Shown here: positions 1 through 64,000 of the stretch, in pieces
How positions within the stretch are numbered: the first letter of the stretch is position 1
Layout: each line of letters starts with the position of its first letter
DNA from: Parvularculaceae bacterium
Lineage (GTDB): Bacteria > Pseudomonadota > Alphaproteobacteria > Caulobacterales > Parvularculaceae
Direction: 5' to 3'
NCBI GenBank assembly: GCA_046756245.1
Contig: JBHHVZ010000002.1
Coordinates: forward strand, 8,256-72,255
DNA length: 64,000 bases
Made by a program: the position numbers and the translations under genes
The notes under the pieces: generated by a model
The model's input: only the letters and a program-made list of their open reading frames with translations
The model's database searches: none
What the model was told of the DNA's origin: nothing

Positions 1-990
1 GGGCGCTTCGGAACCGCGCAAGACGCCGACGACGTTGGCGTCTTCGCTGCGCCGGACGCCGTTTGAAAGTTTCGCCGAAGCCGTCAGCCCGTCCATCGCG
101 ACCGCCTCAAAACCGGGCGCCTTCGCCGCGTCCTGAAGCGCGTCGAGATCGAGCCCTGCGGCGTCGAACAGCGCATGCGCGGCGTCATTGGACAGCCACC
201 CTTCCGCCTTGACGCGGCCGGCGCCGCCGTCAGCACGATCAAGATCGATTTGCGGACCAGACCAGCTCCCCTCGACAACGCCCCAGCCGTAAGCGGCGGG
301 CGCAGTGTCGTGAATAATAAGCGCGGCGGCTGCGCCCTGACGGGCGGCCTCTTCATATTTGTAGGTCCAGCGCCCGTAATAGGTCATGGCGTTGCCGTTG
401 AAAAGCTCCGGATTCTGGGTTGCAAAACCCGGATCGTTGACAAGCATCACGACGGTCTTGCCCTTGACGTCGACGCTTTCGTAATCGTTCCAGTCATATT
501 CCGGCGCCACAACGCCGTAACCGACGAACACCATGTCGCTCGCGTCAAACGAAACCTCTTCCTCGACCCTTTTCGTCCAGTAGACGATGTCTTTTTTGTA
601 TTCGAGATCGCGCGTATCGCCACCGCCCTCGACGCGAAAATAGGATGTATCCGGATCAAGCGTGGTTTCGACCAGCGGCACGCTCTGAAAATAACTGTCG
701 CCGATCGGCTCAAGACCCAGCTTCTTATACTCTTCGGCGATATAATTTCGCGCCTTTTCCCCGCCGGGCGTCGCCGGCGCGCGGCCTTCGAACTCATCCG
801 AAGCGAGGATCTCGATATGGCGGGCCAAATCGGCTCCGGTTATTTCCGGCGTTGACACCATTTCGGATTCCGTCTCGGCCTCCGCCTCAACCGCTGTGGT
901 TTCTTCCGGCGGCGGGACGGATTCTTCGCCGCCGCACCCGAAAAGCAGAAATACGGCCGACAGCGCCGTGGTCCATCGCAGTGAATTCAT
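1..990 (-). CDS. M28-family metallopeptidase with PA domain, probable lipoprotein. Partial: the C-terminus runs off the left window edge.
   Basis: My own reverse-strand translation from ATG 990-988 stays open to nt 1 ([21 protein letters not shown]...[27 protein letters not shown]...[13 protein letters not shown]...[16 protein letters not shown]...[12 protein letters not shown]). It is missing from the ORF track because there is no stop in the window. LLFGC is a lipobox. Confidence 0.75.
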
Positions 991-1159
991 ACCGGGCCTC
1001 CCGAATTTGACGCTGAGGGTGTCGCATAGCAGACCCCGGCGCACAAGCGCCTGTTCCGACGCCGGCGGCCCGGGCTCGCCCTGGCGGAGAAATTGGACTA
1101 TGACCGGGTTGCGGCCAAGCGAACGGAAAGATTTGCGACAGGTCGCCGGGAGGAAACAG

Positions 1160-2752
1160 ATGAGCCTATCTGGGTCGCCGGTCGCCGGCGAAGAGGTTGT
1201 TTTTGACTCCGCCGCGCCGTGCAAATTGCGCGACCTGACGGCGGCAGCGCTGTATCAGCACGCAATCGCCCGAAATGAGGGCGAGATCGCACAGCACGGC
1301 CCGCTCGTCGTCAAGACCGGCGAACACACCGGGCGTTCGGCCAAGGACAAGTTCATCGTCCGCCACCCCGAGATCGAGTCGAAGATCTGGTGGGACGCCA
1401 ACAAGGCGATGTCGCCCGAGCATTTCGACCGGCTGCGAGCGGACATGTTGGCTTATGCGGCAGAAAAGGAATTATTCACGCAAAACCTCTGCGGCGGCGC
1501 GGACCCTGATTACCGCATCGGCGTGCGCGTTTTCACTGAATTCGCATGGCACGCTCTGTTCATTCAGCATCTGCTCATCCGACCGCCCATGTCGGAACGC
1601 GACGCCGAGCCGGATTTCACGATCGTCTGCCTGCCGAACTTTGAAGCCGACCCGGAGCGCCATGGTTGCCGGACGAAAACCGTGATCGCCATCGACTTCG
1701 TCCGTCGCCTCGCCCTCATTGGCGGGACGTCCTACGCTGGCGAAATGAAGAAATCGGTCTTCACGATTCTCAACTTCATTCTGCCAGAAGAGAGCGTGAT
1801 GCCGATGCACTGCTCGGTCAATGTGGGCCGCAGCAACGACCCTGCGATCTTTTTCGGTCTGTCGGGAACAGGTAAGACGACGCTGTCGGCGGACCCGGCG
1901 CGCACGCTTATCGGCGACGACGAACACGGCTGGTCGCCGAACGGGCTCTTTAACTTCGAGGGCGGGTGCTACGCCAAGATGATCCGCCTGTCGCCGGAAG
2001 CCGAACCGGAAATCTATTCGACGACCAAACGCTTCGGGACCGTCTTCGAAAATGTCGTGATGGACCCAGCGACCCGCGAACTCGATTTCGACGATCCTTC
2101 TCTGGCGGAAAATTCGCGCGGGGCCTATCCGATCGACTTCATTCCGAATGCGAGCCTCGAGGGACGCGCGGGACACCCGAAAAACATCGTCATGCTCACC
2201 TGCGACGCTTTCGGCGTAATGCCGCCGATCGCGCGCCTCACCCGCGCGCAGGCGATGTATTATTTTCTCTCCGGCTACACGGCCAAGGTGGCGGGAACCG
2301 AAAAAGGCCTCGGCGACGAACCAGAAGCGACATTCTCAACCTGTTTCGGCGCGCCGTTCATGCCGCGCCACCCAACCGAATACGGCGCGCTTCTCGGCGA
2401 CCTGATCGCCCGGCACGACGCCGCGTGCTGGCTCGTCAATACGGGCTGGAGCGGCGGCCCTTACGGTGTCGGCGAACGCATGCCGATCATGACGACGCGC
2501 GCGCTTCTAAGCGCCGCGCTTGACGGATCGCTGCTCAAGACGCCGATGAGCAAGGATCCTGTTTTCGGTTTCGATGTTCCCGACCACGCTCATGATGTCG
2601 ACAAGGCGATTCTCAGGCCACGGAACACCTGGGACGACCGGGAGGCTTACGACGCGCAGGCCGCAAAGCTCGCGGCGATGTTTGTCGAGAACTTCAGGCC
2701 CTTCGAATCGCATGTGGACGACGAAGTGCATGCGGCTGCGCCGAAAGCTTAA
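1160..2752 (+). CDS. pckA: Phosphoenolpyruvate carboxykinase (ATP)
   Basis: ORF 896..2752 is PckA-like throughout ([43 protein letters not shown]). Start trimmed to ATG 1160, which follows GGGAGGAAACAG. ATG 1100 is an alternative. Confidence 0.93.
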
Positions 2753-2757
2753 AGAAC

Positions 2758-2780
2758 GCCGGGCGAGCAGCCGGCCCGGC
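2758..2780. terminator. GC hairpin between convergent pckA and grpE (GCCGGGC-N9-GCCCGGC)
   Basis: Perfect 7-bp inverted repeat in the 32-nt convergent spacer. No clear U-tract. Confidence 0.4.
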
Positions 2781-2784
2781 TGAT

Positions 2785-3423
2785 TCAGGCCTGCGTGTCG
2801 ACCTGCGCCCCCGGTTCGCCGGCATCGTTGTCGCTGTTTTCGCCGTCGCCGGTCGACACCGTAACCATGGCCGCCCGCAGCACCCGGTCGCCGATGGTGA
2901 AGCCAGGCTGCGCGACGTCGACCACATGGCCGGCCGGCGCGCCGCCGGGAACCTGCGCCACCGCCTGATGCAGGTGCGGGTCGAACTTTTCGCCCTTCGG
3001 ATAGAGCCGGCGCACGCCGTGGCGCTCGAAAATAGTCAAAAGCTCTTTTTCCGTCATCTTCAGGCCCGAGATCAGGCTCGAAATATTCTCGGCGGAGTGG
3101 CTTTCACGCTCTTCGAGCGCGGATTGCAGCGCGCGTTCGAAATTGTCGGCGACGCTCAAGAGGTCCCGCGCAAACTGCGCGATGGCGTAGCGGCCGGCGT
3201 CGGCTTTTTCGCGTTCGGCGCGCCGGCGCACATTCTCGATCTCGGCTGCGAGGCGCAAAACCCGGTCGTTGAGCGTCGCCGCCTCCTGGCGCAGCGATTC
3301 CGCCTCGTCCAAAGGAGACTCGTCAGCCGCCTCGTCGGCGGAAGCGCCCTCCTTCGATTCCGCGCCGTCGTCGTCGGCCGGTTCGCGCTGGCCTTCATTG
3401 GCCGGATAGTCACGTTCGCTCAT
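2785..3423 (-). CDS. grpE: Nucleotide exchange factor GrpE
   Basis: LRLAAEIENVRRRAEREK coiled coil, FDPHLHQAV, and the C-terminal beta domain. Start trimmed to ATG 3423 (MSERDY). Lies downstream of hrcA, the usual order. Confidence 0.92.
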   Translation of the reverse strand: MSERDYPANEGQREPADDDGAESKEGASADEAADESPLDEAESLRQEAATLNDRVLRLAAEIENVRRRAEREKADAGRYAIAQFARDLLSVADNFERALQSALEERESHSAENISSLISGLKMTEKELLTIFERHGVRRLYPKGEKFDPHLHQAVAQVPGGAPAGHVVDVAQPGFTIGDRVLRAAMVTVSTGDGENSDNDAGEPGAQVDTQA

Positions 3424-3480
3424 GGTTCTGATTTCGTTCCGTAAACCTTTTTCGGGCTCGCATGTACGCGCCAACGCGAT

Positions 3481-4506
3481 CTATTTCAACAGCCGCGAGA
3501 CCACTTCCGCCGTATAGTCGACGATCGGGATGACCCGGGCGTAATTGAGTCGCGTCGGGCCGATCACGCCCAGCACCCCAACGACCTGCGTGTTCTGGTC
3601 GCGATAGGGCGCAACGATCACCGACGAGCCGGACAGCGAAAAGAGCCGGTTTTCCGAACCGATGAAGATTCTGACTCCTTCGCCCTCCTTGGCGGCGCCC
3701 AGCAGATCGATGAGCTCCTGCTTGCGCTCGAGATCGTCAAACAGCATCCGCACGCGCTCGATGTCCTGCGCGGCGGCGGCGTCAAGCAGATGGCCGCGCC
3801 CGCGCACGATAAGCGAGGCCGTATCGCCGCCCGAAATATCAGCCACGCCTTCGCGTACGAGCCTGGCGGTGAGGGCGTCGACCTCGGCCCTGTTCGATTC
3901 AAGCTCGCGCAGAATATCGGCCCGGGCCTCGTTTAATGTGCGTCCGCGCAGGCGGGCGTTGAGATAGTTTCCCGCCGAAATGAGCGACGACGGCGGCAGT
4001 CCCTTCGGGGTTCGCATGACGCGGTTTTCCACCCGTCCGTCCTCGAACACCATGATGACAAGCGCCTGGCCGGGCCCGCTGGCGACGAATTCGATATGCC
4101 TGAGCGGCGCCTCGCTTTTCTGGGCGACCACAAGGCCGGCGCTTTGCGTCAGGCCCGAAAGCTTGACGGCGACGTCTTCCAACACCGTGCCGATATCGTT
4201 CGAGGCGCGGTCTTCGATTGCATGACGTTCGTCTTCCGACAGTTCGCCGACCTGCAGCAGGCTGTCGACGAACAGGCGAAGCCCGAGCTCCGTCGGCATC
4301 CGCCCCGAAGACACATGCGGCGCGTAAAGCAGGCCGAGATCGGTGAGATCGGCCATAACATTGCGCACCGAAGCCGGGGAAAGCCTGATTTTTCCCTCGT
4401 GGCTCAACGTGCGCGAGCCGACCGGTTCGCCGGTTTCGAGATAGGTTTCCACCAGCTGGCGAAAAATTTCGCGCGATCGCTGGTCGATTTCATCAAGAAC
4501 GGTCAT
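3481..4506 (-). CDS. hrcA: Heat-inducible transcription repressor HrcA
   Basis: N-terminal winged helix (LDEIDQRSREIFRQLVETYLETGEPVGSRTLS) and the full-length HrcA pattern. Start trimmed to ATG 4506. Confidence 0.92.
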   Translation of the reverse strand: MTVLDEIDQRSREIFRQLVETYLETGEPVGSRTLSHEGKIRLSPASVRNVMADLTDLGLLYAPHVSSGRMPTELGLRLFVDSLLQVGELSEDERHAIEDRASNDIGTVLEDVAVKLSGLTQSAGLVVAQKSEAPLRHIEFVASGPGQALVIMVFEDGRVENRVMRTPKGLPPSSLISAGNYLNARLRGRTLNEARADILRELESNRAEVDALTARLVREGVADISGGDTASLIVRGRGHLLDAAAAQDIERVRMLFDDLERKQELIDLLGAAKEGEGVRIFIGSENRLFSLSGSSVIVAPYRDQNTQVVGVLGVIGPTRLNYARVIPIVDYTAEVVSRLLK

Positions 4507-4648
4507 GGCGCTCGGGCCCTGTTTTCGGCCATTTGTTATGGAGAATCCTAATTTAGGCGCCTCGCTGCAATCGTCCAAGCCGCCGCGCTCGACAACACGC
4601 CGTCATGAAGGTTAGGAAGCCGGCGCCGCTTATACAGGAGAATCGCCC

Positions 4649-5365
4649 ATGCGCCCATCGGGTCGGGCCTTTAACGAACTCCGCGCCGTCAGCCTTGAGG
4701 CCGGCTGCGCGAAACACGCCGAAGGCTCCTGCCTCGTGAAATTCGGCGACACTCATGTCCTGTGCACAGCGAGCTGGGACGAAACCACGCCGCCATGGCT
4801 CAGGGGCGGCGGGCGCGGTTGGGTGACGGCGGAATACGGCATGCTGCCGCGCGCGACCGGCGAGCGCATGCGCCGCGAAGCGAAATCCGGCCAGTCCGGC
4901 CGCACCCAGGAAATCCAGCGCTTGATCGGGCGGAGTTTGCGCGCTGTCGTCGACATGAAAGCGCTCGGAGAACGCCAGATTCTCATTGACTGCGACGTCA
5001 TCCAGGCCGACGGCGGCACCCGAACCGCGGCGATCACCGGCGCCTGGGTTGCGCTCGATCAGTGCTGCCGCTGGGCGGTCGAGAACGGCGTTCTCAAAGA
5101 GAGCCCGGTGCGCGACAGCGTCGCCGCCATATCCTGCGGCCTTGTGAACGGCGCGCCGTGTCTCGATCTCGATTACGAAGAAGACTCGACCGCCCAGGCC
5201 GACGCCAATTTCGTCCTGACCGGTTCGGGCGGTCTGGTTGAAATTCAGGGAACGGCGGAAGGCGATCCGTTTTCGGAAGACCAGTTTCTGGCTTTGCTGT
5301 CGCTTGCAAAGGAAGGCTGTGAGAAACTCGCCGAGACCCAGCGCAATCCGACCAAAAAGGACTAG
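4649..5365 (+). CDS. rph: Ribonuclease PH
   Basis: [40 protein letters not shown]. Divergent from hrcA, as in many alphaproteobacteria. Confidence 0.93.
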
Positions 5366-5396
5366 AGAGCGCACGGTCGCGATAACGGAGAATGGC

Positions 5397-6047
5397 ATGG
5401 ACAAGCTTGCCGCCGGCGTCGTCCGCTTCAAAAACGAGGTCTTTCCGAAAAAACAGGCGTTGTTTAAATCGCTGGCGGAGCGTCAGTCCGCCGAAGCGCT
5501 GTTCATTACTTGTTCGGACAGCCGTATCGATCCCAATCTCCTGACCCAGACCGATCCCGGCGCGCTTTTCATCTGCCGCAACGCCGGCAATATCGTGCCG
5601 CCGCACACCGGTCATACGGGCGCCATGACCGCATCGATTGAATTCGCGGTCGGCGCGCTTCGAACGCCTGATATCGTCGTCTGCGGCCATACCGACTGCG
5701 GCGCGATGAAAGGCGCGATTGATCCCGACGGGCTGAAAAATCTTCCCCATGTGGCTGAATGGCTGAGCTATGCGCGCGCAGCGTTGCTCATAGTCGAGGA
5801 AAGAGGCGCCGGGTTTTCAGACAAAGACCGGCTCAACATGCTCATCCGGGAAAATGTCATCTTGCAGATGGCGCATTTGAGAACGCATCCCTTTGTGGCG
5901 GCGCGTCTTGCGGCCGGCAAGATTAGGATCCATGGCTGGGTCTACAATATCGAAACGGGCGATGTGGAAGCCTTCGACGAAAGCGCCCGGGCGTTCGTTC
6001 CCGTTGCGGAATATTACGGCGAGGAAATGGGCGGCGCGCCGGCCTGA
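5397..6047 (+). CDS. Beta-class carbonic anhydrase
   Basis: Zinc-ligand motifs CSDSRIDP and VVCGHTDCGAM. Start trimmed to ATG 5397 (MDKLAAGVVRFK), because the longer ORF overlaps the end of rph. Confidence 0.88.
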   Translation: MDKLAAGVVRFKNEVFPKKQALFKSLAERQSAEALFITCSDSRIDPNLLTQTDPGALFICRNAGNIVPPHTGHTGAMTASIEFAVGALRTPDIVVCGHTDCGAMKGAIDPDGLKNLPHVAEWLSYARAALLIVEERGAGFSDKDRLNMLIRENVILQMAHLRTHPFVAARLAAGKIRIHGWVYNIETGDVEAFDESARAFVPVAEYYGEEMGGAPA

Positions 6048-6186
6048 TTCCGCGGCCAGCACTCTCCAGAATATGAAGAATCGCCCGAAGAATTGAACGC
6101 GGCGCCGTCTTGGTTTTGTTAATCGACGCGCGGTAACGTTCGAGGCTCCGGCGGTTGCAGCGCAGCGCCGACGGCGGGAACAATGT

Positions 6187-7095
6187 ATGGAGCCGCAAAA
6201 GCCCGAAAGCCTGGTTGACGGATGGCCGGCGCGCCTGCCGGAAGACGCGGGCAAGAACAAGCATATCGTCGACATTCTGATCGAAGAACGCGCCGAGCAT
6301 CTTTTGCAATCGCCGCTTTGGCCAGTTTACAAGATATTTCTCTATCCCCTGCTTCGTTATGGCCCGGCGGTTCGAATGGCCGACACGGTCGCCCGCCTGT
6401 CTGCTCGCGAAGGGTTCGACTACATAAGCGATTTGCTGCGATTGAAAGTAAACGTCGAGGGCCGTGAAAACATCCCGGCGGAAGGGCGCGTGCTGATCGC
6501 CTCGACCCACCCGACCGGCATCGCCGACGGCGTTGCGATGTACGACGCGCTCAAGGAGCGCCGTCCTGACGTCATCTTTTTCGCCAATCGCGACGCGCTG
6601 CGCGCTGCGCCGCAGCTCAAGGAGCTTACTATCCCCGTCGAATGGGTCGAAGCCAAGCGAACGCCGGCGAAATCGCGCGAAACGCTGGCCGGCGTGATCG
6701 AAGCCTTCAGGGACGAGCGTTGCATCGTCCTTTTCCCTTCCGGCCGACTCGCATTCATGAATGACGAAAAGGTCCTCACCGAACAGGACTGGCAGCCCTC
6801 GGTTGCGATATTCGCGCGGAAATATGATGCGCCGCTCGTTCCCGCCCGAGTGCAAGCGCGAAATTCCTGGCTTTATTACTGGTTTTGGCGTTTAAACACC
6901 GAACTTCGCGACATAACGCTGTTCAACGAGCTGTTGAACAAGCAGGGAAAGCTCTACCGCATTCTATTTGGCGAAGTTATTCCCTCTACGGACCTTAAAG
7001 GCGATCCGGCGACTGTGACGAAAGCGCTCCAGATTTACGCCGAACACGGCCTCGCCGCCGGCCTGTCGTGGCGCAACCCGGAAATGCAGGACTGA
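6187..7095 (+). CDS. PlsC-family (lysophospholipid/glycerolipid) acyltransferase
   Basis: Acyltransferase block IASTHPTGIADG (H-x4-D type), FFANRD and VLFPSGR. Confidence 0.75.
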   Translation: MEPQKPESLVDGWPARLPEDAGKNKHIVDILIEERAEHLLQSPLWPVYKIFLYPLLRYGPAVRMADTVARLSAREGFDYISDLLRLKVNVEGRENIPAEGRVLIASTHPTGIADGVAMYDALKERRPDVIFFANRDALRAAPQLKELTIPVEWVEAKRTPAKSRETLAGVIEAFRDERCIVLFPSGRLAFMNDEKVLTEQDWQPSVAIFARKYDAPLVPARVQARNSWLYYWFWRLNTELRDITLFNELLNKQGKLYRILFGEVIPSTDLKGDPATVTKALQIYAEHGLAAGLSWRNPEMQD

Positions 7096-7150
7096 CCAGC
7101 GCGTAAAAGCGTTTTGCGCGCGAATTGAATCGTAGGTGTTGCAACAATCT

Positions 7151-7222
7151 CCGCTCACCCCGGCGAAAGCCGGGGCCCAGAGCCGAGTCAGACTGGGCCC
7201 CGGCTTTCGCCGGGATGAGCGG
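7151..7222. repeat. REP-like palindromic intergenic element, family 1 (CCGCTCAYYCCGGCGRAAGCCRG...CCGGCTTYCGCCGGGATGAGCGG)
   Basis: Arms of about 28 nt are reverse complements with one mismatch, around a 16-nt loop. The same element recurs at 14514..14585 and 19632..19717. Confidence 0.85.
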
Positions 7223-7291
7223 ATGGGTAGATCGTCACAGGACGCTGATCCAACATAATCGCAAAATGCTCTAACGTTTGGCCAAAATGCT

Positions 7292-8248
7292 CTACCGCCG
7301 GGCGTTATAGGTCAGCTCTAAAAACACGTCTTCGAGATCGGCCTCGACCGTCGAAAGGTCTTTTACGCGCACGCCTGCTGCGGAGAGGCGCTCGAGAATG
7401 TCCGCGACCTGCGCCATGCTCGGCTCGTATGGAATGGCGAGGCGGCCGTCGGGCTTCACCTCTGCAGTAAATGGATAGAGATCGGGCGCGCGTTCGATTT
7501 CTTCGAGCGGCGTCACCATCAGCGTTTTGCGGTCGAGCGAGGCGATCAACTTTTCCGTCGGTTCGCAGGCCACCACGTCGCCATGATGAATGATTGCGAT
7601 CTGCTCGCACAACTCCTGCGCTTCTTCCAGATAGTGCGTGGTTAGAACAATCGTCACGCCCGACTCATGCAAAGCGAGCACATGATCCCAAAGCTGCCTT
7701 CTGAGTTCGATGTCGACGCCCGCCGTCGGCTCGTCGAGAATGAGGATCGGCGGATTGTGCACCATCGCTTTGGCGACGAGCAGCCGTCGCTTCATGCCGC
7801 CCGAAAGCTGGCGCACATAGGCGTCGGCCTTGTCCGCAAGTCCGAGCGTGTCGAGGATTTCCATAGACCGGCGGTCTTTCGTCGATACGCCATAAAGGCC
7901 GGCCTGGATTTCGAGCGCTTCTTTCGGCGTGAAGAAGACGTCCATATTGATTTCCTGCGGCACGACGCCGAGCGATGCGCGCGCCTGCCGCGGGTGGCGG
8001 TCGATATCGAAACCCCAAACGGAAACCTCGCCCGCCGTCTTGTTCACGAGACCGGCGAGGATGTTGATGAACGTCGACTTGCCGGCGCCGTTGGGTCCGA
8101 GCAGCCCGAAGATCGACCCGCGCGGGACGAAGAGATCGATACCCTTGAGCGCTTCCTTCGGCGGCGACTTCTTTGACCCGGCATAAATCTTACGCACGCC
8201 GCGCGCGGCGATGGCGAACTCTTCACGGGAGGAGGCGTCGTAGTTCAT
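7292..8248 (-). CDS. ABC transporter ATP-binding protein (ABC-2/DrrA-like). No adjacent permease.
   Basis: Walker A GPNGAGKST, signature LSGGMKRRL, Walker B ILILDEPT. Confidence 0.9.
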   Translation of the reverse strand: MNYDASSREEFAIAARGVRKIYAGSKKSPPKEALKGIDLFVPRGSIFGLLGPNGAGKSTFINILAGLVNKTAGEVSVWGFDIDRHPRQARASLGVVPQEINMDVFFTPKEALEIQAGLYGVSTKDRRSMEILDTLGLADKADAYVRQLSGGMKRRLLVAKAMVHNPPILILDEPTAGVDIELRRQLWDHVLALHESGVTIVLTTHYLEEAQELCEQIAIIHHGDVVACEPTEKLIASLDRKTLMVTPLEEIERAPDLYPFTAEVKPDGRLAIPYEPSMAQVADILERLSAAGVRVKDLSTVEADLEDVFLELTYNARR

Positions 8249-8373
8249 CAGGGCTCGCGGAAACAGGAAAAGGCGGGTGCGGCGTCGAGGCGGGGCATAG
8301 CACGCCTTACGACCCTCGCGTCAATTGTTTCGGGGACTTGACCTTAACGACGGGGCCCGGCAGGTAATCAATT

Positions 8374-8589
8374 ATGCGCGAGACTGTAGAGACAGCCATG
8401 CCGGAAGAATCAGTCGCCGCGGGGCCGCCCGCCCCTGAAATCATCTATGTCAGCACGCGCAGGGTCGCCTGTGACGGCGGCGGCGCGCTCGGGCATCCAA
8501 AGGTCTGGTACGCGCTCGACGACGGCGAAGCCGAATGCGGCTATTGCGATCGTAAGTTTATCTATAATCCCGAAAAAGCCGCCGGTTAG
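8374..8589 (+). CDS. Small zinc-finger protein (zf-CHCC / NDUFS6-like)
   Basis: VACDGGGALGHPKVWYALDDGEAECGYCDRKFIY matches the C-x..H-x..C-x2-C pattern of the family. Confidence 0.8.
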   Translation: MRETVETAMPEESVAAGPPAPEIIYVSTRRVACDGGGALGHPKVWYALDDGEAECGYCDRKFIYNPEKAAG

Positions 8590-8614
8590 AACGTCAAGAA
8601 ATTAATCGGGATCG

Positions 8615-8760
8615 CTTCGTCCTTCGTGACGCAAAAATCCTTCATCCTGAGGAGGGCCCGCGCGCGAAGGCGCGCAATTCTTGAATCGACCGCCTTCGCG
8701 GTCGGGGCCTGTCTCGAAGGACATGAAGGATTTTTGCTCCTCAGGATGAAGCGATTCCAA
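8615..8760. repeat. Composite multi-hairpin palindromic region in a convergent intergenic spacer
   Basis: GCAAAAATCCTTCAT / ATGAAGGATTTTTGC and CTTCATCCTGAGGAG / CTCCTCAGGATGAAG are reverse complements. Inner hairpins are GCGCGC-GAAG-GCGCGC and CGACCGC-CTTC-GCGGTCG. Confidence 0.7.
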
Positions 8761-8789
8761 CTTTGCGCGTTTTTCTTTAATCGAGCGGC

Positions 8790-10319
8790 TCATGCCGCCT
8801 TGCCGCGCGCAAGCCGCCAGAGGTCGCGCGCCTTGGGCGGAGACGCCTGCAATATCGCCTGACGGAAAATGCGGCCCATGATGCGCATCAGGAAGATGGC
8901 GAAAGCGAGCATCAAGGCTGTCGCCCCGGCGACCTCCCATAAGGGCGGGTCGGAGGCGGCGCGCATCATCACCGCATAGGGCGTATAGATCGGAATCCAG
9001 GTCAGGATCGACGCCGCTAATCCGTTCGGGTTTTGAAAGATCAGCACCATGAACGGCATCGGCGCGAACACCAGGATCATCACCGGCCCCATATAGGACT
9101 GCGCATCCTGCAAAGAATTCGAAACCGCGCCGATCGCCAGAAAAATCATCGCGAAAATCGCATAGGCGCAGAAGAAATAGAACAGATAGACCGCCAGCAG
9201 ATTGGATGAAAAGAGCGCCGACAATGCGTGCGCGGCGATTTCATTGCCGCTCATCGCAGTGAACGAAGCAATAAGCCCGCCTGTCAGGAAAATCGCCGGC
9301 ATGGTGAGCCCCACTGCGCCGATGCCGATCAATTTGCCGAGCATAAGTTGATCGGCGGTGACCGACGACAGCAACACTTCGACGATCTTGTTAGACCGCT
9401 CTTCAATGGTGTTGGTGAGCAAGAGATTGCCGACGCCGAAAACGATGACGAGCAGCATGTAAGTGAGCGCAGCGGGCATGGCGGTTTCGATCTTGTCCTT
9501 CAGGCCAAGTTCGGCCTCGCCCGGCGCCTTGTCGGGCCGGAAGGCGCTCACCGGCGCGTCGATGTCGGCGATGTCGTCAAGCGCCGCTGCTGAGAGCCCG
9601 AAACGCGCCACCGCCTCGCGCTGAAGCGCAGCGTCGAGCGCGCGCGAAATCGCCGATTGCAGGGAGGGATCTGTGAGGTTGCGGCTCCAATATTCCGCTG
9701 AGGCGTTTTCCGCGCCGGTTCCGAAACCTTTTGGAATGAGAACCGCGGCGAACAGTTTCGCGCCTGTCTCTGACTCGCCGTCCGGAATGCGCCGTTCCTC
9801 GAGAAGATAGGGCCGCAAGCGCTCCACGGCTTCTTCGACCGACCCGGCGGCGGCGACGTCGCCCGGAAGCGGCAAGCGGAAAAAGGACCGCTTCGGCGGC
9901 GTGAAAGCGGGCGCGCCGGGTTTCAGGTGCGGCGCGACGGCGGCCTGCGCCGCGTCGAACCCGCCGGCGTCCTTGAATGCGTCGAGCCGTCCCACGGGCG
10001 GCGTCGACGGGGCGAACGGTTCGGGGATCCGGTCCTGTTCCAGCGCATCTGACTCGGCGGCGGCGTTCAGATAGGCGTCCCACGCCGAAAGCGCGTATAT
10101 CATGTGGCGGCGTTCGATCTCCCGGTCGATTTCGTCGGCATAGGCGCCGGTTTCGTCGAACACGACGAACGGGCGCGCCGGCCGGCTGTTTTCCAGAAGG
10201 CCTATCGCCGCCCCGCCGAAAATGACGCCGACAGGAAACATGATGAGAAACAGAAGAAAGCCGCGCGAGAGAATATATTGCTTGTATTCGCGCAGCGCGA
10301 TGAGGAACGTTTCCCTCAT
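8790..10319 (-). CDS. ABC-2 type transporter permease (NatB-like) with a large extracytoplasmic loop
   Basis: One N-terminal TM, a loop of about 250 aa and a C-terminal multi-TM bundle. The start overlaps the upstream ATPase stop by 4 nt. Confidence 0.85.
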   Translation of the reverse strand: MRETFLIALREYKQYILSRGFLLFLIMFPVGVIFGGAAIGLLENSRPARPFVVFDETGAYADEIDREIERRHMIYALSAWDAYLNAAAESDALEQDRIPEPFAPSTPPVGRLDAFKDAGGFDAAQAAVAPHLKPGAPAFTPPKRSFFRLPLPGDVAAAGSVEEAVERLRPYLLEERRIPDGESETGAKLFAAVLIPKGFGTGAENASAEYWSRNLTDPSLQSAISRALDAALQREAVARFGLSAAALDDIADIDAPVSAFRPDKAPGEAELGLKDKIETAMPAALTYMLLVIVFGVGNLLLTNTIEERSNKIVEVLLSSVTADQLMLGKLIGIGAVGLTMPAIFLTGGLIASFTAMSGNEIAAHALSALFSSNLLAVYLFYFFCAYAIFAMIFLAIGAVSNSLQDAQSYMGPVMILVFAPMPFMVLIFQNPNGLAASILTWIPIYTPYAVMMRAASDPPLWEVAGATALMLAFAIFLMRIMGRIFRQAILQASPPKARDLWRLARGKAA

Positions 10320-11293
10320 GCCGCCTCCTCACGGTCGCCGCCGCGTTTTTCTTCATAGGCGTCCGATTCAGCGTCCTCGCCGGCCAGCGCAACGAAAATG
10401 TCGTGCAGCGTCGCGCCGGCGTGCTCGAACCGGGCGAGCCGAACGCCAGCCTCGAACGCTGCTTTCAAGACCGGTTGCGGGTCGGCGCCGCGGGCGAGTT
10501 CGACTTCATAGGCGCGCGCCTCGCCATCTTCGCGTCCGGGTCTTTCTACGATCGCCACGACGCCGGGCGCGTTCGATAGCGGCGCAATGGAATCGGCTGT
10601 CTGCAGAATGAGGCGCGGCGGGAAAGTTGCGCGCGCCGCCGCGAGGTCGCCCTCAAACCGCCGCTTTCCTTTCGTGAGTATGAGAAAGCGGTCGCACAAA
10701 CGTTCCGCATGCTGCATGACATGCGTAGAGAAAATGATCGTGCGGCCTTCGCTTCTAAGCTCTCTGATCAGTTCTTCGAAGACGTGCTGATTGATCGGGT
10801 CGAGACCCGAGAACGGTTCATCCAGAATCAGCAATTCCGGGTCATGTGCGATGGCGGTCAGCAGTTGCAGCTTCTGCGCCATGCCTTTCGAGAGGGCTTC
10901 GTTTTTCGATCGCGCAAATTCTCCGAGCCCGAAGCGTTCAAGCAGCGCATGCGCCTTTTCGCGGGCCGCCTTGCGGGAAAGTCCTCGGAGTTGCGCGAAA
11001 TAGGCGATCGTGTCGGCGGCCTTCATCTTGCGGTAAAGGCCGCGTTCTTCGGGCAGATAGCCGATGCGATGGCGCACCGGGATCGCCGAGGCCGAGCCGA
11101 GAATGGAGATGCGCCCTTGGTTCGGCGCAATGATGTCAAGCATCATTCTGAGCGTCGTCGTCTTGCCGGCGCCGTTCGGCCCGAGAAAGCCGAATATCTC
11201 ACCGGACGCGACGGAAAAGGAAAGACCGTCCACAGCCGTGAAATTTCCGTAGCGCTTGACGACGTTTTCAAGCGTGACGACGGCGTCGGACAT
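10316..11293 (-). CDS. ABC transporter ATP-binding protein (NatA-like)
   Basis: Walker A GPNGAGKTT, signature LSKGMAQKL, Walker B LLILDEPFSGLD. Translationally coupled to the permease. Confidence 0.9.
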   Translation of the reverse strand: MSDAVVTLENVVKRYGNFTAVDGLSFSVASGEIFGFLGPNGAGKTTTLRMMLDIIAPNQGRISILGSASAIPVRHRIGYLPEERGLYRKMKAADTIAYFAQLRGLSRKAAREKAHALLERFGLGEFARSKNEALSKGMAQKLQLLTAIAHDPELLILDEPFSGLDPINQHVFEELIRELRSEGRTIIFSTHVMQHAERLCDRFLILTKGKRRFEGDLAAARATFPPRLILQTADSIAPLSNAPGVVAIVERPGREDGEARAYEVELARGADPQPVLKAAFEAGVRLARFEHAGATLHDIFVALAGEDAESDAYEEKRGGDREEAA

Positions 11294-11337
11294 GGGCGCT
11301 CCCGGGGCTGCTTGGACTTAAAGTGCGCGGTTTCAAC

Positions 11338-11937
11338 TTAAGAATTGGTTCCGGGTGAAAGGTCAAGGCGCATCAGCGGCCGGTCGGCGCGCCGGCGGGC
11401 GACTTCGCGAAAGCCCGCACGGGCGAATATGGAGGCGACGCCATGGTAAAGCGAGACGGGCGGCTTCTTGGGCGCGGCCGGCGCCACCGGGCAGGCCTCG
11501 AGGAGGCGCGCCTTGTTCGCACGCGCCCAGTCCACGGCGCCGTCGAGAAGCGCCTTCGAAACGCCCTTGCCCCGCCATTGCCTGCGCACGACGAAGCAAC
11601 TGATCGCCCAGACCCCCGGATCGTTCGGGTCGACATCGTCAAGCGGCGCCGTCAGACGCCGCGCGCCGTTCCAGTTCGGCACGTCGGCGCGCGGCCCGAC
11701 CTGCACCCAGCCGACCGGTTCGCCGTCCGCATAGGCGATGAGGCCCGGCGGCGGGCCTTTCTTTACCCGACGTTTGAAGCGCGCCTTCATGGTCTTGCGT
11801 TCGGGGCCTTCGAAATAGCGCCGCGGGACGCGCCAATACATGCACCAGCAACCGCAATAGCCGCCGGAGGGCCCGAACACGGTTTCAAGGTCGGGCCAGC
11901 GCGCGGGCGTCAGGGGTTCGGTCTCGAAATTAATCAT
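11338..11937 (-). CDS. GNAT-family N-acetyltransferase
   Basis: VVRRQWRGKGVSKALL acetyl-CoA loop (Q/R-x-x-G-x-G/A) and a typical length. Confidence 0.8.
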   Translation of the reverse strand: MINFETEPLTPARWPDLETVFGPSGGYCGCWCMYWRVPRRYFEGPERKTMKARFKRRVKKGPPPGLIAYADGEPVGWVQVGPRADVPNWNGARRLTAPLDDVDPNDPGVWAISCFVVRRQWRGKGVSKALLDGAVDWARANKARLLEACPVAPAAPKKPPVSLYHGVASIFARAGFREVARRRADRPLMRLDLSPGTNS

Positions 11938-11955
11938 CGTTCCCGATACGGAGTT

Positions 11956-12423
11956 TCACCACTCTCCGGTGTTCTCCATGCTCGCCCAGGGTTCGGCCGG
12001 GGGAAGCGCATCGCCTTTTTGCAGCAATTCGATGGAAACGCCGTCGGGCGAGCGGATGAACGCCATGCGGCCGTCGCGCGGCGGACGATTGATGACGACG
12101 CCGGCGTCGCGCAACCGGCTGCAGGTTTCGTATATATCGTCGACCCGGTAGGCGAGATGGCCGAAATTTCGTCCGCCGGAATAGTCTTCCTTATCCCAGT
12201 TATAGGTGAGCTCGACGAGCGGCGCGTGATTTTCGCGGGCGCGCTCGATGTCGCCGGGCGCGGCGAGAAACACCAGCGTAAACCGGCCCGCTTCGACGTC
12301 GATGCGGCGCGCTTCAACAAGGCCCAGCTTGTTGCAGTAAAAATCGAGCGACACTTCGAGATCGCTCACCCGCACCATGGTGTGAAGATATTCCAACGTT
12401 GCGCTCCCTTCCGTTCGAGGCAT
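11956..12423 (-). CDS. gloA: Lactoylglutathione lyase (glyoxalase I, VOC family)
   Basis: [37 protein letters not shown]. Confidence 0.85.
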
Positions 12424-12428
12424 CGCGC

Positions 12429-12968
12429 TCAGCGTGCGCGGATGATTTCATCCCTCAGATAGCCGGGCCGACGTGAATGATAACGACGCATGAATAGGGC
12501 GACAATGACAAGCCATACGATGAGCACGCCGAAGAAATAATAAAACCCGGCAAAATCGGTGGCGAGTTCGAGGGCCATCTCCTCCCGAAATTCTGCATTA
12601 GGACCGACACCTCGACCCGATATGGGTACATATTTGGCGAGCTCTGCTGGCTCCGCAATCAATCCGAGTTTTTCTCCCAGCACGTAACTGCCTGCTAACA
12701 AGGCTAACGTCACCGGCAGCGAGAGAAGGAACGTCGCCGTGCAGGCGAGCGCATAGCCGGGAAAGCGTGGGAAATGCACGCGCGCGTAGATGGCGTGGAA
12801 ACCGGCTTCGTCTAACCCTTCGACGAGTTCCGGCTCGGCCTTTTTCAGCCGCTCCCATTCGAGCCCGGCGTCTTCGGCGATCTCCGCCTCGATGCGCTTT
12901 TTCCATCGCCAGTAAAGCCCCGTCATAACGACGAGCACGAAGGCGACGATACTGAAAAACCAGGTCAT
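12429..12968 (-). CDS. Hypothetical 3-TM membrane protein
   Basis: ORF with three hydrophobic helices. Compact spacing with its neighbours. No recognisable domain. Confidence 0.6.
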
Positions 12969-13007
12969 GAACTGCTTCCGTTGACCCCTGCTCGACCGGA
13001 CCTGCGC

Positions 13008-13589
13008 CTAACCTCGCATGCGCGCCAGCGTTTGTTGAAGCGCATCTGCAAATTCGCATCGCTCCGGCGGCGACAGGAACGCCCCCAACACCAGCGTCCG
13101 CCCTTTCGACGTGACCCGGATCTGGCTGTCATGACGGGACGGGCGATCGATTTCAACCCGCGTCCAATAGGGCTGCAGGCGCCAGCGCATTTCATGGCCG
13201 GACGGCGTCACCCGCGACACCCACATTTCGCCTCGCGTCAGGCGCACCCGCTCATGCAGTCGCCCCTGACGGTAGCTCAAGCGGAAAGCGAGCCACACCA
13301 GGAAAATATCGAGACCGCAAAACCCCAGCACCGGCCAGGCGCCGATTGAATAAAAGAGGAGCCCGAACGTCAGATTGACGCCGATGACCACCGCCATGAC
13401 CGCAACGAATCCAGCGTTCGGCAACGATCGGTGGGGATAAAGCACCGCCTCGAAACAGTCCTGGTCCTCGCGCGCGGGCGCGGGGCCCGGCAACGCAGCG
13501 GCCCGGCCCCTGGCGACGGGCGGCATGTCCTCGATGACGGCGGCGCGGCTCATGGAGGCGACCATAAGGGCTCGCCGCCGGCGCGCCAA
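13008..13589 (-). CDS. DUF2244-family integral membrane protein
   Basis: LYPHRSLPNAGF, two TM helices, then the WRLQPYWTRVE region typical of DUF2244. The start is uncertain (several in-frame Met). Confidence 0.75.
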   Translation of the reverse strand: MARRRRALMVASMSRAAVIEDMPPVARGRAAALPGPAPAREDQDCFEAVLYPHRSLPNAGFVAVMAVVIGVNLTFGLLFYSIGAWPVLGFCGLDIFLVWLAFRLSYRQGRLHERVRLTRGEMWVSRVTPSGHEMRWRLQPYWTRVEIDRPSRHDSQIRVTSKGRTLVLGAFLSPPERCEFADALQQTLARMRG

Positions 13590-13657
13590 TTCCGTTCCGC
13601 GCGCTTTACCTCTCCGGCGGCGCCGCTAAAGTCCGCCGAACCTCCACGCGCCGCCGA

Positions 13658-14473
13658 ATGGATCAGACGCCCGTGCCGCAAAAATTGACCCGCGCCAAGG
13701 CTCATGTCTTTTTCGAAAGGCTCGCTGCGCGCATGCCGGCGCCGCAAAGCGAGCTCGACTATGTCGACCCCTACACGCTGCTGGTGGCGGTCGTGTTGTC
13801 AGCGCAGGCGACCGACGCCGGGGTCAACAAGGCGACCGACAAGCTCTTTCCGGTCGCCGACACGCCGCAAAAAATGGTCAAGCTCGGCGAGAAAAAACTG
13901 GGCGACACCATCAAGACCATCGGCCTGTGGCGCAACAAGGCCAAGAACGTTATCGCGCTCTCGCAAAAACTCATCGACGAGCATGGCGGCGAGATCCCGC
14001 GCGCGCGCGAAGCGCTGGAGGCTCTTCCGGGCGTCGGCCGGAAGACCGCCAATGTCGTCTGCAATGTCGCCTTCGGCCAGCCGACCATCGCGGTGGACAC
14101 GCATATTTTTCGCGTCTCGAACCGCACGGGGCTTGCGCCGGGCAAAAACCCGCTCGATGTCGAGCGCGGGCTTGAGAAAATCGTCCCGGCGGAATTTCGC
14201 ATGGGCGCCCATCACTGGCTCATCCTGCACGGGCGTTATGTCTGCAAGGCGCGCAAGCCCGACTGCCCGAATTGCGTCGTCGCCGACCTTTGCCTCTATA
14301 AGGACAAGACGCAGGCGGATGAAAAGCCAGCCGTCAAAAAGAAAGCTGCGGCCAAAAAGAAGAACGCGAAAAAGCCGACCCGCAAGATGGCCGGCAGACC
14401 GAAACTGCGAACGGCGAAACGACCCGCGCGCAAAATCAAAACCGTTGTGAAAACCAGGAGACGGAGCAGCTAG
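13658..14473 (+). CDS. nth: Endonuclease III with a Lys/Arg-rich C-terminal extension
   Basis: HhH-GPD motif LPGVGRKTANVV, FeS cluster CKARKPDCPNCVVADLC, then a basic tail of about 55 aa. Confidence 0.92.
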   Translation: MDQTPVPQKLTRAKAHVFFERLAARMPAPQSELDYVDPYTLLVAVVLSAQATDAGVNKATDKLFPVADTPQKMVKLGEKKLGDTIKTIGLWRNKAKNVIALSQKLIDEHGGEIPRAREALEALPGVGRKTANVVCNVAFGQPTIAVDTHIFRVSNRTGLAPGKNPLDVERGLEKIVPAEFRMGAHHWLILHGRYVCKARKPDCPNCVVADLCLYKDKTQADEKPAVKKKAAAKKKNAKKPTRKMAGRPKLRTAKRPARKIKTVVKTRRRSS

Positions 14474-14513
14474 AGGTTGGGGTCGAATTGAAATGCGCAC
14501 GTTGCATCGCACG

Positions 14514-14585
14514 CCGCTCACCCCGGCGGAAGCCAGGGCCGAGAGCTAAGGCAGACTGGATCCCGGCTTCCGCCGGGATGAGCGG
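14514..14585. repeat. REP-like palindromic element, family 1
   Basis: CCGCTCACCCCGGCGGAAGCCAGGGCC...GGATCCCGGCTTCCGCCGGGATGAGCGG. Same arms as 7151..7222. Confidence 0.85.
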
Positions 14586-14606
14586 AGAATGGGAAAAGGC
14601 GAAGAT

Positions 14607-15305
14607 ATGACGCCGGATTGTAAAGAACGCCTCATCATCGCGCTCGACTTGCCGACCGTCGACGCGGCCGAGACGATTGTCGCAACGCTTGGAGATGCAG
14701 GCGCGTTTTACAAAATCGGCTATCAGCTCATGCCCGTCGGCGGAATCGATTTGGCGAAAAGGCTGTCGGCCGCCGGCAAAAGAGTCTTTCTCGATTTCAA
14801 ATTCCATGACATCGGCGCGACTGTGGAGCGCGGCGTTCAAAGCGTCTCAAAGCTCGGCGCAGATTTCCTCACCGTGCACGCCGAACCGGACGTCCTCGCC
14901 GGCGCAGTCGCCGGCCGCGGCGACGACAGGCGCTTGAAGATTCTCGCCGTCACCGTACTCACAAGCCTCGACCAGGCCGCGCTTGAGCGCTCGGGAATAT
15001 CGATGAAGCTCGAAAGCCTTGTTTTGAAGCGCACCGAATTCGCGGCGCAAGCCGGCGCTGACGGCGTAATCGCCTCGGCGCAGGAGGCGCGGGCGATCAA
15101 GGCGCGCTTCGGCGACGCGCTCCTTATCGTCACGCCGGGCATTCGTCCCGCCGGCGCGCACGCCGGCGACCAGAAGCGGGCCGTTGCGCCCTCAGAAGCA
15201 ATCCGGGCCGGCGCCGATCATCTCGTCGTCGGCAGACCCGTAATCGCCGCGCCCGATCCGGCGGAAGCGGCGCGCGCGATCCTCGCGGAAATCGCCGCCG
15301 CCTGA
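14607..15305 (+). CDS. pyrF: Orotidine 5'-phosphate decarboxylase
   Basis: LIIALDLP, FLDFKFHDIG, VTPGIR. ATG 14589 is an alternative start. Confidence 0.9.
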   Translation: MTPDCKERLIIALDLPTVDAAETIVATLGDAGAFYKIGYQLMPVGGIDLAKRLSAAGKRVFLDFKFHDIGATVERGVQSVSKLGADFLTVHAEPDVLAGAVAGRGDDRRLKILAVTVLTSLDQAALERSGISMKLESLVLKRTEFAAQAGADGVIASAQEARAIKARFGDALLIVTPGIRPAGAHAGDQKRAVAPSEAIRAGADHLVVGRPVIAAPDPAEAARAILAEIAAA

Positions 15306-15416
15306 CGATCCGCCGCGGACGCGCGAGCCTCCCGCCCTTTGCCATCCCCGTCGCTCTCCTGTAGCTTGAGGCGTCGTGCGAGGAGCGGGGGACTTTCAGG
15401 GCGGGAGGACGTCTTC

Positions 15417-17243
15417 ATGGGCGATCCGGTAAAGCGCATCGTACGCCGCTCCAGGCGGCCGATCTTTTCGGCGTTTCTGGAGAGAGCGCGCCGCAAAGGC
15501 GCCAAAACCGTCGCAATTATCGACGGCGACGGCCGCAAATTCACCTATCAGGAACTCGTGCGCGCGGCGTTTGCGCTGGGCGGTCCGATCGCGCGCATGA
15601 CCGAAAAGCGCGAGCGCGTCGGCGTCTTGCTGCCCACCGGCGCCGGCGCCGTGATCGGCTTCCTCGCCATCCTTTCGCGCGGACGGACGCCGTCCATGCT
15701 CAATTTCACCTCCGGCGTCCATAATCTGAAAGCAGCCTGCCGCGCGGCGGAAGTCAGACACATCGTCACGGCGAAGAAATTCATCGATGCGGCGAATCTC
15801 GAAAAGCTGGTGGAAGATCTCTCCCAGACAGTGCAGCTTGTCTACCTCGAAGACGTCAAAGAGAACCTCAAGCGCCGCGATGAGGCGTCGGCGATTCTAG
15901 GTCCGATCTTTCCGAGCCTCTTTGCAGGCCATCCGCATCCGGATGAACCGGGCGTCATTCTTTTCACGTCGGGAACTGAAGGCGACCCCAAGGGCGTCGT
16001 GCTCAGCCACTCGAATATTCTCGCCAATATCGAACAGATCTCGGCGCATGTGCAGCTCGAACCGACCGACGTTTTCTTCAACCCGCTGCCGACATTCCAC
16101 TGCTACGGATTGACCGCTGGCGCGCTGTGGCCGATCATTGCAGGCTATCCGGTGGTCTTTCATCCCTCGCCCTTGCAGACCAAGATCATTCCCAAGCGCA
16201 TTTTCGACACCAGCTCGACCGTACTTTTCGCCACCGACACTTTTTTGCAGCAATATATGCGCGCAAGCGAGGAAGGCGGCATGAGCTCGCTCAGGATCGC
16301 CGTTTGCGGCGCCGAACGCGTGCGCGATGAAACCCGCCAGGCGGCGGAAAAGCGGTTTTCGTTCGAGGTGCTGGAAGGTTACGGCGTCACCGAAGCCGCG
16401 CCGGTGCTCGCGGCCAATCAGCCCGGCGATATTCGCCCCGGCACGGTAGGCAGGCTGCTGCCCGGCGTCGAGGCGAAGCTCGAGCCCGTTGAAGGGCTTG
16501 AAGGCGCAGGCCGGCTTTTCGTGCGCGGCCCCAACATCATGCAGGGCTATTTGACGGCCGAAGAACCGGGCGTTCTCAAATCGCCGGCGGACGGCTGGCA
16601 CGATACAGGCGACGTCGTCTCCATAGACAAGAACGGCTACATATCCATTCGGGGCCGGATGAAACGGTTCGCCAAGATCGGCGGCGAGATGGTTTCGCTT
16701 GCGGTGGTTGAAAACTGCGCCTCGGCGGTCTGGCCGGATAACCGCCACGCCGCGACCATCCTGCCGGACCCGAAAAAGGGCGAACAGATTATTCTCGTCT
16801 CGGATCGCGAGAACGCCGACCGCTCGCTGCTCTTGGCCTGGGCGCAGTCGCACGGCGTGCCGGAAATCGCCGTGCCGAAAAAAATTATCAACGCCGAAGA
16901 CATTCCGGTGCTCGGCACCGGCAAGACCGACTATGTGGCGGTTGAAAAGCTCGCCTCGGAAGGCCTCGCCGCGCTCGCCGCAAAAGCGGTCGAAGAAGCC
17001 GCAGCGCCGCCGACCAAACAGGAGCTGAAAAAACGCGCCGCCGAGGAAAAACGCGCCGCGAAAGAGGCGAAAAAGGCCGCCAAGGCGGAGGCAGCCGCGG
17101 CGAAGTCCGAACCGGCGCCGACGGAAACCGGGGCGGAAGAGCCAGCGCTTGAGTCCGCTGACGATGAAGAGATTGCGCAAGAAATTGACGCCGGGCCGGT
17201 GAAAGCCGCCGCCTCCGACGATTACAAGAACGCTGCGGAATAG
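15417..17243 (+). CDS. AMP-binding acyl-ACP/acyl-CoA synthetase family protein (like the Aas C-terminal domain) with an Ala/Lys/Glu-rich tail
   Basis: ILFTSGTEGDPKGVVLSH, GYGVTE, GWHDTGD, GRMKRFAKIGGEMVS. Start trimmed to ATG 15417, which follows GGGAGGAC. Confidence 0.88.
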   Translation: MGDPVKRIVRRSRRPIFSAFLERARRKGAKTVAIIDGDGRKFTYQELVRAAFALGGPIARMTEKRERVGVLLPTGAGAVIGFLAILSRGRTPSMLNFTSGVHNLKAACRAAEVRHIVTAKKFIDAANLEKLVEDLSQTVQLVYLEDVKENLKRRDEASAILGPIFPSLFAGHPHPDEPGVILFTSGTEGDPKGVVLSHSNILANIEQISAHVQLEPTDVFFNPLPTFHCYGLTAGALWPIIAGYPVVFHPSPLQTKIIPKRIFDTSSTVLFATDTFLQQYMRASEEGGMSSLRIAVCGAERVRDETRQAAEKRFSFEVLEGYGVTEAAPVLAANQPGDIRPGTVGRLLPGVEAKLEPVEGLEGAGRLFVRGPNIMQGYLTAEEPGVLKSPADGWHDTGDVVSIDKNGYISIRGRMKRFAKIGGEMVSLAVVENCASAVWPDNRHAATILPDPKKGEQIILVSDRENADRSLLLAWAQSHGVPEIAVPKKIINAEDIPVLGTGKTDYVAVEKLASEGLAALAAKAVEEAAAPPTKQELKKRAAEEKRAAKEAKKAAKAEAAAAKSEPAPTETGAEEPALESADDEEIAQEIDAGPVKAAASDDYKNAAE

Positions 17244-17246
17244 ATT

Positions 17247-17350
17247 ATATGACGCTGCACTGACCGCGACTTATAGATTTGGGGAAAAGCCTCGTATTTC
17301 AATGCCGGTTTCTAAATGGAATTTCAGGTCGTCAGTGCAGCTTGGCGTTA
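17247..17350 (+). repeat. Copy 1 of a ~105-nt conserved element with a long-range closing stem (candidate structured RNA or MITE-like repeat)
   Basis: Aligns along its whole length with 39893..39998. Stem is GCTGCACTGAC (17254-17264) with GTCAGTGCAGC (17331-17341). Strand not established. Confidence 0.6.
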
Positions 17351-18367
17351 CCAGCCGCCGCCCATGACGCCGGTTTCAAGATAAGCGCCCAGCGGCGGCA
17401 ATGTCAGCGCAAAGAACACGCTGATCGCAAGGCCAATGAGCGCCTTGATGGCGTCAAGGCCGACGATCTTCGCCGTCGCGCCGGGGCTGCGGATCTTGTC
17501 GATGCTTGCGATCGCGAATTCCCGCCCGCCGATGAGTCCCAAAAACACCCATGTCGTCGACATCGGGATCGGATTGATTCTGGCGTAATAAAACAGGAGC
17601 GAAGCATACAGAAAGTCGATGATCGTCGCCGAGCGTATGTCGCGAACGTTTGTTTTCGACTTGAGAATTCGCTGAACCGGGCCGCCCTTGTTGGCGAATG
17701 TGTAGGCCAGCAGCAACAGGATGACCCCAAGCGCCAGCGTCGCTTCCTGCAGGTTGAGCGCGTTCGCGCCGGAAGCATCCTCACCGCGGGGTAGAAAGAC
17801 GAAAATATTGGCGAAATCCTGAATAAGCCACACCGCCCAGAGATAACCGGTCGTGATCCACTGCAACAGCACCCAGACCGGCGCGTGTTGCTGCTCGGCG
17901 GTTTTCAAAAACCAGCGCTCCACCGTCGGCGCAAGAATCGCATAGATGACGCCGCCCGTTACAAAGGCGGCCACATATCCCGAAAGCGATTTCACCAGCA
18001 TGCTCTGCATGCCGCTCAAAGTGGCGAAAATTGAAAGAACCATGAAGCTGGTGGAAACCGGAATGCCCAGCCGCGTCAGGATAAGAAGCGCCAGCGGCGG
18101 AATGGCGTGATACCACTCAACATGAAAAATCGGGTATTTCTCGACGTTCGACAGCCGCCCCCAGGACGGATCGCCGGCGAACCGGTCGTAGCCGAAATAG
18201 AAAATCCCGACGAGGATGACCGCTGCGTAGAGATAAAGCGCCCACCAGGGCAGGCGACGGTTCGAATTGATGAACGTGCCGAGCGTTTGCAGCGCATCGT
18301 TGCCGACGACTGCATAGGCCGCGAACGCAAATCCGACGGCCGCCCAGACCCCGATGTCGATATCCAT
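17348..18367 (-). CDS. Polytopic membrane protein with a PiT/PHO4-like N-terminal GNDxxQ motif. Function unknown.
   Basis: About 10 hydrophobic helices and VVGNDALQTLGTF near the N-terminus. Start trimmed to ATG 18367 (MDIDIG). Confidence 0.7.
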   Translation of the reverse strand: MDIDIGVWAAVGFAFAAYAVVGNDALQTLGTFINSNRRLPWWALYLYAAVILVGIFYFGYDRFAGDPSWGRLSNVEKYPIFHVEWYHAIPPLALLILTRLGIPVSTSFMVLSIFATLSGMQSMLVKSLSGYVAAFVTGGVIYAILAPTVERWFLKTAEQQHAPVWVLLQWITTGYLWAVWLIQDFANIFVFLPRGEDASGANALNLQEATLALGVILLLLAYTFANKGGPVQRILKSKTNVRDIRSATIIDFLYASLLFYYARINPIPMSTTWVFLGLIGGREFAIASIDKIRSPGATAKIVGLDAIKALIGLAISVFFALTLPPLGAYLETGVMGGGW

Positions 18368-18543
18368 CGCGCGCCCCGCTTTCGAGCGGGCGCACACTCG
18401 CCGCAAAGTAATACAGAATTGTGACAGTCCGGGCCTTTTGAGCGGGTGAAACCGTCGCGCCCGGCGCCGACTTTCGCGCGGCCTGCGTTGTTTTCCCCGA
18501 TGGGCGCGCTTATCTGATGCGGCGATATTTGGAGGGATACGCT

Positions 18544-19584
18544 ATGGCTGACCGGCCCAACGCCTCTGCGACGCGCCCGCCGGAACACCCGCCCATCGCG
18601 GAGCCCCGGGTCGGCGTCCTTCTGGTCAATCTCGGCACGCCGGACGCCGCCAATGCCGGCGCGGTGCGCCGATATCTCCGCGAGTTCCTGAGCGACAGGC
18701 GCGTCGTCGATTATCCGCGCGCTGTGTGGCTGCCGATTCTTTACGGAATTATCCTCAACGTCCGTCCGGCGAAGACGGCGCGCGCCTACAGCGCCATCTG
18801 GCGGGCGGATTCGAATGAATCGCCTTTGCGCTATTTCACACGGCGCCAGGCTGACGCGTTAAGCGAGGGGCTTGGCGGCGATATCGCGGTCGACTGGGCC
18901 ATGCGCTATGGCGCGCCGCCGATTGCGGGCCGGCTTGCCGCGCTCAAGGAAAAGGGCTGCGAGCGCATTCTGATCGTCCCGCTCTACCCGCAATATTCAG
19001 CGACGACGACGGCGACGGTGAATGACGCTGTGTTCCGCGCGCTAGAAAAGATGCGCTGGCAGCCGGCGATCCGGACGATGCCGCCGTTCCACGACACGCC
19101 GGCCTATATCGGCGCGCTGACAGCCGTTGCGCGGCGGCGTCTCGAAGAACTCGACTGGGCGCCGGAGCGCGTGCTCATCTCGTTTCACGGCCTGCCGCAA
19201 CGCTATTTCGACGCTGGCGACCCGTATTTCTGTCATTGCTCGAAAACGGCGCGCTTGCTGCGCGCCGAAATGCGGTGGTCGGAGGAGTTTGCGCCGATGA
19301 CCTTTCAGTCGAAATTCGGCCCCGAAAAATGGCTCGAACCGGCGACCGACGTTACGCTCGAAAAACTCGCCGGCGAAGGCGTCAGGCGCGTCGCGGTGAT
19401 GACGCCGGGCTTCGTTTCCGACTGCATCGAAACGCTTGAGGAGATCGCCATCGCCGGACGGTCGCAGTTTCTCGCCGCCGGCGGGGAGGCTTTCGACGCC
19501 ATCCCCTGCATCAACGACGCGCCCGAAACCGTCGCGCTGCTCGATGCGCTCGTGCGCAGGGAGACGGCGGGCTGGGTCGCGTAA
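18544..19584 (+). CDS. hemH: Ferrochelatase
   Basis: VGVLLVNLGTPD, LYPQYSATTT, SFHGLP, SDCIETLEEI. ATG 18544 lies 8 nt after GGAGGGA. Confidence 0.92.
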   Translation: MADRPNASATRPPEHPPIAEPRVGVLLVNLGTPDAANAGAVRRYLREFLSDRRVVDYPRAVWLPILYGIILNVRPAKTARAYSAIWRADSNESPLRYFTRRQADALSEGLGGDIAVDWAMRYGAPPIAGRLAALKEKGCERILIVPLYPQYSATTTATVNDAVFRALEKMRWQPAIRTMPPFHDTPAYIGALTAVARRRLEELDWAPERVLISFHGLPQRYFDAGDPYFCHCSKTARLLRAEMRWSEEFAPMTFQSKFGPEKWLEPATDVTLEKLAGEGVRRVAVMTPGFVSDCIETLEEIAIAGRSQFLAAGGEAFDAIPCINDAPETVALLDALVRRETAGWVA

Positions 19585-19631
19585 ACGAAGCAGTAGAGTA
19601 TCGAGCAATTAATCGGAAACGGAACAATTCC

Positions 19632-19717
19632 CCGCTCATTCCGGCGAAAGCCGGAATCCAGAGTCGCACGGGACAGCGTTTGCCGCCCTGGCTCCCGGCT
19701 TTCGCCGGGATGAGCGG
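19632..19717. repeat. REP-like palindromic element, family 1 (more diverged, longer loop)
   Basis: CCGCTCATTCCGGCGAAAGCCGGAATCC...GGCTCCCGGCTTTCGCCGGGATGAGCGG. Confidence 0.8.
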
Positions 19718-19775
19718 ATTGAGAGATTTCGATTCACTATTGGATCGGCCAGATCAGCCGCCGCGCCGACCCCGT

Positions 19776-20387
19776 TCAAATAAACGGAACGAGTGGAATA
19801 CCCCGACGGAAGCGTTTTTCGCAGCGGTCAAGCTGGGCTCGATAACGCGCGGCGTTGCGGGCCGCCGCCTCTGCTGCGGCTCTCGCCGTGCGGTTACGGC
19901 GATAGGTTTTCCGGGCGTAGCCTTCCCAGCCTTCGCGATAGGCAAGATATTGACTGTAGGCATCATCCAGGGACACGCCGAGGCGGCGGCGGCTCTCGCG
20001 TCCGTACCAGGCGACAAAATCCGCCGCATCGGAAAAGCTGCGCCGGCTGGCGTTGCGATTTCCGCTTTCACGGCGATAGAGGTTCCAGGTTTCTTCAATC
20101 GCCTGCGGATAGCCGCGCGCCGATGATTTCCGGCCGCCGGGAAACACGAGCAGAAAGCGGCGGCGGCGCGGCTTGGCGTCCGCGTCAAAGCCGGATTCCT
20201 GACTGATAATCGCGAGCTGGATATGTTTGGGCATGCCCCAGCGCTTTTCAGCGCGCCGGGTCGCCTTATACCAGCCGCCTTTGTCTTCAAAGATCTTGCA
20301 GGCGTTGGTTATGTCGTCAGGCGGCGTCGACACGCAGCTGACGAGAACTCCGCAAGCAACAAGAGTCGCCAAGAAAAATCGTATCAT
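19776..20387 (-). CDS. Lipoprotein with an SLT-like lytic transglycosylase motif
   Basis: Signal/lipobox MIRFFLATLVACGVLVSC and AIISQESGF (SLT catalytic Glu context). Start trimmed to ATG 20387. Confidence 0.7.
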   Translation of the reverse strand: MIRFFLATLVACGVLVSCVSTPPDDITNACKIFEDKGGWYKATRRAEKRWGMPKHIQLAIISQESGFDADAKPRRRRFLLVFPGGRKSSARGYPQAIEETWNLYRRESGNRNASRRSFSDAADFVAWYGRESRRRLGVSLDDAYSQYLAYREGWEGYARKTYRRNRTARAAAEAAARNAARYRAQLDRCEKRFRRGIPLVPFI

Positions 20388-20505
20388 GGTCCGACTGTAG
20401 CGCTTAGGCAACGAGAAATTCAATTGCGCGAATTTTTGAAATGCGTGGCCGTTTTAGGCTGGGGATTGAGGCGTCGAAGATCGCGTTGACGTCTGGCTCA
20501 CCAGC

Positions 20506-21117
20506 CTACTGTTCTTTATTTCTCATTTTGTCTTGCATTCTTTCGATTTCAGGCAATATTCGTTTGAGCATCGAGATAGCGCTCTTTGCAGAAGCAATAA
20601 TCATTTGAACGCTTTCGGAAAGGGGTTTTATCGCTATCGCCCCATCTGTTTCTTCATATCCATTTTCGACACGCATATAATCCCAATTATCATATTCGTA
20701 CTGGAACTGATCGTTCAGAGCGACGTCGGAGGCTTCGAGTGTCGTCAGCGACGAGGCTAACGCGTTATATTCAATCGGCATGTAGATAACGCTGATCTCG
20801 ACGCTCTTGTTGTCAGGCGACGGTTTCAGGCTGTACTTGCACCAGAATTTGTCTTCATTTCTTCCGGCCTCTTGCGCGATCACTCCTCCCCTGAGCGGTT
20901 CAGGATCACGTTGTATGTTCGGCAATCCTTCAATAGCCACATGCGCAATCATCGGGTCGACATCCCGGTCTATTCTGCCGATAATGACTATTGCGTCAGG
21001 AGAGGGGGCGTCCTTGAACTTCCAGGCTTGTCCAGCTTGCAAGTTTAAATCATCCGCCCCCGCCGGGCCCGCCAGAGAAACCGCGGCAATAAAAAACAAA
21101 AGCGCAAGCCGGCTCAT
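20506..21117 (-). CDS. Secreted hypothetical protein encoded in a sharply AT-rich patch
   Basis: Signal peptide MSRLALLFFIAAVSLAGPAGA. The ATGA overlap with the ltaE stop implies co-transcription. Two 60-nt lines I counted are 35% and 38% G+C. Confidence 0.7.
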   Translation of the reverse strand: MSRLALLFFIAAVSLAGPAGADDLNLQAGQAWKFKDAPSPDAIVIIGRIDRDVDPMIAHVAIEGLPNIQRDPEPLRGGVIAQEAGRNEDKFWCKYSLKPSPDNKSVEISVIYMPIEYNALASSLTTLEASDVALNDQFQYEYDNWDYMRVENGYEETDGAIAIKPLSESVQMIIASAKSAISMLKRILPEIERMQDKMRNKEQ

Positions 21118-22154
21118 TGTGCCCTCGCGATATCCAAAAACGACTCGACATCCGCCTCACTGGTGCGGAACGAACAGATAAGCCGGTGTAGCCTTCCGCC
21201 GAACCGGTTCCCCGGCGTCACCCAGGGATAAAACACCGCGCCTTCGCTGCGCAGTTTATCCGCAACGTCGCCGGGGAAGACGGCGAAGACTTCGTTCGCC
21301 TCCGTCGGATAAGGAACCTCGACCCCGTCAATGGCGGAAAGTCCCGCCGCCAGCCGGCGCGCCATCTCATTGGCGTGACGGGCGAGCCGCAGCCACAGAT
21401 CGTCGGCGAAATAGGCTTCGAACTGGGCGGCGATGAAGCGCTGCTTCGACCACAGATGCCCGGCCCGCTTTCGGCGGAAAACGAAATCCTTCGCGTCGTC
21501 AGGGTTGAAGAAAACAACCGCTTCCGCCGCAATGCAGCCATTTTTTGTGGCGCCGAAACACAAGACATCGACGCCGGCTTTCCATGTCGCTTCCGCTGGC
21601 GAGACGCCGAGGGTTGCGAGCGCATTCGCAAAGCGCGCGCCGTCCATGTGAACCTTGAGGCCGCGCGCGTGGGCGCCGGCGCAAAGCGCTTTCAATTCGG
21701 TTACGGAGTAAACCGTTCCGCATTCGCTCGCCTGCGTAAGCGATAAGGCGGCGGGCGGCGCCCCATGCGGCGGCCGTTCGGGAAAACCGGACAGCGCGGC
21801 GCCGACATCTTCAGGCGTCAACTTTCCCGCCTCGCCGGCAAGCGGCAGAAGTTTCGCCCCGCCGGTGAAAAATTCAGGCCCTGCGCATTCGTCCATTTGC
21901 ACATGGCTTTCTTCATGACAGACGACCATGCCGTAGGGCGGGGTCATGACGGAGAGCGCGAGCCCGTTCGCCGCCCCGCCCGTAGCGACGAAGAACACGG
22001 CGCAATCTTTCTCGAAGATTTCACAGAAACGCACCTCGGCGCGCTTCGTGATGTCGTCGCCGCCATAGGCCGGCGCGAGCCCCTCATTGGCGCGGACGAG
22101 CGCGTCGAATATTTCGGGCGCCGCCCCCGCCCAGTTGTCGGAACCGAACTGCAT
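21114..22154 (-). CDS. ltaE: Low-specificity L-threonine aldolase
   Basis: Beta-eliminating lyase family pattern (FGSDNWAG, FFVATGGAANGLAL, CFGATKNG PLP-Lys). Start trimmed to ATG 22154. Confidence 0.85.
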   Translation of the reverse strand: MQFGSDNWAGAAPEIFDALVRANEGLAPAYGGDDITKRAEVRFCEIFEKDCAVFFVATGGAANGLALSVMTPPYGMVVCHEESHVQMDECAGPEFFTGGAKLLPLAGEAGKLTPEDVGAALSGFPERPPHGAPPAALSLTQASECGTVYSVTELKALCAGAHARGLKVHMDGARFANALATLGVSPAEATWKAGVDVLCFGATKNGCIAAEAVVFFNPDDAKDFVFRRKRAGHLWSKQRFIAAQFEAYFADDLWLRLARHANEMARRLAAGLSAIDGVEVPYPTEANEVFAVFPGDVADKLRSEGAVFYPWVTPGNRFGGRLHRLICSFRTSEADVESFLDIARAQ

Positions 22155-22303
22155 GACGCCTTGTCGCCTGACCGTCCCCGCGCGGTCAAGCGGCGCAGAG
22201 CGTCGCACGTCAAAATAATTTCATTCTGCGCCGCGCACGTTTTACGTGCTATATGTCCGGGCGTCTGACACGCGGTCCGGCATTCGAACCACGGAGGGAG
22301 ACC

Positions 22304-23272
22304 ATGTCGATCACCGTCGGTACGTTTAACCTCAACAATCTGTTCTCACGGTTCAATTTCAGCGCCGAGATCGACGCCGCGCCCGGAGACGGCGAAGGCG
22401 GCATTACGCTGACTTTCGACCAGGACGACATCAGCGTACGCGCTTTCATGGGGCGTCTCGTCAAAGCCAAAGACGCGGATGAAACGCAAAAAATCGCGCA
22501 CCGTATTCAGGACGTTATGAACGCGGACGTGCTCGCCGTTCAGGAGGTCGAACATATCGGCATCCTGAAACGCTTTAACGCCGACCATCTCGACGGGCTT
22601 TACCCGCACATCGTGCTTATCGAAGGAAACGATCCGCGCATGATCGATGTGGGCGTCATGTCGAAATTCCCGATCGGCGCGATCACCTCGCACCAGACGG
22701 CGACGCATCCCGACGATCCCAATAAGCGCGTTTTCGGCCGCGATCTTCTGCAAGCGGAGATTCTCGACGCCGATGGCGACAAGCTTTTCACGCTTTACAA
22801 CACGCACCTGAAAAGCCACTTCGTGCCGTTCGGTGAAGATCCTGTCGAAGGCGCGCGGCGCGCGAACGAGCGCAGGCGGCGTCAGGCGGAAATGGTCGCA
22901 AAGATCATCGGACGGATGGAGCGGTCCGACGCCAAATTCGTTCTCGCAGGCGACATGAACGACCCGCCGGATTCGGAATTTCTCGCGCCTATGCTGACCG
23001 TCGACAACAACCCGCTGACGAATGCGCTCGAAGACGCGACCGAAACCCGGGATCCCAAGCCGGAAACCCAGGGACCGGGACCGCAGACCCCGGTCTGGAC
23101 GCATCGTTTCAACCCGCCGGGGCCGGAATTCCCGCGTTTTGAGCTGTTCGACCAGATCTGGGTCAGCGAGCGGCTGTCGGACAAGGTGGGCATGGCGAAA
23201 ATCGACCGCCGCACGACGCATGGCGGCGACGGCAGCGACCACGATCCGGCCTGGATCGAACTCGATCTTTAG
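22304..23272 (+). CDS. Endonuclease/exonuclease/phosphatase (EEP) family protein
   Basis: GTFNLNNLF, LAVQEVE, LAGDMND, GSDHDP. ATG 22304 follows GGAGGGAG. Confidence 0.85.
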   Translation: MSITVGTFNLNNLFSRFNFSAEIDAAPGDGEGGITLTFDQDDISVRAFMGRLVKAKDADETQKIAHRIQDVMNADVLAVQEVEHIGILKRFNADHLDGLYPHIVLIEGNDPRMIDVGVMSKFPIGAITSHQTATHPDDPNKRVFGRDLLQAEILDADGDKLFTLYNTHLKSHFVPFGEDPVEGARRANERRRRQAEMVAKIIGRMERSDAKFVLAGDMNDPPDSEFLAPMLTVDNNPLTNALEDATETRDPKPETQGPGPQTPVWTHRFNPPGPEFPRFELFDQIWVSERLSDKVGMAKIDRRTTHGGDGSDHDPAWIELDL

Positions 23273-23301
23273 GGGGCGCACCTCGTGCTTCCAGCAAAAG
23301 A

Positions 23302-23329
23302 AAAACCCCGGCGCGGCGGCCGGGGTTTT
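23302..23329. terminator. Bidirectional rho-independent terminator (AAAACCCCGGC-GCGGCG-GCCGGGGTTTT)
   Basis: Perfect GC stem flanked by an A-run and a T-run, between the convergent EEP gene and hppA. Confidence 0.85.
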
Positions 23330-23355
23330 CCAGTCTTGAGAAGTCGGCGCGTTTG

Positions 23356-25485
<2,130 letters not shown>

Positions 25486-25679
25486 TTCAAACCTTCCTTG
25501 GGATGAATATTGGTTGGAAGCGGCAGGCACTCTGGAACGGGCGAACGCCCCGCCTTACGCCAGCCCCCGTTTTCATGTCGCGGCGGAAACTGGCAAAGCC
25601 GTCTCGCAAAATCAACCGAAACTTGTGGTTTGCGCTGCGCGAAGGCGCTTCAAGAACTCAAAATAAGCGAAGCCGGCGC

Positions 25680-26453
25680 TCAGGCGGCGCGCGATCGCAT
25701 GGAGCGAACCCGGTCTGGCTCGGTCTCGTCGAGCGCCCTCACCCAAGGATATTTCCCGACCATTTCGTCTGTGTAACCAAGATTGCGCGCCGTCGGACTG
25801 CGCGGCGCCTCGGCGATTTCCTCGTAATGCGTGCCGAAAACGCGATCCCAGAAGAAATTTGTGATGCCGTAATTGCCTTGTTCGTTGTGGAAATGGTGCG
25901 CGAGATGGAGCTTCTTGATCCGCCGCCAGAATTTCGACTTCGGCTCGAACGCCAGATGCTGGCCGCAATGCCAGAACTCGTAGAAGCAAGTCATGCCGAG
26001 CGCCGCTACGATCGCAGCAGCCGCGCCTGACAGCCCGCCAATAAGCCAGCCGACCGGTCCGGTGACGAACACAATCGTCGGCAATGTGGTGTGGAGCCCG
26101 CCAAACAGGACCGAAAGATCATTAGGGTGACGGTGATGATCGTAGTGAACGCGCTTCCAAAGCTTGGCCAGATGCGGCGTCTTGTACATCCAGCTGCCAT
26201 GCAGGATGAAGCGGTGAAGCGCATACCAGACCAGCGGGTAAACCAGAACGCCGGCCGCAAAGGCGAGAACAAAGCGCAGCGGCGAATCGAGGGTCGCGAC
26301 GCCGAGAGCCAGCGAGGCAACCAAAAGCAGAGCGTAAATCTGGATGCCCGGATAGGTGACATAGGCGCGTATGAGGGCGCGCAGGGTCATTCGGTTGAGA
26401 AGGTATTCCTCCTCTTTCCAGGCCTTGTATCCGATAAAAATCTTCATAATCAC
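25680..26453 (-). CDS. Fatty acid hydroxylase / sterol-desaturase superfamily membrane di-iron enzyme
   Basis: Three His boxes: HRFILH, HYDHHRH, HLAHHFH. Four hydrophobic helices. Divergent from the sphingolipid cluster. Confidence 0.85.
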   Translation of the reverse strand: MIMKIFIGYKAWKEEEYLLNRMTLRALIRAYVTYPGIQIYALLLVASLALGVATLDSPLRFVLAFAAGVLVYPLVWYALHRFILHGSWMYKTPHLAKLWKRVHYDHHRHPNDLSVLFGGLHTTLPTIVFVTGPVGWLIGGLSGAAAAIVAALGMTCFYEFWHCGQHLAFEPKSKFWRRIKKLHLAHHFHNEQGNYGITNFFWDRVFGTHYEEIAEAPRSPTARNLGYTDEMVGKYPWVRALDETEPDRVRSMRSRAA

Positions 26454-26761
26454 CGCTCCGCGCTTGAGCGCGCCGTCGCCAACCTATGCGCGGGATTGGC
26501 GGAAAACAAGCCGGACGCGACGCCGTAAACTGGCGTAAACTCCCGAATTTCCGGATTTTTGAAATATCGATGAGCAAAACTTGAAGAACCCTCCGCGCGT
26601 CGTGACTTGCCCGTTGACCTCGGGAACTGTATCGGCCCAGAATTACGTCAATCGTTAAACGCTCGCCCACAGGCGGCGCGAGCGTTGTAGTATGCGTCCG
26701 AGCAGTTGGGCAGCGTTGAAATAGGATGCCGGTCCTTATCCGGCGCAGTGCGGGGGCGTTG

Positions 26762-28531
26762 ATGGCCGTCATCCCTACTCCGACGACGAACCGAAATCTT
26801 GTGCTCAGATTGAGCGGCTTCTCGACGATCGCAGAAGCCCTCGATTACGCCGCGCGCGGGGAGACGGGCTATAATTTTTTCACTCTGCGGGGGAAAATTG
26901 AAGAAAGCCTCCCCTATGCGACCCTGCGCGATCGGGCGCGCGAGCTTGCAGCGCGCCTGACGGCGCGGTTTGATCGCGGCGCGCGGATTGCGCTCGTCGC
27001 TGAAACCAGCCCTGATTTTCTCGTTCTGTTTTTCGCCTGCCAATATGCCGGGCTGATCCCGGCGCCGATGCCGATGCCGGTTAATCTTGGCGGCAAGAAC
27101 GGTTATCTCGTCCAGATCCGTCAAATGATCCTCGGGGCCAACGCCGCAGCCGCCGTTGCGCCGGCGTCGCTGGCGGCGTTCGTTCGCGAGGCGGCGGACG
27201 GCCTTGAGGGCGTCGAGGTTTACGATTACGACGCGTTGCAAGCCATGGCGCCGAGCGAGGGGGTTGAACCCTTCGGGCCGGACGACGCTTGCTATATCCA
27301 GTATTCTTCGGGATCGACCAGCGCGCCGAAGGGCGTCATCGGCACCCAGAAGTCCGTAACCAGCAATCTTTTCGCCATCACGAAGCACGGGCTGAAGCTG
27401 ACTGTTAGCGACCGCGCCGCGTGTTGGCTGCCGCTTTATCATGACATGGGACTGATCGGTTTCGTGCTGGCGCCGCTTTTCGGCCAGCGCTCGGTCGATT
27501 TCCTCGCGACTTCGGATTTCGTCCGCAGGCCGCTCTTGTGGCTGCGACTGATGACGGAAAACAAAACGACAATCACCTACAGCCCGTCATTCGGCTATGA
27601 ACTCGCCGCCAAACGCGCCGCAAGGGCCGAGGCCCAGGCGCTGGACCTGTCGCACTTGAGGGTGGCGGGGATCGGCGGCGATATGGTCCGTGTCGAGGCG
27701 CTCAACGCCTTCTCCGACGCATTCGCCGGCGCTGGTTTCGACCGGCGCGCGTTCCTGCCGAGCTACGGGCTTGCGGAAGCAACGCTTGCGATCTCGTTCA
27801 CCGATCTCGACGAAGAAATCCGGGTCGATCATGTGGACATGCGCCACTACACCCGTTCGGGCGTGGCGCAGCCGGCCTCCGCCGTGACGTCGCCTGAGCA
27901 CAAGCGCGCATTCATCCGCTGCGGCAAGGCGCTGCCCGATCACGAAATTGAAGTGCGCGGCGAAAACGGCCAACCCCTCGACCCGCGCGTCGTTGGACGC
28001 ATTTTCATCAAGGGACCGAGCGTAACGCCTGGCTATTTCAGCGACGCGCGGGCTTCCGAGCAGATGTTCGCCGACGATTGGCTCGACACCGGCGACATGG
28101 GATATTTTCTGGACGGACAAATTGTCATCACCGGCCGGGCGAAGGATCTGATCATCATTAACGGGCGCAACATCTGGCCGCAGGACATCGAATGGACCGT
28201 CGAGAAGGTGGAAGGCGTGCGCCAGGGCGGCGTCGCCGCGTTCTCTGTCGACGATGGTTCCGGCGAGCGCGTTGTCGTCGTTGCGGAATGTCGCGGCATG
28301 GATGACGAGGCGCGCGCGGCGCTGAAGCGCGAAGTGGCCCGGGTCGTCCAGAACACCGCCGGTGCGCCGGCCGAGATTGTTCTGGTGCGTCCGCATTCGC
28401 TGGTGATGACGTCGTCGGGCAAGCTTTCGCGCGCCAAGGTCAAGCAGAAATATCTCGCCGGCGATTTCTCAGGAGCGCGCGCGGAAGTGCTCGCGGACCC
28501 GCCGCGGGCGCTCGCCGAAGCGCGGGTGTGA
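26762..28531 (+). CDS. Fatty acyl-AMP ligase / acyl-ACP synthetase
   Basis: YIQYSSGSTSAPKGV, TGDMGY, GRAKDLIIINGRNIWPQDIE (FAAL-type). The start may instead be 26726. The stop overlaps the next start (GTGTGA). Confidence 0.88.
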   Translation: MAVIPTPTTNRNLVLRLSGFSTIAEALDYAARGETGYNFFTLRGKIEESLPYATLRDRARELAARLTARFDRGARIALVAETSPDFLVLFFACQYAGLIPAPMPMPVNLGGKNGYLVQIRQMILGANAAAAVAPASLAAFVREAADGLEGVEVYDYDALQAMAPSEGVEPFGPDDACYIQYSSGSTSAPKGVIGTQKSVTSNLFAITKHGLKLTVSDRAACWLPLYHDMGLIGFVLAPLFGQRSVDFLATSDFVRRPLLWLRLMTENKTTITYSPSFGYELAAKRAARAEAQALDLSHLRVAGIGGDMVRVEALNAFSDAFAGAGFDRRAFLPSYGLAEATLAISFTDLDEEIRVDHVDMRHYTRSGVAQPASAVTSPEHKRAFIRCGKALPDHEIEVRGENGQPLDPRVVGRIFIKGPSVTPGYFSDARASEQMFADDWLDTGDMGYFLDGQIVITGRAKDLIIINGRNIWPQDIEWTVEKVEGVRQGGVAAFSVDDGSGERVVVVAECRGMDDEARAALKREVARVVQNTAGAPAEIVLVRPHSLVMTSSGKLSRAKVKQKYLAGDFSGARAEVLADPPRALAEARV

Positions 28532-29451
28532 CCGGCCGCGTCGCTCTTACAGGCGGGAGCGGTTTCGTCGGCGCCGCCATTATCGATCGATTGCTGGAAA
28601 ACGGCTTCGCTCTCAGCGCGTTGGCGCGCGACCCGCGCAGGCTCAAGCGCGCCGGCGACGTCGACGTCGTCAAAGGCGGGCTTTCGCATGCGCCCGCGCT
28701 CGACCGTCTGGCCGACGGCGCCACGATCTTTATTCACTGCGCCGGTCTCACCCATGCGCGCCGCGACGCGGAATTTACGGCCGTCAACGTCGAAGGAGCC
28801 CGCCTGGCCGCCCGCGCCGCGCGCGTCGCCGGGGCGAAATTCATTCTGATCTCGTCCCTCGCCGCCCGGGCGCCGCATCTCTCCGCCTACGCCGCCAGCA
28901 AGCGCGCGGGCGAATGCTTCGCTGAGGAAGCCGGCGAATGGCTCGCTCTGCGCGCGCCGGCCATGTACGGGCCTGGCGACGCGGCGACGCTTCCCTATTT
29001 CCGCATGATCAAGCGCGGCCTTGCGCCGGAGCCGGCGACCGAGCCTGTTCCGCGCGCCTCGATCCTGTTTGTCAGCGATTTTGCGGATGCCGTGCTGGCC
29101 GCATTCGACGCGCCGGCCGGCGTTGTCTACGAGGTGGGCGACGATCGGCCGGACGGCTATACTTGGCGCGAAATCGGCGCGGCGTGCGCGGCCGCGATGA
29201 AAACCGACGCAAGACCGCTGCGCCTGCCCGGCTGGGCGATGCACGGCGTCGCCGGCCCGGCCAGCGCCATCGCCCGGCTTTTCGGCGGGGCGCCCATGGT
29301 GACACCGGGAAAAGTCCGCGAATTCTTTCACCCGGACTGGGCGGCGCGCGACAATCTTTTTATTGAAGCCGCCGGCTGGCGACCGGCGACGCCGTTAGAA
29401 GAAGGGTTTGCAAAAACCGCCCGGTGGTATCAAGAAAACGGCTTGCTTTAG
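28528..29451 (+). CDS. NAD(P)-dependent epimerase/dehydratase-family SDR (candidate ceramide/3-ketosphinganine reductase)
   Basis: TGGSGFVG Rossmann loop, YAASKRAGE (Y-x3-K), GTG start coupled to the ligase. Confidence 0.85.
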   Translation: MTGRVALTGGSGFVGAAIIDRLLENGFALSALARDPRRLKRAGDVDVVKGGLSHAPALDRLADGATIFIHCAGLTHARRDAEFTAVNVEGARLAARAARVAGAKFILISSLAARAPHLSAYAASKRAGECFAEEAGEWLALRAPAMYGPGDAATLPYFRMIKRGLAPEPATEPVPRASILFVSDFADAVLAAFDAPAGVVYEVGDDRPDGYTWREIGAACAAAMKTDARPLRLPGWAMHGVAGPASAIARLFGGAPMVTPGKVREFFHPDWAARDNLFIEAAGWRPATPLEEGFAKTARWYQENGLL

Positions 29452-29507
29452 GGCCTGTGGACACATAGCACGCGAGCCGTGCAAGAATAGTAGATGAGGA
29501 GAGCCCG

Positions 29508-29771
29508 ATGTCAGGCATCCAGGAAGACGACGATCTCGTATTCCACAAGATCTGCACGCTGCTGGAGCCGTTGAACCAGACGGGCGTGAAGCTCACCCGC
29601 GACACTGATCTGGTGGCCGACCTCGAAGCTGACAGCGTCTCCGTTCTCGATGTGGTGATGGAGATAGAAGACAATTACGATATTTCGATACCGGTCAACA
29701 CGATGTCGGAAATCAAGACCATAGGCGAACTTGTCGACGCCATTCACGCAATCAAGAGGGAACAAGGCTGA
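29508..29771 (+). CDS. Dedicated acyl carrier protein
   Basis: LEADSVSVLDVV phosphopantetheine-Ser motif, 87 aa, ends 3 nt upstream of spt. Confidence 0.88.
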   Translation: MSGIQEDDDLVFHKICTLLEPLNQTGVKLTRDTDLVADLEADSVSVLDVVMEIEDNYDISIPVNTMSEIKTIGELVDAIHAIKREQG

Positions 29772-29774
29772 GAC

Positions 29775-30989
29775 ATGAGTTTGTTTGATAAATTTGAAAA
29801 AACGGCGAGCCTCTATAGAGAGCTCCTCGGCGCCGAGCGCGATCCGTTCGGCGTTTCAATGGACGCCATCAACGGCCCGACCCGGGCGACGGTAAAGGGC
29901 CATGAAATCGTCCTTGCAGGAACGAACAATTATCTCGGTCTGACGTTCAAGGAGGATGCAATCAAGGCGGCCCAGGACGCGCTCGCCGATCAGGGCACGG
30001 GCACGACCGGGTCACGCTTCGCCAACGGCACTTACGCCGGCCACCGCAAGCTAGAGGCTGCGCTCGCCGATTATCTGGGCTTTAAGCATTGCATTGTGTT
30101 TTCGACCGGCTATCAGGCCAATCTCGGCGCGATTTCGGCCCTCGCCCAGCCGCCCGAAGACATCATTCTCATCGACGCGGACTGTCACGCCTGCATCTAC
30201 GACGGCTGCCAGCTCAGCGGCGCGCAGACGATCCGCTTCAAGCACAATTCGCCGGAAAGCCTCGACAAGCGCCTCGCCCGTCTCGACTCCTCCTCAAAGG
30301 GCAAGCTTGTTTGCATAGAAGGCATGTACTCCATGTTCGGGGACGTGGCGCCGGTCGATGAATTCGCCGACGTCACAAGCCGGCACGGCGCATATCTTTA
30401 TCTCGACGAGGCGCATTCTTTCGGCGTGTTCGGGGAAACAGGGCGCGGCGTCGCCGAAGCCCAGAACGTTCTGGACAAAGTAGATTTTTATTCCGGAACG
30501 TTTTCGAAAAGCCTCGGCTCGATCGGCGGCTTCGTCGCCTCGAACCATCCCGAGCTCGAATATCTGCGCTTTTCGAGCCGGCCCTATATGTTCACGGCCT
30601 CCCCGTCGCCGGCGAATATCGCCTCGGCGTCCGCGACGCTCAAACATGTCGCTGGCGATTCGAGCCTGCGCGAACGGTTGTGGGCGAACGCCAAGCGCAT
30701 CCATGGGGCGTTCCGCCAGATGGGATTTCAGCTTTGCGCGCCCGTTGGCCCGGTGATCGCCGTGCGGCTTCCCGACAAGCAGACGGCGTTTATGGCGTGG
30801 AATTTCCTCATGGAAAACGGGGTTTACGTCAATCTCGCGATCCCGCCCGGGACGCCGAACGCCGCGTCGATTCTGCGCTTGAGCGTTTCAGCCGCCCATA
30901 CCGACGACGATCTCGACATCGTCGTCGCCGCCTACAAAGCGCTTGCCGAGAATTTCGAGAACGCGCTGGTCGCTTCGCCCGTCGGTTGA
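29775..30989 (+). CDS. spt: Serine palmitoyltransferase (alpha-oxoamine synthase family)
   Basis: Collinear with my memory of Sphingomonas SPT: GTNNYLGLTF, GTTGSRFANGTY, VFSTGYQANLG, RFKHNSPESLDKRLARL, LDEAHSFGVFG, GTFSKSLGSIGGFVASNHPE, RPYMFTAS, GVYVNLAIPPGTP. Confidence 0.9.
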   Translation: MSLFDKFEKTASLYRELLGAERDPFGVSMDAINGPTRATVKGHEIVLAGTNNYLGLTFKEDAIKAAQDALADQGTGTTGSRFANGTYAGHRKLEAALADYLGFKHCIVFSTGYQANLGAISALAQPPEDIILIDADCHACIYDGCQLSGAQTIRFKHNSPESLDKRLARLDSSSKGKLVCIEGMYSMFGDVAPVDEFADVTSRHGAYLYLDEAHSFGVFGETGRGVAEAQNVLDKVDFYSGTFSKSLGSIGGFVASNHPELEYLRFSSRPYMFTASPSPANIASASATLKHVAGDSSLRERLWANAKRIHGAFRQMGFQLCAPVGPVIAVRLPDKQTAFMAWNFLMENGVYVNLAIPPGTPNAASILRLSVSAAHTDDDLDIVVAAYKALAENFENALVASPVG

Positions 30990-30994
30990 TCGCG

Positions 30995-31161
30995 CTAGTG
31001 GAGCGAATTTGACATTCGATCCCTGCTTGCAGCCGGTCTCGTATCGAATGTCAAATTCAAAAGCTCCACTAGAATCAAATAACTACTAGTGGTCCTTATG
31101 ATTCCGACATTTGCTCTCGGACTCGCTGCGCGGGGGATGCAAATGTCGGAATCGGACCACT
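30995..31161. repeat. Tandem pair of related long hairpins, each based on CTAGTGG...CCACT(A)G
   Basis: Hairpin 1: 30995..31072 (CTAGTGGAGC-AATTTGACATTCGAT / ATCGAATGTCAAATT-GCTCCACTAG). Hairpin 2: 31086..31161 (AGTGGTCC-ATTCCGACATTTGC / GCAAATGTCGGAAT-GGACCACT). Confidence 0.8.
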
Positions 31162-31294
31162 CGCGCAATCACAATTGCGTGCGGCTTAAAATTGTCACTA
31201 TCCCGTCTATAATCAGGCGACAGCCGGGCGTATTTCGTTCGGGCGAAAGATGACCGGCCGAGAAATTTCGTACGCGTCCACGAGGTAGACCATC

Positions 31295-31807
31295 ATGAAT
31301 CTGCAATTCAATATCGCGCTCGCCGTCTTCTCCTCGGCCTTGCTCGGGGCGGGCCCGGCGGCGTCAAAAGACACGGTCGACGACAGCGCCGCAACGGCGG
31401 CGAAGTTTGAGTTCGACCATGTGAGCTGCAAGGGCGCGCCGAATGAAATCCGCATCGTCGTCAATCACATCAAGAAGAGCGTCGGGCTGATCACCGCCGA
31501 CCTTTATCGCAACGACGACGAATCTTTCCTGCACAAGGCGGGACGTCAGGTGCGCGTGCGTTTCGCCGCGCGGGCGCCGCTGACGCGGTTTTGCATGACG
31601 GCGCCGGAGGCCGGCGAATACGCAATCGCTATTTATCACGACAAAAACGCCAACAAAAAACTCGACAAGGGCGCGTTCGGCATTCCGTCCGAACCTTGGG
31701 GACTTTCCAGAAATCCCAGGATCAGGCTGCGCAAACCGCGTGTGGAAGAAGCGCTGATCAAGGTCGCGCCTGAAGGGTCGAAAGTGGAGATTTCGCTTAA
31801 TAACTAA
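31295..31807 (+). CDS. Secreted DUF2141-family protein
   Basis: Signal peptide MNLQFNIALAVFSSALLGAGPAAS and YAIAIYHDKNANKKLDKGAFGIPSEPWGLS, characteristic of DUF2141. Confidence 0.8.
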   Translation: MNLQFNIALAVFSSALLGAGPAASKDTVDDSAATAAKFEFDHVSCKGAPNEIRIVVNHIKKSVGLITADLYRNDDESFLHKAGRQVRVRFAARAPLTRFCMTAPEAGEYAIAIYHDKNANKKLDKGAFGIPSEPWGLSRNPRIRLRKPRVEEALIKVAPEGSKVEISLNN

Positions 31808-31845
31808 TATACCGCGACGACGCGCCGCGTGATAAGAACGGCGCC

Positions 31846-33012
31846 ATGACCGTGCAAACCGAAGCCGCCGCCCCCGCCCGCGTAAAGATACAACCCGTTG
31901 CGACGCGCGCTGACCGGCGCGTGTTCATTCGCGCCGTCGCGCCGATCTATGCTGACGATCCCGCCTGGATCGCGCCGCTGGAATTCGAGCTCGGCCAGCG
32001 GCTCGACGCCGCCAAAAACCCTGCGCTGACAGGCGCGCCGCACCAGTTGTGGATCGCCTGGCGCGAAGGACGGCCGGTCGGACGCGTCGCGGCGATCGTT
32101 AACCCGCTTCATCTCGAACGTTATGACGATGCGACGGGCCATTTCGGTTTTCTTGAATCGATCGACGACGCAGACGTTTTCCAGGCGCTGATCGAAACCG
32201 CGGAGGGGTGGCTAAAAGACCGCGGCATGAAAAGAATCGCCGGGCCCTACAATTTTTCCGTCAACGAAGAATGCGGAATGTTGATTGACGGTTTTGACAC
32301 GCCGCCCTTCATCATGATGCCGCACGGGCGGCCTTATTATCAGGCGCATATAGAAGCGCTTGGATACGCCAAGGCGCAGGACATGTATGCGCTCGCCTAC
32401 GACCCTGTCCGCAATTTCATCCCGGAGCGCCGAAAACGATTTGTGGAAAAGATTTTGTCGAATCCGAAAGTTCGCATTCGAACCCTCGACATGAAGAATT
32501 TCACCGATGATCTGAAGACGGCGATCGACATTTATAACGACGCCTGGTCGGAGAACTGGGGCTTTATTCCGTTTACGGATGCGCAGGCCGAACATATGGC
32601 GGGCGAACTGCGCCCGATCATTTCGCCGGAAAACTTCGTTCTCTGCTACTTCGAAGACAAGCCGGCCGCGTTCGGCATTGTCCTGCCCGACATCAACGAG
32701 GCGATTGCGGATTTCGGCGGGAAACTGCTGCCGTTCAACTGGGCGCGGCTTTTATGGCGGCTCAAGGTCAGCGGCGTTAAATCGGCGCGCATGCCATTGA
32801 TGGGCGTACGCCGCAAACTTCACGCCAAACCCGTCGGCGCGGCCTTCGCCTACAAGATTATCGACATGGTGAACGATTATAATATCGACCGCGGCGTCGT
32901 TCGCACCGAGCTTTCATGGATTCTAGAATCGAACACCTCGATGGTGAACATGCTCACTGAAATGGGCGGGCGGATTTACAAGACCTACCGGATTTATGAG
33001 AAGGGGTTGTAA
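31846..33012 (+). CDS. GNAT-like acyltransferase-fold protein (candidate bacterial ceramide synthase; unverified)
   Basis: 388 aa. The N-terminus (IQPVATRADRRVFIRAVAPIYADDPAWIAPLEFE) is typical of a widespread GNAT-related family. The assignment rests on position next to the spt cluster. Confidence 0.55.
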   Translation: MTVQTEAAAPARVKIQPVATRADRRVFIRAVAPIYADDPAWIAPLEFELGQRLDAAKNPALTGAPHQLWIAWREGRPVGRVAAIVNPLHLERYDDATGHFGFLESIDDADVFQALIETAEGWLKDRGMKRIAGPYNFSVNEECGMLIDGFDTPPFIMMPHGRPYYQAHIEALGYAKAQDMYALAYDPVRNFIPERRKRFVEKILSNPKVRIRTLDMKNFTDDLKTAIDIYNDAWSENWGFIPFTDAQAEHMAGELRPIISPENFVLCYFEDKPAAFGIVLPDINEAIADFGGKLLPFNWARLLWRLKVSGVKSARMPLMGVRRKLHAKPVGAAFAYKIIDMVNDYNIDRGVVRTELSWILESNTSMVNMLTEMGGRIYKTYRIYEKGL

Positions 33013-33024
33013 TCTTTCCGCCCC

Positions 33025-34497
33025 CTACCGCAGGAACGGTTCGTCGAAGCTTCTGAGTTTGCGCGAATGCAGCGTGCCTGCTTTGGCTTCTTCGCGCAAA
33101 AGTTCGATAGCGCGGACGCCGATTTCGAGATGCTGGCTGATGCGCTCCTGATAGAATGCGTCCGCCATTCCGGGCAGCTTGATCTCGCCGTGCAGCGGCC
33201 GGTCTGAAACGCATAAGAGCGTGCCGTAAGGCACCCGGTAACGATAACCGTTCGCCGCAATCGTCGCCGATTCCATATCGATGGCGATGGCGCGCGCCTG
33301 ATTGAGCCGCACCGCGCTTTGTTCGAAGCTAAGCTCCCAATTGCGGTCGCCGGAGGTCACGACCGTGCCGGTGCGCAAATGTTCCTTCAGTTTCGTTTCC
33401 TCGCTGCCGCTCACTTCCCGCACCGCGCGGGTCATTGCGAGTTGAACTTCGGCGATGGTCGGCAGCGGCACCGACGGCGGCAGCACGTCGTCAAGCACGC
33501 AGTCTTCGCGCAAATAAGCGTGCGCGAGCACATAGTCGCCGAGCCGCTGCGAACGCCTTAAGCCGCCGCAATGGCCGATCATCAGCCAGACATGCGGGCG
33601 CAGCACCGCCAGGTGATCGGTGATGGTCTTGGCGTTCGATGGGCCGACGCCGATATTAACAAGCGTCACGCCCTGTTTGCCCGGCTGGGTCAGGTGATAG
33701 GCGGGCATCTGCGGAAGCTTCGGCAGTTCAGGCTCTTCCGGCGGCGCGCCCCTGCTCCAGACCCGGTCGCCCGGCTCAATGAGCGTCGCGGCGCGGCCTG
33801 CTTCGACTTCGCCCTTGGCGTAATCGACGAATTCATCGACATAGCGCTGGTAGTTCGTAAACAGAATGAATTGTTGATAATGCTCCGGCTTCGTCGCGGT
33901 ATAATGTTGAATGCGGTGCAGGGAATAATCGATCCGCTCGGCGGTAAAAAGCGACAGCGGCAGATGGCCCGTGCGCTTCAGGATCATCTGGCCGTCGACG
34001 ATGTCGTCGTTCGTGGCGACCAGATTGGGCATGTGAAAATAATATTGCAGGTCGGCGCGCTTTTGCGGCGTCAGCGCGGCTGTCGCTTTTTCAAGCGCAA
34101 AGGAGAGCGGAATCGGCGTGCGCGAGCGGCCGACATAGATCTTGGCGTCGAACCGATCCATCACGCGCTTGAGCTGAGAATGAAGATAATCGGAGAAAAG
34201 ATCCGGACGCGTGATCGTCGCGCCCTGTATGCTGGTGTCGGCGACGCGCCCGAGCGCAAGCTTGCTGGTTTGCGTGGCGCGTTCGGGCGGCACGATCGCG
34301 CAAAGATAGGGATAGACCGGCGCGCCTTCCGCGCCGCGCGACAGCTTGCCCGCGATATAGCGTTCGAACCGCTCCTCCACCGCCGTCAGCGCTTCGTCAT
34401 AAAGCTCGATCAAGAGGCCGACGGCTTTTTCCGGCGTTTCGCAAGCGACAAGATCGTCGGCCGGCGCATCATTGACGGGGACATGCGGCATAAGCAT
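33025..34497 (-). CDS. amn: AMP nucleosidase
   Basis: About 490 aa with an N-terminal regulatory domain and a PNP/UDP-type catalytic domain (MIGHCGGLR, AIDMESATIAA). Confidence 0.9.
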   Translation of the reverse strand: MLMPHVPVNDAPADDLVACETPEKAVGLLIELYDEALTAVEERFERYIAGKLSRGAEGAPVYPYLCAIVPPERATQTSKLALGRVADTSIQGATITRPDLFSDYLHSQLKRVMDRFDAKIYVGRSRTPIPLSFALEKATAALTPQKRADLQYYFHMPNLVATNDDIVDGQMILKRTGHLPLSLFTAERIDYSLHRIQHYTATKPEHYQQFILFTNYQRYVDEFVDYAKGEVEAGRAATLIEPGDRVWSRGAPPEEPELPKLPQMPAYHLTQPGKQGVTLVNIGVGPSNAKTITDHLAVLRPHVWLMIGHCGGLRRSQRLGDYVLAHAYLREDCVLDDVLPPSVPLPTIAEVQLAMTRAVREVSGSEETKLKEHLRTGTVVTSGDRNWELSFEQSAVRLNQARAIAIDMESATIAANGYRYRVPYGTLLCVSDRPLHGEIKLPGMADAFYQERISQHLEIGVRAIELLREEAKAGTLHSRKLRSFDEPFLR

Positions 34498-34591
34498 CCT
34501 TTTTCAGCAGTTAACCGGAGAGCATACACCGTTTCCGCCGGCGAACGCCAGCGCACCGGCGGCGCCGGCTTCGCATAAAAACAGCTTCAGA

Positions 34592-34807
34592 TTAAAGCTT
34601 AGCGGCTTCCGCGTCGGAAAGCGGGCGCGCTTCTTCGGGCAACATGATCGGAATGCCGTCGCGGATGGGATAGGCGAGACGCGCTTCCTTGCTCAACAGT
34701 TCGCCGCGCTCACGATCATAGACAAGCGGGCCTTTAGTCTGCGGGCAAACGAGAATCTCTAAAAGCTTCGGATCGGCTTCCGCCGGCTCTTCTTCTTCAG
34801 TCGTCAT
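34592..34807 (-). CDS. Trm112-family (UPF0434) small protein
   Basis: [16 protein letters not shown]...[16 protein letters not shown]. Start trimmed to ATG 34807. Confidence 0.85.
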
Positions 34808-34839
34808 AATCGCCTCGTTTTGCATAAACGCACATTCGT

Positions 34840-35505
34840 TTATTGCAGAGTTGAGTTTTCGTCGCCGCCTTCGCCGGCGCCCGACATTTCCATCAATGTC
34901 GTGAGGCATTCGGCCCGGTCAAGAGTTGTTTCAGCCTCGAGCAGCGCCTGTTTTTCATTCGGCGCGAACGGGCAGCCCATGGCCAGCGAGCCCACGAGCG
35001 CCTCGGTCGGCGCCTCTTTCACCGAATCCCAGTCGGTTTTTAATCCTTCAGCGTCGAGATAGCGGCGCATGGCGTGCAACAGCCGTTCGCGGTCGACGAA
35101 TTCGGCCGACGCGTCGGGCGCGCCGTCGGAGGCGAAAGCGCTCCAGTCGACGCGCGCCTGACGATAGGGCGCATCCGTTTCAAGTTCGTCGACAATGCGG
35201 AACCGTCGAATCCCTGTCAGGGTGATGAGATAGCGCCCGTCGTCTGTTTCCGAAAACGCTGTGATCCTGCCCGCGCCGCCGACGGCGTAAAGCGGCGGCG
35301 ACGGTCCCCCGGCCTGATTGCGCGGCTGGACCATGCCGATGACGCGCGCGCCGCCGAGCGCGTCGTCGATCATCCTGAGATAACGCGGTTCGAAAATGTT
35401 GAGCGGCAATTGTCCGCCCGGCAACAGCATCGCGCCGGACAGCGGAAACACCGGGATCGTGTGCGGCGGGCTTCGCCCGCGAGGGCTGGGGGTTGGTTCG
35501 TTCAT
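34840..35505 (-). CDS. LON substrate-binding (Lon N-terminal) domain protein
   Basis: [29 protein letters not shown] and a length of about 220 aa. Confidence 0.85.
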
Positions 35506-35542
35506 CGCCTCACTGTGCGTCGGCGGAAATTTCGTTTGCCCG

Positions 35543-36466
35543 TCAGGAGAACAATATCGACGAAAGGCGGCGCCGGCCTTTCGCCGTCAAGGGATGCGCG
35601 CCGCCAAGCGCGTCAAACACCGTCAGAAGTTTTTTTCGCGCCGCCTGTTCGTTCCAGTCCCGGTCGCGTTCAACCGCCGCCAGCAGTTCGTCGACGGCGG
35701 CCTCCATGTCGCCGGCGGCGATCAACGCGCAGGCGAGATCGTAGCGCGCCTGCAAATCGGCCGGATTTTCGGCTGCCTTTAGCCGAAGGGCATGGGCGTC
35801 GCCGGCCTTGCTTTCTTCTTCGGCCAGCGCAAGGCCGGCCTTGACGCTGACAAGGGCTGGGTCGTTTTCTTTGTCCTCCGGCACGCTGTTGAGGATTTGC
35901 CGCGCCTGTTCGATGTCGCCGAGCGCCAGACGGCAGCGCGCCAGCCCGGCGGTCGCGCGAACGTCGGCGGAATCGATCTGACCGGCCTCTGCATAGAGTT
36001 GGGCGGCGCCGGCGACGTCGTCTTCATTGAAGGCCGCATCGGCGGCGGCGAGAAAATCCTCAAGCCCGCCCTTCGGGGCGGCGTCCCGCTCTGGCTTTAG
36101 CTTCTGAAGACGTCCGATGAACGTTTTGATTTCGCTTTCCGGCACGGCGCCCATAAAGCCGTCCACCGGCCGGCCCTGAAAAAAGGCGTAAACCGTTGGG
36201 ATCGACTGGATGCGCAGTTGCGTGGCCAGCATCTGGTTCTTGTCGATATCGATCTTGACCAGCTTGACGGCGCCGTTCGCCGCGCGCACGGCCTTTTCGA
36301 GCATGGGCGCAAGCTGCTTGCACGGCCCGCACCACTCCGCCCAGAAGTCGACGATCACCGGCGTCGTCATCGAGGCCTCGAGCACGTCCTGCTCGAATGT
36401 CTCAACATTGACGTCCTTGACGAAGCCGTCAGGGCCGTCGCCTTTTGCGCCCAGAAGCTCGCTCAT
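35543..36466 (-). CDS. Thioredoxin-domain/TPR co-chaperone (YbbN/CnoX-like)
   Basis: VDFWAEWCGPCK followed by TPR-like helical repeats. Confidence 0.88.
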   Translation of the reverse strand: MSELLGAKGDGPDGFVKDVNVETFEQDVLEASMTTPVIVDFWAEWCGPCKQLAPMLEKAVRAANGAVKLVKIDIDKNQMLATQLRIQSIPTVYAFFQGRPVDGFMGAVPESEIKTFIGRLQKLKPERDAAPKGGLEDFLAAADAAFNEDDVAGAAQLYAEAGQIDSADVRATAGLARCRLALGDIEQARQILNSVPEDKENDPALVSVKAGLALAEEESKAGDAHALRLKAAENPADLQARYDLACALIAAGDMEAAVDELLAAVERDRDWNEQAARKKLLTVFDALGGAHPLTAKGRRRLSSILFS

Positions 36467-36524
36467 AGGGGTCTCCGGAATTCCGTCCCTCTAAATGAGG
36501 CTGCACGGCGGGAAACGCAACCGC

Positions 36525-37055
36525 CTAGCCGCTTTCCGCAGCGCCAGCCGGCGCGGCGAGGTCCAGAATCAGCGGTTCGTGCCCGCAATGGCGCATGAAT
36601 TTGAGCAGGTCCGCCGGCGAAACTGCTGTCGAGGCGGTGTTTTCGAGCGGGTGAAACCAGACCGGATCGTGCGCCAGCAGCGCTTCGTCGACGATGACCA
36701 TGGCGAGCCCGCCGGCGGTCTCATTCATCAGCGCAAACGGCGTCACCGCGCCAGGGATGACCCCGAGCGTTTCGGTCATGAGCTCCGGCTTGCCAAAGGA
36801 AAGCCGCCCCTTCGCCCCGACCGCCTTGCCGAGCCCGACGAGATCGACCCGCGTTTCCGCGTGGGCGACGGCGAGGAAAAGCGCGCCTTTCTTGTCTTTC
36901 AGGAACAGGTTTTTCGTGTGCCCGCCCGGCAGGTCGGCCTTGAGCGCCCGGCTTTCTTCGACCGTGAAAACGGCTTCATGCGCGACCGTTTCAGGAGCGA
37001 TTCCAAGACTGTCGAGCAGCGAAAACAGATCGGCGCGTGTTGCGGGCTCGGGCAT
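36525..37055 (-). CDS. YbaK/ProX-type aminoacyl-tRNA deacylase
   Basis: MPEPATRADLFSLLDSLGI...TVEES...GGHTKNLFLKDKKG...GAVTPF. Start chosen at ATG 37055. ATG 37091 and TTG 37097 are alternatives. Confidence 0.8.
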   Translation of the reverse strand: MPEPATRADLFSLLDSLGIAPETVAHEAVFTVEESRALKADLPGGHTKNLFLKDKKGALFLAVAHAETRVDLVGLGKAVGAKGRLSFGKPELMTETLGVIPGAVTPFALMNETAGGLAMVIVDEALLAHDPVWFHPLENTASTAVSPADLLKFMRHCGHEPLILDLAAPAGAAESG

Positions 37056-37205
37056 GGGGGAATGGGAAATGACAGATCTCAACTCACTCATCCCCAATCC
37101 CTAACCCCTAATCCCTCCTCTTGCAAAGCGACGGACGCTAAGGCATATAGCGAAACCCGTCGCAGGATCCGGTCTTCAAAGGCGGCTCCGCATTGACGCC
37201 TTCGA

Positions 37206-37280
37206 GCGGGCGTAGCTCAGGGGTAGAGCGCAACCTTGCCAAGGTTGAAGTCGTGAGTTCGAATCTCATCGCCCGCTCCA
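37206..37280 (+). tRNA. tRNA-Gly (anticodon GCC), CCA encoded
   Basis: Acceptor stem GCGGGCG/CGCCCGC, D-loop AGCTCAGGGGTAGAGC, anticodon stem-loop CAACC-TTGCCAA-GGTTG, T-arm GTGAGTTCGAATCTCAT. Confidence 0.95.
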
Positions 37281-37307
37281 GTTTTTCAAAAGCGCCAACA
37301 TAAAAAA

Positions 37308-37596
37308 GCGGGGATAGTTATCCGACCCTTTTGGGGCGGTCTTATGCTGGCGGGATGAATGTTTCCGCCCCATTTGATTGCGCTTTCGGGCGCATCGCGG
37401 CCAGCCGCTGCTCAACGCGCTTCGGCCCGCGCCTCAAGGCGCGAGACCGGAGGGCGCGCGTTCCCCCGATGTTCGAAAATGGACAAAATGGACCCTTTGG
37501 CCCGGAACGCGGCAAAAATAGCGGGATTCAGAATTTTCGTTTTTGCGCGAAGGAGACAAAAGAGACCTTTTCGGCCGAACGCTTCGCAAACCGGCG
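37308..37596 (+). repeat. Copy A of a ~300-bp mosaic repeat (unclassified)
   Basis: Shares identical blocks with the reverse complement of 47687..47987. Examples: GGGATAGTTATCCGACCCTT, TTGCGCTTTCGGGCGCA, AAATGGACAAAATGGACCCTTTGGC, AGGAGACAAAAGAGACCTTTT. Confidence 0.8.
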
Positions 37597-37655
37597 CGCA
37601 ACATCGTATAAGCCCGCGCATGCCGGTGGAGTAAAATGCAAGGGGTAAACGAGCC

Positions 37656-37820
37656 ATGATTGAAATATCCATTCTTGTCGCCGGGGCCGGCGGGCGCATG
37701 GGCCGGGCGGTGATCACCGAGGTTCTCGCCGCCCGCGGCGCGACGCTGGCGGGCCGGTTCGAGCGACCGGGCAGCGATGCGGTCGGGGCCGCCAAGTTGG
37801 CTTTTACGGCGCGTCTATGA
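37656..37820 (+). pseudogene. dapB: Orphaned 5' fragment of dapB (first ~45 codons, then unrelated sequence and a stop)
   Basis: 37653..37791 is near-identical (3 mismatches by eye) to 39076..39214, the start of intact dapB. Reads MIEISILVAGAGGRMGRAVITEVLAARGATLAGRFERPGSDAVG, then diverges. Confidence 0.85.
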
Positions 37821-37956
37821 TCATAACTAAATTATTGAACTTAAAGGGATTTCCACCATTTTAAAAACCTATTTCGAAAATCGAATTCGAAAATCGAAAA
37901 TTAACGCCGGCAATAGCCCTCTGTTAAGTTATTGCAAATTATAACTTTTCCACTAA

Positions 37957-37968
37957 TTTCACGTGAAA
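37957..37968. promoter_or_regulatory. Perfect 12-bp palindrome TTTCACGTGAAA covering the putative GTG start of the nucleotidyltransferase-fold ORF
   Basis: Self-complementary by inspection. It is nested in a 9-bp inverted repeat, TTTTCCACT (37946-37954) / AGTGGAAAA (37978-37986). Confidence 0.4.
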
Positions 37969-39039
37969 CAGGCAGAAAGTGGAAAACGTTTGAATTTAAG
38001 CGAGTTATCAGAAGAGCAGCGGCGCCAGCTTATTGACGCGCAGCAGGTGTATGGGGCCTGGCGCGAGGCGGCGGATGAAAAGCGCCGACGGTTCACGGGC
38101 GGTGTGCGATGGGCGGCGCGTGGCGGGAAGGACTATCTCCTACGAAAGACCGGACAGTCGGAACGCTCGCTTGGCGCGCGCAACCCTGAAACGGAAAGGA
38201 CGTATGCGGCCTTTATCAGGGGTCGGTCGGAAAATCAGGAAAGGCTGAAAAGTCTAGCGCGCCGTCTAGATGAAATGGCGCCGGTCAACCGCGCTATGGG
38301 CCTCAGTCGAATGCCGGTTATCGCCGCGCGGGTGGTGCGACGACTCGATGAAAAGGGATTGGTCGGCGAACAGCTTATCATTGTAGGGACGAATGCGTTA
38401 TATGCGTATGAGGCGCTGGCCGGCGTCCGGGTCGAAAGCGGCCTTGTCGCAACGGGCGATCTCGACTTGCTTTACGATGCGCGCCGCCGATTGCGATTCG
38501 TCGTTCGTGATGAAATAAACAAGTCTGGACTGATCGGCCTGCTTAAGTCCGTGGATAGCTCCTTTGCTTCACGGTCGCGCGATTTTCGGGCGATAAACAA
38601 AGACGGATATCTTGTCGACCTTATCCGCCCTCAAGACCGTTGCGTTTTGATCGACGATGCGCCCGCGACGCTTTCGGAGAATCCGGAGGACATGGAAGGC
38701 GCGCCGATCGAGGGCCTCGCCTGGCTCGTCAACGCGCCGAAGGTTTATGCAATTGTGATCGACGCGCGCGGCTATCCGCTGCGCGTAGCGGCGGTCGACC
38801 CACGTGTCTTTGCGCTTCACAAGCTTTGGCTGTCAAAACGGGCAGACCGGAGCACGGTCAAGGCTCGTCGCGATTTCGAACAGGCGCGGATTGCTGCCGA
38901 GATCGCAAAGCAGTATTTGCGGTTGTCTTTTGACGAGCCGGATATAGCAGCCCTGCCTGCGACGTTGCGCGAGCAGGCAAATACGGTGTTCAATAGAAAA
39001 AAGAATGGGCGTGAAGACAGCGATGCGCCCGATTGGTGA
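37963..39039 (+). CDS. Pol-beta-superfamily nucleotidyltransferase-fold protein (solo; possibly toxin/defence-type)
   Basis: IIVGTNALYAYEA...VATGDLDLLYD...GYLVDLIRP fits the hG[GST]...DxD...D catalytic pattern. 358 aa, preceded by an AT-rich leader. GTG start with no clear SD. Confidence 0.7.
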   Translation: MKQAESGKRLNLSELSEEQRRQLIDAQQVYGAWREAADEKRRRFTGGVRWAARGGKDYLLRKTGQSERSLGARNPETERTYAAFIRGRSENQERLKSLARRLDEMAPVNRAMGLSRMPVIAARVVRRLDEKGLVGEQLIIVGTNALYAYEALAGVRVESGLVATGDLDLLYDARRRLRFVVRDEINKSGLIGLLKSVDSSFASRSRDFRAINKDGYLVDLIRPQDRCVLIDDAPATLSENPEDMEGAPIEGLAWLVNAPKVYAIVIDARGYPLRVAAVDPRVFALHKLWLSKRADRSTVKARRDFEQARIAAEIAKQYLRLSFDEPDIAALPATLREQANTVFNRKKNGREDSDAPDW

Positions 39040-39078
39040 AACCACTGAAATCGGCAATGCGAAAACGGCCCTGAAGCC

Positions 39079-39885
39079 ATGACTGAAATATCCATTCTTG
39101 TCGCCGGGGCCGGCGGGCGCATGGGCCGGGCGGTGATCACCGAGGTTCTCGCCGCCCGCGGCGCGACGCTGGCGGGCGGGTTCGAGCGACCGGGCAGCGA
39201 TGCGGTCGGCGCCGATCTCGGCCACCTGGTCGGGCTCGACCGGCTCGGCCTCGCCGTCGCCGACGCGCCGGACGAAGGGCTGAAACACGCTTCGGTCCTG
39301 ATCGATTTCACGACGCCGTCGGCCTCGCTGGACCATGCGCGGGCGTGCGCCGCCGCCGGGCGCGCCCATGTAATCGGCGCCACCGGGTTTTCGCCGGCCG
39401 AAGAAAAGGAAATCGCCGCCCTCGCCGAGAAAATCGCCATCGTCAAATCCGGCAACATGTCGCTCGGCGTTAACCTGTTGTCAGCGCTTGTGGAACAGGC
39501 GGCGGCGAAGCTCTCAGACGCCTATGACATTGAGATTTTGGATATTCATCACCGGATGAAAATCGACACGCCATCGGGAACCGCGCTGATGCTTGGAAAA
39601 GCGGCGGCGAAGGGACGCTGTGTCGATCTCGATAGACATTCTGTATACGAACGATATGGCCAGACTGGCGCGCGCAAAAAAGGCGACATAGGTTTTGCGG
39701 TTCTTCGCGGCGGCGGCGTCATCGGCGAACACGAAGTGCGCTTCGCCGGCGATCAGGAAGTCCTGACGCTTTCGCATTCGGCGCTTGACCGGCGGCTCTT
39801 CGCCAAAGGCGCCGTCGCAGCGGCGAAATGGACGATCGGACAGCCGTCCGGGCTTTACTCCATGCGCGACGTGCTGGGCCTTTGA
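39079..39885 (+). CDS. dapB: 4-hydroxy-tetrahydrodipicolinate reductase
   Basis: VAGAGGRMGR NAD loop, EILDIHHRMKIDTPSGTAL, full length 268 aa. Confidence 0.93.
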   Translation: MTEISILVAGAGGRMGRAVITEVLAARGATLAGGFERPGSDAVGADLGHLVGLDRLGLAVADAPDEGLKHASVLIDFTTPSASLDHARACAAAGRAHVIGATGFSPAEEKEIAALAEKIAIVKSGNMSLGVNLLSALVEQAAAKLSDAYDIEILDIHHRMKIDTPSGTALMLGKAAAKGRCVDLDRHSVYERYGQTGARKKGDIGFAVLRGGGVIGEHEVRFAGDQEVLTLSHSALDRRLFAKGAVAAAKWTIGQPSGLYSMRDVLGL

Positions 39886-39892
39886 GCGCGTT

Positions 39893-39998
39893 ATACGGCG
39901 CTCTCGCTGACCGCAATTCATAACTTTGCAGAAACACCCTGTCTTTCAATGTCGATCTTTAAATGGAATCTCAGATCGTCAGCGAGAGCTTGGCGTTA
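39893..39998 (+). repeat. Copy 2 of the ~105-nt conserved element with a covarying closing stem
   Basis: Stem is GCTCTCGCTGAC (39900-39911) with GTCAGCGAGAGC (39978-39989). Shared internal blocks with copy 1: CTGACCGC, TTTCAATG, TAAATGGAAT, TCGTCAG, CTTGGCGTTA. Confidence 0.6.
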
Positions 39999-40081
39999 AC
40001 CCTAACCCCGCGATTCGTCGGACCGGTGCAGGCATTCCTTAACCCCGATGAGGGCAGACTGGCGCGCAAAAAGGGCAGCTC

Positions 40082-40615
40082 ATGCGCGCAGAAACCTTCC
40101 TCGCCATCGCCGTCGTCGCAGGAACGGCGCTGGCGGTTCGCATTTGGGAGCGGACGAACGATCATCCCGCCGCCGTCGAAGCCGTTGCGGCTTACGCGCC
40201 GGGCGCCTACGAGGCCAGAGAGGCGAACACGCACGGACACCGGAACCGCGAGGTGCGCATCGCCGCTGCACACGACCATCAGTTCTATGTCGTCGCCGGC
40301 GTTAACCGCCGTTCGGCTGAATTTCTCGTCGACACCGGCGCAAGCTTCGTGGCGCTCCGCGATACGGACGCTCGCGCAGCCGGCGTCTTCACCATCCCGG
40401 CCGATTACACCGTTCCCATACGGACGGCCAACGGCGAGACCAAGGCGGCGCTTGTTACGCTCGACGAGGTCGAGATCGACGGCATTGTCGTGCGCGGCGT
40501 CAAGGCCTTCGTCCTGCCCGACGAGCAGTTGTCTGTGAACCTCCTGGGCATGAGCTTCCTGTCGCGGCTTGAAAGCGTCGAAGCGCGCGCCGGCGAGCTG
40601 GTGCTGAGAGGGTAG
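40082..40615 (+). CDS. Membrane-anchored retropepsin-like (clan AA, TIGR02281-type) aspartic protease
   Basis: N-terminal TM, FLVDTGASFVAL active-site motif, C-terminal NLLGMSFL. Confidence 0.82.
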   Translation: MRAETFLAIAVVAGTALAVRIWERTNDHPAAVEAVAAYAPGAYEAREANTHGHRNREVRIAAAHDHQFYVVAGVNRRSAEFLVDTGASFVALRDTDARAAGVFTIPADYTVPIRTANGETKAALVTLDEVEIDGIVVRGVKAFVLPDEQLSVNLLGMSFLSRLESVEARAGELVLRG

Positions 40616-40664
40616 CGCCACACTTTTCCTCTGTATAGAATAAATTCACCTCCAAAATGATTCC

Positions 40665-41015
40665 GTGAAATCCAGTAAAACGCGGACGGAGGGATTACTT
40701 GTGAAAATAAAGATGCTCGCCGGATTCGCCCTGATCGCCTCAAGCGCCGCTGAGGTCGAGGCGGCCGCCTATTGCCGCGAACCGCAGCCGCCGCGCGCGC
40801 CTTACGCCAAGCCGTCGCCGCCGTCCTGCCTGTCGCAAAGCCGTTATGGGCGCGAGGCCGAGTGCGATCAATGGGAGCTCGACAATTACGCCCGAGCCGT
40901 CGAGGCCTATGAGCGCAAGCTGCAGGATTATGTGGACGAAGCGCGCCGATATTACGACGAAGCTCTTGCCTATGCGCGCTGCGAATCTGAAAACGCGCGC
41001 GAAGGGCTGAACTGA
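40665..41015 (+). CDS. Small secreted Cys-containing hypothetical protein
   Basis: Signal-like MLAGFALIASSAAEVEA (an alternative start is ATG 40713), four Cys and a helical C-terminus. No known domain. Confidence 0.55.
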   Translation: MKSSKTRTEGLLVKIKMLAGFALIASSAAEVEAAAYCREPQPPRAPYAKPSPPSCLSQSRYGREAECDQWELDNYARAVEAYERKLQDYVDEARRYYDEALAYARCESENAREGLN

Positions 41016-41051
41016 GTCAACGTCGAACCGAGTTGAAATACCGCTTACGGA

Positions 41052-42299
41052 CTAACCTTCCGACGCCATCAATGACGGCAGTTTACCGAGATCTGCGCCG
41101 GCCTGACGCATGAACAATTGGCGGAGCGGCGCGACCTTTCCGACCGCGCTCATCCCGATGTCGCGCGCGAGCCTTATAGGCGCAATGTCGTTCGAGAAGA
41201 GCCGGGTCAGTAAGTCCATCCCCAGCGCCAGCGCCGTCGAATCGAAGCGGCGCCATCGCTGGTAATTTTCCAGAACGCTCATATGGCCGATGTCGAGCCC
41301 GAGCCCGCGGGCTTCGGCCAGCACGTCGGCGAGCGCGGCGATGTCTTTTATGCCGAGATTGAAGCCCTGCCCCGCAATCGGGTGAACGGCGTGGGCGGCG
41401 TCGCCGATGAGCGCCATGCGCGGCGCGATCATGGTCTGCGCCAGGTGGAAAGCGAGCGGATAGGACCAGCGCGGGCTCGCCAGGGTAAGCGTTCCGAGAT
41501 AGGGCCCGAAGCGAGCCTCTATCTGGCGCAAAAAGGCTGCGTCATCGAGCTTCAGATAAGCCGGCGCGGCGTCCCTGTGCTCGCTCCATACGAGCGAGGA
41601 GCGGTTTTCCGTTAACGGAAGAATGGCGAACGGCCCGGACGGCAGGAAAAACTCCTGCGCAACGCCGAGATGCGGCTTTTCATGCGCGACAGTCACAACA
41701 ATTCCGGTCTGCGGATAGGTCCATTTGTTGACCTTGATCCCGGCTTCAGCGCGCAGCGCGGAAAACCGCCCGTCGGCGGCGACAACCAACGGCGCCGACA
41801 GGGTTTCGCCGCTTGCAAGATCGACTTCGGCGTGAGCCGGTCCGAACCGCGCCGATGTGCGGCGCGCCGGGGCGAAAAGCGTTATGGCGTCTGCGCGGTC
41901 TATAGCGTCGAAGATCGCTTCCCGCAGCGTGCGGTTTTCCGCAATCCAGCCGAGCGGCGTATCGGGGCCAAGCTCGCGGCTGTCGAAATGCAGATGAAAC
42001 GGCGACACCACGCCTTTTCGGAAGCGGTCTCGGGCGCGCCCGTCGGTCACCAGGATATCGCGAATGGGTTCGGCTTCGTCTTCGATCGCCGCCCAGAGGC
42101 CAAGGCGTTTGAACATTCGCACGGCGGCGTAGGCGAGCGCCGTCGTGCGCCCGTCAAACGACGCGCTGCGCATTGCCTGCGGGTTCTGCGCGTCGATGAC
42201 GGCGCATTCGAAGCCATTCCGGGCCAAGGCCAGAGCGGCGAGGCCGCCGGCGAGGCCGCCGCCGACAATGATGACGTCGAAATCCGTGCGCATGTTCAT
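41052..42299 (-). CDS. UbiH/UbiF/COQ6-family FAD-dependent ubiquinone hydroxylase
   Basis: DVIIVGGGLAGG, ALIGDAAHAVHPIAGQGFNLGIKD. Confidence 0.9.
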   Translation of the reverse strand: MNMRTDFDVIIVGGGLAGGLAALALARNGFECAVIDAQNPQAMRSASFDGRTTALAYAAVRMFKRLGLWAAIEDEAEPIRDILVTDGRARDRFRKGVVSPFHLHFDSRELGPDTPLGWIAENRTLREAIFDAIDRADAITLFAPARRTSARFGPAHAEVDLASGETLSAPLVVAADGRFSALRAEAGIKVNKWTYPQTGIVVTVAHEKPHLGVAQEFFLPSGPFAILPLTENRSSLVWSEHRDAAPAYLKLDDAAFLRQIEARFGPYLGTLTLASPRWSYPLAFHLAQTMIAPRMALIGDAAHAVHPIAGQGFNLGIKDIAALADVLAEARGLGLDIGHMSVLENYQRWRRFDSTALALGMDLLTRLFSNDIAPIRLARDIGMSAVGKVAPLRQLFMRQAGADLGKLPSLMASEG

Positions 42300-42374
42300 A
42301 ATGCACGAGTTTCAACATTCGCGCCGCGGCGTCCAGCCCCCCCCCGTCGACTGCGGCGACTTGCGCGCCGGCGC

Positions 42375-43136
42375 CTAGAAGTCGGAACTGAACCCGATTC
42401 CCCACCAGAATCCGGAGCTTTGAAACGTTCCGGCGATGGAATCATCGATGAATGAACCGCCGTCAATGTCCGACCCGCCCCAGCGCAGGCCGGCTGCGAT
42501 CGAAGACGCGTCGGAGACTGCGTAGGACACGTCGCCGCTCAAGCTTCCGTAAACGTAATCGCCGCCAGCATCGTCATCGATCACATAGCCGATCGTCGCG
42601 CCGGCATCGAAGCTGGTCTTTTCTGCAAGCGGGTATGAGTAGGACGCCGATCCTTCAAACGTAGACGTGTCGAACATGAAGTCATGATAGAAATACGCCG
42701 ACGGCGAGCCCGGCGCGGCGAAAGATACGCCGATATAGGGTTCGACCGTATTGGCGCCCATGCCGTCGCCGTCTTCCTCAAACGTGTCGAAGAAGCCGCT
42801 CGCCGCGTCCGGAAAAGTAAAATAAGTGACTCCGACGTCGAATGAGACGGCGCCGCTCGGCTCGTAACTGTAACCTGCTGTGAAGTCGAGCTCCTCGCCG
42901 CCCGGCGTTACGACAAGATCATCGTCGCCAACAGGCAGATTGAGCCAGACGCCGCCATAGAAATTTCCATAGCCGAGATTGATCGTCGGCTGAAAGCTTG
43001 TCTCTGCGAACTGAACGCCGCGGAAAATATAACGTGACTCGAAACCGACCGTCGTGCTGACAGTCAACTCTTCGGCCGCCGCGGAAAATACCGCCGCCGT
43101 CGAGAATACAAGCGCGAATACGGAACTGCGGATCAT
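42375..43136 (-). CDS. TorF-family outer-membrane beta-barrel porin
   Basis: Signal MIRSSVFALVFSTAAVFSAAA, STTVGFESRYIFRGV, alternating beta-strand pattern, C-terminal F. ATG 43136 follows AGGAGGC. Confidence 0.82.
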   Translation of the reverse strand: MIRSSVFALVFSTAAVFSAAAEELTVSTTVGFESRYIFRGVQFAETSFQPTINLGYGNFYGGVWLNLPVGDDDLVVTPGGEELDFTAGYSYEPSGAVSFDVGVTYFTFPDAASGFFDTFEEDGDGMGANTVEPYIGVSFAAPGSPSAYFYHDFMFDTSTFEGSASYSYPLAEKTSFDAGATIGYVIDDDAGGDYVYGSLSGDVSYAVSDASSIAAGLRWGGSDIDGGSFIDDSIAGTFQSSGFWWGIGFSSDF

Positions 43137-43487
43137 TGTCGCCTCCTGTCGATTCATGCTCCGGGCAAGGAACCTCCGCCTACGGACACCGCCGCCGGAT
43201 GGGAGAAAGCTAAAAAGAAAATGGTGCATTGCACAACATAAATATTCCACGAATTCAAAATATTTATAAACTCTGTGACTTATATGACATATATGTCCAT
43301 ATTAATCAAAATATTAGCATAAAAATCTAAAACTTGCGCAATCTTTCCTGAATTTTAAAGCTGCTTATTTTATTTCCAAAATATTTTTGTTGCATAGCAG
43401 CATATGCTGCAATAACGTTAAGATTAGAATCAGGGCGCGGGAGCGCTCTGGAGCATGCTAAGAGCGACAAAACAGAGGAGGCCGTGC

Positions 43488-43826
43488 ATGAAGCTCATTA
43501 TTGCGGTTATAAAGCCGCACAAGCTTGACGATGTGCGCGAGGCGCTGACGGGCCTCGGCGTCGACGGTATGACGGCGACGGAGGTCAAAGGCTACGGTCG
43601 CCAGAAGGGGCACACGGAAGTTTATCGGGGCGCCGAATATCAGGTCGATTTCATGCCCAAGATCAAAATCGAGGTCGCCGTAACGGAAGATCGGGTCCTT
43701 GCGGTCGTCGAAGCGATCTGCAAGGCGGCGAAGACCGGGGCCATCGGCGATGGCAAGATCTTTGTTCTTGATCTTGAAGAAACGATTCGGGTGCGCACAG
43801 GCGAAACTGGCGCCGCCGCGCTTTAA
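43488..43826 (+). CDS. glnK: Nitrogen regulatory protein P-II
   Basis: MKLIIAVIKPHKLDDV, T-loop GYGRQKGHTEVYRGAEY. ATG follows AGAGGAGG. Immediately upstream of amtB. Confidence 0.95.
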   Translation: MKLIIAVIKPHKLDDVREALTGLGVDGMTATEVKGYGRQKGHTEVYRGAEYQVDFMPKIKIEVAVTEDRVLAVVEAICKAAKTGAIGDGKIFVLDLEETIRVRTGETGAAAL

Positions 43827-43847
43827 ACGGTCGAAGGGATACCAGAA

Positions 43848-45149
43848 ATGAAAAAGATTCATATCATAGCGGCCGTTGCAGCCGTCGCCGGGGTGTTGTG
43901 TGCAACCGGCGCAGGCGCACAGGAAATTCAGCCGGCCACGGACACCTCCGTCTTCGTCTTCAACACGCTCCTGTTTCTTGTCATGGGCATGGTGGTCATG
44001 TTCATGGCTGCGGGGTTTTGCATGCTTGAAGCGGGTCTTGTTCGCGCCAAGAACGCAGCCACGATCTGCCTCAAGAACGTCTCCCTCTATTCTGTTGCGG
44101 GGATTATGGTCTGGCTTGTCGGCTATAACCTCATCTACGGCGTCGAGCCCGGCGGTTTGCTCGGCGATTTTCTGGTCTGGGCGGCCGACGATTCCGATCC
44201 GGTCGGAACCGGCTACGCAGCCCATTCCGACTGGTATTTCCAGATGGTGTTCGTGGCGACCGCAGCTTCGATCGTTTCCGGAACGCTGGCCGAGCGCGTC
44301 AAGCTGTGGCCGTTTCTTGTCTTCACCGCGATTCTTACCGGGCTGATTTATCCCATTCAGGCTTCGTGGGTGTGGGGCAAGGGCTATCTCGCAGCATCCT
44401 GGGGGTTTTCGGATTTCGCCGGTTCGACGCTCGTGCATTCGACCGGCGGCTGGGCGGCGCTCGCCGGCGCGCTCATGTTGGGCCCCCGGAAAGGCAAATA
44501 TGAAAGCGGTCGTATTCACCCGATGCCGGGGTCGAACCTGCCGCTTGCGGCGCTTGGCACGTTCATTCTCTGGCTTGGCTGGTTCGGTTTCAACGGCGGC
44601 TCGCAACTTGCGGTCGGCACGATCCCGGATGCGATTTCCATTTCCCGGATATTCGTCAACACAAATACGGCTGCGTGCGGCGGCGTCCTCACAGCGCTCA
44701 CGCTCACCCAGGTGATCTATAAAAAGGTCGACCTGACGATCGTCCTGAACGGCGCCATCGGCGGGCTTGTATCGATCACAGCGGAACCGTTGGCTCCAGC
44801 GATCTGGCAGGCGGTCGTCATCGGCGCTTTCGGCGGCGTTATCGTCACCGCCGCCGTGCCTGTGCTCGACAAGCTCAAGATTGACGACGTAGTCGGCGCC
44901 ATTCCCGCTCATCTTTTCTGCGGGATATGGGGAACGCTGATCGTTTCGTGGTCGAATTCGGAAACGACAATTCTCGGTCAATTTGTAGGTATCTTGATGA
45001 TCGGCGTTTTCGTTTTCGTCATGAGCCTTCTGGTTTGGACAGTGCTCAGGTTCACGGTCGGCGTGCGCGCCAGTCCTGAGCATGAATATATCGGTCTCGA
45101 CAAGGCCGAACTCGGGCTCGAGGCCTATCCGGAATTCGCACAAGGCTGA
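43848..45149 (+). CDS. amtB: Ammonium transporter
   Basis: About 11 TM helices and Amt signature regions (FAGSTLVHSTGGWAALAGALMLGPR, FGFNGGS). Confidence 0.93.
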   Translation: MKKIHIIAAVAAVAGVLCATGAGAQEIQPATDTSVFVFNTLLFLVMGMVVMFMAAGFCMLEAGLVRAKNAATICLKNVSLYSVAGIMVWLVGYNLIYGVEPGGLLGDFLVWAADDSDPVGTGYAAHSDWYFQMVFVATAASIVSGTLAERVKLWPFLVFTAILTGLIYPIQASWVWGKGYLAASWGFSDFAGSTLVHSTGGWAALAGALMLGPRKGKYESGRIHPMPGSNLPLAALGTFILWLGWFGFNGGSQLAVGTIPDAISISRIFVNTNTAACGGVLTALTLTQVIYKKVDLTIVLNGAIGGLVSITAEPLAPAIWQAVVIGAFGGVIVTAAVPVLDKLKIDDVVGAIPAHLFCGIWGTLIVSWSNSETTILGQFVGILMIGVFVFVMSLLVWTVLRFTVGVRASPEHEYIGLDKAELGLEAYPEFAQG

Positions 45150-45176
45150 GTCCGATGGGGGAGAAATGCTGCGGCG

Positions 45177-45207
45177 AAAAGGGGCGCGTGTTGCGTCCCT
45201 TTTTTTC
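45177..45207 (+). terminator. Rho-independent terminator after amtB
   Basis: GGGGCGC-GTGTT-GCGTCCC stem followed by TTTTTTT. Confidence 0.8.
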
Positions 45208-45300
45208 GCCAGCGGCCGGTTTGGTTAACGCGCGTTAACCCTTTTTCGCGCCGCCCGTGTAAAACTGCCGGGAGAGATACAGTCAACCAGCAATTCTCCT

Positions 45301-47658
45301 ATGTCGCGTCGAACTTACCGCCCGCGCAAGAAGCAAAGTTTCAGCGATCGGTTTCGCGCCTGGCGGCGCGCCGTTTTGATGCGCGCCGGCGGCGCGGCGA
45401 TGATCGTGCTCGCCGGCTGGCTGGCGGCGGCGCTCGCGACGTTTTCCATCAGCGATCCGAGCTTCAACACCGCGACACAGCGCGGCGCCGAAAATCTGGC
45501 CGGCGCGCCTGGGGCGGCCGTCGCGGACCTGTTGCTGCAGACGCTGGGCGGGGCGAGCTTGATGTTTGTTGCGCCGCTCGCCGTCTGGGGCGCTTTCGCG
45601 CTGGCCAAGGGCGCGCCTGAAACAACGCCCCCGGCGGCCTGGCTGCGGGCCGGGCTTGCGCCGGTCTCGGCGCTGGCGGCGGCGGGGTTCGCTTCGAGCT
45701 TGCCCTCGCCGGCGACCTGGCCGTTCGCGGCCGGTCTCGGCGGCGTCGCCGGTGACGCCGTTCTGAATGCGCTGTCTGCGCCGTTCGCAGCGCTTGGCGC
45801 GCCGGCTCCAGCCATCTTCGCCGGCGCGGCCGCATTCGTAATTGCTCTGCCGGCCTATCTGGTCCTGTGCGGCCTGACGCGCGAGCGCGCCGCAGCGGCG
45901 ACCGGCGTCGTTGAAGACGTCTATTGGGCCGCGCACGACTTCTTTGAAGACCGTATCGAAACCCTGCGCCAATTGTTCGAGCGCTCCGGCAGGCAGGAAA
46001 CGGACGAACCGCCGGAGGCGGACTCCGACGCCGGCGAGCCGCCGCTGGTCGCGCCGGCGCGCCGGCGCAACATCATCCGCAAGAAGACCGCCAAACGCGC
46101 CGGCAAGCGCGAGCGCCGCGAAGCCCAACCCGAACTGCCGGTTTTCGAACCGGGCACGTATGAGCTGCCGCCGCTGCATCTGCTCGCGAAGCCGGGCGCG
46201 GCGCGCGAAGCCATCTCGGACGAGGCGCTCGAACAGAACGCGCGCATGCTTGAAAACGTACTCGCCGATTTCGGCGTGCGCGGCGAGATCATCAATGTTC
46301 GCCCCGGCCCGGTGGTTACGCTTTACGAACTCGAGCCCGCAGCCGGGGTCAAATCCTCCCGCGTCATCGGGCTCGCCGACGACATCGCCCGGTCGATGAG
46401 CGCGGTGGCCTGCCGCGTGGCGGTGGTGCCCGGGCGCAACGTGATCGGCATCGAACTGCCGAACCAGGACCGGGAGATGGTCTATCTCCGCGAGCTTCTG
46501 GGCGCTGCCGAATATGAAAAGAGCCGCGGGGATCTCACGCTGGCGCTCGGCAAGGGGATCGGCGGCGAGCCGGTCTACGCCGATCTCGCGCGCATGCCGC
46601 ATCTCCTCATCGCCGGCACCACCGGTTCGGGCAAGTCGGTGGGGATCAACACGATGATCCTGTCGCTGCTCTATCGGCTCTCGCCGGACGAATGCAAGCT
46701 CATCCTGGTCGACCCGAAAATGCTGGAGCTGTCAGTTTACGAAGGCATTCCGCATCTTCTCGCGCCGGTCGTCACAGATCCGAAAAAGGCCGTCGGCGCG
46801 CTTAAATGGACCGTGCGCGAGATGGAGGAACGTTACCGTAAAATGTCGAAGGTTGGCGTGCGGAATATAGAAGGATTTAACCAGCGCATCGCCGAGGCGA
46901 AAGAAAACGGCGAAACGCTGACCCGCACCGTTCACACCGGTTATGACGAGGAAACCGGCGAGCCGGTCTACGAGACCGAAGAGCTCGATTACGAGGCCAT
47001 GCCGTTCATCGTCGTGGTGATCGACGAAGTGGCCGACCTTATGATGGTCGCCGGCAAGGACATCGAGGCGATGGTCCAGCGTCTCGCGCAGATGGCGCGC
47101 GCAGCCGGCATTCACTTGATTATGGCGACCCAGCGCCCCTCGGTCGACGTCGTCACCGGCACGATCAAAGCGAACCTCCCCACCCGGATCAGTTTTCAGG
47201 TGACCTCGCGTATCGACAGCCGCACGATCCTGGGCGAACAGGGCGCCGAACAGCTTGTGGGCCTCGGCGACATGCTGCACATGGCCGGCGGCGGGCGCCT
47301 GCGGCGCGTTCATGGCGGGTTGGTCTCCGACGACGAAGTTGAAAAAATCGTCCGCTTCCTGAAGAAACAGGGCAAACCCGACTATGTGCAGGCCGTCACC
47401 CAATATAATGAAGAAGACGGCGGCTATTCCGCATTCGAAATCGGCGGCGACGCGTCGTCGGGGGACGCGCTTTACGACAAGGCGGTGGCGACCGTTTTGC
47501 GCGATCGGAAAGTTTCGACCTCCTACATTCAGCGCCGGCTTCAGATCGGCTATAACCGCGCCGCCACGCTTATCGAGCGGATGGAGGAGGAAGGGCTTAT
47601 TTCTCCGGCCAATCACGCCGGCAAACGCGAAATTCTCGTCGGCGAAGACGCGGCGTAA
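45301..47658 (+). CDS. ftsK: DNA translocase FtsK
   Basis: N-terminal TM domain, Pro/Ala linker, motor with Walker A GTTGSGKS and Walker B VVVIDE, gamma domain [24 protein letters not shown]. Confidence 0.95.
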
Positions 47659-47686
47659 GGCGTATGCGCCGCCATTTCGGAAAACC

Positions 47687-47987
47687 CGCCGGTTCGCGAA
47701 GCGTTCGGCCAAAAAGGTCTCTTTTGTCTCCTGTTCGGCGAAACGAAAAAACTGAAGCCCGCTGATTTTGCGGGCTTGAGCGCCAAAGGGTCCATTTTGT
47801 CCATTTCGGAACGCGTCAGGAACATTGGATTTCCAGTCATAGCAGCCATTGCGCCGCACCCTTTCGTCCCGTGCGCGCGCAGAGCGGCGGCTGGCCGCGC
47901 TGCGCCCGAAAGCGCAAACAAATGGGACGAAAACTGTCATCCCGCTCATAATAAACCCGCTCCGAAAGGGTCGGATAACTATCCCGC
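47687..47987 (-). repeat. Copy B (inverted) of the ~300-bp mosaic repeat
   Basis: Its reverse complement aligns block by block with 37308..37596. Starts 29 nt after the ftsK stop. Confidence 0.8.
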
Positions 47988-48076
47988 AAAATTTAATGTT
48001 GGCAGGCCGTCGGTGGCGTTTCGCCGCCGGGCGGTTTATGCTCCCGCCGGGCTGAGGGCGCTGAAGGAGGTCAACC

Positions 48077-48436
48077 ATGACACTTCGGTTCGCCTTGGTT
48101 GCGGGGAGCGCTTGCGCCATGCTCGCTGGCTGCGTTGCGCCGGGCGCTTATTACGACAGCGGCTATTCCACTTCCGGCTCGTCCTATAGCGCATCGAGTT
48201 CGTCATCCTATTCGGACTCATCAGGCTCATCCGATGGTTACGGATCGCGGGAGCGTTCCTACGTGGACCGCAGCGGCAATGTTGTTTTTCACAAACGCGG
48301 CGAAACCACCGTCGTCGAGCCCGACGGCGACGTAACGGTGGTCGAGCGCGACCGCGACGGCACGCGCACGGTCGTATCGAGCGACGGCGCCGTCAAGGTG
48401 CTCACTCCCGACGGCAATTGCATCGGCGACTGCTGA
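48077..48436 (+). CDS. Small lipoprotein with a Ser-rich low-complexity segment
   Basis: Lipobox AMLAGC, then SGYSTSGSSYSASSSSSYSDSSGSSDGYGS, then a beta-rich C-terminus ending in CIGDC. Confidence 0.6.
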   Translation: MTLRFALVAGSACAMLAGCVAPGAYYDSGYSTSGSSYSASSSSSYSDSSGSSDGYGSRERSYVDRSGNVVFHKRGETTVVEPDGDVTVVERDRDGTRTVVSSDGAVKVLTPDGNCIGDC

Positions 48437-48489
48437 CGGCGCCCGGAAAAGGCGGAAGCGGGCCGGAGCCCGTAATTTTCGGTCGAAGT

Positions 48490-48963
48490 CTAAAGCCCGA
48501 GCTCGGTGAGGCCGGGGTGGTCTTCCGGGCGCGGGCCCAGCGGCCAGAGAAACTTGCGGTCGGACTCTTTGATCGGAACGTCGTTGATCGACGCCTCGCG
48601 CCGGCGCATCAGGCCGTTGTCGTCGAACTCCCACTGTTCGTTGCCATGGGCGCGGAACCAGTTTCCGTCCGCATCATGATATTCGTACTGGAACCGCGCC
48701 GACAGGCGATTGTCGGTAAACGCCCAGAGTTCCTTGATGAGGCGGTAGTCGAGCTCACGCGCCCATTTGCGGGTCAGGAATTCGACGATCGCCTCGCGGC
48801 CCTGAAGAAATTCCGATCGGTTTCGCCACCAGCTGTCCGGCGTATAGGCGAGGGAGACCTTTTCCGGGTCGCGGCTGTTCCAGGCGTTCTCGGCGAGGCG
48901 AGTTTTCTTGATCGCGCTTTCAAGCGTGAACGGCGGCAGCGGCGGGCGGGGTTCAATGGGCAT
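48490..48963 (-). CDS. DUF1348 / NTF2-like family protein
   Basis: [30 protein letters not shown]...ELWAFTDNR...NEQWEFD. Start trimmed to ATG 48963. Confidence 0.82.
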
Positions 48964-49051
48964 AGGGCTGCGCGGTCCTTTCATTGATTAAGTCGATAAT
49001 TTCTCGCTCGCGGGAAAACTTTCTGCGCGATTGAATATCGGGCGCTGCTTG

Positions 49052-49336
49052 TTACGCCGGCGGATATTGCTGACGCCCGTGGATGATTGTCAGTACGTCA
49101 ATCTCAGTTTCGGAAGCAATCGCATAAACGATAATGTAGGGAAGGCCCGGAATGGTTAATTCTCTCGTATTTTCGATCTCGCCCGCGCGGCCGAGCAAAG
49201 GAAAGCTTTCAAACATCTGCGCCGCCTGTCGGATGCGCGAGATAACCCGGTCCGCAGCGGCGTCGTCAAATTCAGAAATATAAGCGCGGATAGCCTTGAG
49301 GTCGGCGCGCGCAGTCGGCGTGAAATTAACGTTCAA
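49052..49336 (-). CDS. parE: Type II toxin, ParE/RelE family
   Basis: 94 aa. ARADLKAIRAYI...FPLLGR...RELTIPGLPYIIVY...VLTIIHGRQ is a typical ParE pattern. Overlaps the upstream small ORF by 11 nt. Confidence 0.85.
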   Translation of the reverse strand: MNVNFTPTARADLKAIRAYISEFDDAAADRVISRIRQAAQMFESFPLLGRAGEIENTRELTIPGLPYIIVYAIASETEIDVLTIIHGRQQYPPA

Positions 49337-49511
49337 GGCCGAGTTCTTCCCAGACCTTATGGGCCGGGATCATCTTCGATCTGTCCTCGGCTTCTTTCAG
49401 CGCTTTTCTAATTTTCGCTTTTTTCCACGCAAGATAGGCCGGATCGACGCAAGGCTCGTTCACGGGCCTCAAATGCTCGTCCAGAGGATTATGTGCTGTT
49501 GTCTCGGCCAT
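49326..49511 (-). CDS. Cognate antitoxin (small ParD/stability-determinant-like protein)
   Basis: 61 aa, immediately upstream of and overlapping parE. The C-terminal IPAHKVWEELGLE resembles antitoxins paired with ParE. Confidence 0.7.
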   Translation of the reverse strand: MAETTAHNPLDEHLRPVNEPCVDPAYLAWKKAKIRKALKEAEDRSKMIPAHKVWEELGLER

Positions 49512-49556
49512 AGATGAAGACTACCAGAAAACCCTAACGTCGCGCAAACATTCGCC

Positions 49557-50699
49557 TCACCGCCCGTCGGTCACATTCTCCCAGAAATTCTTCGCGCGGT
49601 CGAAAAAGCCCTTGTGCTGCGGGCAGCAGTCGACGCCGCCGCCGGCTTCGCAAAAGCGCATGAGTAATTCTTTTTGTTCGGCGTTAAGCCCGGTCGGCGT
49701 TTCGACCAGGATCTCCACATAAAGATCGCCGCGACCGCTCTGGTTCAAGCGCGTCATGCCTTTGCCGCGTACGCGGAACCGCTTGCCGGTCTGCGCGCCT
49801 TCGGGCACCGAGACCTTGACGCGCCCGCCTTCGATGGTCGGCGCTTCAAGCTCGCCGCCGAGCGCGGCGGTGGTCATCGGAACGGGCAGTTCGCAATAGA
49901 GATTGGGCCCGTCGCGTTCGAAAAGGTCATGCTCTTTGACGTTGATGAAGATGTAGAGATCGCCCTCGGGGCCGCCGCGCGGGCCGGCGTCGCCTTCGCC
50001 CGTCAAGCGAATGCGGGTGCCGTTCTCGATGCCGGGCGGAACGTCGACGGCGAGCGTGCGTTCTTTCCTGACCCGGCCCTGGCCGCCGCAATCCGTACAC
50101 GGATCGCCGATTACGCGGCCTTCGCCGCCGCAAGCCGGGCAGGTCCGCTCGATGGTGAAAAAGCCCTGCTGCATGCGGACGCGGCCCGCGCCGTGACAGG
50201 TCGAACACGCCGTCGGCCCCGATCCGGGCTTTGCGCCCGAACCTTCGCAGGTTTCGCAGGCGACGGAGCCGGGGACCGTGATCGTCGCCTTCTTGCCGGT
50301 AAAGGCTTCGCTTAAAGTGATGTCGAGTTTGTATTTGAGGTCGGCGCCGCGGGCCGGGCCGCCGCGCCGCGCGCTGCGTCCGCCCATGAACTCGCCGAAA
50401 ATGTCGTCGAAGACGTCGGCGAAGGCCGAAGCGTTGAAGCCTTGCGCCCCGGCCCCGCCAAAGCCGTTCATGCCGCCCTTGAAGGCGGCGTGGCCGTAGC
50501 GGTCATACGCCGCGCGCTTTTGCCCGTCGGAGAGAATCTCGTAAGCTTCGTTGACTTCCTTGAATTTGTGCTCGGCTTCCGGATCGTCCTTGTTGCGGTC
50601 CGGATGATATTTCATGGCGCATTTGCGGAACGCCGCCTTGACGGCGCTATCGTCCGCGTCTCGTGATACGCCGAGTATATCGTAATAACATCGCGCCAT
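49557..50699 (-). CDS. dnaJ: Molecular chaperone DnaJ
   Basis: J domain with HPDRN, a G/F region, four CxxCxGxG zinc-finger repeats and C-terminal domains. Confidence 0.96.
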
Positions 50700-50724
50700 A
50701 TTTACTCGCGCCCGCCCTTCGGCA

Positions 50725-50818
50725 GTGAAGTGGTGAATGGTGAAATGGTGAATAAGGGGGAAAGGCCGACGCGGCTGTCCGTCCTTTCCTATTCACCATT
50801 CACTATTCACCATTCACC
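50725..50818. repeat. Imperfect long inverted repeat built from TGGTGAA heptamers in the dnaK-dnaJ spacer
   Basis: Left arm GTGAAGTGGTGAATGGTGAAATGGTGAATAAGGGGGAAAGG. Right arm CCTTTCCTATTCACCATTCACTATTCACCATTCAC. Confidence 0.75.
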
Positions 50819-52738
<1,920 letters not shown>

Positions 52739-52800
52739 ATTTTGTTCTCCTGTCAGCGGGCCGCCCTGTTATTCCGGACCTTCGATCAGCATCGAGCCGG

Positions 52801-52832
52801 TTTATGGTTAAAACCGGCATAACGCCCGCAAG
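52801..52832 (-). promoter_or_regulatory. Possible RpoH (sigma-32)-type promoter for dnaK
   Basis: The minus strand reads CTTGCGG-N14-TTAACCATAA, which only loosely resembles CTTGAAA-N13-15-CCCCATNT. Confidence 0.25.
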
Positions 52833-53013
52833 CGCCCGAAGCGGACAACCCCTTCTCAATTTTATTTTGCGCCGCGGCGAAAGCGTTGCAACGGCGCTTG
52901 TTCGAAGCGGCATATAGGCAGACGACGTTGAGCCCGCAACCCGCTGCAGGGTCGGGGCGGGCGAAAATCCGCCTTCTCGCGCCGTTTGCGTCGAAAAGCC
53001 CCATCGCTCCGGA

Positions 53014-54873
53014 TCAGCCGGGCAGGTTGAGCGGCTTGGAGATATACAAGAGCCGCCAGTCCATATTCTCCATCAGCATGGCGCGCGCCGCCTCCTCGAC
53101 CCGGGCCTGAAGCTCCGAAAGCTTAGGCGCGTCGGCGGCGATGACGGCGTCGAACTTGGCGGCGATCGCTTTCAGGGTCGCCGCCGTGGCGTGCGAGCGC
53201 TCGGCGGTCGAGCCGAATTCCCCCTGCACGCGGATGCCGAAAAACGCCGCGCCAAGGGCCGGCAGGAAGCCGGTCAACAGGGTCACCCAACTCTGCGCTT
53301 TCGACTTCAACGCATACGCCCAGCCCTGCCCGCCGCCGGAAGAAAACGCCAACAGAAGATAGCCGATGCAAACCACAAAGGTTGCGGCGAAAGCCGCTTC
53401 GCCAAGCAGGTGGAGACGGTGCTCGATCTTATGAAGCGCCTGGGCTTTGCGTTCGTGATAGGCGATCTGGGGACGGATTTCCTCGTCGACGATGGCCGCT
53501 GCGATCTTCTTCATCGCCGCCGCGTCGAAGCGGCCCGAAGTCAGTCCCGCTTCGCGCTGCGCAGCTTTAAGATACCAATCGACCCATCCGGCGTCTTCGG
53601 CGTCTTCGCCGGAGGCTTTTTCTTCCTCCCGGCTCGCCTCGCCGGCGGTCAGAAATACATGCCGAAACTGTCTCAATTCCTCAGTGAGCTGACGATAGTC
53701 AATCCATTTTTCGTGCCAGCGCCCGCGCCGGCCAATGACCGTCACGGCAAGGATAAACACGATGATCGCCACCTCCACTGAAATCCAGTAGATTTTAGAT
53801 TCGACGCCCGCAACAAGGTGGAACAGCGCAAGAAAAACGGCGATCGCGGCGAACAGATAATTGAAGAAATATGAAGACCGGTAGAGATTGCCGTAATGCA
53901 CGGCCAGGTGGTCGGCCCACTCAAAACGCGGCGCAATAATGTCTTCGAATATGCGCCGGTCGCCCTCGGCCGCGTTCAGGCGCATAGCGAGCGTTGAGGA
54001 AAGCGCCTCGGCGATCTGGCTTTCGGGTTTTGCAACGGTGAGCCTGATGGTGAAAGGCCAGCGGCCTGCAAGCGCCTTTTCCCAGAACTGAAAGAACGAT
54101 CCGAAATTAAACCCGTGCGGCTTTTCGTTTATGTAATCGCGATAGGCGATGAGCGCATGTGTGCGTTTTCCTGAAAATTCATGCTCGATCTCTGACGGCG
54201 ATGGCGGCGCGAGAATCGCCGAGACCGCCGACTCGATGACGTCGTGCGTCGCCTCCGCCGGCTGGCCGTCCGCCGTGAGCAAAACAGGCGCGGTATCCTT
54301 GACGGCGTTGATCCACACAACCGGCTTGCCCGCAGCCAGCGCCGCATTCTTGATCATCGCGGTGCCGCCGGGGCCGCGCGCTTTCTCCCCGTCCCATATG
54401 GCGATGACGATGTCGGCGTTCTTGAGCGTCACAAGCCCGGCCTGAAGATAGGCGTTTTCCTCTTCGACGCCGGCGGCGCCGCCGCCGTCAAGCTCGGCAA
54501 CCGCATCGGCGTGCGCAAGCAGCGCGTTGAGCGCTTCGACGTCGTCGTCGGAAAAATCGGTTTCGTACTGGTTGCGCGAAAATGGCAGCGGCGCCAACAG
54601 CCGCCAGCCAAGATCGAGCGCGGCCTCCGCCGCCAGCGTGTCGGCCCCGTCCGCAAGCGCGCTGACGAGATAATGCTTCGCCGGCGCCCGCGCGTAATCG
54701 TCCCGAAAGGTTTGTAGCGCCGCATCGACGGCGTCAGTCGCCGCTTTGAGAACGTAGCGCGTCTGGCGCGCGATGCGATCGCGCTGCGAGGCGTCGAGGC
54801 GCTGCAGGCGGTGTCCGGTCACGCCGACGCGGATTGCTGCGGCGGGTTTCGGGGGGTGCGCAGTTTCGCTCAT
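53014..54873 (-). CDS. SLOG-like (YpsA/DprA/LOG-type, or nucleoside deoxyribosyltransferase-like) Rossmannoid domain fused to a 4-TM SLATT-like membrane domain
   Basis: N-terminus: RVGVTGHR, LVSALADGADTLAAEAAL, LAPLPF, ADIVIAIWDGEKARGPGGTAMIKNAALAAGKPVVWI. C-terminus: two TM hairpins (YFFNYLFAAIAVFLALF / IYWISVEVAIIVFILAVTVIG and LGEAAFAATFVVCIGYLLLAF / WVTLLTGFLPALGAAFFGI), preceded by the helices FEWADHLAVHYGNLYR and QIAYHERKAQ. Confidence 0.7.
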   Translation of the reverse strand: MSETAHPPKPAAAIRVGVTGHRLQRLDASQRDRIARQTRYVLKAATDAVDAALQTFRDDYARAPAKHYLVSALADGADTLAAEAALDLGWRLLAPLPFSRNQYETDFSDDDVEALNALLAHADAVAELDGGGAAGVEEENAYLQAGLVTLKNADIVIAIWDGEKARGPGGTAMIKNAALAAGKPVVWINAVKDTAPVLLTADGQPAEATHDVIESAVSAILAPPSPSEIEHEFSGKRTHALIAYRDYINEKPHGFNFGSFFQFWEKALAGRWPFTIRLTVAKPESQIAEALSSTLAMRLNAAEGDRRIFEDIIAPRFEWADHLAVHYGNLYRSSYFFNYLFAAIAVFLALFHLVAGVESKIYWISVEVAIIVFILAVTVIGRRGRWHEKWIDYRQLTEELRQFRHVFLTAGEASREEEKASGEDAEDAGWVDWYLKAAQREAGLTSGRFDAAAMKKIAAAIVDEEIRPQIAYHERKAQALHKIEHRLHLLGEAAFAATFVVCIGYLLLAFSSGGGQGWAYALKSKAQSWVTLLTGFLPALGAAFFGIRVQGEFGSTAERSHATAATLKAIAAKFDAVIAADAPKLSELQARVEEAARAMLMENMDWRLLYISKPLNLPG

Positions 54874-54899
54874 GCGGAATGGCTAAAGCAGAAATCCGT

Positions 54900-56576
54900 T
54901 CAGTCAAGTTCGCGCACAAGCCGGAAGCCGTTGTCATAGTCGCGCCGCGTCGCGAAGCCCTCGATTCGGTGCGCCGCCCGCAACCGCCATCCGCCGGTGT
55001 TCCAGGCGCCGCCTTTGAGCACGCGCGAAATGCAGTCGCCGCCGCGCGGCGCGCCGAAGACGGAAGCGCCGCGATGATCCGGACGCCAACAGTCGGCGAC
55101 CCATTCCCAGACATTGCCGTGCATGTCGTAAACGCCGAACGGATTGGCTGCAAAGCTTCCCGCAGGAAGCGTCCCGCCCGGCGACGCGCCTTCGGGGGCG
55201 CCGGCGTATGGAAAAGCGGCGTCGTAATTGGCCTGGTCCGGCGCCAGCGCCTCGCCGAACGAAAACGGCGCGTCGCCGCCGGCGCGGGCGACATATTCCC
55301 ATTCCGCTTCGCTCGGGAGCCGATAAGTCTGGCCGGTTTTTTCCGACAGCCAGGCGGCGTAGGCGCGCGCGTCGCGCCAGCTCACATTGACCGCCGGCCG
55401 GGAGCCGCGCCCCCAACCGGGATCGGGCGCTCCATATTGATCGCAACCGCCGGCGGCGACGCACGCGTCCCACTCATCGAACGTAACTTCATAGCGTCCG
55501 ATGGCGAACGGTTTTTCAATCGTGACGCCGACGGTCGGGCCTTCGGTCAGGTCGCGGCTTGCTTCGGTTTCCGGCGAGCCCATGGAGAAGGCGCCGGAAG
55601 GGATGACGATCATTTCCGGACAGAAGGCGCAGTCCCTGAATGATTCTCCCGGCGCCGGAATTGCGTCTGCGTTTTCGTCTGCGTCTTCAGGCGGCGGGGC
55701 GTCTTTGGCTTCCTCTTCGGGCGCGCCGGCCTCGGCGGCGCCAGACAAAGATTCAACGCGCTCGACGTCGACGGCCGCGGCCGCGCTTTCCGACGTTGCT
55801 GCTGCTTCGGCTTCGGACGTCTCCGGAGCAGAAAAGCCGAGCATTTGAGCCTCATCGTCCGCGGCGGGTCCATACTCGTCGGCGTCGGCGTCAATCGAAA
55901 GGCCGTCGGGGGTGAAAACTTCCAGCTCCGTCGCGTCATTATCGTCAATGCCGGCGTCGGCGCTGATTTCCTCCGCATGGGATTCTTTCACAGAAACCGG
56001 CGCGTCGGCCTGACCGGAGCCTTTCAGGAGCGTCGGAAACGCGAAATAACCCGCAAGCAAAAGCGCAGCGATAATGGAAAACGCGCCGGCTATGGCGGCG
56101 GTCCGCCTTCCCGCGATTTTTTTGGGCGCGGCCGGCCCGGCTTCGCCCGCATCCTCGTTCCGCGCTTCGGCCGCAGGCCGGAACCGCATCGCCGGCGCGC
56201 CGTCAGCCTGTTCGACGCATTGACGGATTTCGCTCAATAACAACAGCCAGTTGGGATCGCGCCGGTCGCCGCGCCAGTTTCTAAGATCGGCTGTTTTGAA
56301 GCGCCGGAAGCCTTTCGGCGGATCGACATCTTCGATTATTGCAGGAATCAGCGCCCGATTGCGCGCGCCCGCGCGGGATTTTCTCCGTATACGGTGTGAC
56401 TTAACCGATGAAGACGACCACAGAACCAGCGTCGCCGCCGCATCTTCGTCGCGCCGTCCGCGGGCGCCCTTTTCGGCGCCCGATGCGACGGAGAAGCCTT
56501 CGGATTCAAGCGCCGCAACGACGCGGCGAGCAATGTCGCTGTCGTCTTTGGCGCTGTCGATGAAGATGTCGGTCAT
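54900..56576 (-). CDS. TIR-like domain / single TM / acidic linker / FGE-sulfatase (SUMF1-type) domain protein
   Basis: N-terminus: MTDIFIDSAKDDSDIARRVVAALESEGFSV...LVLWSSSSVKS...LIPAIIEDVDPP (TIR_2-like). TM helix: AAIAGAFSIIAALLLAGYFAF. C-terminus: MIVIPSGAFSMGS, YEVTFDEWDACV, PAVNVSWRDARAYAAWL, YRLPSEAEWEYVARAG, YDMHGNVWEWVADCW, GFRLVREL. Start trimmed to ATG 56576. Confidence 0.8.
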   Translation of the reverse strand: MTDIFIDSAKDDSDIARRVVAALESEGFSVASGAEKGARGRRDEDAAATLVLWSSSSVKSHRIRRKSRAGARNRALIPAIIEDVDPPKGFRRFKTADLRNWRGDRRDPNWLLLLSEIRQCVEQADGAPAMRFRPAAEARNEDAGEAGPAAPKKIAGRRTAAIAGAFSIIAALLLAGYFAFPTLLKGSGQADAPVSVKESHAEEISADAGIDDNDATELEVFTPDGLSIDADADEYGPAADDEAQMLGFSAPETSEAEAAATSESAAAAVDVERVESLSGAAEAGAPEEEAKDAPPPEDADENADAIPAPGESFRDCAFCPEMIVIPSGAFSMGSPETEASRDLTEGPTVGVTIEKPFAIGRYEVTFDEWDACVAAGGCDQYGAPDPGWGRGSRPAVNVSWRDARAYAAWLSEKTGQTYRLPSEAEWEYVARAGGDAPFSFGEALAPDQANYDAAFPYAGAPEGASPGGTLPAGSFAANPFGVYDMHGNVWEWVADCWRPDHRGASVFGAPRGGDCISRVLKGGAWNTGGWRLRAAHRIEGFATRRDYDNGFRLVRELD

Positions 56577-56801
56577 GCGCTCCGCCCCTCCCCAATCGAC
56601 GCGGCCGACCCGTCGCGTTTGCCTGGCGGCGGCCGGCGCGTTGCGACGTAAATCGCCTCTATGTGATCGCCCATCGGCGTAGGAAGCGCAAGATACGGGC
56701 CGCCGCATCGATGCGGGGAAAATTTGTTCTTGATCTGTTCTGTTTGTTGCGTCATGGTGCGTTCGCACGGATATCGGGAGACGCAGGGGCAGGAGCCCTC
56801 G

Positions 56802-58373
56802 ATGGTTGCACAGATCGCTACTTTCGCCTTTCACGGGGTCGAGGCCCGTCCGGTTTCGGTTCAGGTTCAGCTTACCGGAGGCGCTTTCGCCTTTGTCATT
56901 GTCGGCCTGCCGGACAAGGCGGTGTCGGAGGCGCGCGAACGGGTCTCGGCGGCGCTCTACGCAGTCGGGCTCGGCCTGCCGCCAAAGCGGATCACGGTCA
57001 ATCTGGCGCCGGCGGACCTGCCCAAGGAAGGCAGCCATTTCGACCTCGCCATCGCGCTCGGCCTGTTGATGGAAATGGGCGCGGCCCCGCGCGACGCGGC
57101 CGACGGCTTCGCGGTGATGGGCGAACTCGGTCTCGACGGATCGGTCGCGCCTGTCGCCGGCGCGCTGCCGGCGGCGGTGGCGGCGAATGCGCGCGGGCTC
57201 GGCCTCATCTGTCCGGAGGCCTCGGGGCCGGAAGCGGCCTGGGCCGGCGGCGACGCGCAAATCCTCGCGCCAAAAAGCCTCATTCAGCTCGTCAACCATT
57301 TCAAGGGAACGCAGGTGCTCTCGCCGCCCGAACCGGGCGGGCTCGCGCCGGCCCCGCCGGCCCCGGACCTCAAGGACGTGAAGGGACAGGAGACCGCCAA
57401 GCGCGCGCTCGAAGTGGCGGCTGCGGGCGGCCATAACCTTTTAATGATCGGCCCGCCGGGCGCCGGAAAGTCGATGCTGGCGGCGCGCCTGCCCGGTCTG
57501 CTGGCGCCGCTATCGCCTGAAGAGATGCTGGAAATCTCGATGGTGCAGTCGCTTGCGGGTCGTTTGGAAGGCGGGCGGCTCACCAGCGCCCGCCCGTTTC
57601 GCGCGCCGCATCATTCGGCGTCGATGGCGGCGATGATCGGCGGCGGCGTCCGGGCGAAGCCGGGGGAGGCGTCCCTCGCCCATCACGGCGTACTGTTTCT
57701 GGATGAATTGCCGGAGTTTTCCGCTCCCGTGCTCGACAGTTTGCGTCAGCCGCTCGAAACCGGCGACGTGATGATCGCGCGGGCCAATTACCATGTCCGC
57801 TATCCCGCCCGCTTCCAGCTTGTCGCGGCGATGAATCCGTGCCGTTGCGGCTACGGGCGGGCGAGCGGACGCGCCTGCGGACGCGGCCCGCATTGCGAGG
57901 CGGCGTATCAGTCCCGCGTGTCGGGCCCGCTCCTCGATCGCATCGACCTCGTCATCGAACTGCCGGCGGTGGCGCCGGCCGATCTCGCGGCGCCGGCCGG
58001 CGGCGAAGACAGCGCGACGGTTGCAGGACGCGTCGCGCGCGCCCGTCAGGCCCAGATTGCGCGCGGCGGCGGCGCAGCGGCGACTGTCGCCTCGAATGCG
58101 GCGCTGCCCGACCAGGATCTCGCCCGGGTCGCCGCGCCTGACGCCGAGGGGGCGGCGTTGCTTGCGCGCGCCTGTGAAGCGCTCAGGCTTTCCGCACGCG
58201 GCTATCACCGTATTCTGCGCGTCGCGCGCACCCTCGCCGATCTCGATGGGGCGGAAGGCGTCAAGCGCCGGCATGTGGCCGAAGCGATCAGCTATCGCCG
58301 CCGCGAGGACGGCGCGCCGCAGGCGAGAGACGCTCAAGCCGGCGCCGAAAGCGGCGCCGCGCAGCTTTATTAA
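56802..58373 (+). CDS. comM: YifB/ComM-family Mg-chelatase-like AAA+ ATPase
   Basis: N-terminal Lon-protease-like domain, Walker A GPPGAGKSMLA, VLFLDELPEF, and a C-terminal region with a Cys cluster. Start trimmed to ATG 56802. Confidence 0.92.
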   Translation: MVAQIATFAFHGVEARPVSVQVQLTGGAFAFVIVGLPDKAVSEARERVSAALYAVGLGLPPKRITVNLAPADLPKEGSHFDLAIALGLLMEMGAAPRDAADGFAVMGELGLDGSVAPVAGALPAAVAANARGLGLICPEASGPEAAWAGGDAQILAPKSLIQLVNHFKGTQVLSPPEPGGLAPAPPAPDLKDVKGQETAKRALEVAAAGGHNLLMIGPPGAGKSMLAARLPGLLAPLSPEEMLEISMVQSLAGRLEGGRLTSARPFRAPHHSASMAAMIGGGVRAKPGEASLAHHGVLFLDELPEFSAPVLDSLRQPLETGDVMIARANYHVRYPARFQLVAAMNPCRCGYGRASGRACGRGPHCEAAYQSRVSGPLLDRIDLVIELPAVAPADLAAPAGGEDSATVAGRVARARQAQIARGGGAAATVASNAALPDQDLARVAAPDAEGAALLARACEALRLSARGYHRILRVARTLADLDGAEGVKRRHVAEAISYRRREDGAPQARDAQAGAESGAAQLY

Positions 58374-58430
58374 CCAATCCTTTCAATCATTTTTTCAGCG
58401 CGCGGCCCGCAGAATTGGCGCTCGGGATTA

Positions 58431-60380
58431 ATGGGACCGTCAATAATGCTTAATCGAAAACCGGGCGAAGAAGCCGAGCAACGGGAATTGATCGTGCTTT
58501 GCGACGCGGACGACAAAATCCGCTTCGTCAATCGGGCTTTTTCGAAGCATTTCGGCGCGGCGCCGGAAAAATGGGCCGGGCGCGCATTCGCGCCGGGAAA
58601 CCGCGCCGCCGCGCCCGGCGCGCCGGCGCGCTACCGTACGCAGGCCACGGCGCGCAAAGAAGTCTGCTTCATCGGCTGGGAGGAAATCCTGCTCGAGGCG
58701 GGCGAGCGGCTTTACGCCGGCCGCATCGTCCATCCGGAAGACACAGCCCGAAAAGAACCGCCTGCGCCGGACAGTGTTGATACGGACGATATAGAAGGCA
58801 TTGAACAGGGCGTTGAACGCCGCGCCGACTCCGACCCTGATGAGAACGAAAGTCCCAGTGTCGCCGAAGACGCCAAGATGCGCTTTCTTGCGACCATGAG
58901 TCATGAGATGCGCACGCCGCTTAACGGCATTCTGGGCATGACGGGGCTTCTTCTCGATACGGAATTATCGCCCAATCAGCGCGCTTACGCCGAAGCCGTG
59001 CGTGAGTCCGGCGCCGCACTTCTGGCGTTGATCAATGACATTCTGGACTATTCGAAGATCGAAGCCGGCCGGCTGGTGCTCGAACAGGCGCCGCTCGACC
59101 CGTACGCGCTGGTGCAAAGCGTCGCCGAGTTGCTGTCGCCGAAAGCCGCCGAAAAAGGCATAGAGATCGCTTCCGTGATCGACGCGGACGTGCCGCGCCG
59201 CCTGTTCGGCGACGAAGCGCGGCTGAGGCAGATTCTGATTAATCTCGCCGGCAACGGCGTCAAATTCACCGACCGCGGCGGCGTCTCTATAGAAGCGCGC
59301 GTAGCCGCAACAGCCGGCGATCTCGTCACGCTCGAAATCGCCGTGCGCGACACCGGAGTCGGCATTCCTCCCGCTGCGCAAAAGGCGATCTTCGAGGAAT
59401 TCGCCCAGGCCAATGACGGCCGTCCGCGCCGCGCCGAAGGCACCGGCCTCGGCCTCACCATTGCGCAAAAGCTGGTCCGCGCCATGGGCGGCGACATCCG
59501 GCTCGAAAGCGTCAAAGGCGAAGGCAGCGTATTTACGTTTTCCTGCGCGCTGGAATGGGACGGCGCGCCGCCCAAGCGCCTCAAAGGCGATCCCGGGCCG
59601 GTCGTTATCCTGACTCGCTCGGCGCTTCTGGGCCGAGTCACCACATTGCAGCTCGAAGCCGTCGGCGCCGCCGATGTCCGTGTGGTCGCCTCCCTGTCCG
59701 ACGCGCTCGAAGCGGTTTCGGATGCGCCCGACGCGGTCGTGCTTTGCGATTTTTATTTCGCCGCCAATGGCGGGGAAAAGCTGGCCGAAAAGGCGCGCCG
59801 CGCGCTGGTCATGTTGTCGCCGCTGTCGCGCGGCCGGCTGGAAAGCCTGCGCGAGGCCGGGTTTGACGGCTATCTGATCAAGCCCGTCCGTCAGTCCTCG
59901 CTGCACGCCCAGATCACCGGCGCAAAGTCCGAATCGGCGCCTTCAACCGCGGGCGCCGCGCCGGACAAAAAATCCGGCCCGGCCAAAAAACTCCGCATCC
60001 TTCTGGCGGAGGACAACCAGATCAACGCCGTGCTCGCCGTCGCGCTCATCAAGCGCGCCGGTCACTCCGTCGACGTCGCCGCAAACGGCGCCGAAGCCGT
60101 AACGGCGGTTCGGAATGCGCCCTACGACCTCGTGCTGATGGACATGCACATGCCCGAAATGGATGGACTCGAAGCGGCCCGGCGCATCCGCAAGCTTGAA
60201 GACGACGCGCGCGACACGCCGATTGTCGCGCTCACTGCAAACGCCATGGCCCACGACCGGCAGAAGTGCCTTTCGGCCGGCATGAACGATTTTCTTTCAA
60301 AGCCGTTCGACCCGGACGACCTTGAGGAGCTGCTCGACAAATGGGGCGGCGAGCGCCGGGCGCTCTACACCGCCTCATAA
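58431..60380 (+). CDS. Hybrid sensor histidine kinase / response regulator
   Basis: PAS-like N-terminus, H-box [14 protein letters not shown] boxes ([22 protein letters not shown]), a middle receiver-like domain and a C-terminal receiver with [14 protein letters not shown]. Confidence 0.9.
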
Positions 60381-60432
60381 TCGCCCCGGCCAACATTACC
60401 CAGAAGGCCGAGTTCGGTGTAATCATGACATC

Positions 60433-60783
60433 ATGGCCCGCGATCAAATCGCCCGCGTTCGCAGACTCTGTCTCGCCCTGCCCGGCGTTGAAGAAGGAAC
60501 GTCATATGGAACGACCGCTTTCCGGGTCCGCAAAAAACTCCTTGTCCGCATGAAAGAGGACGGCGCCGCCCTCGTGCTCAAGACCGCAACCCTCGAAGAC
60601 AAGGAGCTGTTCCTCAAAATGCAGCCCGAGATTTATTATGAACCCGATCATTACAAGGGCTGGCCCGCCGTGCTCATTCGCCTCCCGAAGATAAGCGATG
60701 CGCAGTTGAAATCCCGGATCGAGGAAGCATGGCGGCGCGAGGCCGGCAAGAAGCTCATGATGGCGCTTGAAGGGTCGCGATAG
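60433..60783 (+). CDS. MmcQ/YjbR-family protein
   Basis: VRRLCLALPGVEEGTSYGTTAFRVRKKLL is typical of YjbR. Start trimmed to ATG 60433. Confidence 0.8.
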   Translation: MARDQIARVRRLCLALPGVEEGTSYGTTAFRVRKKLLVRMKEDGAALVLKTATLEDKELFLKMQPEIYYEPDHYKGWPAVLIRLPKISDAQLKSRIEEAWRREAGKKLMMALEGSR

Positions 60784-60878
60784 CTTCTGCGTCGACGGCG
60801 AAGCCGCGCGAAGAGAGGCCTTCTTCTTGCTGCGAAACACGGTAAGGTCGATTTTTTCCAGTCAATCGAAAGCGTTGA

Positions 60879-62210
60879 ATGACCCAGCACGTTGCGTCTT
60901 CCAGCCCGGAAAAGAAAACGCTCATTGAAGCCGTTCGCGCCTATCTGACGCCGCGCGGTCTCGTCATGCTGCTGTTCGGATTTTCGGCGGGTCTGCCGTT
61001 CTATCTGATCTTTCAGACGCTTTCGATCTGGCTGCGCGAGGAGGGCGTCAGCCGATCCGAGATCGGACTCTTCGCATGGGCCGGTTTCGCTTTCACCCTG
61101 AAATTTCTGTGGGCGCCGATCGTCGATCGGGCGCCGATCCCGATCCTCGAAAACCGCATTGGCCGCCGGCGCGCCTGGATGGCGCTGGCGCAGATCGCCG
61201 TCGCCGCGACGCTGATCGCGATGTCGCTCGCCAATCCGGGCGAGAGTATTCTTTATGTCGCCGTCGTCGCCGTACTGATCGCCTTTTCTTCAGCGACCCA
61301 GGACATCGCCATCGACGCCTGGCGCATCGAGGCCGCGCCGGTCGCCGAGCAGGGCATGATGGCGGCGATGTATCAATATGGCTATCGGGTCGGCCTCTTA
61401 ACCTCGGGCACGGCGGCGCTGATTATAGCCGACAATGTGAACTGGTCGTTCGCCTATCAATCGATGGCGGCGCTGATGATGGTTGGCTTTCTGACCGCGC
61501 TGCTCGCGCCGAAAATCGAAGCCGGCGATTATGAACCGCCGACGCGGCTGCCGCCAATACAGGCGCTTCGCGAATCCGTTATCGGTCCGTTTGCGGATTT
61601 TCTCGGGCGTTATGGCGTCGCCGCGCTGGTGATGCTGCTTTTCATCGCCGTTTACCGCATTCCCGATTTCGTCATGGGCTTTATGACGGGCCCGCTTTAT
61701 GTAGACCTTGGTTATGACAAAACCGATATCGGCGTCATCCGCGGCGGCGTCGGCATGTTCGCCACCATGTCGGGCGTGTTTCTGGGCGGCGTCATCCTGC
61801 TTCGGCTTAATTTGACGGCAGCGCTTTTTGTCGGCGTCGTTTCACAGTCCGTCACCAATCTTCTTTATTCGTGGCTCGCACTGATGCCGGCGGACAATCT
61901 CTATCTCGCCACCGCCGTTGTCGTCGACAACATCGCGTACGGTTTCGCCGGCACGGTCCTGATCGCCTATATGTCGAGCCTGACGAACACCGCGTTTACG
62001 GCGACTCAGTACGCGTTATTCAGTTCGTTTTACGCGCTGCCCGGCAAATTCGTCGGCGGGTTTTCCGGCTTTATCGTCGATGCGATCGGCTATCCCTGGT
62101 TCTTCGCCTACACCGCGATGATCGGGATCCCGGCGGCGCTGCTCATTATCGTTCTTCGGCGCTCCGAGCGGCGGCTGCGCGCCGGAACCGCCGCGGCGGA
62201 AGCTACCTGA
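60879..62210 (+). CDS. ampG: AmpG-family muropeptide MFS permease
   Basis: GFSAGLPFYLIFQTLSIWLRE, WAPIVDR, RRRAWM, 12-14 TM helices. Confidence 0.88.
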   Translation: MTQHVASSSPEKKTLIEAVRAYLTPRGLVMLLFGFSAGLPFYLIFQTLSIWLREEGVSRSEIGLFAWAGFAFTLKFLWAPIVDRAPIPILENRIGRRRAWMALAQIAVAATLIAMSLANPGESILYVAVVAVLIAFSSATQDIAIDAWRIEAAPVAEQGMMAAMYQYGYRVGLLTSGTAALIIADNVNWSFAYQSMAALMMVGFLTALLAPKIEAGDYEPPTRLPPIQALRESVIGPFADFLGRYGVAALVMLLFIAVYRIPDFVMGFMTGPLYVDLGYDKTDIGVIRGGVGMFATMSGVFLGGVILLRLNLTAALFVGVVSQSVTNLLYSWLALMPADNLYLATAVVVDNIAYGFAGTVLIAYMSSLTNTAFTATQYALFSSFYALPGKFVGGFSGFIVDAIGYPWFFAYTAMIGIPAALLIIVLRRSERRLRAGTAAAEAT

Positions 62211-62574
62211 CCGAAGCGAGACAGGTTTCGAGGTCGGGCTTTTCCTCGCCCGACTTGACTGCGGCGGCGTCAAGCAGCGACGCCGTCGTCTCGCCGCTAT
62301 CGTCCGGATAAAGAATGACGATGAGCGCGCAGCCTTCATAGGCGTAGCGACGATATTCTCCGGGGCCCTCGCGGCGCACGAGCGCCGGCGCGCCCAAAAG
62401 GTCGTCGACCGCGGTCGCCGGCTTTCCGAGAATGTCTTCGGCTTTCATCGCCGGCGTTGCAACTTCGTTTTCAGCCGGAGCTCCCGTCTCGCCTGTCCAC
62501 GGATTGACCGACGCGCATCCCGCAAGGGCGAGCAACGCGCCGATTAAACTTGACTTGCCTGCATTCAAACTCAT
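62203..62574 (-). CDS. Small lipoprotein, hypothetical
   Basis: Lipobox LLALAGC. Start trimmed to ATG 62574. The 3' end overlaps ampG convergently by 8 nt. Confidence 0.6.
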   Translation of the reverse strand: MSLNAGKSSLIGALLALAGCASVNPWTGETGAPAENEVATPAMKAEDILGKPATAVDDLLGAPALVRREGPGEYRRYAYEGCALIVILYPDDSGETTASLLDAAAVKSGEEKPDLETCLASVR

Positions 62575-62802
62575 GCCGCTCCTCAACCGTCCGTCTACGG
62601 CGCCAAACGCATTCTCGGGGCGAGGCGTCGCCGCGGCGCCGGCGCGCCGAAAATGCGGATAGCACATAGACTAAATCCCGTCGCGTGAATCAATCGTTAG
62701 AACGCAGGCGGCGGCGCTCATTCGAATTTGCAACCGTCGCTTGCGCCTTTAGGCGGCGTCCGGTAAGCCCCGCGAGGTTTGACTGCTTATCCCGGAGGCC
62801 CC

Positions 62803-63801
62803 ATGCCGGACCACGCTCTCGACGTCATCGGCGTCGGCAACGCCATTGTCGACGTACTCGCCCATGCCGACGACGCATTTCTCGCCGCCCACGCCATCGC
62901 CAAGGGCGGCATGACGCTGATTGACGAGGCGGCCGCGAAGTTGATTTACGAGGCCATGGCGCCGGCGATCGAGATCTCGGGCGGGTCGGCGGCGAACACC
63001 GTGGCCTGCGTCGCTTCGCTCGGCGGGCAGGGCGGCTTTATCGGCAAGGTCGCCGACGACACGCTGGGCGAATTTTTTCGTCACGACCTGCGCGCGACCG
63101 GCGTCGCGTTCGACACTGCGCCGCTTGAGAAAGGGTCGGCGACGGCGCGCTCGCTCATCAATGTAACGCCCGACGCGCAACGCTCAATGTCGACCTATCT
63201 CGGCGCGGCGACCCAGCTTTGCGCCGACGACGTCGACGAAGCCCAGGTCAGGCGCGCGGCGATCACTTATTTCGAAGGTTATTTATTCGAAATGCCGCGC
63301 GCGCGCGAAGCGTTCATCCGGGCCTGCCGAATCGCCCGGGCCGCCGGCAGAAAAACAGCCATCACGCTGTCGGATTCAGGCTGCGTCGACCGCCAGCACG
63401 CCGCCTTCGTCGATTTCATCGGCAACCATGTCGATATTCTCCTCGCCAACGAAGCGGAAGCCCGCACGCTGTTCGAAAGCAGCCATCTCGACGTGATCGC
63501 CGAACGGGCGCGCGCGCTCTGCCCGTTCACGGCGGTGACGCGCTCGGAGAAGGGATCGATCCTGATCCCGCGCGACGGCGAGGTCATCACAGTCGCGGCG
63601 CGTCCGCCGGAAAAGCTTGTCGACACCACCGGCGCCGGCGACGCCTATGCGGGCGGGCTCTTGTTCGGGTTGTCGCGCGATCTCGGCTTTGAGCGCGCCG
63701 GCGCGCTCGCCTCGCTGGCGGCGAGCGAAATCATCAGCCATATCGGCGCCCGTTCCGAAACGAATTTGCGCGCGCTGGCGGAAAAAACCGGTCTTCTTTA
63801 A
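62803..63801 (+). CDS. Adenosine kinase (PfkB family)
   Basis: VIGVGNAIVDVL, GGSAANT, DTTGAGDAYAGG. ATG 62803 follows GGAGG. Confidence 0.82.
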   Translation: MPDHALDVIGVGNAIVDVLAHADDAFLAAHAIAKGGMTLIDEAAAKLIYEAMAPAIEISGGSAANTVACVASLGGQGGFIGKVADDTLGEFFRHDLRATGVAFDTAPLEKGSATARSLINVTPDAQRSMSTYLGAATQLCADDVDEAQVRRAAITYFEGYLFEMPRAREAFIRACRIARAAGRKTAITLSDSGCVDRQHAAFVDFIGNHVDILLANEAEARTLFESSHLDVIAERARALCPFTAVTRSEKGSILIPRDGEVITVAARPPEKLVDTTGAGDAYAGGLLFGLSRDLGFERAGALASLAASEIISHIGARSETNLRALAEKTGLL

Positions 63802-63844
63802 GGCGTATAAAGAGTATTAGAAATCGCTGAGATTCAGCATTTCC

Positions 63845-63986
63845 TGTCATTCCGGGACGGCCTTTAGGCCGGACCCGGAATCCATTCCACCGACGCTTCC
63901 AGTGGCGCAGGGGGGCGCCGCTGATCGCAGGGATGGACTCAGGACTGAATTCCGGGTTCGCTCCTACAGAGCGCCCCGGAATGACA
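63845..63986. repeat. MITE/BIME-like ~140-bp element with terminal inverted repeats TGTCATTCCGGG / CCCGGAATGACA (REP family 2)
   Basis: Each end is itself a hairpin: ATTCCGGGAC-GGCC-TTTA-GGCC-GGACCCGGAAT and ATTCCGGGTTCGCTC...GAGCGCCCCGGAAT. Confidence 0.75.
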
Positions 63987-64000
63987 AGACCTCATTTTCT

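Follow-up and report, generated by a model that had tools for sequence, protein, structure and literature searches.

The locus described here raises the question of how foreign DNA can come to lie within the opening codons of a housekeeping gene and leave that gene whole. The gene is dapB, which is essential and required for lysine and cell-wall synthesis, and the DNA analyzed is a stretch of 64 kb that is referred to as the window in the following. All features are given on its forward strand, apart from one inverted repeat to which no strand is assigned. A repeat search of the window returned a sole repeat family, a direct repeat of 140 nt with 98% identity between its copies and a spacing of 1,423. 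The left copy (37652-37791, attL-like) is a displaced segment spanning dapB -4 to +136, and the right copy (39075-39214, attR-like) is the same segment fused to the remaining dapB. The gene is intact because its first 136 bases stand on both sides of the insert. Direct comparison of the copies revealed three mismatches, at 37660/39083 (T/C), 37755/39178 (C/G) and 37787/39210 (G/C), as an earlier note on this DNA had counted; its start of the repeat was one base off, which is immaterial. The edges of the repeat, the outer one 4 nt before the dapB ATG, are sharp, with the 30 nt preceding and the 40 nt following both copies being unrelated and the similarity between their outer flanks not exceeding that of shuffled sequences. 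Within 64 kb, chance cannot account for a repeat of such length and similarity.

The repeats bound an insert of 1,283 bp (37792-39074) in which an AT-rich leader is followed by a single gene and a tail of 35 nt. Its base composition sets it apart, with a G+C content of 0.547 vs 0.616 for the window, a GC3 of 0.63 vs 0.755 +/- 0.028 in host genes, and a leader (37792-37992) of 35% G+C. The same note had reported the AT-rich leader and a single ORF of 358 aa without integrase, transposase or partner gene, and both points were confirmed: the ORF listing and profile search found none of these within the insert, family-associated recombinases had no match anywhere in the window, the 64 kb of this genome that were covered, either by tblastn or by a small ad-hoc HMM. 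No inverted repeat joining the two insert ends was found. The insert does not look like an insertion sequence or transposon, as there is no transposase, no end-joining inverted repeat and no conserved 3' end, and in place of a short target duplication of fixed length the family shows duplications of 40 to 424 nt. The tRNA-Gly nearby was considered as the anchor of an island and rejected, since its 3' end occurs only once in the window. The likeness of 37792-37820 to the 3' end of a small recombinase, considered as a possible relic, amounted to a 7-mer with two to three shared residues and was not significant.

The native dapB leader (37567-37651), with an SD-like AAGGGG at 37640-37645, matches the 85 nt upstream of intact dapB in the closest relative, L083 (78% amino acid identity), with which it was aligned. 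This leader now drives only a dead stub ORF of 54 codons (37656-37820), 46 from dapB and eight derived from the insert, that matched DapB_N at positions 1-42 only (E 3.5e-8). The stub has begun decaying; it carries CGG (Arg) at position 34, where the right copy and all relatives encode Gly34, and the right copy also agrees with the relatives at a synonymous GGC. The right copy continues as an intact dapB of 268 aa (39079-39885; TIGR00036 E 1e-78, DapB_N plus DapB_C) for which NCBI has a 100% identical entry in a Parvularculaceae MAG (MFQ5562055.1). ORFs and profiles thus agree with the first description of a dead stub on the left and a full-length gene on the right. Relatives were to be searched for an empty site according to the same description, and in L083 the homologous leader runs straight into an uninterrupted dapB; dapB is likewise uninterrupted in L093 and L094. 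In the collections searched there was no empty site from the same species, the next dapB relative being 78% identical. The uninterrupted dapB of the relatives and the low GC3 of the insert bear out that the insert is derived and foreign: it is a horizontally acquired single-gene cassette. Intact dapB is now cut off from its native promoter and SD, and we infer that it must be expressed by read-through from the old promoter across stub and cassette, from a cassette promoter, or from both.

As the source is a MAG, the arrangement might have been misthreaded into one contig from an uninterrupted dapB and a separate 1,423-bp circle or second strain, an artefact we regard as very improbable. In the Logan assemblies of SRR29324596 and SRR29324595, contigs span both the junction from stub to insert and that from insert to dapB start, with one base differing (37831), so that both insert junctions recur in two other runs. 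The junctions from native leader to stub and from right repeat to remaining dapB, which lead into unique chromosome sequence, are supported by the MAG assembly alone, and this leaves room for the artefact. So does the Logan contig L001, whose length of 1,453 nt equals 1,423 + 30 and whose first and last 30 nt are equal, as in a closed k=31 graph cycle, and which crosses a 94-nt shared stretch without the break present in L002. The cycle signature, a hint of an excised circle, could also come from graph clean-up. L002, on the other hand, stops exactly 30 nt past the T/C mismatch, as expected if stub and right copy coexist, and a circle plus an empty site would give the chromosomal dapB an Arg at the invariant Gly34. 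The NCBI annotation of the 80.9-kb contig has both genes adjacent, and the architecture is repeated in unrelated assemblies, long-read MAGs included. Exact-protein look-ups of dapB, P0121 and the stub gave no match.

The gene within the cassette belongs to the PF12281/GSU2403 family of nucleotidyltransferase-fold proteins. Its longest ORF runs from a GTG at 37963 to 39039 (358 aa), and comparison with homologues places the likely start at TTG 37990 (37990-39039, 349 aa). An HMM search of the ORF, which the earlier note had listed among its checks, matched PF12281 NTP_transf_8 over residues 122-325 with an E value of 3.8e-55 and 187.6 bits (curated cut-off 26.3 bits). The homologues bear the NCBI name 'GSU2403 family nucleotidyltransferase fold protein', so that the family name suggested in the note proved correct; an NCBIfam search of the protein itself gave no separate model match. 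More than 1,146 homologues were found, the best 120 covering 89-100% of the query, and the protein is collinear with the full length of the family (about 346-360 aa, including an N-terminal domain of ~115 aa). In an alignment of 30 family sequences the mean column identity was 67% and the Pol-beta-type signature G[ST]...DxD, which the note had reported as well, was intact, with G142, D166 and D168 invariant and T143 present in at least 90%. The AF2 model (pLDDT 85, pTM 0.83) had as its best PDB fold match the nucleotidyltransferase-like 5uvd (E 1.1e-3, TM 0.49 on target), followed by CdnG and terminal uridylyltransferases at E > 0.04, while a PDB sequence-profile search found no match.

The note had further taken the gene for MNT/AbiEii-like toxin or defence cargo, and this assignment found no support. 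No AbiEii/DUF1814 or MNT Pfam match was obtained at E <= 1, no MenT/AbiEii structure was among the best 50 fold matches, PADLOC assigned the gene to 0 families with its AbiE models included, and PHROGs gave no match. A type IV toxin-antitoxin system of the AbiEii/MenT kind was rejected for want of both a profile match and an adjacent AbiEi-type antitoxin gene. Clustering of the ORFs within +/-4 kb of 80 genome loci revealed no conserved partner gene. The ORF clusters that overlap the family gene are antisense ORFs typical of GC-rich DNA and were not regarded as partners. The family, which was not found in phage records or IMG/VR contigs, is concentrated in Alphaproteobacteria, occurs in cultured strains of Mesorhizobium, Methylobacterium, Phyllobacterium and Cereibacter, in C. 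sphaeroides 2.4.1 on a plasmid, and is vertically inherited within genera at most of its loci; among 8 million papers searched, it had one incidental mention. Judged by the company it keeps, the gene suggests selfish or conflict-type cargo.

Upstream of the gene, a promoter-like arrangement (TTGCAA, 16 nt, TAATTT; 37932-37959) may be recognized, which a consensus scan did not flag; the arrangement TTGAAA/TTGCAA-N16-TA is conserved upstream of family genes. Its -10-like position, as well as an SD-like one, is overlapped by the inverted repeat TTTTCCACT (37946-37954) / AGTGGAAAA (37978-37986) with a 23-nt spacer (37946-37986), a putative operator or, read as RNA, a putative RBS-sequestering hairpin (fold z = -2.0). 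The 9-mer half-site has only two exact copies in 64 kb, both in this inverted repeat. The inverted repeat was detected in 124 of 151 family loci vs 20 of 391 controls, and its half-sites co-vary by protein subfamily. Given this co-variation and the placement of the half-sites over presumed -10 and SD sequences, the cassette gene probably represses itself. Alignment of the leader with those of L098, L100, L105, L088 and L092 revealed a further, degenerate operator-like unit upstream (37849-37898), in which the half-site ATTTCCACC (37849-37857) is followed by two tandem copies of the 13-mer TTCGAAAATCGAA (37873-37898) in the place of GTGGAAAA at other loci. For a known RNA element in the leader, Rfam gave nothing below E 0.9, its one match being the tRNA. 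The cassettes were also searched for a terminal element conserved at the 3' end, for sites like attC and for inverted repeats at their termini, and none of these was found. The family consists of solo genes with a conserved promoter-like region and a putative inverted-repeat operator, a finding that is new here.

Related loci may reveal how the cassette arrived. Other family members are cargo of tRNA-integrated or integrase-adjacent mini-islands. L100 is a 2.2-kb tRNA-Met island between 40-nt repeats that contains only a degenerate small tyrosine recombinase and the family gene, and in L098 and L105 a recombinase of this type lies directly upstream of the family gene. A Phage_integrase gene (426 aa) precedes the closest homologue, P0003 (63% identity), at a distance of 505 nt, and L084, L004 and L052 also bear integrases or integrase fragments. 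The order of stub, cassette and intact gene end was found in at least three further independent family insertions at three other genes. Flanking repeats of at least 40 nt were present at 4 of 70 and 4 of 48 family loci, vs 0 of 235 and 0 of 49 displaced control positions. The outer repeat boundary falls 1 nt past the stop of an NTP-transferase gene in L016, about 2 to 10 nt past an SNF2 helicase stop in L175 (repeat 424 nt) and 3 nt past tRNA-Met in L100. The orientation is constant in the window, L016/L009, L175, L075/L061 and L100: the nucleotidyltransferase gene is abutted by the intact gene at its 3' side and has the displaced fragment on its 5' side. No residual homology above shuffles was detected outside the repeats in the window, L016 or L175. 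A weak in-register match of 22/33 was observed outside the L175 repeat. Flanking repeats in L022, L119 and L098 were old paralogues or a second recombinase gene end rather than target duplications and were not counted. A six-frame protein search of downstream DNA for decayed stubs was uninformative, since GC-rich low-complexity frames hit 144 of 263 controls.

Our leading reading, held tentatively and with slightly less than even confidence, is that of an integrative cassette in the style of e14/icd, carrying a replacement gene end, whose recombinase was lost or supplied in trans. A small integrative element with the family gene as its sole cargo would have been integrated by a site-specific tyrosine recombinase; its attachment site would have included a replacement dapB 5' end, with the crossover at the inner repeat boundary near dapB +136, and clean loss of the recombinase gene, or its action in trans, would have left an orphan att-flanked cassette. 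The note had proposed an integrative cassette as well, and the tRNA-Met mini-island, the neighbouring integrases and the same geometry at three genes speak for this part of it; for the dapB copy itself site-specific recombination is a conjecture, as there is neither a recombinase nor a remnant and the same product would result from one-sided homologous recombination. The latter route is the main alternative. DNA from a close relative, with the cassette beside a dapB 5' fragment, would have duplicated the shared segment independently of any recombinase, which we consider possible and on balance unlikely. In that event it might have entered by gene-transfer agent, transformation or conjugation and recombined by a Campbell-type single crossover of a circle or by homology-facilitated illegitimate recombination, pairing by homology at the dapB end and joining illegitimately at the opposite one.

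The boundaries speak for the integrative cassette. An outer edge 4 nt outside the dapB CDS is what an element would show that brings along no more of the gene end than selection preserves, whereas recombination between homologous segments gives no reason why four independent events should each have a boundary 1-10 nt from where a CDS or tRNA ends and likewise leaves the constant orientation unaccounted for. It also requires a donor cassette that already abutted the dapB start codon, so that the first insertion stays unexplained. The recombinases point the other way. The four minimal cassettes (window, L016/L009, L175, L075) contain none between their repeats, and none acting in trans was seen, for the window within the 64 kb of genome covered, as a recombinase-independent route would have it; four clean losses are unparsimonious, and L100, with similarly diverged repeats, still keeps a decayed recombinase. 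Repeats of 140-424 nt are good RecA substrates and are longer than typical att identity blocks (dusA sites have 21 nt, PMC4482086), which counts against site-specific integration, as does the need for each cassette lineage to have its own target specificity.

The divergence between repeat copies cuts both ways. The 98% identity of the dapB copies fits a conspecific donor and argues against an element-borne end, unless the element was of conspecific origin or homogenisation has made the copies alike. In L175 the ends of the copies are ~15% divergent vs 3.8% mid-repeat (Fisher p = 4e-5), pN/pS is 0.30 and similarity falls sharply just beyond the CDS, a pattern that a long-carried, selected, element-borne gene end fits better than a fresh duplication; with a longest identical run of 67 nt, these copies would also have been a poor substrate for homologous recombination if the divergence predates integration. 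Homologous duplication is in turn favored by the variability of the stretch that separates the repeat from the conserved core of the cassette, as for an illegitimate join, and by the concentration of the family in Alphaproteobacteria, a class in which gene-transfer agents are common. It has a precedent in the orphan arrays of T6SS and Rhs loci (PMC5361080).

It is quite improbable, in our estimation, that the cassette is instead a mobile unit of an undescribed kind, inserted beside gene ends by its own product, with its N-terminal and nucleotidyltransferase-fold domains, or by a dedicated host pathway and generating long, variable target duplications as it inserts. Non-syntenic family copies that are 84-88% identical share only the gene and ~70-170 nt of leader, four independent repeat-bounded inserts contain this unit alone (1.28-1.5 kb), no partner gene is conserved, and the leader inverted repeats might be a binding target of the cassette protein. 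However, recombinase, transposase or HUH chemistry is not known in this fold, the inverted repeats are at one end only with no conserved sequence past the stop codon, and staggered-cut duplication fails to account for the boundary at the CDS edge; vertical inheritance of most loci and the several copies that are plainly passengers of integrase-bearing islands also stand against it. A broader proposal, which we find rather doubtful, is that PF12281 cassettes (~1.1-1.5 kb, a palindromic operator leader plus gene) form an unrecognised class of minimal mobile cassette that lacks its own recombinase and colonises housekeeping gene ends with a carried or created replacement end, by way of unrelated tyrosine recombinases hijacked in trans or its own two-domain protein.

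Whichever route was taken, the essential dapB must now presumably be transcribed across the foreign cassette or from within it, and since it was kept whole but severed from its promoter and ribosome-binding site, acquired DNA could in this way rewire the expression of a core gene without destroying it. Should the recurrent, recombinase-less pattern of stub, cassette and intact end stem from a genuine means of mobility, the catalogue of known mobile elements would gain a small class, and the spread through Alphaproteobacteria of a family of which more than 1,000 members were found would be explained. The putative operator offers a concrete experimental handle on this near-unstudied family.

Among known systems, e14 and phage 21 in E. 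coli icd also lie inside a housekeeping gene that is kept intact by a duplicated end, with the displaced terminal fragment surviving as a pseudogene beyond the opposite end of the element. In the case of e14 this is icdC, and the copies of the gene end are set apart by a few changes, most of them conservative (PMC13626634, citing Hill et al. 1989). However, e14 is an integrase-bearing prophage of 15 kb with a 3' end target, while the insert in the window has 1.28 kb, a single gene and no recombinase, and its duplication of a 5' end means that the gene also loses promoter and SD. The dusA islands enter a housekeeping gene at its 5' end, substitute island-borne sequence and are flanked by imperfect direct repeats (PMC4482086). 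They resemble the window in both respects and differ in having a dedicated integrase always beside the junction, att repeats of ~21 bp, a size of tens of kb and one fixed target, whereas GSU2403 cassettes occur at many different genes. Of the tRNA mini-islands and their att-flanked, CIME-like derivatives devoid of a recombinase, L100 is a canonical example with this very cargo, its repeat being the 3' end of tRNA-Met; in the window the parts follow in the same order, with the recombinase missing, but the target is a protein-coding 5' end and the repeat has 140 nt. In the Rhs/T6SS orphan arrays, which form by homology-facilitated illegitimate recombination, homology to a conserved part of the gene anchors the incoming DNA, and what it displaces persists as a fragment (PMC5361080). 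The window resembles these arrays in this, although there a polymorphic toxin tip is swapped within one locus type and here an unrelated gene is placed at unrelated housekeeping genes. AbiEii/MenT (DUF1814) and MNT proteins share with the cassette gene the Pol-beta-type G[ST]...DxD and an accessory, island- and plasmid-associated distribution, and AbiE operons are known to be autoregulated via inverted repeats, yet the cassette gene has no sequence or profile match to them, no partner and an additional conserved N-terminal domain of ~115 aa. Gene-end-replacing integration is thus known already from e14/icd and dusA; new are the solo-gene family with its putative operator, its occurrence as cargo of mini-islands and the recurrent geometry of its insertions.

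Window positions 37792-39074 constitute a real, derived and foreign single-gene cassette within the essential gene dapB that is accompanied by a duplication of the gene end. It lies between the copies of a 140-nt direct repeat (37652-37791 and 39075-39214; spacing 1,423 nt) extending from 4 nt 5' of the dapB ATG to dapB +136. Direct comparison of the copies confirmed the near-identical repeats at the dapB start described in the earlier note, with three mismatches (left/right: T/C at 37660/39083, C/G at 37755/39178 and G/C at 37787/39210). Both boundaries were sharp, and the sequences outside the copies were unrelated, scoring no higher than shuffles. The left copy is indeed a 54-codon stub, as that note had it, with an ORF (37656-37820) that runs on into insert sequence and matches only positions 1-42 of DapB_N, while the right copy continues as full-length dapB (39079-39885; TIGR00036, E 1e-78). 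The 3' end of the nearby tRNA-Gly(GCC) gene (37206-37280) has no second copy in the window, and a reading of the region as a tRNA-anchored island was therefore rejected.

The empty site that the earlier note had looked to relatives for is present. Window 37567-37651 has its counterpart in L083, the contig with the closest dapB relative (78% amino acid identity): there the aligned 85 nt, with an SD-like AAGG among them, precede dapB and run directly into an uninterrupted gene. In two further relatives (L093 and L094, 69%) dapB is uninterrupted too. Synteny 3' of dapB (aspartic protease, FAD hydroxylase and P-II) is retained in L083 and L093. The L083 contig starts 85 nt 5' of dapB (1-85), short of any tRNA-Gly/dapB adjacency. 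At the two repeat mismatches that could be polarised the right copy has the same base as the relative, and in the stub Gly34, which 8/8 relatives inspected share, has become Arg; of the two copies, it is thus the stub that is decaying. The G+C content of the insert was 54.7% versus 61.6% for the window, and GC3 of the cassette gene was 0.633 versus 0.755 +/- 0.028 for 45 host genes.

NCBI MFQ5562055.1, encoded on an 80.9-kb contig of a Parvularculaceae MAG, has the same sequence as the dapB product (100% identity). The cassette gene has the adjacent accession, MFQ5562054.1, with an annotated length of only 242 aa. This 242-aa call omits the conserved ~115-aa N-terminal domain of the cassette gene (37990-39039). 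Logan contigs from two other runs correspond to window 37757-39209 (L001, SRR29324596) and 37757-39113 (L002), each with one base different at 37831; since they span the insert edges, both insert junctions are reproduced, while those to unique chromosome come from the MAG assembly alone. With a length of 1,453 nt (1,423 + 30, k-1) and identical first and last 30 nt, L001 looks as a closed cycle would in a k=31 graph, and it passes through the 94-nt shared stretch in which L002 breaks; either an excised circle or graph clean-up could give such a contig. This form would suit an assembly artefact in which a circle plus an empty site was rendered as the integrated form. We regard this as very improbable, because the chromosomal dapB would then carry Arg at the invariant Gly34, and because the break in L002 falls exactly 30 nt past the T/C mismatch, where coexistence of the stub and the right copy would put it. 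The integrated form is therefore favoured.

The cassette ORF matched PF12281 (NTP_transf_8) at 187.6 bits. Its full-length homologues number more than 1,146; apart from identical sequences, the nearest share 61-63% identity with it. The name 'GSU2403 family nucleotidyltransferase fold protein', borne by several of them, agrees with the family suggested in the earlier note. The Pol-beta nucleotidyltransferase signature noted there was borne out by an alignment of 30 sequences, in which G142 ... D166-x-D168 is invariant and T143 present in at least 90%. In the AlphaFold model (pLDDT 85) an N-terminal helix/beta-meander/long-helix domain (~residues 1-115) is followed by an alpha/beta core and a C-terminal part made of helices. 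Among PDB structures the model came closest in fold to the nucleotidyltransferase-like 5uvd (E 1.1e-3), with weaker matches to CD-NTase and terminal uridylyltransferase; a sequence-profile search of the PDB gave no match. The label 'AbiEii/MNT-like' was not supported, since the protein matched no AbiEii or MNT Pfam, PADLOC or PHROG family and no MenT or AbiEii structure was among its top 50 fold matches. Family members were found in 57 plasmid records and in no phage records or IMG/VR contigs, and the sole literature match was a passing mention of a locus tag; the cassette gene belongs to a known, uncharacterised protein family. Conflict-type genes near family members (L088/L089, 1896-5892; L175, 1-3408) include NotI-type restriction-modification with Vsr, BrnT/BrnA and a PemK toxin. 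In syntenic Mesorhizobium loci (L010-L023 and L055) the nucleotidyltransferase genes share ~76-80% DNA identity versus ~90% in the downstream flank, through either faster evolution than their surroundings or exchange between alleles.

Family leaders follow a common order of TTGAAA/TTGCAA (-35-like), 16 nt, TTTTCCACTA, ~23-24 nt, AGTGGAAAA, 3-5 nt and the start codon. In the window leader (37932-37992) this inverted repeat overlies the -10-like and SD-like positions, and its two 9-mers (37946-37954 and 37978-37986), the sole exact copies in 64 kb, place the start of the cassette gene at TTG 37990. The 'SGK' N-terminal extension of some database proteins is the right operator arm, translated. 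A perfect 8-nt inverted repeat near the start with a 20-30 nt spacer (modal length 24 nt) was present in 124 of 151 family loci versus 20 of 391 control regions, and the half-sites co-vary by subfamily (TTCCCAC/GTGGGAA, TTATCCC/GGGATAA, TTATCCAT/ATGGATAA and TTTGCCAA/TTGGCAAA). Many loci have a second operator-like unit further upstream, which is degenerate in the window (37849-37898); at the position of its right arm in other loci, the AT-rich window leader has a tandem 13-mer (TTCGAAAATCGAA x2, 37873-37898), which the 15-mer TTCGAAAATGGACAA of the native tRNA-dapB spacer (37472-37486) resembles. Upstream of another family member (L176, 4789-4840), a 26-mer with the half-site TTTTCCACT is perfectly duplicated in tandem. 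Promoter-like matches in the region were no more numerous than in shuffles; the only consensus one, TTCACG-18-TATAAT (10/12; minus strand, 37967-37938), faces leftwards from the operator loop. Since no neighbour gene is conserved across family loci, the simplest reading, and a likely one from the sequence, is that the inverted repeat is a putative operator for autoregulation by the cassette protein. Alternatively, it might act as an RBS-sequestering hairpin; the RNA fold z of the leader hairpin was -1 to -3.9. The putative family-wide leader operator is new here and, together with the recurrent insertion geometry, the most useful new fact.

The native dapB leader and its SD now precede the stub, and the 35 nt of insert preceding intact dapB contain no SD-like motif. 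No convincing terminator was found between the native leader and dapB; the sole same-strand terminator-like match in the insert lies inside the cassette ORF, and the match count was below the shuffle mean. These two absences make it likely that dapB is expressed by read-through, from the putative cassette promoter, or both.

Of 70 genome loci and 48 metagenome loci, 4 each had the gene between direct repeats of 40 nt or longer, versus 0/235 and 0/49 displaced control positions (longest 31 nt). Four independent events were distinguished, affecting the dapB 5' end in the window (repeat 98% identical, outer boundary -4 nt from the ATG), the 3' end of an NTP-transferase gene in L016/L009/L110/L114 (41 nt in L016, boundary +1 nt past the stop; another 164 nt at 94% in L009; original length at least 374 nt), the 3' end of a SNF2 helicase gene in L175 (424 nt, 91%, identity collapsing ~2-10 nt from the stop) and the 3' end of an M20 peptidase gene in L075/L061 (69 nt, 87%, boundary within the CDS, ~26 nt short of its end). 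The repeats enclose nothing but the cassette (1.28-1.5 kb) in all four, and in 4/4 the intact gene comes directly 3' of the nucleotidyltransferase gene. Non-syntenic cassette copies (84-88% identical) have only a ~70-170 nt leader and the gene in common. The L175 copies (4395-4817 and 6159-6582; overall pN/pS 0.30) differ at 28 positions in the outer 184 nt versus 9 in the central 240 nt (~15% divergence at the ends versus 3.8% in the middle, p = 4e-5). Such a mosaic points to conversion between the intact SNF2 3' end and the stub; a gene end carried for long under selection, with gene conversion following later, accounts for the pattern better than a fresh duplication does.

Several family genes are linked to tyrosine recombinases. 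L100 (1062-3343) is a 2.2-kb island between 40-nt tRNA-Met 3'-end repeats (outer boundary +3 nt) that contains a small tyrosine recombinase, frameshifted and degenerate, and no cargo besides the nucleotidyltransferase gene, in the order of the four cassettes. The same type of recombinase lies directly upstream of the family gene in L098 (also with a PIN_12 gene) and L105, and the gene for the closest homologue, P0003, is found beside tig-clpP-clpX, with a 426-aa integrase 505 nt upstream of it. Other family genes adjoin a tyrosine recombinase and a Phd/VapC pair (L084), lie between tRNA-fragment repeats with integrase remains (L004), or belong to a 3.9-kb island that is bounded by 399-nt repeats and also contains a Fic gene and a fragment of an integrase arm domain (L052).

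Repeats running from an internal point to just outside a gene end, with the intact gene always on one side, are the geometry of gene-end-replacing elements, and with the L175 divergence pattern they lead us to rank first, tentatively and at somewhat below even chances, an e14-style origin, in which an element carrying a replacement gene end would integrate by a recombinase and leave the displaced fragment behind. The weak point of this reading is that no recombinase remnant was found in four young or youngish cassettes, while L100 does have one. That absence speaks for a serious rival of lower probability, one-sided homologous recombination of the Campbell type or by homology-facilitated illegitimate recombination, the mechanism put forward for T6SS/Rhs orphan arrays (PMC5361080). 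This rival leaves both the CDS-edge boundary and the first insertion unexplained. A self-mobile cassette is a minor and rather improbable option. For the e14-style origin, precedents are e14 itself, an integrative element that brings a replacement end to icd and leaves the icdC relic (PMC13626634), and the islands that replace the dusA 5' end (PMC4482086). As in these, the cassette repeats run from the gene interior to just beyond the gene end; unlike known gene-end-replacing integrative elements, the cassette is minimal and without a recombinase, and its architecture is for this reason a new variant of them.

Follow-up and report, generated by a model that had tools for sequence, protein, structure and literature searches.

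Two adjacent genes of a Parvularculaceae bacterium, here called A and B, encode a membrane protein with a TIR-like domain, which lacks the catalytic Glu, and a predicted membrane effector with a SLOG domain. The question raised by this locus is how such a pair signals, and how it relates to the Thoeris systems, in which a TIR gene lies beside an effector. All positions refer to the window, which is the whole stretch of 64,000 nucleotides analysed.

Organisation of the locus

The pair consists of the following parts:

53014 to 54873, minus strand: gene B, 619 aa, with a YpsA-like SLOG domain, an alpha/beta linker and two SLATT modules of two TM helices each
54874 to 54899, minus strand: spacer between A and B, 26 nt, read from the sequence
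54900 to 56576, minus strand: gene A, 558 aa, with a TIR-like domain (predicted pseudoenzyme), one TM helix, an acidic linker and a PvdO/FGE-sulfatase-like domain

The initial annotation described two co-directional minus-strand genes 26 nt apart, flanked by dnaK and comM and without obvious GC deviation; the ORF list reproduces the placement, the flanking genes match and the computed GC content is unremarkable. The mechanical ORF of gene A extends to 57434. The start at 56576 was adopted instead, and it agrees with independent gene calls and with a 558-aa NCBI protein of 100% identity (named 'SUMF1/EgtB/PvdO family', from a Parvularculaceae MAG). The spacer was scanned for a terminator-like site and none was found; A and B are probably expressed as one transcript across it.

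Conserved domains of protein A

Four parts are distinguished in protein A:

56202 to 56576, minus strand: TIR-like domain, aa 1-125, cytoplasmic, based on TIR_2 and on profile matches to TIR domains of the PDB
56037 to 56093, minus strand: single TM helix, aa 162-180, N-terminus inside, hydropathy 2.17
55647 to 56033, minus strand: acidic Ala-rich linker, aa 182-310, predicted periplasmic
54912 to 55622, minus strand: PvdO-like FGE-sulfatase domain, aa 319-555, predicted periplasmic, without the FGE catalytic cysteines

The combination of TIR-like, TM and FGE-like parts had been proposed from the letters alone, and the profile matches and the hydropathy agree with it. Concerning the N-terminal region, aa 4-102 reach 27.2 bits with Pfam TIR_2, below its cutoff of 28, and a profile made from this region matches the solved TIR domains TRR2, PdTIR, BtpA and AbTIR. 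In the alignment with canonical TIR-TM-FGE proteins and Thoeris TIRs, Lys66 occupies the position of the catalytic Glu and Arg62 that of the conserved Trp four residues upstream; the BB loop (about 12 residues) is deleted, and no acidic residue is found near Lys66. Glu, Trp and BB loop are missing from every Parvularculaceae A–B pair, the Marinicaulis orthologues having Gln at the Glu position. All three are retained in the canonical TIR-TM-FGE paralogues (WVQEE in the canonical relatives of A) and in every other partner of B. Changes of this Glu to Gln or Ala are known to abolish the activity of every characterised enzymatic TIR, including ThsB (E85), SARM1 (E642) and AbTir (E208). On the aligned residues, the TIR of A in the Parvularculaceae lineage is a predicted pseudoenzyme.

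The domain has nevertheless kept the motifs IVxWS, LIPV and DLSGWxGDxxDPRW. Its dN/dS of about 0.24 is equal to that of the FGE domain and that of the weakly conserved linker is about 0.68, values which are rough because dS is close to saturation. As far as these ratios indicate, the TIR-like domain is under purifying selection.

The TM helix has four K/R residues upstream and one downstream, and the linker contains 35 D/E versus 4 K/R in 129 residues. The C-terminal domain is covered by Pfam FGE-sulfatase (PF03781; 2.3e-52, aa 319-555) over model positions 2-255 of 255, and PvdO of the PDB (5HHA) aligns over its full length at 3.9e-50. The NCBIfam PvdO model gives 206.6 bits against an equivalog cutoff of 500. 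A complete FGE-sulfatase/SUMF1-type domain had been proposed; the completeness stands, but the domain is PvdO-like and the FGE catalytic pair (human C336/C341) is absent. The alignment to human FGE places 'GGAWNTG---GWRLR' opposite 'GGSYMSHRSYCYRYR', with a gap over the Cys336/Cys341 loop and no Cys in this region of A. Judging from the sequence, the domain belongs to the PvdO fold subfamily, in a protein different from PvdO, and appears to be a binding module and no FGE-type enzyme.

Conserved domains of protein B

Three domains are found in protein B:

54274 to 54837, minus strand: SLOG domain, aa 13-200, cytoplasmic, based on alignments and Foldseek
53644 to 53967, minus strand: first SLATT module, aa 303-410, TM 339-357 and 363-381
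53038 to 53523, minus strand: second SLATT-like module, aa 451-612, TM 493-511 and 529-547

A sequence-level search of PDB and Pfam gave no match for the SLOG domain. The AlphaFold model of the whole protein has a pLDDT of 88.7 and that of the N-terminal domain 92.6; the best Foldseek match of the latter is YpsA (2NX2; E 2.4e-7, TM 0.70, prob 1.0). DprA, ShosA, TM1055, MCP and LOG also match this fold with prob 1.0, and TRPM2 is among the matches with prob 0.6-0.84. In the alignments G17-V-T-G20, G76-x-D78 (G76-A-D78 in B) and G169-G-T171 are invariant, the first two across 26 homologues. GxD/E is the substrate-binding signature of the YpsA clade, whose SLOG domains sense cADPR variants.

SLATT proteins are predicted pore effectors. 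The first module is recognised by NCBIfam SLATT_1 (NF033634; 46.4 bits against a cutoff of 41, aa 316-416) and is followed by the invariant RWHEKWIDYRQLxExLR. The second has a weak NCBIfam SLATT_4 match (aa 502-594), a second SLATT_1 stretch and a helical hairpin in the model. The four TM segments form two hairpins (aa 339-381 and 493-547) inside long helices of the model. Pfam SLATT_1 and DUF4231 stay below cutoff on B, and PF14015 is precomputed on many of its homologues. The SLOG-type Rossmannoid domain of the initial annotation is recovered by the fold matches and the GxD motif, and its two SLATT-like hairpins by the profile, the TM scan and the model.

Distribution and genomic context

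At 50% identity the B family divides into about 4,700 clusters, and 122 full-length homologues of B were found. Among the loci whose flanks reach 3 kb or more on each side, a TIR-domain gene is located within 4.5 kb of the B homologue in 58 out of 61 (70 of 81 loci overall), so the pairing is not due to chance. These loci are found in Alphaproteobacteria, Dadabacteria, Thermodesulfobacteriota, Acidobacteria, Bacillota and Shewanella; on a Caballeronia plasmid, PGAP independently labels the neighbour of the B homologue as a TIR protein. The TIR partners end in varied C-terminal domains (FGE, WD40, DUF4189, TPR or SIR2). In at least 51 of the 70, the TIR precedes a hydrophobic segment, which leads into FGE, WD40, DUF4189 or TPR-type domains; this suggests that a branch of Thoeris-like systems with B effectors senses outside the cytoplasm, a mode not described for Thoeris before.

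A and B are both intact in at least 28 species. In Parvularculaceae the slot between comM and dnaK is the constant chromosomal site of the pair; the order inside it is A then B in the window and in locus L081, and B then A in Marinicaulis. Synteny across phyla and an adjacency which outlasts this swap argue that A and B are functional partners, as had been supposed. PADLOC models recognise neither A nor B, in line with the earlier description of an uncharacterised system. The B family is absent from phages and nearly absent from plasmids.

Some distant relatives adjoin STAND NTPases, SIR2-TIR and patatin genes.

Proposed mechanism and alternatives

The explanation which we favour, with about even confidence, is that A and B form an inner-membrane two-protein module derived from a Thoeris-like TIR-plus-effector ancestor, with A as a pseudoenzyme sensor or regulator and B as the effector. 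The cytoplasmic YpsA-type SLOG domain of B would bind a small nucleotide, with an NAD/ADP-ribose derivative as the likeliest ligand, and this would drive the two SLATT hairpins to open or breach the membrane. A would be a single-pass receptor, with its TIR-like domain in the cytoplasm and its PvdO/FGE-like domain in the periplasm, the latter for binding and not for catalysis. It would control B without making the signal itself, because its TIR is a predicted pseudoenzyme; either its TIR-like domain would contact B directly, or A would modulate a Glu-bearing TIR paralogue which produces the ligand. Since the catalytic residues of the TIR are lost, the pair probably signals by a route not yet described. 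Its role, putatively defence or envelope signalling, may not be immunity, because the core-genome slot, the absence from phages and the near-absence from plasmids are atypical for defence.

A more specific form of the direct route, which we regard as unlikely, makes A a transmembrane TIR receptor without NADase chemistry. It would sense in the periplasm, and its Glu-less TIR would relay by contact or hetero-oligomerisation, like animal Toll-like receptors, to a SLOG-gated SLATT channel; the module, a fixed part of the core genome in a marine alphaproteobacterial family, would possibly have a housekeeping envelope or ion-signalling role and not abortive infection. We know of no bacterial TIR pseudoenzyme which signals by contact.

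The signal may also be made in trans, although we consider this rather doubtful. A Glu-bearing TIR-TM-FGE paralogue would then make the nucleotide for B, and A, itself a dead paralogue, would join it or B in a hetero-oligomer and there serve as a brake, a decoy or a specificity subunit. Marinicaulis and Hyphococcus, of the same family, have canonical paralogues, and the MAG JANQMJ01 holds both an A–B pair (L016) and a canonical protein (P0134, L093). Between the two types, the FGE domains share 50-60% identity, and TIR activity is known to require oligomerisation. However, co-occurrence was seen in this one genome, no Glu-bearing paralogue was found within the 64-kb window, and such paralogues are widespread without B nearby, so the canonical protein has a function of its own.

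The initial annotation assumed that the TIR makes an NAD-derived signal which is read by the SLOG domain. In its full form, a periplasmic cue on the FGE-like domain would cause the TIR of A to convert NAD+ to cyclic or linear ADPR, the SLOG domain would bind it and the SLATT modules would kill the cell or arrest it. The wider B family probably works with this architecture: all other partners of B keep the catalytic Glu (the WD40, DUF4189, TPR, SIR2-TIR and Shewanella types), B still has the ligand motifs of its SLOG domain, and TIR+SLATT has been validated as type VII Thoeris with cADPR as its signal (bioRxiv 10.64898/2025.12.03.692087). At the A–B locus itself it is improbable and the signal-making step is unsupported, because the catalytic residues are lost, with Lys for Glu, Arg for Trp, no BB loop and no acidic residue nearby.

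The same losses would be expected if A were the degenerating remnant of a Thoeris TIR, with B acting alone or also non-functional, and the '4TM SLOG' systems tested elsewhere had no phenotype; yet the intact genes in many species, the low TIR-like dN/dS, the kept motifs and an adjacency which outlasts rearrangement make such decay very improbable. An accidental adjacency of an independent periplasmic PvdO-like protein (A) and an unrelated membrane protein (B) is scarcely credible, as TIR-TM-FGE proteins are often solitary but the synteny counts across phyla, with differing partner architectures, contradict it.

TIR signalling is common to the immunity of bacteria, plants and animals, and the thousands of clusters of the B family are almost always TIR-partnered. 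The A–B locus is a natural experiment, in which a Glu-less TIR under apparent purifying selection accompanies an intact predicted effector ligand site, and one or more of the genomes concerned also encode a Glu-bearing paralogue. It makes testable whether bacterial TIRs serve as scaffolds or regulators, what the ligand of SLOG-SLATT proteins is, and whether such modules are domesticated for non-defence roles.

Comparison with known systems

As in Thoeris systems, the TIR gene A lies beside an effector gene and a signal-binding domain (SLOG) is fused to a toxic-type module (SLATT); the catalytic Glu (W-x-x-x-E) is missing from A. The closest known kinds are type VII Thoeris and the putative Thoeris type 'SLOG and 4TM', also called '4TM SLOG', both from one preprint (bioRxiv 10.64898/2025.12.03.692087, December 2025, Table S1/S2). 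The earlier statement that no characterised system has this exact architecture agrees with the PADLOC result, but has to be narrowed, as the preprint already lists the one type and validates the other.

By its description, the 'SLOG and 4TM' type resembles A–B in that a TIR gene adjoins a SLOG and four-TM effector. Its examples include Nitrospira nitrosa COMA1 and Streptomyces sp. GKU 895, whose TIRs keep the catalytic Glu, unlike A, and the preprint makes no mention of membrane-anchored TIRs or FGE domains. Two such systems were tried in E. coli and gave no defence (bioRxiv 10.64898/2025.12.03.692087).

Type VII (ThsB TIR and ThsH SLATT) likewise pairs a TIR with a SLATT membrane effector; the prediction for ThsH is that, once its ligand is bound, it oligomerises and breaches the membrane (bioRxiv 10.64898/2025.12.03.692087). 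ThsH has a SLATT annotation only, with the ligand pocket modelled between SLATT protomers, whereas B has a dedicated SLOG domain and two SLATT modules. The TIR of A differs in being membrane-anchored and without the catalytic Glu.

In type I (ThsB TIR and ThsA SIR2-SLOG, 3'cADPR) and type III (several TIRs and a SLOG effector) a SLOG domain receives a TIR-made ADPR derivative. Their output is NAD+ depletion by SIR2, in contrast to the SLATT membrane module of B, and their TIRs are annotated as catalytically competent signal producers, unlike A. Type I and III TIRs are soluble.

Concerning single proteins, YpsA of B. subtilis shares GxD/E with the N-terminal domain of B at about 20% identity, but is a small soluble cell-division regulator without TM helices. 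PvdO of P. aeruginosa, which is periplasmic, is the closest solved relative of the C-terminal domain of A, and both are without the FGE Cys pair; it is a soluble pyoverdine-maturation protein, unfused to a TIR or TM helix, unlike A. The membrane domain of TRPM2, a eukaryotic ADPR-gated cation channel, is unrelated to that of B, and the likeness is an analogy of logic and not of membership: both couple a cytoplasmic SLOG fold (the SLOG-like MHR1/2 in TRPM2) to a membrane-conducting module, a predicted one in the case of B.

Genomic organisation of the locus

Gene A encodes a TIR-like domain, a transmembrane (TM) helix, an acidic linker and a PvdO-type FGE-sulfatase domain, and gene B encodes a YpsA-like SLOG domain followed by two SLATT modules. 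The two genes are co-directional on the minus strand within 53014-56576. The features considered are:

54900-56576, minus strand: gene A, 558 aa, with the start of a 100% identical NCBI protein and of independent gene calls
53014-54873, minus strand: gene B, 619 aa, open reading frame (ORF)
37206-37280, plus strand: tRNA-Gly(GCC), the sole Rfam/ARAGORN match across the 64 kb

The NCBI protein that backs the start of A at 56576 (558 aa) is from a Parvularculaceae MAG, and the gene calls in line with it are on two other contigs. An 844-aa ORF (54900-57434, minus strand) was not accepted as gene A, since it overlaps comM and the homologues begin at 56576. Owing to the high GC content many long spurious ORFs are found near the pair, including this extension across comM and a 269-aa ORF (54834-55643, plus strand), and mechanical ORF lists are misleading here. 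The spacer between A and B is 26 nt long and contains no terminator-like hairpin according to the sequence-site scan; the promoter scan at the locus found no sigma-70-like site, and the Rfam and tRNA scans gave nothing relevant to the pair. dnaK/dnaJ are located downstream and comM upstream, in divergent orientation, and the GC content is the same as that of the surroundings, in agreement with the initial annotation, which placed the module between dnaK and comM without GC deviation. Beyond comM there is a hybrid histidine kinase (HisKA-HATPase-REC; 58431-60380, plus strand), whose relative position is kept in about 24 Parvularculaceae loci.

Domains and topology of protein A

A complete FGE-sulfatase domain is found at aa 319-555 of A (Pfam, 2.3e-52), and a TIR_2 match at aa 4-102 scores 27.2 bits, slightly under the 28-bit cutoff. 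As a single sequence the TIR region gave only a chance match against the PDB; a profile of this region and its relatives is required, and it matches solved TIRs (Hydra TRR2, 7UXR, PdTIR 3H16, BtpA, TcpB and AbTIR). Since the domain is also 37-42% identical, full-length, to proteins with clear TIR/TIR_2 matches, the TIR homology is real. Four K/R precede the single hydrophobic helix (aa 162-180) and one follows it; the linker after the helix has 129 residues, of which 35 are D/E and 4 are K/R. This charge bias and the acidic linker place the TIR-like domain in the cytoplasm and the FGE-like domain in the periplasm. The TIR_2-like N-terminus, single TM helix, acidic linker and complete FGE-sulfatase domain proposed from the initial reading are thus borne out by profile, Pfam, hydropathy and charge.

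Concerning the C-terminal domain, the closest solved relative is PvdO (PDB 5HHA; 3.9e-50, end-to-end). The alignment to human FGE has a gap, without cysteine, at the catalytic Cys336/Cys341 loop, and the PvdO equivalog model (NCBIfam) scores 206 bits, with a cutoff of 500. The domain is a PvdO-like binding fold and not an FGE. FGE-type domains are already known as non-enzymatic binding modules in conflict systems.

Degeneration of the TIR-like domain

In enzymatic TIRs the catalytic Glu lies four residues after a conserved Trp. B. cereus ThsB has 'RRWVRYE' at this site, with a Glu that is established as the catalytic residue, and canonical (Glu-bearing) stand-alone TIR-TM-FGE proteins have 'SNWVQEEADDG', together with 'DIFISYSRxDRE' and the BB-loop segment 'WWDPEIPPGESF'. 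The window A has 'SHRIRRKSRAG': Trp is replaced by Arg and Glu by Lys, there is no acidic residue nearby, and the BB-loop segment is missing. Its nearest relative has 'RVRKKAAAG', and the 24 Marinicaulis-type orthologues have 'ARLHxQAR(E/D)A', in which Gln stands in place of the Glu. The Glu is kept in every other B partner examined and in the two '4TM SLOG' TIRs of a December 2025 preprint (bioRxiv 10.64898/2025.12.03.692087). Judging by these residues, the TIR of A is predicted to be a pseudoenzyme.

The dN/dS values are about 0.24 for the TIR-like domain, 0.23 for the FGE domain and 0.68 for the linker, all rough, with dS near saturation. Conserved motifs of the TIR-like domain include IVxWS, LIPV and DLSGWxGDxxDPRW, and the SLOG motifs of B are unaltered in the clade with the degenerate TIR. 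The domain is thus degenerate but not decaying, and it is unlikely that A, despite its lost residues, is the remnant of a former TIR system.

SLOG and SLATT domains of protein B

The AlphaFold model of B, from an alignment of 26 homologues, has a pLDDT of 88.7 and a pTM of 0.87; that of the N-terminal 225 residues has a pLDDT of 92.6. The latter matches YpsA (2NX2; E 2.4e-7, TM 0.70) and also DprA, ShosA, TM1055, Moco carrier protein and LOG; its match to the ADPR-binding domain of TRPM2 is weaker. All of these folds belong to the SLOG superfamily. The columns G17-V-T-G20, G76-x-D78, P97, W160-x-G162 and G169-G-T171 are invariant; the YpsA clade has GxD/E as its substrate-binding signature. 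The N-domain has no Pfam match, and among PDB sequences neither a profile of B at full length nor one of the N-domain gave a significant match, so that fold comparison and motifs are the basis for assigning it to SLOG.

In the C-terminal part, a SLATT_1 match (NCBIfam) at aa 316-416 scores 46.4 bits against a cutoff of 41, SLATT_1 also matches a second stretch, and SLATT_4 is weakly matched at aa 502-594. With the Pfam models DUF4231 and SLATT_1, B itself stays below threshold; PF14015 is precomputed on many homologues. The TM scan gives four segments, arranged as two hairpins. Both the SLOG-like N-domain and the SLATT-like C-terminus had been recognised from the sequence at the outset, and these results agree. 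PADLOC, which had been suggested as a check, gave a single non-significant match (ShosA, E 0.05).

Partnership of TIR proteins with the B family

The profile search places 4,756 clusters (50% identity, E <= 1e-30) in the B family, nearly all full-length at about 600 aa. For the locus survey one genome per species was used, and 80 of 316 loci were retained. A jackhmmer search seeded by the window TIR alone missed the partners in Sphingomicrobium, Shewanella and Acidobacteria, giving the false picture that half of the loci lack a TIR; the census was corrected by extra TIR seeds. Of the 61 loci with 3 kb or more of flank on both sides, 58 have a TIR-domain gene within 4.5 kb of B; overall this holds for 70 of 81 loci, most loci without a match being truncated contigs. 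In Parvularculaceae a TIR-TM-FGE gene adjoins B in all 28 loci, and on a Caballeronia plasmid the gene following the B homologue is a TIR protein by PGAP annotation. The partners have the TIR domain alone in common; a hydrophobic segment follows it in at least 51 of 70 (crude hydropathy threshold), and the remaining domains vary.

Types of B partner
TIR + TM + FGE
TIR + TM + WD40
TIR + TM + DUF4189
TIR + TM + TPR, plus a small 170-200-aa protein
SIR2_2-TIR fusion
TIR + beta-propeller

The order is A then B in the window and in L081, its closest relative (75% identity for B, 54% for A), whereas Marinicaulis has B then A in the same comM-dnaK slot; the adjacency has therefore outlived rearrangement. 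There is very good support for a functional link between the TIR protein and B, with homologues neighbouring each other across genomes when checked for synteny as the initial annotation advised, and chance adjacency of A and B is unlikely.

In about 25 Sphingomicrobium/Sphingomonas loci the TIR-TM-TPR gene and the B homologue are separated by the gene for a conserved small protein (170-200 aa, no Pfam match; L048 7438-7953 and L062 7390-7998, plus strand), an arrangement that resembles a three-gene form of the system. In four loci (L023, L025, L026 and L027) the WD40 repeats of the partner are flanked by TM helices, one group N-terminal and one C-terminal (e.g. L023 9938-12100); in one of them, Parvularcula lutaonensis (L027), the TIR-WD40 partner is convergent with B, not co-directional. 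In a Thermincola MAG a protein with TrkA_N and RyR domains is encoded immediately upstream of the B homologue (L037 6120-7919, plus strand), and a similar one adjoins a canonical TIR-FGE gene on another contig (L092 5424-7952, minus strand); it may be a further recurrent partner. Tandem B-family paralogues are present in a Thermodesulfobacteriota MAG (L066 4522-6375 and 6382-8166).

Genes for STAND NTPases, SIR2-TIR and SLOG+patatin lie next to distant B relatives, whereas the surroundings of the Parvularculaceae and Sphingomicrobium versions are fixed and of a housekeeping kind. The family is nearly absent from plasmids and had no match in phage records. The acidobacterial loci L030 (5871-7547, 10047-15187) and L029 (6968-10804), containing a B homologue, SLOG+patatin, a SIR2_2-TIR fusion and a STAND-type NTPase, are a multi-effector conflict island; their stand-alone SLOG protein is related to the B N-domain (hhalign E 5.6e-6).

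Comparison with Thoeris types

The preprint catalogues 29 putative Thoeris types, one of which, 'SLOG and 4TM' (Nitrospira nitrosa and a Streptomyces), has the same architecture as B, likened by description rather than by sequence; both examples gave no defence when cloned in E. coli (bioRxiv 10.64898/2025.12.03.692087). The same source reports type VII (TIR+SLATT) as validated, with canonical cADPR as the signal, and mentions type III (TIRs and a SLOG effector). A search for the Nitrospira '4TM SLOG' TIR did not match the exact protein; among six matches the sole longer contig (4,983 bp) had no such neighbour. The kind to which A-B belongs is thus known, partly only as a prediction, and the initial claim of novelty holds in part: 'SLOG and 4TM' and type VII precede it, but membrane-anchored TIR partners with extracytoplasmic domains, the FGE fusion and a naturally Glu-less TIR are not described in the portion of the preprint available. 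Interest lies in the pseudo-TIR, in the theme of an extracytoplasmic sensor and in how large the uncharacterised B family is.

Proposed role of the A-B pair

YpsA-clade SLOGs have been implicated in the sensing of cADPR variants, and SLATT has been predicted to form a pore that responds to nucleotides. In line with this literature and with type VII, the ancestral logic of the B family is almost certainly Thoeris-like: the TIR makes a signal, the SLOG reads it and the SLATT acts on the membrane. The initial annotation applied this scheme to A itself. With Trp and Glu replaced and the BB loop absent, signal-making by A is not credible, and a pair working in this way, with B reading a product of A, is improbable. 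Our preferred reading, to which we give an even chance, is therefore that A acts on B as a transmembrane sensor or regulator without catalysis. Under this sensor or regulator role, the TIR-like domain of A would contact the B SLOG directly, or a Glu-bearing paralogue would make the ligand in trans and A would modulate the response. Canonical TIR-TM-FGE genes are present in Parvularculaceae, standing alone, some of them at a conserved rpmB-ALAD-MarR locus, and one MAG (JANQMJ01) holds both an A-B pair (L016) and a canonical protein (P0134, at L093).

In this MAG the pair, with a Gln-bearing TIR, is at comM-dnaK (JANQMJ010000006.1), and the canonical gene (L093 4001-5542, JANQMJ010000014.1) has a RelE/HTH pair next to it and belongs to an rpmB-Vut_1-ALAD-MarR locus. 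The rpmB context is seen again in L087.
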